Of a DNA stretch of 38,293 nt, positions 1 to 38,293 are shown one piece after another. Source of the DNA: a virus (Duplodnaviria > Caudoviricetes). Where the stretch lies: the IMG/VR virus record IMGVR_UViG_3300044676_001711, positions 1 through 38,293 of that record; one strand, given 5' to 3'. Numbering within the stretch: the stretch's first letter is position 1; each line of letters starts with the position of its first letter. Position numbers and translations under genes: made by a program. The notes beneath the pieces are model-generated. The model ran no database searches. It was given only the letters and a program-made list of their open reading frames with translations, and was not told the DNA's origin.

Positions 1-110
1 CCCCTCCCCCCTACAGTAACTGTAACTACTGTCTCACACAAGTAACCGCAGTACCGCTGCACAAAACCGCCGCACAAATAAACCCTTTGTACGGCATCAA
101 CCGTTACAGT

Positions 111-137
111 GCGGCGACGCCTGAGCAGCGTCGCCGC
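111..137. repeat. GC-rich inverted repeat flanked by ACAGTGCG direct repeats
   Basis: gcggcgacgc-N7-gcgtcgccgc (10-bp perfect stem); ttacagtgcg overlaps the left arm and taacagtgcg follows the right arm. Confidence 0.8.
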
Positions 138-257
138 TAACAGTGCGCCCCACCGTCCAGTACGGTTTTCCCCCCGCCAAACACTGTGACAAGCGGCACA
201 CCAACTTTAAAAAATCACACGCATCGGCCCTCAATAGATATAATAAAGAGACGGACG

Positions 258-287
258 ACGGGGTACCCCCCCGTGGGGGTGGGGTGG
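258..287. other. Candidate genome-end / packaging-initiation region
   Basis: ggggtacccc palindrome plus G/C runs in the non-coding gap between the divergent TerS (across the window junction) and first early gene; composition switches from C/A-rich to G/T-richer here. Inference only. Confidence 0.35.
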
Positions 288-300
288 CTTGACCACGCTC

Positions 301-314
301 CGAACAGGCGTTCG
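301..314. promoter_or_regulatory. LexA (SOS/Cheo) box 1
   Basis: cgaac-aggc-gttcg, exact match to the Gram-positive/actinobacterial LexA consensus CGAAC-N4-GTTCG. Confidence 0.8.
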
Positions 315-322
315 GGTCTGTT

Positions 323-343
323 TGGGAATGGTTCTCATTCTCA
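323..343. promoter_or_regulatory. Fur-family (Fur/Zur-like) operator
   Basis: tgggaatggttctcattctca; 324-342 matches 13/19 positions of the Fur consensus GATAATGATAATCATTATC; imperfect dyad TGGGAATG/CATTCTCA. Confidence 0.55.
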
Positions 344-351
344 TAACAGTG

Positions 352-365
352 CGAACAACCGTTCG
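352..365. promoter_or_regulatory. LexA box 2
   Basis: cgaac-aacc-gttcg. Confidence 0.8.
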
Positions 366-367
366 TG

Positions 368-381
368 CGAACAACTGTTCG
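368..381. promoter_or_regulatory. LexA box 3
   Basis: cgaac-aact-gttcg, tandem with box 2 (2-nt gap). Confidence 0.8.
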
Positions 382-383
382 TA

Positions 384-407
384 AAGGTGGTAAACGTTTA
401 CCACCTT
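384..407. promoter_or_regulatory. 24-bp perfect palindrome, LacI-family-like operator (copy 1)
   Basis: aaggtggtaaacgtttaccacctt; identical copy at 1549-1572; AAACGTTT core with central CG as in LacI/PurR/CcpA operators. Confidence 0.7.
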
Positions 408-540
408 GACGGCGGCCCGAGTCAGGCGCGTAACCGATACGGCGGCCTCAATGTCCTCCAGTACTTGCGTTAGCCGTGGAAAGGTGGTAGACATTCACTC
501 GTGGCCGAAAGACGGCCACAAGCTCAGAAAGGGAGAACCC

Positions 541-1248
541 ATGAGCATCGCAACATTCACACCCGATCAGGTAGAGGCCGCTAAGGCGATCGCCAAGCAT
601 GACGTCAGCGTGCATCACGCCGCCGCCGTTGTTGGTGAAGCCTTGGCACTGGTCCAGGCTGACGACCAGGTGGCCTTGACGGCGTTCTGGAAGGCGCTCA
701 GCGCCGAGATGAGCTACGGCCCCCATGCCGAGTTCTGGGCGACTCACAACACTGGAGGCCGTAAGGCCGTCAGCACTTGGGCGGCGTTCTATCGGGCTGC
801 CGAGTCCGTGGCCTTCGATCGGTCCTTGGCATTCACGGCGGGCAAGGTTCCCACGGTCGCCGCGATCCGTGCGTTCACAACGGGCGCCAATTCACTCAAC
901 GTCAAGAAGCTGACCGCTGACTTGACGGGCAAGGATCCCGTGGCCTTCACGGTGCAGGCCGTGAAGGACGCCATGGGCGCCATCAAGCGTGGCCCTTCCC
1001 CCAAGGGCAAGGGCAAGGGCAAGGGCAAGGGCACGGACGCCGAGAAAGAGGCCAAGGCGATCAAGGACGGCGCCAAGGCCGAAGCCAAGGCCATGGTCAA
1101 GACCGCTCAGGATGACGCCAAGGCAGTGACGCTAGGCCGCATGGTCAGCTTCATTGCGGACCAGGCCGACGCCGAAATGATCAAGGCTATTCGGAAGGCG
1201 TGCACCGACGCCGAGCGGCGCATGGCAGCGGCCGACGCTATCGGCTGA
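541..1248 (+). CDS. First early gene, Ala/Lys-rich hypothetical protein with KGKGKGKGKG tract
   Basis: ATG at 541 after RBS aagggag (track ORF 406..1248 trimmed); (aagggc)5 at 1003-1032; followed by terminator hairpins. Confidence 0.8.
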   Translation: MSIATFTPDQVEAAKAIAKHDVSVHHAAAVVGEALALVQADDQVALTAFWKALSAEMSYGPHAEFWATHNTGGRKAVSTWAAFYRAAESVAFDRSLAFTAGKVPTVAAIRAFTTGANSLNVKKLTADLTGKDPVAFTVQAVKDAMGAIKRGPSPKGKGKGKGKGTDAEKEAKAIKDGAKAEAKAMVKTAQDDAKAVTLGRMVSFIADQADAEMIKAIRKACTDAERRMAAADAIG

Positions 1249-1253
1249 CATCA

Positions 1254-1340
1254 CGGCCCGCCCGCCTGACGGCGGGCGGGCCGCTACAACCCAACGACCG
1301 AATGGCCCGCCGGCTTCGCCGGCGGGCCTTCGTCGTTTTC
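1254..1340 (+). terminator. Tandem hairpins / intrinsic terminator after gene 1
   Basis: 13-bp perfect stem 1254-1266/1271-1283; 11-bp stem 1304-1314/1318-1328 followed by ttcgtcgtttt. Confidence 0.75.
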
Positions 1341-1377
1341 CGAATCTTCGATTCGGATCGTGGTTGATAGTGGTCGT

Positions 1378-1415
1378 GGGCGTGCGTGTCGGGTGCGTGT
1401 CGGGTGCGTGTGTGG
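1378..1415 (+). repeat. Tandem (GG)GTGCGTGTC repeats in a G/T-biased tract
   Basis: cgtgcgtgtc gggtgcgtgtc gggtgcgtgtg; surrounding 1360-1470 is strongly A-depleted on the + strand. Confidence 0.7.
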
Positions 1416-1485
1416 CTGGTAGGTGTCGGATCGTGGCGGTGCGTGCGGCGTGTGTGTCGAGTGCGTCCGTAGAGTCCGAGGGTAC

Positions 1486-1514
1486 TTGACATAGGTTTCT
1501 GTTTGTGCTAAGTT
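1486..1514 (+). promoter_or_regulatory. Strong housekeeping-sigma early promoter
   Basis: TTGACA (1486-1491), 17-nt spacer, TAAGTT (1509-1514) with extended -10 TGn. Confidence 0.8.
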
Positions 1515-1545
1515 AGTTGTTGCTGGGGGAGGACCGTCCCCTAGC

Positions 1546-1575
1546 GCCAAGGTGGTAAACGTTTACCACCTTGGC
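1546..1575. promoter_or_regulatory. 30-bp perfect palindrome operator (copy 2)
   Basis: gccaaggtggtaaacgtttaccaccttggc, between the promoter and the RBS of the next gene. Confidence 0.75.
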
Positions 1576-1593
1576 TGATGGGAAGGAGAACCC

Positions 1594-1758
1594 ATGCACA
1601 AAGATGTGCGTTACTGCTGGGCATTCAGCAACAACCTGCGGCTTGTACGAGAGCCGCACACCGTTGCTCGACGGTATGGCATCGACGTGTGCCGCGTCGG
1701 TCGCAACGTGGCCGACCGCTACTCGTTCGGTCGCCTGTCGATCGTTCGGGTCCGCTGA
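1594..1758 (+). CDS. Small Arg-rich early protein (54 aa, not in ORF track)
   Basis: aaggagaaccc-ATG; MHKDVRYCWAFSNNLRLVREPHTVARRYGIDVCRVGRNVADRYSFGRLSIVRVR*. Confidence 0.65.
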   Translation: MHKDVRYCWAFSNNLRLVREPHTVARRYGIDVCRVGRNVADRYSFGRLSIVRVR

Positions 1759-1784
1759 CCAATCGCTAATCAAAGGAGATAATC

Positions 1785-1973
1785 ATGGCGATGCAATGGG
1801 CCGTCGCGCCCTTCCAGATCGGGGACAAGCTCCCCGACGATCATCTCGCCCCGAAGCTGGGCGAGAACCGTCAGGATCACTGGGCACGGTGCCGTGCCAC
1901 GATCCTGTTCAACGACGCCCCCGTGGAGGGTGGCACGGTTACCGACGGTAAAGGTCGGGAGGTGAGGTTCTGA
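1785..1973 (+). CDS. Hypothetical early protein
   Basis: RBS aaaggag; TGATG coupling to next ORF. Confidence 0.7.
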   Translation: MAMQWAVAPFQIGDKLPDDHLAPKLGENRQDHWARCRATILFNDAPVEGGTVTDGKGREVRF

Positions 1974-2161
1974 TGGAAGGTATCACTGTCAATGGTGTGC
2001 CGTTGGAGAAGTCTGGCTATGCCGACGATTACCTCGGGCGCAGCGTCGTTCGTGTGCCACGATCGGGTGGCGGCTGGCGTGGCTCGGACGGCGGCAAGAG
2101 CCGTGCTCGCCACAACCGTGACGACGACAAGGTCTGGTCTGACAGGGGGTGGGATCTATGA
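1973..2161 (+). CDS. Hypothetical early protein
   Basis: Coupled to both neighbours; ggagg upstream. Confidence 0.65.
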   Translation: MEGITVNGVPLEKSGYADDYLGRSVVRVPRSGGGWRGSDGGKSRARHNRDDDKVWSDRGWDL

Positions 2162-2397
2162 GTAGCATTATTTGGCTTATTCTTATTCTGGGAATGAGCG
2201 CGTGCATCGTTGGCCTGGATCATTCAGTTCAGGCATGGCGTGATGACCGACGGTTCCGTCGGCATCATTTGGAGTTCTATGACTGGGATGACTGCCCAGG
2301 TTGTGGAGCGGCGTGGCACGTCGACGGAACGACGATGGTGATGGACCACGACGAGGACTGCGCCTATCTGGCGTGGATGGACAAGGAGGAAGTATGA
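2158..2397 (+). CDS. Small membrane-anchored protein with CxxC
   Basis: N-terminal hydrophobic helix, CPGC; ATGA overlap. Confidence 0.65.
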   Translation: MSSIIWLILILGMSACIVGLDHSVQAWRDDRRFRRHHLEFYDWDDCPGCGAAWHVDGTTMVMDHDEDCAYLAWMDKEEV

Positions 2398-2558
2398 CCC
2401 CGTTTGACGAGACAGAGAATCAAGCTCATGCCGACAGGCTGTATTGGGAGCAAGAGCGGCGCCGCCATGACAGTGTGGCTGACTGGGCTGACTCGGATGT
2501 AGCTCCGTCGTGGTTCGACCCGATGGATGCGGGTGAGCGGTGGGATGACGACTACTAG
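2394..2558 (+). CDS. Acidic small protein
   Basis: aaggagg RBS, ATGA overlap; MTPFDETENQ...WDDDY. Confidence 0.65.
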   Translation: MTPFDETENQAHADRLYWEQERRRHDSVADWADSDVAPSWFDPMDAGERWDDDY

Positions 2559-2569
2559 AAAGGAGGCCA

Positions 2570-2806
2570 GTGATGGCTTTGGTAAACGCTGACGATACTC
2601 GTCGGCATGCTGCCAGGATGCGTCGTGCGAGAGGGTTGTACGGCGCAGCGGCTACGGCTGCTCTGCGAGGGCAGAAGCATCTAAAGAAGGAGAAGGAGAT
2701 TGCGTGTCCAGCGTGTGGAGTCGTCCCCCCCGACGACTACTGCGCCGACTGCGACATCATCGTGTCGCACGACACCTGCCCAGATTGCGAAAGTGAGGAA
2801 GCATGA
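2570..2806 (+). CDS. Small protein with three CxxC (zinc-ribbon-like)
   Basis: gaaaggagg RBS; CPAC, CADC, CPDC. Confidence 0.7.
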   Translation: MMALVNADDTRRHAARMRRARGLYGAAATAALRGQKHLKKEKEIACPACGVVPPDDYCADCDIIVSHDTCPDCESEEA

Positions 2807-3033
2807 GGCAAGAGATTCGGCCACAGAGAGTGACCGAAATGGAGTCGACGTTGAAAGGCGACATTGAGGTGTCGTCCATCCACTGCCGACACTTGTTCGG
2901 AACGCTCGACGCCGACGAGACGGTCGTGTTCTTCCGTAGGGATGGCTACAGCGAGAACATCGGCAGGTACGACGACCACGACCGTGTGGTCGATGAAATG
3001 AAACAGAAGTACAATGCGACGGTGAAGTCGTAA
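2803..3033 (+). CDS. Hypothetical protein
   Basis: ATGA overlap with upstream ORF. Confidence 0.6.
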   Translation: MRQEIRPQRVTEMESTLKGDIEVSSIHCRHLFGTLDADETVVFFRRDGYSENIGRYDDHDRVVDEMKQKYNATVKS

Positions 3034-3104
3034 ATAGATCTCCATATGGAGAGTTCATTGCAATAATGCGATGAGCCAAAATTGCCTGAATAGGAGGGCA
3101 TAAC

Positions 3105-4145
3105 ATGCTGGATATTATCCAGAATAGAGCAGCCACTCGCAAAGAGAGTGGGCAGTACAACCATGACATGGGTCTGCGTGGCGCCATGTCTACCCCGCAG
3201 TCGGTCTACGACTTGGCTGCAGACGAGAGCATGCTGTTCAACATGGGCGCAGTGCCTCTTGGTGTGATGACGGAGCAGCAGGGGTTTATGGTCTTGGAGT
3301 CACCGAAGGGTGACCCCGAGGTCCAAGCTCACTACCGCACCGATACCAACCAAGTGATCGCCGTACACCCAGGGACGTACAAGCTGCGTGCCAACGGGTA
3401 CGGCCCCTTGTATGAGCAGGGGCAAGCTCTGTTCGGTGACACCTGCACGATGGTGCGGGGGTTGGACAACGGGGCACGCGCCTACATGTTGTTCCAGCCG
3501 TCGGAGCCAGTGGACTTCGGTGGCGGTCAGATGATCCCGACGATAGGCATGTCGGCGTCGCTGGACTCGTCCATCGCTACGGCAGTGCATGCGTTTGCGT
3601 TTGATCCGTCTTGCACCAATGCGTTCACGAGCCAGTCGGCGGTGATGCGTACCAAGGCGACGATGAACCACGACGCTATCTTCACCCATCGGATGGAGAT
3701 TATCGCTGCGTCGGTCAATCGCACCAAGGCGATTGCCCAGATCGCTCGTATCGCCAGCGATCAGGAGTTCTCTGACTCTCAATTCAGCGAGATGGTATCG
3801 GGCCTGTCGATTGTGCAGGAACGTGAGCAGAAGGCTCAGCCCGTGTGGGATGAGGCTACGCAGCAGTACAAGGAGGCCCACGGTCGTAGCGTGGGTTTGT
3901 ATCAGTTCACTGTTGATGCCATGTACGAGGAGTGGGGCAAGGACAAGGCCCGTTTCGGTGAGACGCAGTGGGCTGCGTTCTCTGCGGTGCAGGGTGCCGA
4001 GCAGCATCACTTGAACGGTGGCAATAGCGGGTCGCGTGCCAAGCGCGCTGATCGCACGCTGCGCCATGCGTTCTTCGACCCGAAGCACTCTGTTGCTGAC
4101 GAGGCGTGGGAGTACCTGCGCTTCAATGAACTGGTGAGCGCCTAA
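3105..4145 (+). CDS. DUF932-family protein
   Basis: taggagg RBS; SLDSS...CTNAF and GETQWAAFSAV motifs resemble DUF932 (SHDGS...C.N, GT.W..FNAV). Confidence 0.65.
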   Translation: MLDIIQNRAATRKESGQYNHDMGLRGAMSTPQSVYDLAADESMLFNMGAVPLGVMTEQQGFMVLESPKGDPEVQAHYRTDTNQVIAVHPGTYKLRANGYGPLYEQGQALFGDTCTMVRGLDNGARAYMLFQPSEPVDFGGGQMIPTIGMSASLDSSIATAVHAFAFDPSCTNAFTSQSAVMRTKATMNHDAIFTHRMEIIAASVNRTKAIAQIARIASDQEFSDSQFSEMVSGLSIVQEREQKAQPVWDEATQQYKEAHGRSVGLYQFTVDAMYEEWGKDKARFGETQWAAFSAVQGAEQHHLNGGNSGSRAKRADRTLRHAFFDPKHSVADEAWEYLRFNELVSA

Positions 4146-4156
4146 CCGATCCCCCC

Positions 4157-4184
4157 CCACCTGGGCATGTGGTGAAACTGCCCA
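4157..4184 (+). ncRNA. Compact H-type pseudoknot candidate
   Basis: S1 ccac(4157-4160)/gtgg(4169-4172), S2 tgggca(4162-4167)/tgccca(4179-4184); intergenic, upstream of an RBS. Confidence 0.5.
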
Positions 4185-4215
4185 ACCAAACCAACAACGT
4201 CCTAAGGAGGACAAC

Positions 4216-4593
4216 ATGGAAATTGACGCCAATGTCAGTATTGAAATTGAGGACAGCGACATTGTTTACGCCGTTCGTTCCGAACTGGAATCAGTTATCG
4301 AATCCTACGACAGAAACAATCCGTTGCATGACCGTATCGACTGGGACTCGGCCCACAGGGCAGGTCTGATGACGTTTGAGCACACCGACGACGATGTCAG
4401 GAGCCTCATCCGAGAGATCATCGAACTGAACCCCGAGGTGCTACGCCCGATCATCGCTGCTCAGGTAGACGCAGCAGTGCTGTATCGCGTGCAAGAGACG
4501 GTGCGTAAGGAGATCACCAAGTGGGGGCAGAGCTTCGGCAACGTCCTCGCCAACATGACTCACGACAACAACAAGGAGAACCACAGTGAGTGA
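4216..4593 (+). CDS. Hypothetical protein
   Basis: taaggagg RBS, 125 aa. Confidence 0.75.
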   Translation: MEIDANVSIEIEDSDIVYAVRSELESVIESYDRNNPLHDRIDWDSAHRAGLMTFEHTDDDVRSLIREIIELNPEVLRPIIAAQVDAAVLYRVQETVRKEITKWGQSFGNVLANMTHDNNKENHSE

Positions 4594-4930
4594 CATCACC
4601 AAAGCACAAATCAAGAAGGCCATCGAAGACGACGTGATCTTCGGAGACGGCCACACCATCTACAAGCCGTCCGTGTACACGGACCACTTCGACCTGCCCG
4701 ACAGTCTCGTGCGGACGTTCAAGTCGGACACGTCCAGCCACAAGAGCACCATCTACGCCAACGACGGGAGCATCATCCCCGAGGTGGAAGGTGTCTACAA
4801 CCTGTCGTTCTTGGAGTGGCTGGTGGGTGAGCTGGGCCTGTACGACCTGACCCGTGACTACATGGGTCGTGGATCGCAAGCCTCGGAGTACGTCCGTGTG
4901 CTGCGTGGCTGGAGCAACGAAGATGACTGA
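4586..4930 (+). CDS. Hypothetical protein
   Basis: aaggagaac RBS, GTG start, 114 aa. Confidence 0.75.
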   Translation: MSDITKAQIKKAIEDDVIFGDGHTIYKPSVYTDHFDLPDSLVRTFKSDTSSHKSTIYANDGSIIPEVEGVYNLSFLEWLVGELGLYDLTRDYMGRGSQASEYVRVLRGWSNEDD

Positions 4931-5102
4931 CAAGCTGCCCGTGTGCCCCCGTTGCAAGGGGTACATCCCCAACAACGACACCCCTGGCGCATACCCAGGG
5001 GCCATCTCTCGTATCGACAACGAGACAGAGATCTGTTCCGAATGTGGACAGAACGAAGCAATCAACGACTTCTTGGAAGGACACCCCAATGGCAACAGTT
5101 GA
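4923..5102 (+). CDS. Small zinc-finger protein (CPRC...PGAISRIDN.TEICSEC)
   Basis: Two CxxC; resembles a common small phage protein family. Confidence 0.7.
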   Translation: MTDKLPVCPRCKGYIPNNDTPGAYPGAISRIDNETEICSECGQNEAINDFLEGHPNGNS

Positions 5103-5310
5103 GCTAGAAGCAACGTGCGGTAACCACAAGGACCGCACCGACACCATTCAGGTGCCACGCGATCACTGGTACGAGTATCTGAAGGGAGCGTACGTCCAAG
5201 ACGTATTCCCTTACCTCTCGCCCCAAGGGCGTGAGATCATCATCACCCAGCGCATGCCGTACGCCTACTTGTGCGAGGAGTGCTGGGGTCAACTAGGAGA
5301 GGAAGAATGA
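5089..5310 (+). CDS. Small phage protein (VQDVFPYLS...RE...CEECW)
   Basis: gaagga RBS; motif recalled from a widespread small phage family. Confidence 0.7.
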   Translation: MATVELEATCGNHKDRTDTIQVPRDHWYEYLKGAYVQDVFPYLSPQGREIIITQRMPYAYLCEECWGQLGEEE

Positions 5311-5498
5311 CCAAGAAGAAACCTTTGTTGTGGATCGAAAGCCACCGAGAGTACCAAGACCTGATCATGCGGCAACGCATCGAAATGCATGAGCTGCTGC
5401 GTCGTCAGACCAGTGAGGCAACAGAGCTTGCGTTGGAACTCAAGCGCTTGTACCACATCAATGCACGATTGCCTGAGGAAGTGACGTGGCGCAAATGA
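5307..5498 (+). CDS. Hypothetical helical protein
   Basis: aggagagg RBS, ATGA overlap. Confidence 0.65.
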   Translation: MTKKKPLLWIESHREYQDLIMRQRIEMHELLRRQTSEATELALELKRLYHINARLPEEVTWRK

Positions 5499-5671
5499 CC
5501 CCCGACTACAACATCGGAGACTACGAGGTACACGTCGATGACGAAGCTTTGAAAGCTGTCGTCATCTTCTTGCCTACAGGCAAACCGATCAAGAGATTCA
5601 AAGGCGAAACGGCTTGGTCTGACGCCCGCCGCCACGCCGAAGATCTGTACTGGATCAGGAAGGACTTGTAA
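5486..5671 (+). CDS. Hypothetical protein (FKGETAWSDARR motif)
   Basis: gagga RBS; coupled to next gene. Confidence 0.65.
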   Translation: MAQMTPDYNIGDYEVHVDDEALKAVVIFLPTGKPIKRFKGETAWSDARRHAEDLYWIRKDL

Positions 5672-5910
5672 TGGATAATTACATCGCCACGTTCTACGCC
5701 ATCCTGCTACTCGTCATCGCTATCGGCACTTTAGCTATCGCTAAGTGGTACGAGCGAGACAAGCAACGACGCGCCGACGCCGAAAAGTTCTGGCGTCAGA
5801 TGCAACCAAACCTCTACAACGGTGGATTGAAAGGCCACCTCTACAAAGAAGAAGATGAGCTATACCAGGCACCTATGTTGCCTGATAACTACCGAGATTG
5901 GAGCAAGTAA
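5671..5910 (+). CDS. Small membrane protein
   Basis: N-terminal hydrophobic segment IATFYAILLLVIAIGTLAIA. Confidence 0.7.
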   Translation: MDNYIATFYAILLLVIAIGTLAIAKWYERDKQRRADAEKFWRQMQPNLYNGGLKGHLYKEEDELYQAPMLPDNYRDWSK

Positions 5911-6156
5911 ATGAGAACCATCCAAATCGACGTTCGTGATGACGGCAACGACCGTTACTCATCATACGACGACACCAAGAAGCGAGTGGAAGCGTACCTG
6001 TACAGTAACTTTGAGGTAAGCAACATCGTCAACGCAATCGGCACCGATGGGCGTCCAAAGATCATCGTCCGAGGCGAAGACGTAGCAGGCTGGACCGCCG
6101 AGGCGCAGGCCATGCGTCTGCAGACAGGGCTGATCGCAGCCCAAGTCGTCAACTGA
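5911..6156 (+). CDS. Hypothetical protein
   Basis: ggag RBS; contiguous with neighbours. Confidence 0.7.
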   Translation: MRTIQIDVRDDGNDRYSSYDDTKKRVEAYLYSNFEVSNIVNAIGTDGRPKIIVRGEDVAGWTAEAQAMRLQTGLIAAQVVN

Positions 6157-6180
6157 TCCCAAACCAAGGAGAACAAGCAT

Positions 6181-6975
6181 ATGATCTACGGCAAACAAAC
6201 ACTGACAGACCTGTCAGAACAAGTAGGAGGCGGCATAAACCCCTACCTGTTCACCAAGCAGGTCGACAGCACCAAGCTGTCACACAACGCTGACGTGACA
6301 GACCAGTACGAGCAGATCGTCTGCTACATGCTGCCCCACACATCAGCCCGACGATACTGGCTAGAGATAGTCGGCACCCCAGCCCCGTGGAAGTGGCGTA
6401 ACATCTGCCCACACTCCACCCCAGGGTGCCGAGGTGCGTGCCTCGTAGACTCAGGCCGTCTCGGTATGGCCCCAGCCAAGCGGGCCATGCTCGCCCGCAC
6501 CGCCTTGTACAGCAAGAGCCAAGAGAAGTTCTGGAGCCTCGTAGACCACGAGATCAAGCTTCATAACCGACGGGTCCGAGCCAAAGGCAAGACGCTGGTT
6601 GTGCGGCTAGACGGCACCAGTCAGATCAACATTGAGGAGCAAGCCCCGTGGATTCTGGACAGGCACCCCGACGTGATCTTTCAGGACTACCTCAAGGGGC
6701 CGTACAAGACAGGGTGGACCCGAGCCAACCGCTACGTCGTGTCGTCAGGCACCGAACGTGACACCGAAGTCACGATCAGGAACCGAGGCAACGTCGTGTT
6801 CCCCGTCAACGTGCCCAAAGGCGAACCGCTGCCGAAAGTGTTCATGGGTCGCCTCGTGACAGACGGCGACAAGCACGACCTCAGGTTCCTAGACCACCAG
6901 TACGACCGTGCCGTTCTCGTCCGAGTCAAAGGTCGTCACATTGACACTCACGGCTTCATTCGTAAGGTATCCTAA
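6181..6975 (+). CDS. GP88-like protein (C-x6-C-x3-C)
   Basis: CPHSTPGCRGACLVDSGR, VRLDGTS, FQDYLK, DGDKHDLRFLD motifs. Confidence 0.65.
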   Translation: MIYGKQTLTDLSEQVGGGINPYLFTKQVDSTKLSHNADVTDQYEQIVCYMLPHTSARRYWLEIVGTPAPWKWRNICPHSTPGCRGACLVDSGRLGMAPAKRAMLARTALYSKSQEKFWSLVDHEIKLHNRRVRAKGKTLVVRLDGTSQINIEEQAPWILDRHPDVIFQDYLKGPYKTGWTRANRYVVSSGTERDTEVTIRNRGNVVFPVNVPKGEPLPKVFMGRLVTDGDKHDLRFLDHQYDRAVLVRVKGRHIDTHGFIRKVS

Positions 6976-7017
6976 GTCCTTCGCAAGTTGCGGGACAACT
7001 TAAATAAAGGAGTAAGA

Positions 7018-7272
7018 TTGCTAAACGAAGACGACTACCACGACCTGCAAGCGTTGCTCAGCCTAGCAAGCTCAACGTTGCAGGAAGCCAAACAAACACT
7101 ACTAAACGGACCAGATCACTGGGCCAAGGAGCAAATCGACAAGATGCTGACTCAACTAAACGACGAGATCTCTGTCGCCGCCACGCTGGTGGACGAGTCA
7201 TACGTCGTCGTGTCCTCTGATGCGATGACGTTCCCAGACAAGCTAAGGGAATGGTACGACTTAGATGGGTGA
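7018..7272 (+). CDS. Hypothetical helical protein
   Basis: TTG after aaggag RBS (track ORF 6988..7272 trimmed). Confidence 0.6.
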   Translation: MLNEDDYHDLQALLSLASSTLQEAKQTLLNGPDHWAKEQIDKMLTQLNDEISVAATLVDESYVVVSSDAMTFPDKLREWYDLDG

Positions 7273-7273
7273 T

Positions 7274-7408
7274 ATGAAAAACGCGTTTGTCGAAGAACAA
7301 CAAGCAATCGAAATGACCAAACATAAGCGAGGTAAAGACTCAGACATGCAGCCAAACGAAACCCCATCCCAATGGATCAAACGAATCAAGGAGATAAATT
7401 ATGAGTGA
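7274..7408 (+). CDS. Small hypothetical protein (44 aa, not in track)
   Basis: MKNAFVEEQQAIEMTKHKRGKDSDMQPNETPSQWIKRIKEINYE* fills the gap exactly. Confidence 0.5.
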   Translation: MKNAFVEEQQAIEMTKHKRGKDSDMQPNETPSQWIKRIKEINYE

Positions 7409-7685
7409 AGAGCAACGTCGAAGCGTTCTACTGGAAGCAGAAGAAGCTGTTTGCAGCGACCGCAACAAACACTACGGCGATCCCGAAGACAACTTCAACG
7501 ACATCGCCAAACTCTGGACTGCGTACAAAAACGTACTGTTCACACGAGGCGATGTGGCCGTGTTGATGACGCTGGTCAAGATTGCACGCATGAAGACCTC
7601 GCCCGACCTCAAGGACCATTGGGTCGACATTGCAGGCTACGCCGCCTGCGGCTACCCCGCAGCGCTTAAAGACAGCAATCCATGA
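7401..7685 (+). CDS. DUF6378-family protein (all-alpha nucleotide pyrophosphatase-like)
   Basis: DRNKHYGDPEDNF..IA.LW.AY...DVA.LM.LVKIAR...DHWVDIAGYAA. Confidence 0.75.
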   Translation: MSEEQRRSVLLEAEEAVCSDRNKHYGDPEDNFNDIAKLWTAYKNVLFTRGDVAVLMTLVKIARMKTSPDLKDHWVDIAGYAACGYPAALKDSNP

Positions 7686-7771
7686 TTGATATATACATAT
7701 TTATTGTTTTTGTTTGGATATTCATGGTTGCTGCTTTGATTATTTTGTGGAAAGAACCCGATGATGGATGA
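7682..7771 (+). CDS. 29-aa single-pass membrane peptide (not in track)
   Basis: MIDIYIFIVFVWIFMVAALIILWKEPDDG*; ATGA overlap with DUF6378 gene. Confidence 0.5.
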   Translation: MIDIYIFIVFVWIFMVAALIILWKEPDDG

Positions 7772-8021
7772 CAACACTATTCCTGTTGACCGACATTCTT
7801 TGCTCAACCTGTTAGATGAAACATTCGACGTGATCGAATGGCTCATCTCAGTTGACAATCACCCGTCTGCAGCCAAAGTTGACCTTCAAGCTTTGCAGAA
7901 AGCGCACAGAGAGGTGGTGGCAGAGTTTGAAACATGGACCGTGAAACAAATCGAAGACGACTTGTCCAAGCACGACAACGTCACTTCGATATTTACCAAA
8001 CTTCAGTTCTTTAGGGAGTAA
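7761..8021 (+). CDS. Hypothetical protein
   Basis: 86-aa ORF in the coupled gene string. Confidence 0.6.
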   Translation: MMDDNTIPVDRHSLLNLLDETFDVIEWLISVDNHPSAAKVDLQALQKAHREVVAEFETWTVKQIEDDLSKHDNVTSIFTKLQFFRE

Positions 8022-8023
8022 CA

Positions 8024-8185
8024 ATGTTTAGAATCAAATCACATATTGTTGCGCTTGGCCGTGGCAAGTTCATTCCTGGCTGGGTCGTAACAAACGACGA
8101 CAAGTTTGTAGAGTGGTTCCGAACAGAATCAGAAGCTGAACGATTTATTGCACGAAAGAAAGAAGAGCTAACAAGAGATGGCTGA
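8024..8185 (+). CDS. Small hypothetical protein (53 aa, not in track)
   Basis: gggag RBS; MFRIKSHIVALGRGKFIPGWVVTNDDKFVEWFRTESEAERFIARKKEELTRDG*. Confidence 0.6.
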   Translation: MFRIKSHIVALGRGKFIPGWVVTNDDKFVEWFRTESEAERFIARKKEELTRDG

Positions 8186-8549
8186 ACCATTTAGTCCCGT
8201 CAACGGGGTATGGAAAGACATAAATGCGACCAACTGGGATGTTCTAATCGCAGAGTTTGAACAAGTACGAGAAGAACTAATACTCCACCGAGGTCCAGCG
8301 AAAGTCCAACGTATCCAGTCGTTGGCTACTTGCGTTGACACGTTGGAAACGATGCTGTCTCTGTTGCACTACGAGAAGCGACAAACTGTTCACGACATAG
8401 TGTTTTTCGGTGAACGAGGGTCAGCGTCCAAGCTGGCCCGAGAGCTAGGAGTCTCACGCCAACGGATCTCCGATCAGGCGCAGAAAGCCGCACACGAACG
8501 CCTCGCAGGACAGCACCCGATAAAAAAGGTTGCGCGCGAGGTACAGTAA
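8178..8549 (+). CDS. Helix-turn-helix DNA-binding protein
   Basis: SASKLARELGVSRQRISDQ classic HTH. Confidence 0.75.
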   Translation: MAEPFSPVNGVWKDINATNWDVLIAEFEQVREELILHRGPAKVQRIQSLATCVDTLETMLSLLHYEKRQTVHDIVFFGERGSASKLARELGVSRQRISDQAQKAAHERLAGQHPIKKVAREVQ

Positions 8550-8559
8550 CGTTACAGTA

Positions 8560-8591
8560 GGGGAGGGGGGTCCGTGAGTACCCCCCTCCCC
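8560..8591. repeat. G/C-run hairpin related to the window-junction element
   Basis: ggggaggggggt-N8-acccccctcccc flanked by acagta/cagtaac. Confidence 0.75.
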
Positions 8592-8600
8592 CCAGTAACA

Positions 8601-8649
8601 GATGATGGGGGGACGGTTTTTTGTTCTCCTTTCCCGTCCCCCCATCATC
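8601..8649 (+). ncRNA. 16-bp hairpin with anti-Shine-Dalgarno loop
   Basis: gatgatggggggacgg / ccgtccccccatcatc perfect stem; loop ttttttgttctcctttc. Confidence 0.55.
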
Positions 8650-8666
8650 ACATCCAAAGGAGAAGG

Positions 8667-9455
8667 ATGATAGAACTCAACTTACGGCAGTCGTGGATCT
8701 CAACGTTCTTACGGTGTCCTGAACAAGCCCGACAAGAACGGTACGGGCTTGTACAGCAGCAAGAGTCCAGCGACATGCTCCGAGGCAACGCAGTCCACTA
8801 CGCCATCGAAGAAGCAGGCGCAGCCAAGCTCTCTGGCAAAGACGTTGAACTAGACATGATGCTTGATGCAGCCGAGCGTTACATTGCCGACCATGCTCAC
8901 GAGGTCGAAGTTTGGCGCACCGACATAGACCCGCTAGTGGACGTGGTGCGCGCCAACGTTCAAACGTGGCACACCGAACTCAACCCGATCCTGTTTCCCC
9001 GTGTCGACGGCATCGAACGCATGTTTGTCAAGAGTATGGGTGTGCGGCAAGTCGAAGGTTTAGCGTCCCCCATCAAACTGAACTTGCTCGGCACCGCCGA
9101 CTGGATAGACGAATCAGGAATCATCTGGGACTGGAAGAATCCTTCCCGCCACTACGAAGCTTGGGAGAAGCAACGCTGGGACATTCAGTCCCATGCTTAC
9201 ACTTGGGCGCACGGTTTAGACCAGTTCAACCTTGCAGTGTTTGCCAAAGGCAAACTGCAAGTGATAGAAATCGAACGCACCGAACAACATAAACAAGCAT
9301 TCGTTGAAATGTGTTGGTCTATAGTTCCAACTATGCTTTCAAACTCGCCCACATGGCCCATGCGATGGGAAGGATGGCACTGCTCCCCCAAGTGGTGCCC
9401 CGTGTGGCAAGCAGGCCGCTGCCGAGGCGAACACCTCGGCCAAGACCCTTGGTAA
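8667..9455 (+). CDS. Cas4/RecB-like PD-(D/E)xK exonuclease
   Basis: RCP...RGNAVH...GTADWID...WDWK...WHCSPKWCPVWQAGRC (four Fe-S-type Cys); ATG after aaaggagaagg. Confidence 0.85.
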   Translation: MIELNLRQSWISTFLRCPEQARQERYGLVQQQESSDMLRGNAVHYAIEEAGAAKLSGKDVELDMMLDAAERYIADHAHEVEVWRTDIDPLVDVVRANVQTWHTELNPILFPRVDGIERMFVKSMGVRQVEGLASPIKLNLLGTADWIDESGIIWDWKNPSRHYEAWEKQRWDIQSHAYTWAHGLDQFNLAVFAKGKLQVIEIERTEQHKQAFVEMCWSIVPTMLSNSPTWPMRWEGWHCSPKWCPVWQAGRCRGEHLGQDPW

Positions 9456-9475
9456 CTAACGGAAGGAAAAGGGAT

Positions 9476-10219
9476 ATGACCAAAATCAGCGTGTCTTTCA
9501 CGCAAAAAGTTAGCGAGCAGCCATACGAAACGGCTGACTACTCGCTCACCATCGAACAGGACGTGCCAGACGGGCACGACCCTGTTGCCATCGGCAACGA
9601 ACTGTTCGCTCAAGTCAAGAGCGAAGTGCTCAAGCAGGCAGGTTGCGAGTACGACCTGACCCAAGATGGCCTCGTGATGCGGCGGTTCGAAAAAAGCGTT
9701 CGGCCCGTGCAAGCCGCTCCGCAACCCGCCACCCCAGCAGCGCCCAGTGGTGGCCCGACAGCCTCATCCGTCGCTGTCTCCTCTCCCACGGCACCCGCAT
9801 CTCCCGCCGCTCCCGCAGGAGGCGGTGGACGTATGACGGGACGAGTCATGCCACGCACTGAGTTTGTTGTCGGCAAGGACGCCGAGAAGAAGCAGGCAGC
9901 ATTCAACATCTTGGCTTTCCACCCAGCGATGTGGTCTGACGGCGTCGAAGCGTACAAAGTCAAGGAAAAGGCTGACGGCACCACTGATCTAACTCAGAAG
10001 GGAACCAGCTACCCCAACTTCAGCATCAGTGCTTCTGCAATGAGCATGGCAGGGGTCAGCGTGGAACGCGACATGGGTGTCTGGATCAACGCAGGCGACA
10101 GCAATGTGCCGCTCAAAGTCTGGGACGTGCTGAACGGAGAAACTGCCGCTGACGCACGAGAGTGGGACTGGTCTGCCCGTCGTGCTGAACTACAGCAGTT
10201 CGCCTATCAGGGGCGCTAA
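9476..10219 (+). CDS. Replication/recombination-associated protein (possible SSB-like)
   Basis: Between exonuclease and helicase; two domains joined by a Pro/Ala linker; function inferred from position only. Confidence 0.45.
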   Translation: MTKISVSFTQKVSEQPYETADYSLTIEQDVPDGHDPVAIGNELFAQVKSEVLKQAGCEYDLTQDGLVMRRFEKSVRPVQAAPQPATPAAPSGGPTASSVAVSSPTAPASPAAPAGGGGRMTGRVMPRTEFVVGKDAEKKQAAFNILAFHPAMWSDGVEAYKVKEKADGTTDLTQKGTSYPNFSISASAMSMAGVSVERDMGVWINAGDSNVPLKVWDVLNGETAADAREWDWSARRAELQQFAYQGR

Positions 10220-11196
10220 TGACTGAGGGCACAGGTGCCCTCACTGATGCTGAGATTGACGCCCTGCTCGGGGGCGTCAATCTCACGCTGGGGGCAGAAA
10301 AAGAATACAGATACTTTCGCCCAACAAGCGAGGCAGTCGACCGTTGGGTGCAGTACGCAAAAGGTTCCGAAGATTGCTTCTACCTTGGCCTAGAAGAGAT
10401 AGACCAGCGCATGCGCGGGGTTTGGCCGTCCGACGTACTTGTTGTCACTGGACGAGCACATAGCGGCAAGTCGGCAGTATTGCTGTCCTCGCTAGCCTGG
10501 AACCTGCGACAAGACGAGAACTTCCACGCCGTCATCTTCACCCCAGACGAACCAGAAGTTTTAGTCGTAGCCAAGCTTTACGCTCTGCTGTACCAACGCA
10601 ACCTTGCCGAAGTAGAACAGGCACTAGCTGTAGATGACCCGCTGTACCTCGCAGAGATCATGGAAGCCAAAGAGCGGTACTTGGACCGCATCAAAATCTT
10701 CCCCACTGCTCTCAAGTTCCCGCAAATGTCTGAAGCTATGCGTGAATGCGAGGACTACTGGCAGCATCGACCCAAGTTCGTCATGGTTGACTTTTTAGAA
10801 CAGCTACCACAAGCCTCAGGGTACGAAGGCGTATCTAAAGTCTTGAAGAATCTCAAAGAATGGACCGAAGTTGAGAACTTGCCAGTCGGTTTGATTCACC
10901 AATCAGGCAAAGGATCTACCCGAGGCAGCAGCCGAGGCATGGATGACGGCAAGTTCAACGCCGACGAATATGCCATCCTGCAACTCAACGTGTTCAGGAA
11001 ACGAGACGATCCAAAACTCACCGACACCGAAAAACGAATCCATTCAGTTTCAATCAGCTTGGACTTGTGCAAAAACAAACGTCCACCATGTCACATCACA
11101 TCTCCCCCGATTGATTACTACATGGACCCTGACTGCGGGCTGGTTCGCACTTATTACGAGTCGGACGTGCCTCCTGATGACCGATGGATCGGGTAG
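10219..11196 (+). CDS. DnaB-like (SF4) replicative helicase
   Basis: Walker A GRAHSGKS, Walker B VMVDFLEQL, IHQ, KNKR arginine finger. Confidence 0.85.
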   Translation: MTEGTGALTDAEIDALLGGVNLTLGAEKEYRYFRPTSEAVDRWVQYAKGSEDCFYLGLEEIDQRMRGVWPSDVLVVTGRAHSGKSAVLLSSLAWNLRQDENFHAVIFTPDEPEVLVVAKLYALLYQRNLAEVEQALAVDDPLYLAEIMEAKERYLDRIKIFPTALKFPQMSEAMRECEDYWQHRPKFVMVDFLEQLPQASGYEGVSKVLKNLKEWTEVENLPVGLIHQSGKGSTRGSSRGMDDGKFNADEYAILQLNVFRKRDDPKLTDTEKRIHSVSISLDLCKNKRPPCHITSPPIDYYMDPDCGLVRTYYESDVPPDDRWIG

Positions 11197-12071
11197 AAAA
11201 GTTTGCAGCCCTGCACGCTGGGGGTTTCGTCGCTGATGTGGCCGTTGGGGTTCGGCCCATGCTGGAAAACGAAGAGGTTGTAGTAGCTAGTGGTGACAGC
11301 TACACGACACTCATAGAACAGCACTTGTACGGCGACGAAGCCCTCGGCGTGTACCCACTGGTGCAACGCAACGGGCTGTTCTGGGTTAACTGGGTCGCCG
11401 TAGACCTAGACGAAGGCGACGCCTCTGAACCCCACGCAGACAACGTCATAGCCGTTCTTTCCAAACTCTCAATCAAAGGATGGAAAGAAGCCTCACGGTC
11501 CAAAGGCTTTCACGTCTGGGTATACCTAGATCAACCCATGCAAGCCGCAGCGGCCCGCAACTGCATGATCGGCGCATGCCGAATCGTCAACACCCCAATC
11601 AAAGAGGTCTACCCCAAACAGACCAAACTAGCCCCAGGCAAAATCGGCAACTGCCTACGCCTCCCCTACGCAAACACCCGAAACATCGGGCGACAACAAA
11701 TAGGCGACCTGACCTGGGAAGAGTTCACCGACCAAGCTTGGGAAAGCCGCACCCCCCCATACCAACTGCAACGCCTCCACGGGCTGTTCATCAAAACAGA
11801 ACCAGCCAAAACCGACTTTGCCTACAGCGGTAGCCAAGACTCCGATGACTTCACGGGACGCGCCCGACGCATCTGGGAGAACCCGTTTGAACAGGACCGA
11901 AGTAGCACCTTGTACCGCTTCGCAGTGTCGTTACTTGAACGTGACTACTCAATAGAGGCTACAATCTATTGGGTAACCCAGCTAGACGAGCGGGTCGGCA
12001 AGTTCAAAGACCGTGAAGATGGCCCCCGCCAGATTGAACGGATGGTTGAATCGGCCCTAAGGAGCCTCTAA
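11184..12071 (+). CDS. Archaeo-eukaryotic primase (AEP/prim-pol type)
   Basis: WVAVDLD, SRSKGFHVW, EVYPKQ, GNCLRLPY; C-terminal PriCT-like helical domain. Confidence 0.85.
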   Translation: MDRVEKFAALHAGGFVADVAVGVRPMLENEEVVVASGDSYTTLIEQHLYGDEALGVYPLVQRNGLFWVNWVAVDLDEGDASEPHADNVIAVLSKLSIKGWKEASRSKGFHVWVYLDQPMQAAAARNCMIGACRIVNTPIKEVYPKQTKLAPGKIGNCLRLPYANTRNIGRQQIGDLTWEEFTDQAWESRTPPYQLQRLHGLFIKTEPAKTDFAYSGSQDSDDFTGRARRIWENPFEQDRSSTLYRFAVSLLERDYSIEATIYWVTQLDERVGKFKDREDGPRQIERMVESALRSL

Positions 12072-12424
12072 TGCCATCTAAAGGCAAGCAGCACAAGTTC
12101 GTGATACCGCACCGCCCCAAAGCAAAGGAGCGGCCACGGTTCTCTATGAAAGGCGGCTACGCCTACACCACAACAAAGACCCGCACGTTTGAGCAGCTTG
12201 TCAAAGAACACTACAACGGCCCAAAGTTTGACGGGCCTGTATCTTTAGCCCTAACATTTACTCCTAAACGCATCACTGTTTGCATCACCGAGATGCCAGG
12301 TGAGCCTGAGTCGAAACTGAGGGGCGACGTGGACAACTACATCAAGTCAGTGAGCGACGCTCTCAACGGCGTCGCTTACGAAGACGACAAACAAATCCAC
12401 AAGCTGTCAGGCCGCAAAAAATGA
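12071..12424 (+). CDS. rusA: RusA-family Holliday junction resolvase
   Basis: PKAKERPR; DVDNYIKSVSDALNGVAYEDDKQI. Confidence 0.9.
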   Translation: MPSKGKQHKFVIPHRPKAKERPRFSMKGGYAYTTTKTRTFEQLVKEHYNGPKFDGPVSLALTFTPKRITVCITEMPGEPESKLRGDVDNYIKSVSDALNGVAYEDDKQIHKLSGRKK

Positions 12425-12870
12425 CAGGGTTCCACACTGGATCGTACAACGAACGATTCCAGTCAATGGGAGACGAAGCCGAATCCAACTTTGAACGGCT
12501 CAACACAAACTGGATACGATTCGGGTTCAACCGACCCGACGTAGCCAAGTTCTACCAAATCAGCCTCAACATACGAGCCGCTCCTGACTACATACAGTCA
12601 GACCCTGCCCGCCTAGTTGAAGTCATGGGCATGGGATCTAAACCTCTCAAACTTAAGCTAGAGAAGCTTGCAGCGTTGAACTGGTGGAACTCATCAGGCA
12701 TGGACGTATGGCTATGGGTATGGTCCTCTACCAGAGAAGCCTACGCACAAATCCGATATAACGAATTGCTCACGCTCATAAATAAGAACGATGTTCAACT
12801 CGGAAACTTCCATGAAGGAAAGAAATACTTGAGTATTTCTTCTAAGCTTCTAAACTGGGAGGATGGATGA
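12421..12870 (+). CDS. Putative PD-(D/E)xK-fold nuclease
   Basis: GDEAE...APDYI...LVEVMG pattern. Confidence 0.5.
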   Translation: MTGFHTGSYNERFQSMGDEAESNFERLNTNWIRFGFNRPDVAKFYQISLNIRAAPDYIQSDPARLVEVMGMGSKPLKLKLEKLAALNWWNSSGMDVWLWVWSSTREAYAQIRYNELLTLINKNDVQLGNFHEGKKYLSISSKLLNWEDG

Positions 12871-13375
12871 AGATCTTGATGCTTCAGAAGGTGCAAAGAT
12901 CTTCAAAGCTTTACACGAAGCCCGCTTACCGCCATTATCGCGCATTGAATCTACAATCAATGACGACTCCCCCAAGAAACCTGTACCGCTAAATTGGCTA
13001 GCGTTACAGAAAGGTCAACGCCCAAGAACAAAGCTACAAGCTTTGATGGAAGCGTTGCCTTACGAAGAACCTGAAATCTCCTACGAAGAAATCCACGAAG
13101 AACGAGAAGAACTAACCCAAGCTGTGGAAAACGTGTGGGCAACTCTCACCGACACAGAACGTTGGATCTATCACATGCTCGTAGACGTAGGGCTATCCAT
13201 GAGGTTCGTAGCCCTCGCACTCGGCACCCCAAAAACAACGTTCGCCCGCAGACGAGACGAACTAGCCCAGAAGATCAAGACCGAACTACTACGCTACCCA
13301 GCCGTAATAGCCCATCTCACAAAGGATCTTCAGTATCCTCCAGATGGCACAAACATTGATCTAGAAACGTGGTGA
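12863..13375 (+). CDS. Sigma-70 region-4-like HTH protein, probable late-transcription regulator
   Basis: WATLTDTERWIYHMLVDVGLSMRFVALALGTPKTTFARRRDELAQKIK; last gene of the + arm. Confidence 0.75.
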   Translation: MDEDLDASEGAKIFKALHEARLPPLSRIESTINDDSPKKPVPLNWLALQKGQRPRTKLQALMEALPYEEPEISYEEIHEEREELTQAVENVWATLTDTERWIYHMLVDVGLSMRFVALALGTPKTTFARRRDELAQKIKTELLRYPAVIAHLTKDLQYPPDGTNIDLETW

Positions 13376-13640
13376 ACCCCATCACCCAGCTAGTCAACGT
13401 CAACCAACTATTTATGTCGTTGTCTTTAGCCTTCTGACGAGCCAGCACTAGAGCCTCAACTTCTTCTCTAGTCAGCACCAGCAGAACGCCAAGCTGGGAC
13501 TCACGCCATTGTGCGTGAGTCCCGTCGTCCATGTCCAACATGTACTGCGAACGCTCAAAGTTCTCTTCGATCTCGCAGTCAATATCTACACCGACGGACT
13601 CTAACCAGTCGTACCAGATGTCTTCAAAATTAGAGTCCAC
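13317..13640 (-). CDS. Acidic hypothetical protein, last late gene
   Basis: GTG start just after the holin stop (track ORF 13317..13802 trimmed). Confidence 0.65.
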   Translation of the reverse strand: MDSNFEDIWYDWLESVGVDIDCEIEENFERSQYMLDMDDGTHAQWRESQLGVLLVLTREEVEALVLARQKAKDNDINSWLTLTSWVMGFTTFLDQCLCHLEDTEDPL

Positions 13641-13641
13641 G

Positions 13642-13842
13642 TCACCCGAGCGCTCGTCGCCGCTCCACCACAAACGTTTTAAACGCTGAGAACAAAGCTG
13701 CCAACCCCGCTGTAGACGCGCTTTCAAGAGTCGACAAATCAGTAATGACAAACACAGCAAGGAAAGCTTCAGCAGCGGTGTACAAAGCTCGTTCAACTGC
13801 ATCTCTGTACGGCGAAGTCGCCCAGCCCCCCTCGGTACTCAT
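13642..13842 (-). CDS. Holin (r1t-like)
   Basis: DAVERALYTAAEAFLAVFVI, two hydrophobic helices, basic C-terminus; near endolysin. Confidence 0.75.
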   Translation of the reverse strand: MSTEGGWATSPYRDAVERALYTAAEAFLAVFVITDLSTLESASTAGLAALFSAFKTFVVERRRALG

Positions 13843-13997
13843 CGCTTCGATTTCCCGTAAGCGTATGCTTTCTTCTTGGCTGGACCTTTAGCCTTAGCAC
13901 TCCGATTACCGCCCTTAGCAGCAGACGCAGCAGCCCCCTTGGCTGACTGCTTCTTCGCAGGCATCTTAGCAATAGGCTTGACTGGTTTCCTTGGCAT
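13839..13997 (-). CDS. Histone-H1-like basic peptide (52 aa, not in track)
   Basis: MPRKPVKPIAKMPAKKQSAKGAAASAAKGGNRSAKAKGPAKKKAYAYGKSKR*; ATGA overlap with holin. Confidence 0.7.
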   Translation of the reverse strand: MPRKPVKPIAKMPAKKQSAKGAAASAAKGGNRSAKAKGPAKKKAYAYGKSKR

Positions 13998-13999
13998 TA

Positions 14000-14164
14000 T
14001 TACTTCCCGAAAGGTCGGCCACCTGAGTGGGCGTTGGCTAGTTGAGTAGAACGCAGCATGGCTGCGCTATCAGCAGCCTTACGCCCCATCGCATACTTGT
14101 TGGCCTCCGACATAGAGTCCTGATACTGATCTTTGGGGCTGTAAGCCCCACCCTTAGCTGGCAT
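14000..14164 (-). CDS. Small late protein (54 aa)
   Basis: taggaggt RBS then MPAKGGAYSPK... Confidence 0.7.
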   Translation of the reverse strand: MPAKGGAYSPKDQYQDSMSEANKYAMGRKAADSAAMLRSTQLANAHSGGRPFGK

Positions 14165-14174
14165 ATCGCCACCT

Positions 14175-14198
14175 CCTAATAAAGAAAAATACGTCCCA
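14175..14198 (-). promoter_or_regulatory. Putative late promoter motif TGGGAC-N14-TAGG
   Basis: Intergenic; same motif at 22016-22040, 32850-32876, 35301-35326, 38200-38225. Confidence 0.55.
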
Positions 14199-14957
14199 CT
14201 AAAGAAACATGCGGTTCCATGTTGCCTTGTCGACAACGCCGTTAGCTTTCAGCTTCGCAATAAACTGGTACTCTTTGACAGCCCCAGCAGTCATGCGGCC
14301 AAAGATCCCATCGACAGGTCCGCACTCGTAGCCCAAAGAGTTCAGGTGGCGCTGTACAAGCCTGACAGCCTGCCCCCTAGACCGTTTCCACCGAGACAAC
14401 GGGTTCTTCGCTACAAGCTCTCCCAGAGCGTTGATGTAGGCACGAATACCAACCCAATCAACTTCTGGTTGGCTGTCCTGCTTGAGCGGCATGCCGCTTT
14501 GTACCCAGTGGTACAACGTCGTGCCAGGACACGACGTTGGCGCAAAGTCACGATGCCCCTTTACCCAAAGCTTATTGTCATGATTAGTTTGTATGTTAGA
14601 TACAAGCCAAGCAATAGACTCCAACGCACGTTCAGGTACTTCACCAGAACCCCACCCCGTGTAGCAAATCGACTCTGTCTTAGAGTTCCAGCCCCGAGTA
14701 GCCCCCGACACAACATTGTGCCCACGCCCCTCGTAAATGACGCCGTCAGCGTCCACAAGCCAGTTGTAGGCGATCCCTCGCCATCCACGGGTACGCATGT
14801 GGTAGCGCTCAAAGCTCTTCACCTGGGCAGGCCCAGGCTGAGCAGCCCGCACTCCCGAATGGTGCAGCACAATCCCCAACGTGCTGCGACGACGAGTAAA
14901 CGGTTTCGCAGGAGGAACAGCGTTCCAACCTTGACGGCTAATAACAGTCTTGCTCAT
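14199..14957 (-). CDS. Endolysin: PGRP/Amidase_2 N-acetylmuramoyl-L-alanine amidase plus PG-binding domain
   Basis: IVLHHS, GWRGIAYNWLV...IYEGRG, GHRD...TSCPG; C-terminal VDGIFGRMT..AVKEYQ...NGVVD..TW. Confidence 0.92.
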   Translation of the reverse strand: MSKTVISRQGWNAVPPAKPFTRRRSTLGIVLHHSGVRAAQPGPAQVKSFERYHMRTRGWRGIAYNWLVDADGVIYEGRGHNVVSGATRGWNSKTESICYTGWGSGEVPERALESIAWLVSNIQTNHDNKLWVKGHRDFAPTSCPGTTLYHWVQSGMPLKQDSQPEVDWVGIRAYINALGELVAKNPLSRWKRSRGQAVRLVQRHLNSLGYECGPVDGIFGRMTAGAVKEYQFIAKLKANGVVDKATWNRMFL

Positions 14958-17900
14958 TAGTATTTCCTCAAAGCTTCCCGACGACGATCATCTGCTGCTT
15001 TAGTATACATTTGACGAAACATCTCATTGCGTTTCTCTTTCGGAGTGTTCACACGCAAACCAACTCCCAAAGTAAAGTTCAAAAACGTCGCGATTTGCTT
15101 AGCAGCATCTGATCGTTCCCACTTTGGCTCTGATATCGGGTCTAGCCGCGACCAGTTAGCCAACACAGGGATGAACTGCTCAACCCCATATGCCTGCTTG
15201 TCTGTCATCAACAAAGTCCCTTTGTTAGAACGCTCAGCTAAACCAGCAACTTGCAAAGCTTGAGCCATAACAGGCACATTCGCCCACTTCGGAGCAGGCT
15301 TCAACTCGTCTCTAAACGGAACCTGATTGAACGTCCTAACACCCAACATTGCTTCAATCGGGAACCTAAAGTGCGGAATCGCTGACTCCATAGGAACCCG
15401 ACCAATTGATGTCGCAAACTCTAAAGGGTCGCTCAAAGTTTCTTCGTCCAAACCTTTAGACCAGTTCGCCAAATCAGCGAACGGCAACGAAGGCAACATG
15501 TAAGTACGATGCCCACCAACCTTGAACGGCAACCGAATCCCCATGTTCTCCCCGAAGTAGCTAGGAACCACTCCCTCTTCTGGAGAATGCAACTCAAGGT
15601 TCGCTTTCAACCGACCTACACGGTTCCAAGCCGTCGGGTTCCGAGCAACCGACTCAAGCAACATAGGCATCGCCCGACGCTGCCACGTCCAGAACGGAAT
15701 AAACGTCTTCGCCCCAACCTCAAACGCAGTCAAATCAGTGTAATCAAAGTGATACTTGTAAACCTTTTCCAACGCTTCGTTTACAGAACCGCCTCCCATC
15801 ATTGTGTGATGGGCAAGACTCCCCCGAGCCATAAACTCTACGTCAGCGTTCCAGCCACGAATAGCAGTGAAAGGTTTGAAGTCAGCAGTTGGTTTCAAAG
15901 TACCAGCTTCAAAACCAGTCTTAAAACCTCGTCCTTCGATCACTTGGCCTTCGTTTACAGCAGAACGAATGTCAATACCACGACCGCCAGTACCAGCCGC
16001 AATACCCGAGTCGTACCATTCCTTAAACGTCCGCAACTCGGCAACATCAACAGTGCCGCCGCCCGCCATAGCAGACATCTTCAAACGGTTCTTAGGATTA
16101 GCAGACTGCTCAATCAAAATCCCCAACCCTGCAGAAACGTTGCCGTCTCCAGCTTTCATCGCAGCGTCACGAATGTTATGAACCCGTCGGAACTGCGACA
16201 ACGGCACCCCAGCCAACTGGTTATTCATCCACATGGCACCCAGCATGTTTCGCATCACGAAACCAGGCGTACCAACAGCCTGCGCTTTCCACCAGTTAGC
16301 TAACCTTGACGCACCCCGCAAGAAACCATTTAGCTGAGCAGGATCAGCAGTACGAGCCATCGCCTCAAACACTTCAGAGAAAACCAACGCCATCTCTCGT
16401 GTCTGCTCAGCAGTCAAATTAGCGCTCAACGGGGCAACAAACGACTGCCCCGTCAACTTCGACTTAGTGATGTTGCCGACACGAGGAGAGAACGTGTCAT
16501 CAGCGCCAACCTTGAACGTGTGCAGCAACATGTCAGCTATGACGCTTTCGGCACCTTCCATGTACAAGTCAACAAAGGCTTGGTTGCCTTGACCTTTCGC
16601 AACTGCTCTCAAAGCCTCAACAGGGTTCTCCGCAATGTCCAACGCAGCAGTAGTGTCGCCTCGCGACGCAGCCTTACGGGCTGCGTTGCGACGCTGAGTC
16701 AAAGAATCAGGGCCATCAAACAAAGCAGCCCTAATCAGCACACGACGGTTGCCCTCGTTCTTTACGTTTCGAGCGATCTCTTGCAGTTCCTCAACCTTGG
16801 CATCAATCTCCGATTGAATACGAACAGTCTCAGCTTCAAGTTGCTCCATCGTTTCCCGCACAGCAGGAGACTTTCGCGTCAACTTCAACCGTTGATCCAA
16901 CATTGAATCAATCATCAAATCCAGATCAGTCTGATACTCTCTGCGAAGCAGCCCAACCAAAGCGTCAGCATCCCCGATTGACTGCTCAACCGCATCAACA
17001 AGCTGCTGGTTAGGAACAATGTTCCCCAAACGGTTCTGCATCAACCGCAGGTTCTCGATCGTCTCCAACACCGCCGCCTGCGCCCGACCAGCAGGCGAAT
17101 CATCCAACGTCGCAAGAATACGGCCCATGTAGTCAGCGCGTTCTTCGCCCATCAAAGTCCGCAGCGTTGTCCGATCACCCTGCCCAGCTAAAGGCTGACT
17201 CTTCCAACGGATGTCCCAACCGATACTGCCACCCTTCCAATCAATCGACACCAGACGGCCATCAGCAGGCAAATCAGTAATAGAACCCGCAACCCGACGG
17301 AGATCATCAGACAACCCCCAAACGCCAATCATATCTTCAAACAACTGTCGCTGAGCCTGAGCCATCAACTCAGGATCGCCCAACGCCGCCAACCCCCGAC
17401 CAGCGATAAGAGTCGGATCAAACGCCTCAAGATTGCCTTTAATATTGTCAGAGATAAACCGAAGCTGCTCAAACACCTCGTCTAGCTCCGCTGCTTGGTC
17501 CTCAAGCATCTTGCGAATAGTAGCTGGCCGCATGCGACCGCCAGTCTTCACGTTACGACCAGTTTCTAACTGAGCCAAAGCCGCACCAATCTGGTTGCGT
17601 TGCGTCTGCAACCGTCCAGCAATCAACTGCAACTCATGCAGGAACTCGGTAGCCTCAGCCAAAGCCTCCAAACGGGCGTCATTGTCAGCAACCAGCCGCT
17701 GAATCTTGGCACGCTGAGCCTTCGTAAACGGGCCAGTAACAGCATCCCGCCAGCCCTCAGCATCCAACAAATCTCTTGCCCCAGCCGACAACCCCGTGTA
17801 AAACTTGCCATTAGCAGCAGCGTTCAAAACCTCAAACAACGTGTTGATTTGAACTTCCATGTCAGCGACTTGTGCGGCTAATTGCCCATCAGTGCTAGCC

Positions 17901-20185
17901 AACCAAGCACGAACATCTGCTTCGCTAAAGATCCCGTCTTTCTTAGCGATCTCTGCAAGAATATTAGCAACTTCGTCTTCGTCCATTTCGGCGTCAACAA
18001 GCGCTTTACGGAGATTAGTTAACTCTAGCTCAGTAGCCTGCAAACGCTTATTGAAAGTTTCAATACGAGAAGCCAAATCACCTTGTTTAAGTTTGTTACC
18101 GCCAATCATGTAACCTTTATTTTTGACAAGTTTCAGAAGCGTTTGAGAACGAATGTTCTTCGTCATCAAACTGATATAACGAGGCAGCACAACCGAAGCA
18201 TCATCCGAAAACTTAAACAACCTTTTCGGATCAATATCAGTAGCTTCCCGAGCAATCTTTGCCATCTGATTCAAAATGTTGCTGTCATCTAGCGGCACGC
18301 CCGCATAAACATTCGTTGAAATAAACTTGTCTTTGCCGTAACGAACGCCGTTAGCAATTTCTTCGTCTAGAACTTGTTCAAAAGTCTTAGGTTTCCCTGC
18401 ATCTTGACTAGCTAAAACCTTGGCTTCTATACGATCAATATCATCTGCATACGCTCGTACTTCAGCTTCAGAAACTTTGTTTGTTCTAGCGTCGTTGATG
18501 CGTTGCTTTATTTGTTTAGGCGTCAACAAACGACGAGAATGCGTCGGCGTGCCACTCAACGTTTTATTGTCCAACGGGATGCCATCCATCTCGGGATCAA
18601 CCCGAGAAGCATTCCCACGTTTAAACTCAATGTCGTCTCTCATCCGAGACGCATAAAAGAAATCGTTTAGTTCGTCTTCAGGAATACCTGCCCGACGACC
18701 AGCAGACTTCCACCACTCCTTAGCCTGGGCAACAAACGGACTAACTTCAGCAGATCCATCTGCACCTACGTTAATCCAGCGAGCCAACGCTGGGTTAGCC
18801 AAGATTTCTTCGTCTGTCGAAGTCGCTGCGTAAAACATCAACGAATCAAGATCTTCGCCTTGAATCCCTGCCGTCCGAAGATCTCGTACCAGCCGATCTA
18901 ACTCATCAGTAGTTTGCTTGTTCCAACGCAAAGCCGCAATAGCTGCCTGATTGCCGCTACGTTCAACATCAAACACCACCCGAGCAGTTTCAGTTTCAAC
19001 GCCACGTTTAGCGTTGATTATGCTTCCTTTACTGTTGAACTTCCTAAGAAGAGAATCCATCTTCGGAGCCAAAGCAACTGCAGTTACGCTCCTGCCAACA
19101 CCCCCGCCAAGAGAACCTACAATCTTTGACGTAGCGTTTTGTACGGCAGCATTACCAAACGGCTTAGCAATAGGCAAACGTGAAGCCTTCCGAGCAGCCT
19201 CTTCAATAGCGTCCTTCAACACGCCCTGAGGAGCTTCACCACCCGTCATGCGAGCAACAATTGCATCAGCGTTCTTAGCTACATCAAACCCATCGTCGCT
19301 TAACAACCAAGGCGACCTAGCCAACGTCGCAACCCTGTTACGAGCCGCTCTTTCCCCCAACTTCGGAACAATAGAAGTCAAAGGCCGTTCAACAATGCGA
19401 CGACCGATACGGCCAGTTCCTGGCAACGAGAAATGAATGCCACGGTTTACGCCAAGTTCTTCCATCACCAAAGGCTTCTTGGCAACAGCAGAAAGAGTGC
19501 CTTCGCGACGCACAATATCGAACGTCTCAAGCAAATCTTGCGCCCGACGACTCTGCGTAGCAGCTTCAGCAACGTTGCCTGCCTTCCTGGCAGTTTCAGC
19601 AGCTATCTCAGCGGTCCTAGCAGCATTAGACAAAGTCACCGCCACATCAGCAACCCGAGCCGCCCGCAACACCACACCAGCACCAAACGCATACGTCAAC
19701 GGGTCCAACGCAATATCAAGCCCCAACCCGACCACGAAGTCCAAAGGCCCAGGAAGATCAACCCCCCAGTCCCTCAGAACCTCGCTCGCCATAATGTTGT
19801 CTTGTGCTTGCTTATACCACTCAGACAAAGACGCATCGCCATTGCCAAAGATATCCCCAACTTCTTTGATAGTGGACATCAAATACGCCCGAGGCGCATC
19901 CAATAGGTCAAGCGCTGGACCAAGAACAGGAATATCAAAAATACCGCCGCCAGGCTCTGGTGGAGCAGTTTTCAACGGAATCAGATTCTGAGACTGCAAC
20001 CCCCCCAACATCTCTTTACGAGACTGTATGCCGCCATAAGGCAACTGAACAATCGCAGCAGGAGTGTTGAACGTTTCAACAAGATTCGTGTTTGAGTACC
20101 CCAACTTTGCAGACAAATCAGAAACATCAATTAATTGTTTTGGCGCAGAAACAGCTTGAGAAATCTCTGAACGACTAAGAGACAT
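14957..20185 (-). CDS. Large internal virion (ejection) protein, 1742 aa
   Basis: Size, helical composition and position after tail genes; LDIALDPLTY and FDYTDLT.FE...FIPFWTW motifs typical of podoviral inner-core proteins. Confidence 0.7.
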   Translation of the reverse strand: MSLSRSEISQAVSAPKQLIDVSDLSAKLGYSNTNLVETFNTPAAIVQLPYGGIQSRKEMLGGLQSQNLIPLKTAPPEPGGGIFDIPVLGPALDLLDAPRAYLMSTIKEVGDIFGNGDASLSEWYKQAQDNIMASEVLRDWGVDLPGPLDFVVGLGLDIALDPLTYAFGAGVVLRAARVADVAVTLSNAARTAEIAAETARKAGNVAEAATQSRRAQDLLETFDIVRREGTLSAVAKKPLVMEELGVNRGIHFSLPGTGRIGRRIVERPLTSIVPKLGERAARNRVATLARSPWLLSDDGFDVAKNADAIVARMTGGEAPQGVLKDAIEEAARKASRLPIAKPFGNAAVQNATSKIVGSLGGGVGRSVTAVALAPKMDSLLRKFNSKGSIINAKRGVETETARVVFDVERSGNQAAIAALRWNKQTTDELDRLVRDLRTAGIQGEDLDSLMFYAATSTDEEILANPALARWINVGADGSAEVSPFVAQAKEWWKSAGRRAGIPEDELNDFFYASRMRDDIEFKRGNASRVDPEMDGIPLDNKTLSGTPTHSRRLLTPKQIKQRINDARTNKVSEAEVRAYADDIDRIEAKVLASQDAGKPKTFEQVLDEEIANGVRYGKDKFISTNVYAGVPLDDSNILNQMAKIAREATDIDPKRLFKFSDDASVVLPRYISLMTKNIRSQTLLKLVKNKGYMIGGNKLKQGDLASRIETFNKRLQATELELTNLRKALVDAEMDEDEVANILAEIAKKDGIFSEADVRAWLASTDGQLAAQVADMEVQINTLFEVLNAAANGKFYTGLSAGARDLLDAEGWRDAVTGPFTKAQRAKIQRLVADNDARLEALAEATEFLHELQLIAGRLQTQRNQIGAALAQLETGRNVKTGGRMRPATIRKMLEDQAAELDEVFEQLRFISDNIKGNLEAFDPTLIAGRGLAALGDPELMAQAQRQLFEDMIGVWGLSDDLRRVAGSITDLPADGRLVSIDWKGGSIGWDIRWKSQPLAGQGDRTTLRTLMGEERADYMGRILATLDDSPAGRAQAAVLETIENLRLMQNRLGNIVPNQQLVDAVEQSIGDADALVGLLRREYQTDLDLMIDSMLDQRLKLTRKSPAVRETMEQLEAETVRIQSEIDAKVEELQEIARNVKNEGNRRVLIRAALFDGPDSLTQRRNAARKAASRGDTTAALDIAENPVEALRAVAKGQGNQAFVDLYMEGAESVIADMLLHTFKVGADDTFSPRVGNITKSKLTGQSFVAPLSANLTAEQTREMALVFSEVFEAMARTADPAQLNGFLRGASRLANWWKAQAVGTPGFVMRNMLGAMWMNNQLAGVPLSQFRRVHNIRDAAMKAGDGNVSAGLGILIEQSANPKNRLKMSAMAGGGTVDVAELRTFKEWYDSGIAAGTGGRGIDIRSAVNEGQVIEGRGFKTGFEAGTLKPTADFKPFTAIRGWNADVEFMARGSLAHHTMMGGGSVNEALEKVYKYHFDYTDLTAFEVGAKTFIPFWTWQRRAMPMLLESVARNPTAWNRVGRLKANLELHSPEEGVVPSYFGENMGIRLPFKVGGHRTYMLPSLPFADLANWSKGLDEETLSDPLEFATSIGRVPMESAIPHFRFPIEAMLGVRTFNQVPFRDELKPAPKWANVPVMAQALQVAGLAERSNKGTLLMTDKQAYGVEQFIPVLANWSRLDPISEPKWERSDAAKQIATFLNFTLGVGLRVNTPKEKRNEMFRQMYTKAADDRRREALRKY

Positions 20186-20190
20186 GCGAC

Positions 20191-21555
20191 TTACTCATTT
20201 GTCTGAGTTGTATCAAAACCAAACATTGCAGCAATAGCTGGGTCAGCCAAATCAATGTCATCACCCCGCATCTCCAAATACTTCAACATGTCGCCAAGAT
20301 CAGGACCAGCGCCGCCGCCCTTCAACACCAAATCATTGTAGAAATCAGCCTCAGTGTTGCCAATATCCAAGAAAGCATCCCCAAGTTTTGCTTCGGAAAT
20401 AATCATCAAATCCTGTTGAGTCGGGACGTAACCACCCTGCTGAATGTTCGCAAGAATCCCCAACGCAGCAGCACCCAGTTCAGTCTTACGAGCCGAAGAA
20501 GCAGCAGAAGCCTGCCTAGCAGCAACAGCTTGTGCAGCCTCCAACGTGTCAACATCAAGCTGAGCGTAAGTCATCTCAGTTGCCTGTTGAGCCTGACGTT
20601 CCGCATCAGCGATGGCCTGCATAGCCATCGCGTCATCCATAAGACCTTGTTGACGCATTTGGTCAACCGCTTGCAAAGCAAACGAAAGGTCTTCTTTGAT
20701 GCCGTACAACGCAGCCGCCGACGCTTGATCGTTTGCGTCTTTAGCAAAATTGGCAGCTTGAACCGCTACCCCGTCCAACATGTTGACCATGTTGGCCGCA
20801 GACATGTTCTGCGAATACAACATCGCAGTCGTGTCAGACATTTCTTGATTAGCAAAGCTGCCAGGGTCAATCCCCAACGACCTCAGACGATCACCAGCAG
20901 CACCTGTATCAATATCTACAGCTCGCAACGCATCATCAAGCTGCGTCTGCTGCCGAGCCAACTCAACAGTCTTGCGTTGCTCACGTTCAGCAGCAGCTTG
21001 TTCAAACCGAACAGCCCGCCGTTCATCAAGATCTTCAACAAAGTTAGTGCGATCGCTGGCGGTCTGCGAAGCAAAGCGCTCTTGGGAAGCCAACCCTGCT
21101 TCTCGCATCGCCCCAAGCGAATCAATCAAGTCTCGTTGTTCTCCGAAACCTTCAAGTTGCGAACTCAACAAGTTGGCTTGAGCTGCTCGCAGAATGTCTT
21201 GGACACTCAACGCAGGCTGTTCAGGCTGCGGAGGCTGCAAATTAGGCGTGACAGGACTCTGCTGATTTTTGTAGTTCTGCAAGTCCTGCAAATAAGATTC
21301 CATTTGAGCGCGCTGGATGTTAGCGCTGTCTTGAATAGAACCAGCTTTGCTGATTACAGGGTTGCTAGAAGGATCGAATCCACCACTGCCAGTAAACACT
21401 CCACCTACGTTAAAAAAATCGTCAACAGCCTTTCCAGCGAATTCTTGAATTTCGGGTCCGTACGGGAAGTTGTCAACCCGCGTGTACTCCATCGGGTTGG
21501 AAACAAAACTGACAAACTCTCCAGCAGCTTCTTTGATTTCGTCCCAAATGCCCAT
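20191..21555 (-). CDS. Internal virion protein
   Basis: Gln/Ala-rich coiled-coil, 454 aa, in the ejection-protein cluster. Confidence 0.6.
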   Translation of the reverse strand: MGIWDEIKEAAGEFVSFVSNPMEYTRVDNFPYGPEIQEFAGKAVDDFFNVGGVFTGSGGFDPSSNPVISKAGSIQDSANIQRAQMESYLQDLQNYKNQQSPVTPNLQPPQPEQPALSVQDILRAAQANLLSSQLEGFGEQRDLIDSLGAMREAGLASQERFASQTASDRTNFVEDLDERRAVRFEQAAAEREQRKTVELARQQTQLDDALRAVDIDTGAAGDRLRSLGIDPGSFANQEMSDTTAMLYSQNMSAANMVNMLDGVAVQAANFAKDANDQASAAALYGIKEDLSFALQAVDQMRQQGLMDDAMAMQAIADAERQAQQATEMTYAQLDVDTLEAAQAVAARQASAASSARKTELGAAALGILANIQQGGYVPTQQDLMIISEAKLGDAFLDIGNTEADFYNDLVLKGGGAGPDLGDMLKYLEMRGDDIDLADPAIAAMFGFDTTQTNE

Positions 21556-22007
21556 TATGTGCTCCGCATGCGATCGCCGTACAACCCAGCCACCAACGCC
21601 TGATAATCCTGAGAAGCAAGAGTCTGACGCAACTCAGCCAAATTGCCTAGATCTAACTGATCTTCCATATACGAACCAGTCAAAGACTGGTTATAGTCCT
21701 CGCGCAGACGATTCTGAGAACGCACCGAAGCAGCAGCCAACTCACGACCACGGCCCACATACCTGCCGCTATCCAGCATGCCTCTACGGTTGTACGCCCC
21801 AGGGAACTGACGAAAGATCTCGTCAGCGTCACGACGTAAGTCGCCACGTCCACGAGTGTACTGCCGCAGCATGTTGTCTCGGTTAAACTGTCGCCCAATC
21901 AAGTTTCTCTGAACATCTAAACTAGCTTGATTAGAGATCTGCGATGATGGGGCCATCTCCCCCATCGTTGACGACAAAATGTCTTGATATGCTGGTCTAT
22001 ATGCCAT
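21555..22007 (-). CDS. Small internal virion protein
   Basis: YNRRGMLDSG motif; taggag RBS. Confidence 0.6.
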   Translation of the reverse strand: MAYRPAYQDILSSTMGEMAPSSQISNQASLDVQRNLIGRQFNRDNMLRQYTRGRGDLRRDADEIFRQFPGAYNRRGMLDSGRYVGRGRELAAASVRSQNRLREDYNQSLTGSYMEDQLDLGNLAELRQTLASQDYQALVAGLYGDRMRST

Positions 22008-22015
22008 GTGAAGCT

Positions 22016-22040
22016 CCTATCTCATGGCAACAATGTCCCA
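22016..22040 (-). promoter_or_regulatory. Putative late promoter motif TGGGAC-N15-TAGG
   Basis: Intergenic, upstream of the ejection-protein genes. Confidence 0.55.
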
Positions 22041-22190
22041 CTACTGAGACGTTTCTTCTTCTTGTTCTTCTTCGTGCAACGCAAGCTGCTGTTGCAACTT
22101 CTGGTTTTGAACAGCCAAAACGCAAATCTCAAACTCGTGAGGAAAACGAGTTTGAATCATGGCTAGCACTTCTTCAGTAGATACGTTCAT
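22041..22190 (-). CDS. Small coiled-coil/acidic protein (49 aa, not in track), possible fibre chaperone
   Basis: taagga RBS; MNVSTEEVLAMIQTRFPHEFEICVLAVQNQKLQQQLALHEEEQEEETSQ*. Confidence 0.6.
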   Translation of the reverse strand: MNVSTEEVLAMIQTRFPHEFEICVLAVQNQKLQQQLALHEEEQEEETSQ

Positions 22191-22198
22191 TTACTTCC

Positions 22199-22984
22199 TT
22201 ACGCCCATAGGTCGATATCTCCAAGATACCCACCAGTAACTTCCGTATCCCCCAGATACATCTTCGACACCGTCAGATCACCCAACTTGCCCTGAAACGA
22301 CGTAGAACCTGTCGGCGCCTCCTTAATCCTCAGCATGGTGGCAGTCCAACCATCTGAGCCAGTAGTAAACACTGCCGCTGGATTTAGGTTGGTATTCGTA
22401 ACCTGCTTATAAGCAATGCCACAACCGATGTGTCCACTAGGACTGCCGCCCCCAGTAGTTTCAATGCCTGGGTTTGACCCAACTGCGGTGTATCCCGAGG
22501 GCGCAGTAAACCCGCTTGCGTTTTTGCCCTCTATCATAAACTGGGCAACGTACAAAAAGTCGCCAATGTAACTAGTGTTGTTGCTAAAAGCGTTTGAAGA
22601 AGGCTGGTTGCTGCTGCCGCCTTGCTCTAGATAGCCCGTGCCATCAAACGGACTAGTCGTGTTTGCTCCGCTGACGTTGAACATAACCCCACACACACGA
22701 GCGCTATTAGCAACTTGGAACGTCCAACCCGAAATGCGATTTACGTCGTTGGCAGAAGCAACTTTCCAGAAACACGCTTGCGTATCAGTGTATGACGCAT
22801 TGTCGAACAGGTTCCAGCCTGTAGGCGTATACCAGAATGTATTGAAAACAGCAGAGCAAACATACGCAACTAGTAAGTCGCCTGCGCTCAAACTAAGATT
22901 ACCAGGGGCACCTAAAGTGATCGTTGTCGAATTGGTGCTGCTATTTTGTTGATAGTCGTGATTGTTGAATGAAGGAGCAGCCAT
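22199..22984 (-). CDS. Tail-fibre-associated / receptor-binding protein
   Basis: Ser/Thr/Gly-rich beta protein (AGDLLVA, TPTGW); C-terminal KMYLGDTEV motif. Confidence 0.6.
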   Translation of the reverse strand: MAAPSFNNHDYQQNSSTNSTTITLGAPGNLSLSAGDLLVAYVCSAVFNTFWYTPTGWNLFDNASYTDTQACFWKVASANDVNRISGWTFQVANSARVCGVMFNVSGANTTSPFDGTGYLEQGGSSNQPSSNAFSNNTSYIGDFLYVAQFMIEGKNASGFTAPSGYTAVGSNPGIETTGGGSPSGHIGCGIAYKQVTNTNLNPAAVFTTGSDGWTATMLRIKEAPTGSTSFQGKLGDLTVSKMYLGDTEVTGGYLGDIDLWA

Positions 22985-22986
22985 TA

Positions 22987-25900
22987 CTAGCTCGTAATCA
23001 GGTAAAGACGATTAGCGGGACGACCAGCGCCCAAAGCGGTATACGACGCTTGGCTAATCTCAACAATATCAGTCACATCAGTGCTAGTAACAGCATCTGA
23101 AATGTCTCGGCCCGTGCTGTCTTGAATAGACACAGGGAACCTGACATTGCCAGAAGCATCAATGTCGATTGCCATCGTCCCCCACGACGTAGGCGACCCA
23201 CCAACATGGAACTCCATTTGATTGCCGCCAGGAGCAACGATCACTGCACGGTTAGTTCCCTCGTAGAAACCGTAGCCGCCACCAAAGTTTCCAGAAGTAA
23301 TAAACGCATAGTCATCGTTATTGGTTTGCAGCGTGTTCTGATACGCCTCAATCCTGCCGTTTACGTCCAACCTAGAACCAGCGTTGGGTGTCTTGCCGAC
23401 ACCGACGTTGCCGTCAGAGTCAATCAAGAACTGTTCAACCGCTCCAGAGTCTCGTACCGAAACCTTGTTTGTGCCAGCGGCATCGCCAAGCTCAATGATG
23501 ACATCGCCTGTTGAGTGAAGATCAATCGCCCCCGTGATTTCTTGACCGTTTACGTCAAGAGCGCCGCCCAACTGAGGCGTCGTGTCTTCCACAACATTGC
23601 TAATGCCCCCGCCACCGCCGCTAGGCAAGTTTTCCCACAAAACCGCTTTTAAACCGCCATCAGTAGCGTCAACAATCAGCACTTCGTCGCCAGTCGCACC
23701 AGCAACAGCAGTAAGAGTGATCGCCTCAATAGACGTTTCAACATTTGCTGCGTCAGTAACGTCAGCCCCAGTTTCGATCCCAGCCAGCTTTGTAATATCG
23801 GCAGCGGTCGTAAACTTGTTGGTCGTAGCAGCATCCGAAATGTCATCGGCGTCCAAAACAACAACGCCAGTCTGCGAGTTCACCGAGTCAACAGCGTTGA
23901 CCTCGGCTCCAGCAGCGATCCCGTCCAGCTTCGTTCCGTCAGCAGCTACGTCACGGCCATCGACAGTTCCAGCCAACGTCAAGTTGCCGTCTGAATCAAA
24001 CGCAGCAACCTCAACAGCAGCAGAATCCCTGACTGACAACTTGTTGACGCCAGCAGCGTCACCAAGTTCAGTAATCACGTCGCCCGTCGAATGCAGATCA
24101 ATAGCGCCAGTGATCTCTTGCCCATTGACATCCAACGCGCCGCCAAGCTGCGGCGTGGTGTCTTCTACAACATTCTGAAGCGCAGAATCAGCAGTAGAAC
24201 CTTGTGCCGCAGTCGCAAACGCAGTCGCATGATTCCCGTCCAACAAATCCGCATCAAGCCCAGAACCCGTACCGTCATTCGTTGTGTCAAAGAACCCCAA
24301 CCCTCTAATGTCGGCTGCAGTCTGATCGGCAGTAGCTCCCGATTCGATGCCTGCCAGCTTCGTGATATCAGCCGCAGTCGTAAACTTGTTCGTCGTAGAC
24401 GTATCAGAAATGTCGTCAGCATCTAGAACAACCGCTCCAGTTTGCGTATTGACACTCAACACCTGATCGGTGTAATCCAGCTTCAACCAGTTAGACGCAT
24501 ATGTCGAAGTAGAAGCATTATCTACGATTGCCAACAGCCTGTCGTTGACAGAAAACGCCACACTGTCCACAGTGCCAGCTACCGAAACAATGTAGCTCTC
24601 GCCAGCCTGAGCAGAACCAGAACCAGGGAACGACCCTGCGGATGCATCCCAAGATCCTTGCAGCACAACCGCTGCATCCAACTGATTGACCCTGCTCTCA
24701 ATCGTGTCAAGATCAACAGCCTGAGTAACAGTTATGTGACCCAGCTTCGTGAGGTTAGCTGCAGTCGTGAACTTGTTTGTTGTAGCGGCATCAGAAATGT
24801 CATCTGCATCCAAAACAACAATGCCAGTTTGGCTATTGACAGAATCAACAGGCGCTGCGGGCAGGTTCTGCCAAAGAACCGCTTTCAACCCGCCATCAGT
24901 GGCATCAACTACAAGGATCTCATCTCCCGTAGCGCCAGCAACAGAAGTCAACGTGATCGCTTCGATCGCTGTTTCAACGTTAGCGGCGTCAGTAACATCC
25001 GCTCCTGATTCGATACCGTCAAGCTTGGTGCCATCAGCCGCTACATCACGACCGTCAACTGTCCCCGTAACTGTAATGTTGCCGCCAACGCTCAAAGCGC
25101 TCAACGTGCCCACCGAAGTCAACGAAGACGCCGTCACCCCAGACGCCAACGTCGCACCCGTCAACGTCCCCGCAGCAGCAGCCACCGTAATGTTCGCCGT
25201 GCCATCAAACGACACGCCATTGATTGTGCGTGCCGTTTCCAACGCCGTCGCAGTAGCAGCATTACCAGTCGTGTCGTTCGACAACGTGCCATTAGGCACG
25301 TCGTTCGCACGACCAGAACCCAACACCAGAATCTCGCCCGTTGAAGCGTCAACACGCACCACACGGCCAATCTTCTGCACCAACTCAGACGCCCCTGTAG
25401 GCCGAGTCGCAGTCAACACCCCTGCTGTAGTCGACACATACAACTCGTCGTTGACGGCATAAGACGAAGTGTTAATGCCGCCAATAATCCCCAACACCGT
25501 CGCTGAGCCTTCAGCATTGTTTGCCAAGGCATCATCTAGCAAACCCAACGCAGGCATTGTTGACGCAACATCAGCATCCGAAGGCGACACCTCTACCGCA
25601 CCAGAAGCCCCAACAGAACCCGTAGCGTACACAGGCGTGCCTTTAGCCAGCGTGCCGCCCGACGTGTTCTTCACCGTAATATGAACTGGGCCGTTCAAAT
25701 CCGCAGTAACCGAAGTCAACGTAATGTCGTTATCAAGGTTCAGTGTCACGGTGGCGGCAGATCCGCCACCGTTCAAGTTCGTGCCAGCAGTAACCGTCTG
25801 AATAACGCCGTCAGCGCCGTCAGCACCCGCAGGCCCAGTAGCACCTGTTGCCCCAGTAGCCCCAGTCGCTCCCTGAGGACCAGTCGCTCCCTGAGGACCA

Positions 25901-26967
25901 GTAGGTCCATCTCTTAGAACAAAGTCAAACGTGGCAGCACTAGACGTGCCGCTGTTGGTTACCGACGCTGTTCCAGCGTTGGTAACAGAACTTGTAGTGC
26001 CAACTGCAATCGTAGCCGCCGCACCATCGGCGCCGTCGGCGCCCGCAGCCCCTGTAGCGCCAGTCGCACCAGTAGCCCCCGTTGCGCCTGTCGGGCCAAC
26101 AAGAGAAGTCGCTGTTCCCCATGCCCCGCTTGCTTTAGGACCGTAAATGTCGTCGTTAGTTGTGTCGATATAAAAATCGCCATCAACTCCAGTACCAGCA
26201 GAAGGTGCCCCCGCACCATTCAAAACAGTCTTGCCGTCAGCCCCGTCAGCCCCGTCAGCACCTGCCGCACCTGTAGCGCCCGTAGCACCCGTAGCACCCG
26301 TAGCTCCTGTAGCTCCTGTAGCCCCTATAGGGCCAACCAAAGACGTTGCGCTCCCCCACGCGCCACTTGTCTTAGGTCCGTAAATCTCGTCAGCAGTCGT
26401 GTCAATGTAGAAATCGCCGTCAACGCCTGTTCCTGCCGACGGCGCACCAGACCCATTCAGAACACTTTTACCATCGGCGCCATCAGCGCCATCAGCGCCA
26501 TCAGCACCCGCAGCGCCCGTAGCGCCCGTGGCGCCCGTGGCGCCCGTAGCGCCAGTGGCCCCAGTCGCTCCAGCAGGCCCCGTAGGCCCGTCACGCAAAA
26601 CAAAATCAAGCGTAGCGGCGCTGCTAGTACCACTGTTAGTAACGCTCGCAGTTCCAGCATTAGAAACAGAACTTGTCGTCCCAACAGCAACGGTTGCCGC
26701 AGCACCAGTCGCACCAGTAGCCCCAGCAGGGCCAGTCGGCCCAGTAAGCCCCTGCTCAGCCAACGTCTGCCAGTAAACATTGTTCCCAGGCGTGTTGCCC
26801 GTCGTGTTCTGACGGGCGACAAACGACTCCCCGTTATAAGTAACAACGTCACCCGCAACATAAGCAGTTGCCGCAGAGTACGTCCCCTGATACGTCAACC
26901 CGTCCGCAATGTTAAGCTGCACAAGCGGCGACAGGTTCTTGTTAATCTGAAAGTTAGGTGTACTCAT
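22987..26967 (-). CDS. Collagen-like long tail fibre with duplicated modules
   Basis: GAT/GAD/GPT Gly-X-Y runs; N-terminal carbohydrate-binding-like YVAGDVVTYNG; ATG at 26967 by ATGA overlap. Confidence 0.85.
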   Translation of the reverse strand: MSTPNFQINKNLSPLVQLNIADGLTYQGTYSAATAYVAGDVVTYNGESFVARQNTTGNTPGNNVYWQTLAEQGLTGPTGPAGATGATGAAATVAVGTTSSVSNAGTASVTNSGTSSAATLDFVLRDGPTGPAGATGATGATGATGATGATGAAGADGADGADGADGKSVLNGSGAPSAGTGVDGDFYIDTTADEIYGPKTSGAWGSATSLVGPIGATGATGATGATGATGATGAAGADGADGADGKTVLNGAGAPSAGTGVDGDFYIDTTNDDIYGPKASGAWGTATSLVGPTGATGATGATGATGAAGADGADGAAATIAVGTTSSVTNAGTASVTNSGTSSAATFDFVLRDGPTGPQGATGPQGATGATGATGATGPAGADGADGVIQTVTAGTNLNGGGSAATVTLNLDNDITLTSVTADLNGPVHITVKNTSGGTLAKGTPVYATGSVGASGAVEVSPSDADVASTMPALGLLDDALANNAEGSATVLGIIGGINTSSYAVNDELYVSTTAGVLTATRPTGASELVQKIGRVVRVDASTGEILVLGSGRANDVPNGTLSNDTTGNAATATALETARTINGVSFDGTANITVAAAAGTLTGATLASGVTASSLTSVGTLSALSVGGNITVTGTVDGRDVAADGTKLDGIESGADVTDAANVETAIEAITLTSVAGATGDEILVVDATDGGLKAVLWQNLPAAPVDSVNSQTGIVVLDADDISDAATTNKFTTAANLTKLGHITVTQAVDLDTIESRVNQLDAAVVLQGSWDASAGSFPGSGSAQAGESYIVSVAGTVDSVAFSVNDRLLAIVDNASTSTYASNWLKLDYTDQVLSVNTQTGAVVLDADDISDTSTTNKFTTAADITKLAGIESGATADQTAADIRGLGFFDTTNDGTGSGLDADLLDGNHATAFATAAQGSTADSALQNVVEDTTPQLGGALDVNGQEITGAIDLHSTGDVITELGDAAGVNKLSVRDSAAVEVAAFDSDGNLTLAGTVDGRDVAADGTKLDGIAAGAEVNAVDSVNSQTGVVVLDADDISDAATTNKFTTAADITKLAGIETGADVTDAANVETSIEAITLTAVAGATGDEVLIVDATDGGLKAVLWENLPSGGGGGISNVVEDTTPQLGGALDVNGQEITGAIDLHSTGDVIIELGDAAGTNKVSVRDSGAVEQFLIDSDGNVGVGKTPNAGSRLDVNGRIEAYQNTLQTNNDDYAFITSGNFGGGYGFYEGTNRAVIVAPGGNQMEFHVGGSPTSWGTMAIDIDASGNVRFPVSIQDSTGRDISDAVTSTDVTDIVEISQASYTALGAGRPANRLYLITS

Positions 26968-27185
26968 TGTCCAGCGTGCCATTCAAGATGGTCGTCTTGA
27001 CGACGACGAACTTCTTTTACATCATCACGAACTTCACTAATCCGTTCAGAAATATCGTCAAGCCGAGCCAAACTATCGGAGTGTTGGACAGTGTTTTCTT
27101 TACGGAAACGAGCACCGAATACCGCAAACACTCCTGTCACAATAGCTGCGCCTGTGCCGCCCAAGATTGCGGCCCATTCACCCAT
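26964..27185 (-). CDS. Small membrane protein with coiled coil (holin-like/lysis accessory)
   Basis: N-terminal TM, then heptads ending DDHLEWH. Confidence 0.6.
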   Translation of the reverse strand: MGEWAAILGGTGAAIVTGVFAVFGARFRKENTVQHSDSLARLDDISERISEVRDDVKEVRRRQDDHLEWHAGQ

Positions 27186-27186
27186 G

Positions 27187-28431
27187 TCATGCTGCCTCTA
27201 GCGCTTCCAGGCGGGCAGATAGTTCCTGAACAGATTTGATTAACACAGGCACCATCTCCGTGTACGCCATGACCTTGTACCCGTTGGCGTCATCTTCAGT
27301 GACTCGGTAATCGGTAGGGTTAAGACCTTCTGCAGTCATCGCTGCCTCCACGGTCTGAGCACCCAGGAACCAATGTTTCTTGTCATCAAACGACATTCCG
27401 TCTACAGACGACTCAGCCCACTTGCCAGTAAACGGATCAAGACGATTCACAAACGACAAACCCAGACTCGGGCCCTCGTTCGTCTTCAACCGTTCATCAG
27501 ACGAACCCAACGAACCGCCGCTGTAATACAACACACGAACCTGCAAATCCTCAACGTTCGTGTTGTCATCTTGAAGAACAACAAGCCGCTCAGAGCTTGA
27601 GTTCGACGGGCGAATAATCCCCGAATAAGCAGCGCCCTTCGTCGGATACTGGAAACTAATACCAGCACCAACAGGGCTGCTGCCCGTACAAGACAAATTC
27701 AACGTCTGATTGCCAGCGATCGTACCAGACGTGCTGCTGAACGTGTATTTGCCAGTAGCTGTGTCGCTGGCGTTGCTTGTGATGTAATTCGAATGCGAAT
27801 GCGAATCGTTCGCAACAGTCGTAGTCATGAACATGCTGGAGTTGCCCTTGACCGAGACAGACCCCGACACATCGCCCGACAACGTCAACGTCCTGGCAGT
27901 CGTCCACTGGTCAGCGTTGGCGACACTGCCCGTAACAGTAGTCGCAGTAGTCGCAGTAGTCGCAGTAGTCGCAGTAGTGGCATTGCCATTGAACGTTGCT
28001 GCAGAAACATCAACAATGACCGTGCCAGAAGAATTGACAACATCACCCTTGAACGTCGCATCCGTACCGTTCGTGCCGTTCGCCAACACCGTCGTAGTGT
28101 TGTCACTAGCAAGAATCGTGCCCCGATAAGTCGAAGCGCTACCAGTAGTTCCGTTTACCAACACAATATCGTTGTTGTCAGCCAGGATCTCACCCTTAAG
28201 GCTGTCAACGCTGCCGCTCACCGACGCATTCAACGTGCCGTTGACCGTCAAGTCTTGAACCGTCATAGCCCCCGAAATCGTTACAGCCCCTGTAGCCTGA
28301 AACGCCCCATGAGATTGAGTGCCATCCAAAACGTCGTTAATCAACGCTTCTACGTTTGTAAAGTTGCTGTTCATGTCAGCAGCAACAATCGCAGAACCCG
28401 CAGTAAATGTGTTTCTTGTCAAAGTTGCCAT
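27187..28431 (-). CDS. Tail fibre/spike with C-terminal intramolecular chaperone (Peptidase S74)
   Basis: SSDERLKTN...GAQTV...YTEMVPVLIKSVQELSARLEALE. Confidence 0.85.
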   Translation of the reverse strand: MATLTRNTFTAGSAIVAADMNSNFTNVEALINDVLDGTQSHGAFQATGAVTISGAMTVQDLTVNGTLNASVSGSVDSLKGEILADNNDIVLVNGTTGSASTYRGTILASDNTTTVLANGTNGTDATFKGDVVNSSGTVIVDVSAATFNGNATTATTATTATTATTVTGSVANADQWTTARTLTLSGDVSGSVSVKGNSSMFMTTTVANDSHSHSNYITSNASDTATGKYTFSSTSGTIAGNQTLNLSCTGSSPVGAGISFQYPTKGAAYSGIIRPSNSSSERLVVLQDDNTNVEDLQVRVLYYSGGSLGSSDERLKTNEGPSLGLSFVNRLDPFTGKWAESSVDGMSFDDKKHWFLGAQTVEAAMTAEGLNPTDYRVTEDDANGYKVMAYTEMVPVLIKSVQELSARLEALEAA

Positions 28432-30050
28432 TATCGCATCCTTCGTGATTTATGAGGGAACGAAACTGCATTCACTTCCCAAGGAACATTTTCTTGTGTA
28501 GGCCCAGTAATTTTCAAAGCAATAGCCGAAGAAGTCCCGCCAGACCCAATCTTGTAAATATCCGTGACCTGACGAACAATGCCCGAAGCCCACACGCCGT
28601 CACCAGTAGTTCCCCCAGAGTTCTGCCAAGTAGCAGTACCCCAAACAGAGTCGCTGCTTTGTCGACCGCTAATCGGCACTACATACGACAACTCTTCTTT
28701 AGGGCCAGACATGCGAGTAGCTGCAACCGTCGTGTCATAATCATGGAACACGTCAACAGTCAAAGTCCCTGACTTCTCAGCAGAAGTCACCAAACGCATC
28801 TGTCCCCATCGTTTACGAACAATGGGGTTTCTTGTCTTTACCCAAGAAGTTTGGAAACGAGACGCAATGTTGGTAGAAACATACGCCCCCCCAGTGTAGG
28901 TATAACGATCAGCCGTCGTTTCTCCTGTATCAATAGAAACAACACGACCAGTGTTATCCACACATGCGCCGTACAAAATCGGTTGACCGTCAGGAGCGTG
29001 ATGTGTATGCAACGTTGAAGCGTCTACATCCCACAGCACCCACGCCGTCATCGTCGGGTCATAAACGTAAATGTGCCGCTTTGTGATGTTGGCGTCGCCA
29101 TCAAAATAGTCAACAGAAACATACAGTTTGTTGTTTGCCCAACCCAACTGCGGTGGATTGTTGTTGAACGAAATACGGCCATCGTCAATCGCTGGCTGCA
29201 ATTTCTCAAACAACCAGATCATGTTTGTGCCATCGTACAAGTACACCCCTTGACGATCATTCCAAAAGAACACGCCGTAAGGAGTAGATACTGCAGACGA
29301 CTCACCAGTCATGCCGACTGTTTCAGAAATGGTAACAAGCTGAAAACTGTCACCGTCAAAACCAAACAACGCATACGTTGAGTTGGCTTTAAAAATCATC
29401 AAACGGTCGTTGTGGCCCAACACGCCAGTGATGTAATCGCCGCCCTCGCCTTTACCAATGTCTATGTAATCAAGGTCATCCCACTGCTCAGGCAAGTTCG
29501 CATGAGAGTACCTAATCCTTGTCGGGTAATTAGTTCCTGATTCCTTTGTGTAACCTACCCAAGCAAAGTTGTTCCAGTGCGTCACATACTTGGCTTGTGG
29601 AAAGTTCCCTGTTGTGCCGTCAAGCGTCGTCCCCAAATCCGCAGCAGTCGAACCGTCATAGTAGAAAGACGGTTGATCAAACGACACCCCGTAAGCCCTG
29701 TTATTTATAGTATCGCCGTAAACCCTGCTGCCAGCGGTGCGGGCTGTCGGCCCGACAAGGTTGGTAAAGTCGGTGCCGTCGTGTGCGGCAATGCTTGTGC
29801 CGTAGTTGACAAGCACCTTGTTGGTCCCGTCGTCTTTGTACAACGACCAGATGCCTTTGACATTGCTGCCCAAAGCCGTCTGATTATGTGTTGTCACCCC
29901 TTTGCGCAAAGCGATCCCGCCACGGGGATCTACAGACACGTTCATCAAATCAGGCGATTCGTTCAAATCAAGATTGAACGCATCAGTCCTGTAGTTCAGG
30001 CCACCCCTAAAGTTCTCTAGGGTAGTTAGGCTGTAACCAGTATCAGTCAT
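28431..30050 (-). CDS. Tail nozzle/stabilization protein (beta-propeller; P22 gp10/T7 gp12-like)
   Basis: NFRGGLN start, repeated beta-strand motifs, position after adaptor. Confidence 0.75.
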   Translation of the reverse strand: MTDTGYSLTTLENFRGGLNYRTDAFNLDLNESPDLMNVSVDPRGGIALRKGVTTHNQTALGSNVKGIWSLYKDDGTNKVLVNYGTSIAAHDGTDFTNLVGPTARTAGSRVYGDTINNRAYGVSFDQPSFYYDGSTAADLGTTLDGTTGNFPQAKYVTHWNNFAWVGYTKESGTNYPTRIRYSHANLPEQWDDLDYIDIGKGEGGDYITGVLGHNDRLMIFKANSTYALFGFDGDSFQLVTISETVGMTGESSAVSTPYGVFFWNDRQGVYLYDGTNMIWLFEKLQPAIDDGRISFNNNPPQLGWANNKLYVSVDYFDGDANITKRHIYVYDPTMTAWVLWDVDASTLHTHHAPDGQPILYGACVDNTGRVVSIDTGETTADRYTYTGGAYVSTNIASRFQTSWVKTRNPIVRKRWGQMRLVTSAEKSGTLTVDVFHDYDTTVAATRMSGPKEELSYVVPISGRQSSDSVWGTATWQNSGGTTGDGVWASGIVRQVTDIYKIGSGGTSSAIALKITGPTQENVPWEVNAVSFPHKSRRMR

Positions 30051-30059
30051 TGTTACTGC

Positions 30060-30788
30060 CTAAAAAATCGCGCCACCAGTGTTCTGGTACCTCTTTGGAT
30101 AACGGAAGTCCACCCAGTTGCGCTTACGGCTGTTCAACAACATTGGTTGAGGGGCAGGTGTATCAGCAAAACGCCGAGCCAAGTTATCTAGTTCTACTTG
30201 AAACTGGCGATCGTACTGCATTGACATTGTCGGGTCTTCTTGCTGCAAATACGCCCGAGCAGCAGCATAGATTGACAACAATGGATGAAACGGATCAGGC
30301 AAATCAGGATACAACGCAGTGTTTGCTGTACCGTCCATCTTGTTCGGGAAGTCAGTAGCTTTCCGACTCCCACGCATGTAGATCGTTTCTACAGCAGCAG
30401 GCGTAGGGTAAAACCTAACCTTTTCTCCCCAGAAAGACCAATACTGCGGAGTTCCAGATCCAAGAGTGTTCAACGGATTATGATAATCAGCCAGATCACG
30501 ACCAGTGTACTCAATGATGTGATCGTCTGTTCTCAAGGACCACACTTCTCGTACAGTTTGATTAATCAAGCTGTACCCGATTTCTGCAAACGTGTAATCA
30601 GATTTGTCAGCTACCGTAGAAAAAGTAGTTGAAAGTTCAAAAAACGGCCAACGCTTTTCGCTGTAAACAATAGCGTCGTATCCTTGGGCGATAAAAGTGT
30701 CTAGAACAGAGTTAGGGATGTCACCGTCCGCAATGTCCAACATGCCTTGGACTTGAGTTCTGATCTGCCCCAGAGACATTGCGCTCAT
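30060..30788 (-). CDS. Head-tail adaptor protein
   Basis: LGQIRTQV...WPFFE...GTPQYW...FYPTP...DLPDPFHPLL. Confidence 0.75.
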   Translation of the reverse strand: MSAMSLGQIRTQVQGMLDIADGDIPNSVLDTFIAQGYDAIVYSEKRWPFFELSTTFSTVADKSDYTFAEIGYSLINQTVREVWSLRTDDHIIEYTGRDLADYHNPLNTLGSGTPQYWSFWGEKVRFYPTPAAVETIYMRGSRKATDFPNKMDGTANTALYPDLPDPFHPLLSIYAAARAYLQQEDPTMSMQYDRQFQVELDNLARRFADTPAPQPMLLNSRKRNWVDFRYPKRYQNTGGAIF

Positions 30789-30791
30789 TGT

Positions 30792-31040
30792 TTACCCAGC
30801 TTCCCGATGAAACACACACAACGACGATCCCTCCAAAGGACGACCTTTGCAGGGATCACCATTCTTCTTTGTTGCCGAACAGCTTTGCGGTTCGTCAACA
30901 GCAGTAAACACAGCCTGCATTTCTTGCACGTTGCGTCCTGCTACATAATTAGAGACTTTGACATCAGCTTCGATACCGTCTCGTGGCGATCCGTAAGGTC
31001 GCACGTTCTTCCCGTAACCGACTGCAAGTTCTCTTCCCAT
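30792..31040 (-). CDS. Small protein with C3H zinc-finger-like motif
   Basis: CSATKKNGDPCKGRPLEGSSLCVFH. Confidence 0.7.
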   Translation of the reverse strand: MGRELAVGYGKNVRPYGSPRDGIEADVKVSNYVAGRNVQEMQAVFTAVDEPQSCSATKKNGDPCKGRPLEGSSLCVFHREAG

Positions 31041-31058
31041 AAATCCTCTTCAACAGCA

Positions 31059-31083
31059 GGGGCGAGGCTGTATGCCCCGCCCC
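31059..31083 (-). terminator. Hairpin after major capsid gene (attenuator or mRNA stabiliser)
   Basis: ggggcggggc-ataca-gcctcgcccc on the - strand; no clear U-tract. Confidence 0.5.
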
Positions 31084-31096
31084 CAACTGTCAACTA

Positions 31097-32083
31097 TCAG
31101 GCGTCCAGAACGTTGTCCAGAACACCCTGACGGGCACGGTTGCTGATCGTCAACTGGCCGTAGCACAGGATCTGCGAGAACACAGCGTCCTGATTCGTGG
31201 GCCGCACAAACGGAGTCGGCTTGAACCAGACATCCGAGTGGCCGACAAGGCTCAGGTACTTCGTGTTCAGCATGTACACACGCCCACTGCCAGGGTGGTT
31301 GACGGTGTCGGAACCTGCGGGGCAGTCTGCATCAAACACGACAGGAGCACCCTTGAACATGAGGTTCTGGAACCCCGAGTTCGCCATGTCCGTGTCAGTG
31401 TAACGAACGTTGTTCGTCAGCAGCGCTTCGTAGGCTTCGTAGCCGTCCTGCGTGGTAATGATGATCGTTGGCTGATCGTTGCCGACTGAAATGCTGTTGT
31501 ACAGCGTTCCCATAGCTGCAAGCGACAGGTTGCCGCTGTTCGCCGTGTGGTCGGTAACGCTTGAACGCCACCAAGCATTATCAGCATCGTTGCCGTCGAT
31601 ACCGCCAACGCTGTTGGTGGTGCCGATCAGGTTCTGAAGACCGTTCCAGTCCTTACCGCTGTTGCCAGTCCCATCACCGAACAGCATGCTGTTCATGTTC
31701 TGAATCACTGTTTCCTGAGCCTGGAAGATCTTGCCTTCCAGCAGGTCAATGATCTGCTCTTCGCCGCTGTTCTTGGCTTCTTCGATGCCGCTGATCGTGA
31801 CCGTAACTGCGTACTGGCCCCAATCATACTCGGCAGCGGTCATGCCGTCCGAAGCAGTGATTGCAATAGCATCAGTGCCCGCATACGAAGCAGCCGTAGC
31901 GTTCGTCTTACCGAGCACGGGAACAACAATCTTTGCCCCGCCACCGACACGACGCAGAACCTGACCATCAGTCAGTGCGTAGAACAGTGGACGAGCCGAA
32001 AAGATGTTGTCGGTAAGCCGAGGAACATAGTTCTTCAGCGTTGTAGTTAGAATCTCGTCAAAACTAGTATTTCCAAAAGCCAT
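31097..32083 (-). CDS. Major capsid protein
   Basis: 328 aa after scaffold; TTLKNY..RLTDNIF...PLF, LFGDGTGN.GK..NGL, GFQNLMFKG.PVV.D, YMLNTKYL; strong codon bias. Confidence 0.9.
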   Translation of the reverse strand: MAFGNTSFDEILTTTLKNYVPRLTDNIFSARPLFYALTDGQVLRRVGGGAKIVVPVLGKTNATAASYAGTDAIAITASDGMTAAEYDWGQYAVTVTISGIEEAKNSGEEQIIDLLEGKIFQAQETVIQNMNSMLFGDGTGNSGKDWNGLQNLIGTTNSVGGIDGNDADNAWWRSSVTDHTANSGNLSLAAMGTLYNSISVGNDQPTIIITTQDGYEAYEALLTNNVRYTDTDMANSGFQNLMFKGAPVVFDADCPAGSDTVNHPGSGRVYMLNTKYLSLVGHSDVWFKPTPFVRPTNQDAVFSQILCYGQLTISNRARQGVLDNVLDA

Positions 32084-32100
32084 GATGGCTCCTTAGTGAA

Positions 32101-32814
32101 TCAAGTGGTCATTTGCTTCTTTGCAAGAGCAAAAGCTTCACGAAGTGTGGTCACCTTGGTATCTGAAACTTCGGGCTGGGTTCCCGCTTGGGTTGACCCG
32201 CCAGGAGCTACTACTGCCGCATCTCGCTTCTTCTCCGTGATTTCTTTATCTTGCCGCAGTTTGTCTGCGGTAGACCTCACGTCGTTGAATTGCCAATGCG
32301 TGTACGCTGCTTCAAGATTTGTAATCTTGTTTGTAACAGCGTGATGTAGCAGATCTTGTTTGTCGAAATCTCCGTACCGCTCCCTCAAACGATCAACTTC
32401 TTTATCTACTTGCTGGACTCGCGCAGCCCGCTCCTGCATTTCGATTTTGCGCTCTAGCTCAGCCAACTTCTTGTCAGAAGGGTCCATGTCATCCCAGCTT
32501 GAATCTTCTTTCAAGACAGGATTCATATTGATGCCAAATGTCTGAGCCAAAGTGTTCAAAGTCCCCTCTGGATCATTTTCCAGAGCAGACACGATTGCTT
32601 CGGCTTGCTGCAAACGCTCCCGTTCGCTGGCTACCTCTTGCGTCTTGCGGGTGTAATCCGCTTGGCGCTGGTAACCTTTTTGAAGCTCTTCAAGGGTGAC
32701 CTCATGTTCCTGCCCGTCAATCTTGACGGTGTAACCAGGTTCCTGATTTACTTCTTCTGAAACTTCTGGAGTATCCGCACTTGCGGGTTCAGTTGTTTCG
32801 GTTTCTTCGGACAC
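32101..32814 (-). CDS. Capsid scaffolding protein
   Basis: YTVKIDGQEHEVTLEELQKGYQRQADYTRKTQEVA. Confidence 0.88.
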   Translation of the reverse strand: MSEETETTEPASADTPEVSEEVNQEPGYTVKIDGQEHEVTLEELQKGYQRQADYTRKTQEVASERERLQQAEAIVSALENDPEGTLNTLAQTFGINMNPVLKEDSSWDDMDPSDKKLAELERKIEMQERAARVQQVDKEVDRLRERYGDFDKQDLLHHAVTNKITNLEAAYTHWQFNDVRSTADKLRQDKEITEKKRDAAVVAPGGSTQAGTQPEVSDTKVTTLREAFALAKKQMTT

Positions 32815-32849
32815 TATGATCCTCCTAAGGAATCTTGTAAAAAGGTGTT

Positions 32850-32876
32850 CCTAAGAATAACAATAACTATGTCCCA
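32850..32876 (-). promoter_or_regulatory. Putative late promoter motif TGGGAC-N17-TAGG
   Basis: Portal-scaffold intergenic region. Confidence 0.55.
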
Positions 32877-34745
32877 TTACAGGGACGGTAGTTGCATTCC
32901 CATCTGCCCTTGAAGCTGCGCTAGCAACTCGGGGGGCACGCCCCCAGTCGGAGCAAACGCTCCGTCTGGGGATTGAGGGACTGGAACGCCACCCACATCG
33001 GGAGGCATTGGTTGTCCTTCAGGGGGCACCGCACCGTCAGGCGGCATCATTGGTGCTTGTCCCATAAGGAACTTCTCGGGATCTTTGATCCCGAAACCAT
33101 CTTCAAGAACGTGCCTTGCCAGCGCAGCAGGGTCAATGACCGTGCCGACAAGCGGCGCAACAGCGTTCAACAACGAAACCGCCTGTTGACGACGGATCGT
33201 TTCGTTCATTGGCTGGGTAGAACCAGCCTGCACAGAAAAGTCGTATTCCCCAACAATTTCTTCACGACCATAAGGAATAAACACATCATCGCCAGCAGGT
33301 CCAGCAATTCGCGCCATAGCTTCATCAGTCATAAACTGCTGCAAAAGCTGAATGACACGTTTAGCGACTTGACCAACACTAATTTCAACTATTGCTAGTT
33401 TGTCTGCTGCCCGAGCGTTTTGAGCGTCAGCAATAATTGACGCTTCAGTCGCTGTCCGACGAATCTCAGGCATAGCGCCACGGGCGTACTCAGAAATGCC
33501 TGACACCGTGTTGATATCGTCCGAAATAATACTGGAATAGTTGTAGATCTCTGCCGCTAACGGAACTTGCGGCAACGGCATCACAACTTGATCTAGCGGC
33601 TTGTTTTCGTCAATGACAGGCACAAACTGTCCGTCATTTTCGGATTCCAACGCCTCACGACCTGCAGGCCCAAACGAACGTTCGTGGAACAGGTACTTTC
33701 GTGCGTACCGCTTACGATCGTTCATAAGCTGACTACGAGTTTTGTCTAGCTCTAGCTGCAACGGTTCGATCGCTTCTAGATCGCCCATCGGGTAGAAGTG
33801 GTCAGGAATGTCATAGTTGCGGAGCATGACAAACGGGTGGCCGTATGCATAGGGCATGGCGACTGGGTCCACAAGGAACTCGTCTGCCCCATCGGCGTAC
33901 ACGGACAAGGTGTTGTCCATGATGTCGTAATATTCCCACAAGACAACTTGGTCTTCCAAGTATTCAACTTTGTCATCAGTAGGCACATCGTCGTACATGT
34001 TTCGGCTGTAGTTCGCCGTAAGGTTCTTCCTAGCCGAAGGCTTGTAACGTCGATCTTTCTCCGCTTCCTCTAATGGCCGCACAATCCGTTGCGCCACCCA
34101 GCGTGCGTCTTCCATACAAGTAGCAGCAGGGTCAACGTACACGTCGTACACGCTGATTCGCTCAACAAACGGTTGATCTTCAACAATTCGCATCTCTGTG
34201 GATGGGATGCTAGCGACAACGTCTTCGAACGAAGGCGGTTCAACCCCTTCCATGAAGTTCTGCAACACGGTTTGATCAATCTCAGACATAGCTGAGTTGA
34301 CCATGTCTTCTCGGGCAAGTTCACTAATGCTTTGTTCTTGCTCTACAAACTTCCAACCGACTTTTAACCAGCCGTGCCCAAATATGAGAAAGTCTTTGAC
34401 TGCACGACGAAACGGCGTGCGAAAATCGTGATGACGCCACAAATGGTTGATTACCGCTTCTACAAACATCGCCCGCTGAGCATCTTCAGGTTTGTTTGCT
34501 TGGACAACAACTTTGGGGTAGTTGACAGCTACGGAAGGCGCAATGACATTGATCGTAGAAAACGCAAGGTTCACGGCAATTAAATCGCCGCTATCTTGCA
34601 TGTACGAAGGAAAATGATGACCCCTGTACAAGTCCGCTAAACGCGCCCAACTGTCATCGAACTGTTCGTCCCGACGCCACCGTTGACACTTGTTGATACG
34701 ATCTTTGTACTGCTCTAGTTGGTCACGGCGAGACTTCCGAGCCAT
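32877..34745 (-). CDS. Portal protein
   Basis: 622 aa between terminase and scaffold; GHGWLKVGW, TATEASI motifs; Pro-rich tail. Confidence 0.88.
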   Translation of the reverse strand: MARKSRRDQLEQYKDRINKCQRWRRDEQFDDSWARLADLYRGHHFPSYMQDSGDLIAVNLAFSTINVIAPSVAVNYPKVVVQANKPEDAQRAMFVEAVINHLWRHHDFRTPFRRAVKDFLIFGHGWLKVGWKFVEQEQSISELAREDMVNSAMSEIDQTVLQNFMEGVEPPSFEDVVASIPSTEMRIVEDQPFVERISVYDVYVDPAATCMEDARWVAQRIVRPLEEAEKDRRYKPSARKNLTANYSRNMYDDVPTDDKVEYLEDQVVLWEYYDIMDNTLSVYADGADEFLVDPVAMPYAYGHPFVMLRNYDIPDHFYPMGDLEAIEPLQLELDKTRSQLMNDRKRYARKYLFHERSFGPAGREALESENDGQFVPVIDENKPLDQVVMPLPQVPLAAEIYNYSSIISDDINTVSGISEYARGAMPEIRRTATEASIIADAQNARAADKLAIVEISVGQVAKRVIQLLQQFMTDEAMARIAGPAGDDVFIPYGREEIVGEYDFSVQAGSTQPMNETIRRQQAVSLLNAVAPLVGTVIDPAALARHVLEDGFGIKDPEKFLMGQAPMMPPDGAVPPEGQPMPPDVGGVPVPQSPDGAFAPTGGVPPELLAQLQGQMGMQLPSL

Positions 34746-34746
34746 C

Positions 34747-35004
34747 TCAAACCCTCTCTATATTGCGCCCCTGAGATTGAGCTTCTTGCACTACCTTGGC
34801 TTCACGTTCACGATTCGTGAGGTGTTGCTCGTCAGCAGGCAGCATCGCCCGTAAACCTCGGCCAGTCGAAATCTGAATAGAGTTCAACCGAGTCCAACGC
34901 TCATAAATCTCGTCAAGCTCTTCTGGGGGAATGGCGTCGCCTTTCTCCCGCCGCATATGTTCACAAAACTCAACATACGTTGAGTTTTTAGGAATAATCG
35001 CCAT
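34747..35004 (-). CDS. Hypothetical protein
   Basis: 85 aa in late operon. Confidence 0.65.
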   Translation of the reverse strand: MAIIPKNSTYVEFCEHMRREKGDAIPPEELDEIYERWTRLNSIQISTGRGLRAMLPADEQHLTNREREAKVVQEAQSQGRNIERV

Positions 35005-35006
35005 TT

Positions 35007-35282
35007 TCAGGCGTCGCGACCAGCAGCGTTATAGCCAGAAGCACGTTCAACAGAACCTGAAGCGCCGTGCTGATTCATTGGGGTGTCACGAGGGTTGATT
35101 CCCTGTCCGCGGTCACCAGTCTGCCCAGCATACTTTGGGTCAGAACCCCGATGAGTGCCACGCTGAGGACTACCAGCAGCGCTGCCAATCGGGTTCGACA
35201 CAACAGACTTGCCACGGGCCATCGTGTTGTTGCCACCGCCCACATCGGTAGTGCCATTCGTGTGTGAAACGTATCGTGCCAT
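35007..35282 (-). CDS. Small Gly-rich disordered late protein
   Basis: taggag RBS, downstream of GGGAC motif. Confidence 0.7.
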   Translation of the reverse strand: MARYVSHTNGTTDVGGGNNTMARGKSVVSNPIGSAAGSPQRGTHRGSDPKYAGQTGDRGQGINPRDTPMNQHGASGSVERASGYNAAGRDA

Positions 35283-35300
35283 GAATTACTCCTAAAGGTA

Positions 35301-35326
35301 CCTAATAGAAAGATGTGCGTGTCCCA
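35301..35326 (-). promoter_or_regulatory. Putative late promoter motif TGGGAC-N16-TAGG
   Basis: At the 3' end of the terminase nuclease gene. Confidence 0.55.
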
Positions 35327-35985
35327 CGCACGTTGCGTGCTCCTATACGCATGTCATTTGGCTGAGGGTCATTTGTAGCTAACCTAGCAAACCAATCAAC
35401 CGTCCAATAGTCATCGGTTTCTGAAGCATACTCTGGTGCGTGAGCGTACTTTCGCATTTGATTAGCTAAAGCCAACGCCATAACACGGTCGTCATACGGC
35501 GAACCCGACATGCCGCCACGGTCGTTGCGTACAAAAGTCCGCAACTCGGCCAACGTGTGACGGTCATAAATCGTTAGCTCAAAGTTTCGCAACGCAGAAG
35601 ACAAATCGTCAATCATCAACGGTTTCGACGTGCGAGTAGTTTTCCAGCCAAACTCTTGCCCAACAGTGTTCGTTATGCTGTTCAACTGGCGGCGACGGTA
35701 CATCTTTGGGTAACCTAAATGTCGCAACTCAGTGATCGTCGTCAACCCGTGGTTGTTAGACTCTACGCAGCACAAAGCATCCCTATACCACAGCCCGACT
35801 GCGTAAACCTCTTCAGCAAGCAAATCGGGGGCGATATGGCCGTGCCAAATAGCGCACTGCTCCCCAGTCCCCACGTCTAGCACTTGAATCACGCTGTAGT
35901 CGCCGTGACCCAACCCCTCAGCCGTATCTACGCCCATAACGTACGCATGATGCGGTTCTGGGTAGTGCCAAACCTCTAAACTCAT
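35302..35985 (-). CDS. Terminase large subunit, nuclease (RNase H-like) domain as a separate gene
   Basis: YVMGVDTAEG...GDYS, VESNNHG, YDDRVMALALA; ATG overlaps the ATPase TGA (ATGA). Confidence 0.85.
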   Translation of the reverse strand: MSLEVWHYPEPHHAYVMGVDTAEGLGHGDYSVIQVLDVGTGEQCAIWHGHIAPDLLAEEVYAVGLWYRDALCCVESNNHGLTTITELRHLGYPKMYRRRQLNSITNTVGQEFGWKTTRTSKPLMIDDLSSALRNFELTIYDRHTLAELRTFVRNDRGGMSGSPYDDRVMALALANQMRKYAHAPEYASETDDYWTVDWFARLATNDPQPNDMRIGARNVRGTRTSFY

Positions 35986-36872
35986 GCCGCTCGGAACTCC
36001 ACAACGTTGCCCAAACGCCACATATCGCCTTTATCGCCGTAACGCACCTGCGATTCCAACTGATCTAACACGTCCAAGTCAAAAACAGGGTTACCTGACT
36101 TTACAAACGCCTCTTCAGGCGTTGTCGGATACTCCTGAGCCAACTGCCACGGCAACATTGACTCACGTTTGTCCTGATACCACGCATCTCCACGGTCTTC
36201 AGTCGCAGACCACGGAAAAAACATAGGAGCAAACTTGTTTGTGCCCGCCGTAGCTCCCACCCAAAGCTGATGGTAAAAGTTTCCTGACCCGTTAGCAGTC
36301 GACAACCCGATGATTCGACCACCAATATCGGCAACAGGCTCAATCGACGCCCACGCATCCTCGGGATTCGGCAAGAACGCCCATTCATCTACCACAATAA
36401 GCGACGCAGACTCGCCACGGGCAGGGTCAGACGCAGACGGCATCGACGTAATCTGAGAACCATTATCAAAAGCCATGCGCTGCTGGTGCTCAACCAGCGA
36501 GCGTGGCCCTCTCTCCAACATCCACTCAGGCAAATGCTTCTGCCCATACTTGGTTTTCTTCAACAACAACACCGATTCACGCTCCGTCCGAGACAAATCA
36601 ATGATGTTCTGATCCGAATGAAAGTACGCCAACCAGAACTGATGTGCTGCCACCAGCGTTGACCAACCAATCTGACGTGCTTTCAACGTCAAACTGTACC
36701 GTTGGCTAGCCCACTCCTTCAACGCATGCCTCTGAGCATCACGCAACTCAAACAGAATACGACCCTGAGCAGGATGCGCTATGTGCCAATAGTTCTCTAA
36801 AAAATAGCGTTCATCTTTGACGCAACGCCGCCACTCAGCCTCACGCTTCAGTTCAGAAAACGAATACGACAC
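35982..36872 (-). CDS. Terminase large subunit, ATPase domain
   Basis: LRDAQ Q-motif, Walker A LKARQIGWST, Walker B LIVVDEWAF, LSTANG. Confidence 0.9.
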   Translation of the reverse strand: MSYSFSELKREAEWRRCVKDERYFLENYWHIAHPAQGRILFELRDAQRHALKEWASQRYSLTLKARQIGWSTLVAAHQFWLAYFHSDQNIIDLSRTERESVLLLKKTKYGQKHLPEWMLERGPRSLVEHQQRMAFDNGSQITSMPSASDPARGESASLIVVDEWAFLPNPEDAWASIEPVADIGGRIIGLSTANGSGNFYHQLWVGATAGTNKFAPMFFPWSATEDRGDAWYQDKRESMLPWQLAQEYPTTPEEAFVKSGNPVFDLDVLDQLESQVRYGDKGDMWRLGNVVEFRAA

Positions 36873-37156
36873 TACCTGTACCTGCGGTTCTTGCCATGCC
36901 CGTTACGGGCACGATTCGTAGACGAATTCTCTACGCTGTACGAACCATCCGCATTCTTAGACATGTCACGCCCCGTCACAGCACGACCCATCTTCTTCGC
37001 CTTATACCGAGCACGACCATGCTCACGACGATACTTTTTGCGATCCTCACGAGCGTTGTACCGCTTGTCGTACTCCAACTTATTTTTATACGACTCAGGA
37101 TTCTTGCGATAGTTCTTCGCAGATTTGCGAGGAGCAGAAGTTCGTGGAGAAGCCAT
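36872..37156 (-). CDS. Basic protein with degenerate HNH-like C-terminus
   Basis: Very K/R-rich; GRDMSK...ENSSTNRARNGHG. Confidence 0.65.
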   Translation of the reverse strand: MASPRTSAPRKSAKNYRKNPESYKNKLEYDKRYNAREDRKKYRREHGRARYKAKKMGRAVTGRDMSKNADGSYSVENSSTNRARNGHGKNRRYR

Positions 37157-37440
37157 TACCACTTCACCCTGTCAGCCCAGTAGGCAGCAGACATCTTGCC
37201 CTTGGAGATGTTCTTGCCGTGGCGTGCCTTGAACGACTTACGACGCGCTTTCTCAGCAGCCGTCTTCGGGCTTTTCCCCGCTCCAGACACGCCCTGCTGA
37301 CCGAAACGGATCGTCTTGATCTGATCGCCTTCTTTGGCGACTACAACGTGAGACTTCTTCGGATGATTTGGTGTGCGCTTTGGCTTGTTATAGCCAGACA
37401 CGCCTACACGCTTCAAGCGAGGATCAGGTTTCTTCGCCAT
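37156..37440 (-). CDS. Conserved basic phage protein (RFGQQG...RRKSFKARH...SAAYW)
   Basis: Motif recalled from widespread aquatic phage DUF proteins; ATG at 37440. Confidence 0.75.
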   Translation of the reverse strand: MAKKPDPRLKRVGVSGYNKPKRTPNHPKKSHVVVAKEGDQIKTIRFGQQGVSGAGKSPKTAAEKARRKSFKARHGKNISKGKMSAAYWADRVKW

Positions 37441-37441
37441 G

Positions 37442-37594
37442 CTAACGCTTCTTTCTAGTTTTCGCTGATTCCTTGAAAGCTTTTGCAGTCGGCGCACCCT
37501 TTGACCCAGGTTTCCTCATGCGCTCACCTGAACCAGCCTTAATGCGCTTACGTTTCGCATGAATGTTAGAATACAAACCTTTTTTTGCAGCCAT
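37442..37594 (-). CDS. Small basic phage protein (50 aa, not in track)
   Basis: MAAKKGLYSNIHAKRKRIKAGSGERMRKPGSKGAPTAKAFKESAKTRKKR*. Confidence 0.8.
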   Translation of the reverse strand: MAAKKGLYSNIHAKRKRIKAGSGERMRKPGSKGAPTAKAFKESAKTRKKR

Positions 37595-37749
37595 CACTGA
37601 CAACTTTCACACGACTCAGGGTTCTCCAAATCACACGACGCCTCAACAACCTCATCAGCGCCAACACCCCAATCAATATCCACAACCCCACGCTCACCCA
37701 GCAACTCGCCAGCCTCGTGAAGCTCCATCAACGTCTTCGGCTCACTCAA
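37594..37749 (-). CDS. 51-aa acidic peptide ending in an RNR-alpha-like tail (CDLENPESCESCQ), not in track
   Basis: TTG start after ggagg; TGATG coupling to next gene; fills the gap after TerS. Confidence 0.7.
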   Translation of the reverse strand: MSEPKTLMELHEAGELLGERGVVDIDWGVGADEVVEASCDLENPESCESCQ

Positions 37750-38188
37750 CACCCAAACCCTCCATCAACTGCGCCAACTCAGCAGACAACTCCGCATCCG
37801 ACAAACCAACCACATCACGGTCATCATCCACAACCAAACGACGCTTCGGCGTAAACTTCTCAATGTACTGCAAATACAAAGACGCAGCCTTCACGTCGCC
37901 CGCAACTGCCGCACGATGCAACGCATCCACAACGCCCTGAGTCCGCTCAGGGTGGACGTTCAGCTCAGCCGCCCTACGGTCCCACTCACGAATAAACCGA
38001 GGATCAGCCTTCCACCGCCGCACAGTCCGATCGTTATACCCATTCTCCTCAGCCCACGCCACCGACGTAGCAGGCACCCGACCCTCATCCAACAACCAAT
38101 CCAGATACTTCGCCCAATCAGTAGGCATTAGCAACTGGCCGGTGTCTGGGTCTGTTGTCCAGCCTTTGCCTCCTCCGTTTTGTGCCAT
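37742..38188 (-). CDS. Terminase small subunit (HTH type)
   Basis: WAEENGYNDRTVRRWKADPRF HTH, GDVKAASLYLQ; first late gene; caggaggt RBS. Confidence 0.75.
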   Translation of the reverse strand: MAQNGGGKGWTTDPDTGQLLMPTDWAKYLDWLLDEGRVPATSVAWAEENGYNDRTVRRWKADPRFIREWDRRAAELNVHPERTQGVVDALHRAAVAGDVKAASLYLQYIEKFTPKRRLVVDDDRDVVGLSDAELSAELAQLMEGLGVE

Positions 38189-38199
38189 GTGGTTTACCT

Positions 38200-38225
38200 C
38201 CTGTTAAAGGGTTTGTGTTGTCCCG
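38200..38225 (-). promoter_or_regulatory. Putative late promoter motif CGGGAC-N16-CAGG
   Basis: Directly upstream of TerS; a divergent TGGGAC at 38237-38242 on the + strand. Confidence 0.5.
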
Positions 38226-38253
38226 TTGTTGTGTTGTGGGACACTGTACCTAT

Positions 38254-38293
38254 ACTGTATACAGTGGGGGGAGGGGGGGCAGCGCCTCTCAGC
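38254..38293. repeat. Left arm of a G/C hairpin completed across the window junction (positions 1-11)
   Basis: actgtatacagt palindrome then ggggggaggggggg; the window starts cccctcccccc. Confidence 0.7.

Follow-up and report, generated by a model that had tools for sequence, protein, structure and literature searches.

The replication operon of a complete 38-kb phage record is preceded by a real, conserved and uncatalogued plus-strand RNA element, a hairpin termed HP2, whose open loop is complementary to ribosome-binding sites (RBSs) of the same phage; comparison across relatives, which form a widespread family of uncultured aquatic phages, indicates that the loop and the RBS sites have changed together in evolution. 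We consider HP2 a likely antisense RNA, a judgement held with a little more than even confidence, whose loop would mask a private class of phage RBSs in trans, so that the adjacent nuclease and some of the early genes would be translated less. Positions given below are those of the window, by which we mean the whole 38,293-nucleotide stretch of DNA that was analysed.

In the window, small early genes occupy the plus strand up to 8549 and the replication operon follows on the same strand from 8667 on, in the order PD-(D/E)XK nuclease, a gene with no assigned family, DnaB-like helicase, AEP primase, RusA and a sigma-like protein; the structural genes lie on the minus strand. A blastn search of positions 7000-11000 against cultured phages gave zero matches. 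Three relatives' loci lie in metagenome-assembled genomes (MAGs) labelled Actinomycetota/Acidimicrobiaceae, labels that may be binning artefacts, and these give a weak hint of an actinobacterial host for the phage family. Both MAGs carrying relatives are devoid of a 16S gene, and the host anti-Shine-Dalgarno (anti-SD) sequence was taken from 12 loci in other genomes of the likely host order, the host itself being unproven; the 16S 3' end read GAUCACCUCCUUUCU, the canonical form, in 12 of 12. The proxy host genome has a GC content of 34%, whereas that of the phage window is near 53%. Several features of the record stand apart from HP2: the terminase large subunit appears as two overlapping open reading frames (35302-36021 and 35982-36872), each matching terminase profiles, which may reflect a frameshift, a sequencing error or a true split; a 1742-aa late reading frame at 14957-20185 has no Pfam or PHROG match; a hairpin-like sequence, CTGGGCATGTGGTGAAACTGCCCA, lies at 4160-4190 between the DUF932 gene and the next RBS; and the palindrome AAGGTGGTAAACGTTTACCACCTT occurs twice (384-406 and 1549-1572), each time ahead of an early gene start, as a candidate operator.

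HP2 (8601..8649, plus strand) consists of a perfect Watson-Crick stem of 16 bp (8601-8616 paired with 8634-8649) that presents a 17-nt loop, UUUUUUGUUCUCCUUUC, at 8617-8633. The first-pass annotation had described just such a perfect 16-bp stem presenting a loop, and its coordinates hold throughout. The fold has a z-score of -4.2, with equal stability reached in 0 of 200 shuffles; the window has no other perfect stem of 16 bp, and none of 100 dinucleotide shuffles of the window contains one. The loop is predicted to be open, with unpaired probabilities of 0.8-1.0, and its anti-RBS seed (8622..8633, plus strand) is formed by the GUUCUCCUUUC side, whose UCUCC has a U at the one base where the CCUCC core, as read from 16S tails of the likely host order, has a C. 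A search of 8300-8900 against Rfam 15 returned 38 weak matches, all far under the gathering threshold and mostly to generic miRNA hairpins, and the exact loop pattern was found in zero viral contigs. Nor does HP2 resemble an intrinsic terminator: it has no U-tract (the 8 nt that follow contain at most two T in 49 of 53 cases) and was not listed in a terminator scan of the window. A discrete RNA is therefore no more than a candidate, and HP2 may act instead as a leader of the replication mRNA. The literature consulted, largely open-access main text without supplements, holds no description of the HP2 element.

To follow HP2 among relatives, the nuclease was used as a probe of viral, metagenome and genome collections, with three of the scans yielding the best 80 of 181, the best 80 of 132 and the best 80 of 112 hits. 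The nuclease start could be placed in 194 loci including the window; partial nuclease hits were dropped, as were five loci with less than 110 nt upstream, and the remaining 189 loci with at least 110 nt upstream formed 38 clusters at 90% identity, with many near-duplicates among the matches listed. A hairpin of 10-23 bp stands near the nuclease start in 175 of the 189 loci listed and is missing from 14, and CUCC or CUCU lies in or at the hairpin loop, ahead of the same nuclease gene, in 173 of these 189. The loop core reads UCUCCC(U) in most relatives and UUCUCCUUUC in the window. The stem, by comparison, is free in sequence: among 58 distinct stems, every one of the 12 pairs closest to the loop is represented by 5-6 pair types, and in eight close relatives all 80 cells pair, with double changes at 3 of 10 pairs. 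Thus a search of related phages, which the first-pass annotation had put forward as a check, finds a loop retained while its stem diverges. A second seed hairpin was sought in 50 loci, and none was found in any of seven loci of cluster 17, any of four of cluster 10 or the one locus of cluster 14 that matches the HP2 type, most of these loci being short.

The manner in which the stems vary differs between HP2 and a second hairpin upstream of it. HP1 (8560..8591) is a 12-bp GC-rich palindrome lying over the predicted transcription start of a putative housekeeping-sigma promoter (8530..8558, plus strand; TTGCGC, 17 nt, TACAGT), which is called from sequence and ends one base before HP1. A strict promoter scan of the window did not list this site; across relatives, most clusters have a TANNNT hexamer immediately ahead of HP1, and a TTG frequently stands 17-18 nt upstream of that hexamer. 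HP2 stems contain 114 G-U and 0 A-C pairs among 732 positions and fold better on the plus strand in 60 of 67 cases, whereas the same hairpin finder, which accepts G-U and limits mismatches, gives for HP1 in 55 distinct relatives 526 Watson-Crick and 23 G-U pairs at 550 positions and no strand preference (26 versus 24). The excess of G-U pairs and the strand preference in HP2, and not in HP1, indicate that HP2 is under selection as RNA and HP1 more probably as DNA; HP1 is probably a DNA-level promoter or operator element, a 5' stem-loop, or both. The palindrome of HP1 (TACAGT/TACTGT with GGGGGAGGGGG...CCCCTCCCCC) recurs across the genome ends (38259-38293 and 1-30), where it precedes the first late gene on the minus strand (TTGTGT-17-TACTGT). 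By their sequences, a dyad immediately behind the -10 box seems to be common to middle and late promoters, and the phage helix-turn-helix or sigma-like protein is a candidate to bind it.

The nearest potential partner of the loop is the RBS of the nuclease gene (8667..9455, plus strand; PF12705, E 3e-9; phrog_69), the first gene of the replication operon: positions 8624-8632 are the exact complement, over 9 bp, of 8656-8664, which carry the nuclease RBS AAAGGAGAA. That site lies in the loop of a weak 5-bp hairpin (8651..8669, plus strand) that includes the AUG, an arrangement of SD and start codon also seen in leaders L069, L192 and L186; its stem shows a compensating change, ACGC/GCGT to CCGC/GCGG, in clusters 2-4, and the small hairpin could make a loop-loop contact. 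Further predicted target RBSs on the plus strand are an 11-nt match at 6166..6176 before the GP88-like gene at 6181, 9-nt matches at 1583..1591 (gene at 1594) and 4573..4581 (gene at 4586), and 8-nt matches at 1772..1779 (gene at 1785) and 2558..2565 (gene at 2570), with 7 perfect pairs plus a G-U (-13.8 kcal/mol) at 529..537 before the first early gene (541). The 6166-6176 site pairs at -16.1 kcal/mol, the best among 12,555 sampled windows. The cis complementarity and the matches of 11, 9, 9, 8 and 8 nt had all been proposed in the first-pass annotation, and every one is confirmed. The motif AAGGAGAA occurs six times in the window against 0.92 expected, a count reached in 0 of 100 shuffles; three copies precede early starts, one precedes the nuclease, one lies within a coding region (2687) and one, on the minus strand, is the loop itself.

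Complementarity to the loop is distributed unevenly among gene classes, although a good part of the difference is not specific to this loop. Perfect matches of at least 8 nt occur at 5 of 21 early starts, 1 of 7 starts in the replication operon and 0 of the 21 late starts that were correctly placed, in keeping with the earlier remark that several late genes have RBSs with shorter complementarity. Mean pairing with the loop is -11.1 kcal/mol over 21 early starts and -6.2 over 24 late starts, but a generic anti-SD gives the same trend (-10.1 and -6.5 kcal/mol), so that simple SD strength accounts for much of the early-late gap. When SD-led starts alone are compared, the loop does better than the anti-SD on early genes (19 starts) and worse on late genes (10 starts; p 0.004); over all starts of the window the loop-specific excess has a p of 0.045, while the generic anti-SD separates early from late with a p of 0.0002. 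A ranking of pairing energies over the phage RBSs, as proposed with the initial observation, places early and nuclease RBSs above late ones, a difference that within the SD-led set exceeds what generic SD strength explains. GGAG is followed by A at 40 of 41 nuclease, 128 of 340 early and 7 of 70 late starts, late starts being A-poorer at neighbouring positions as well.

The pairing of loop and RBS in evolution was examined by a swap test, in which each cluster's own loop and the loops of other clusters were compared on the same starts, with two leaderless clusters excluded from the SD-led set. Pairing is stronger with the own loop than with swapped ones at the nuclease RBS (z -4.5, 26 clusters) and at early starts (z -3.8, 460 starts in 31 clusters), and late starts show no such preference (z +0.5, 135 starts). 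Because clusters are kin, these p-values are optimistic, and gene starts were called by a simple rule favouring purine-rich leaders; with tree-based merged groups the values are p 0.0006 for the nuclease, 0.006 for early and 0.78 for late starts, and the early signal drops to p 0.053 once six clusters are removed. By these sequence comparisons the nuclease is the best covarying predicted target. No single early gene family covaries alone as a fixed target (0 of 10), nor does gene 2, the second gene of the operon, reach significance (z -1.3; p 0.11 with merged groups). At least 7 perfect pairs are found at 21% of early starts with the own loop and 13.5% with swapped loops, against 2.2% and 2.2% for late starts; the corresponding early figures are 33% versus 7% in the window's group and 39% versus 11% in clade 7. 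Matching early starts are only about a fifth to a third, and most early starts do not match. Several different compensating flanks appear on separate branches of the tree (CC/GG, GCU/AGC and UAU/AUA), along with a change from C/G to U/A inside cluster 19. Clusters 0, 6, 18, 20, 28-31, 35 and 36 have mismatches between the nuclease RBS and the flank or core of the loop. GGAGA is present at the nuclease RBS in 139 of the 146 loci listed from the SD-led branch.

The start region of gene 2 (9476..10219, plus strand; a conserved protein of 247 aa) is purine-rich and often reads GGGAGA in relatives. In most of them this GGGAGA follows the nuclease stop codon directly, often with a second AAGG before gene 2, and the conserved double purine site may couple translation. 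A whole-protein model of gene 2 shows two folded domains joined by a Pro/Ala-rich linker, of no known family; a fold search gave a best Z of 4.5, and the Sak/Rad52 rows (Z 3.4-3.6) are weak and restricted to the N-terminal beta-beta-alpha part. In autogenous translational operators of the SSB type, such as that of T4 gene 32, the operon encodes a single-stranded-DNA-binding protein that binds its own leader.

Two branches of the family offer natural experiments. In the first, the L077-L118 branch, GGAG precedes the nuclease start in only 4 of 43 loci and the start falls about 6 nt after a -10-like hexamer; this second promoter-like site (CTGTCACA ... CATACT, 6 nt, ATG), directly behind HP2, would make the nuclease leaderless. 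HP2 is retained in 31 of these 43 loci, the other 12 being without the loop, and early starts of the branch show no excess of loop matches (0-6%). In the second, clade 8 (four loci), HP2 is absent before the nuclease and GGAGA has been lost from the nuclease RBS in 4 of 4, against retention in 139 of 142 other loci of the SD-led branch. A different hairpin with an anti-RBS loop, UAUUAUCUCUCUCUUUCCC, lies 1.8-2.6 kb upstream in the three clade 8 loci that are long enough (L145:4700-4760, L141:4930-4990 and L011:275-335), between a stop codon and a new promoter-like site, and has a short T-rich tail; it is distant from the nuclease, to whose RBS it shows no match. In L145, 12 of 15 early starts match the clade 8 loop by at least 7 pairs, against 1.2 for other loops; GAAAGAGAG occurs at 10 of the 15, and GGAG is kept at only 2. 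These early leaders nonetheless retain pairing with the terminal bases of the 16S tail, at a mean of -9.4 kcal/mol. This hairpin was found by searching for such loops, with the leader match lying outside the search criteria, and represents one event; it may be a relocated HP2 or an independent element, homology to HP2 being a candidate relation. To judge from its sequences, clade 8 gives the strongest sign that the loop and a dispersed set of RBSs evolve together.

The adjacent RBS covaries most strongly, pairing by up to 13 bp in cluster 23, and a competing explanation is that HP2 gates the nuclease alone, in cis: a frayed stem, or a 5' arm that is removed or held elsewhere, would free the loop for the RBS of the same mRNA, and the early matches would be a by-product of a shared RBS style. 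We regard this as unlikely, albeit the best of the alternatives. The first-pass annotation had drawn a cis pseudoknot, which with an intact stem is unlikely on geometric grounds. H-type pseudoknots can form only if the linker that follows stem 1 spans this stem (PMC6007934, in the part accessible); by a geometric estimate a 16-bp helix needs at least 7-8 fully stretched nucleotides, and the window has 6. Across 48 distinct leaders the linker measures 0-4 nt for stems of 13-19 bp in 16 and at most 7 nt in 26. With a linker too short to cross the stem, pairing with the adjacent RBS is most simply intermolecular. The element fits poorly as an SD-sequestering leader of the H-type: its loop-SD complementarity (9 bp, covarying) is what such a leader would show, but the linker is too short in the window and in many other leaders, and HP2 is not always followed directly by an SD. 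An unknotted alternative fold with the stem opened is 25 kcal/mol worse, whereas fraying of 4-6 bp costs 8-10 kcal/mol, close to what the 9-bp pairing could repay, which leaves a frayed cis form in the window marginal but possible; linkers of at least 18 nt in 12 of the 48 leaders, and a seed placed at the loop's 3' end, which in most cases leaves 0-2 nt before the stem, as in stacked pseudoknots (PMC6007934, in part), would also suit it. Against a cis gate on the nuclease, HP2 persists where the nuclease has no SD, the clade 8 hairpin is distant from a nuclease RBS that it does not match, and for most members of the window's group early sites are a better fit to the loop than the neighbouring RBS is.

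It is also conceivable, although improbable, that no RNA-RNA regulation takes place, the loop being a protein-binding or processing site whose likeness to RBSs stems from purine-rich leaders and from local copying by template switching. The loop and adjacent RBS do form an inverted repeat some 25-30 nt apart with imperfect matches, the early leaders are rich in A and G, and no single early family covaries; local copying, however, cannot produce the clade 8 match to sites across 6 kb, nor a swap signal at early but not late starts. Less probable again, to a degree that makes us doubt it seriously, is a positive role, in which the RNA would stabilise matching mRNAs or help to initiate their translation, guiding, for the phage alone, leaders that no longer resemble the host SD closely. 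The clade 8 leaders have indeed diverged from the 16S core in the direction of the loop, yet they still pair with the end of the 16S tail, the duplex would cover the SD position, the element lies downstream of the genes that it matches and is presumably made after them, and characterised loops of this kind repress. A DNA-level role for the hairpins, as a replication origin or primase start site, fits the position before the replication genes, the AEP-type primase of the operon and the behaviour of HP1 as a DNA palindrome, but is very improbable for HP2 in view of its G-U pairs, its strand preference and a loop that tracks RBS sequence.

Under the antisense reading that we favour, transcription from the promoter at 8530-8558 would cover about 85-90 nt up to the end of HP2, and this RNA would exist on its own or form the leader of the replication mRNA. 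Its long stem would hold the loop open while being too long for that loop to reach, within one molecule, an RBS six bases downstream; pairing would then occur between molecules, or over long range within read-through early transcripts, and would grow with RNA concentration. The UCUCC that replaces the ribosome's CCUCC would favour GGAGA sites, as at early genes and the nuclease, over the GGAGG sites of late genes. The expected outcome is a partial brake on early translation, together with negative feedback on the nuclease, as the replication operon switches on. This would narrow the initial proposal that early translation is silenced: it would apply to the subset of early genes that matches the loop and is not supported for early genes as a whole, of whose starts 21% reach 7 pairs. 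The further suggestion that host translation is silenced finds no support in 200 kb of one proxy host genome, where 0-7 of 192 starts match any of 11 loops, although only 21 of these 192 have GGAG and SD-led host genes could still be hit. In an estuary metatranscriptome, contigs 99% identical to the phage fall on 25 of 30 bins, with none over 8005-8670, a region in which contigs cannot show a short structured RNA. The deepest RNA contig listed for that run lies on gene 2 (9476-10219).

Among characterised RNAs, the closest in design are the cuckoo/alpha-r14 sRNAs of Alphaproteobacteria (RSs0680, NfeR1), which carry 2-4 hairpins, each with a CCUCCUCCC loop (passages of PMC4615179 and PMC10746234); according to the accessible part of the latter, NfeR1 loops block translation in reporter assays, in trans and without Hfq. 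HP2 shares with them variable, compensating stems and a fixed pyrimidine anti-SD loop, and differs in having one seed hairpin, a far longer stem, a phage-borne location and a UCUCC core whose flanks are retuned clade by clade. Membership in that family was considered and rejected, with a score of 13.4 bits to ar14 against a gathering threshold of 58.8 and a single seed hairpin in place of the CCUCCUCCC set. In phages P1 and P7, the c4 antisense RNA blocks translation near an RBS through loop-borne complementarity (PMC12197685, as far as available). That RNA has one dedicated target, the ant mRNA, and HP2 has no Rfam match to c4. C-rich-loop sRNAs of Gram-positive bacteria, such as RsaE/RoxS and RNAIII, also pair a loop seed with SD sequences; these are host regulators with UCCC seeds, whereas HP2 is encoded by, and tuned to, a phage. 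In its predicted job HP2 corresponds to the T4 endoribonuclease RegB, which inactivates the early mRNAs of that phage at their GGAG sites (PMC1702504, in excerpt). RegB is a protein nuclease, however, and HP2 would be an RNA that masks rather than cuts. To our knowledge, how early translation is shut off in phages without RegB-like proteins is largely an open question.

A comparable arrangement is found in mycobacteriophages of cluster K, whose start-associated sequence (SAS) is a private motif in the RBS position before non-structural genes, with a role stated as unknown from 2011 to 2024 in the accessible parts of PMC3203893 and PMC11373665; the former also records in K1 phages one unexplained reverse copy. 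We located this reverse SAS at 58682-58694 in Adephagia and 59870-59882 in Anaya. It forms there the open loop of a long hairpin, which follows another hairpin of 16-17 bp in the stretch separating genes 92 and 93, a region in which late transcription has been reported to start (PMC11373665, in part). The literature covered for HP2 contains no description of an anti-SAS loop either. The 92-93 hairpin region is present in 146 phage records; of ten that were folded, six keep CCUCCUAU, one has a variant and three lack such a motif, with the loop less clearly open in two. The reverse copy is absent in Pixie and Keshu; TM4 and Pixie carry 11 and 19 SAS, respectively, with no reverse copy within 2 mismatches, which indicates that SAS does not require the loop and counts against a general requirement. 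As with SAS, the five plus-strand copies of AAGGAGAA all lie in the early/replication arm and the one reverse copy is the loop; unlike the strict 13-mer present there in 11-19 copies, the window motif spans 8-11 nt at about 5-6 starts. We treat the K1 SAS loop as an analogue of HP2 and not a homologue, the likeness being one of arrangement, with no claim of sequence homology.

These parallels allow a broader, tentative proposal, which we rate as somewhat short of an even chance, that phages use a private RBS code in which a lineage-specific RBS tag marks the early class and a hairpin RNA of the next stage switches that class off, as might also hold for the K1 SAS. Such a code would be an RNA counterpart of T4 RegB, with tag and loop rewritable together and the hairpin free to move, as clade 8 suggests, and it would account for SAS by making the single reverse copy a hairpin loop at the start of late transcription. 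The comparative evidence assembled here, that one RNA loop evolves jointly with a set of RBSs and that one clade has rewritten both, can be carried through the K1 analogue into a cultured phage, where the idea becomes testable; if it is borne out, a hairpin of about 50 nt able to read an RBS class would also offer a compact means of controlling translation in actinobacteria.
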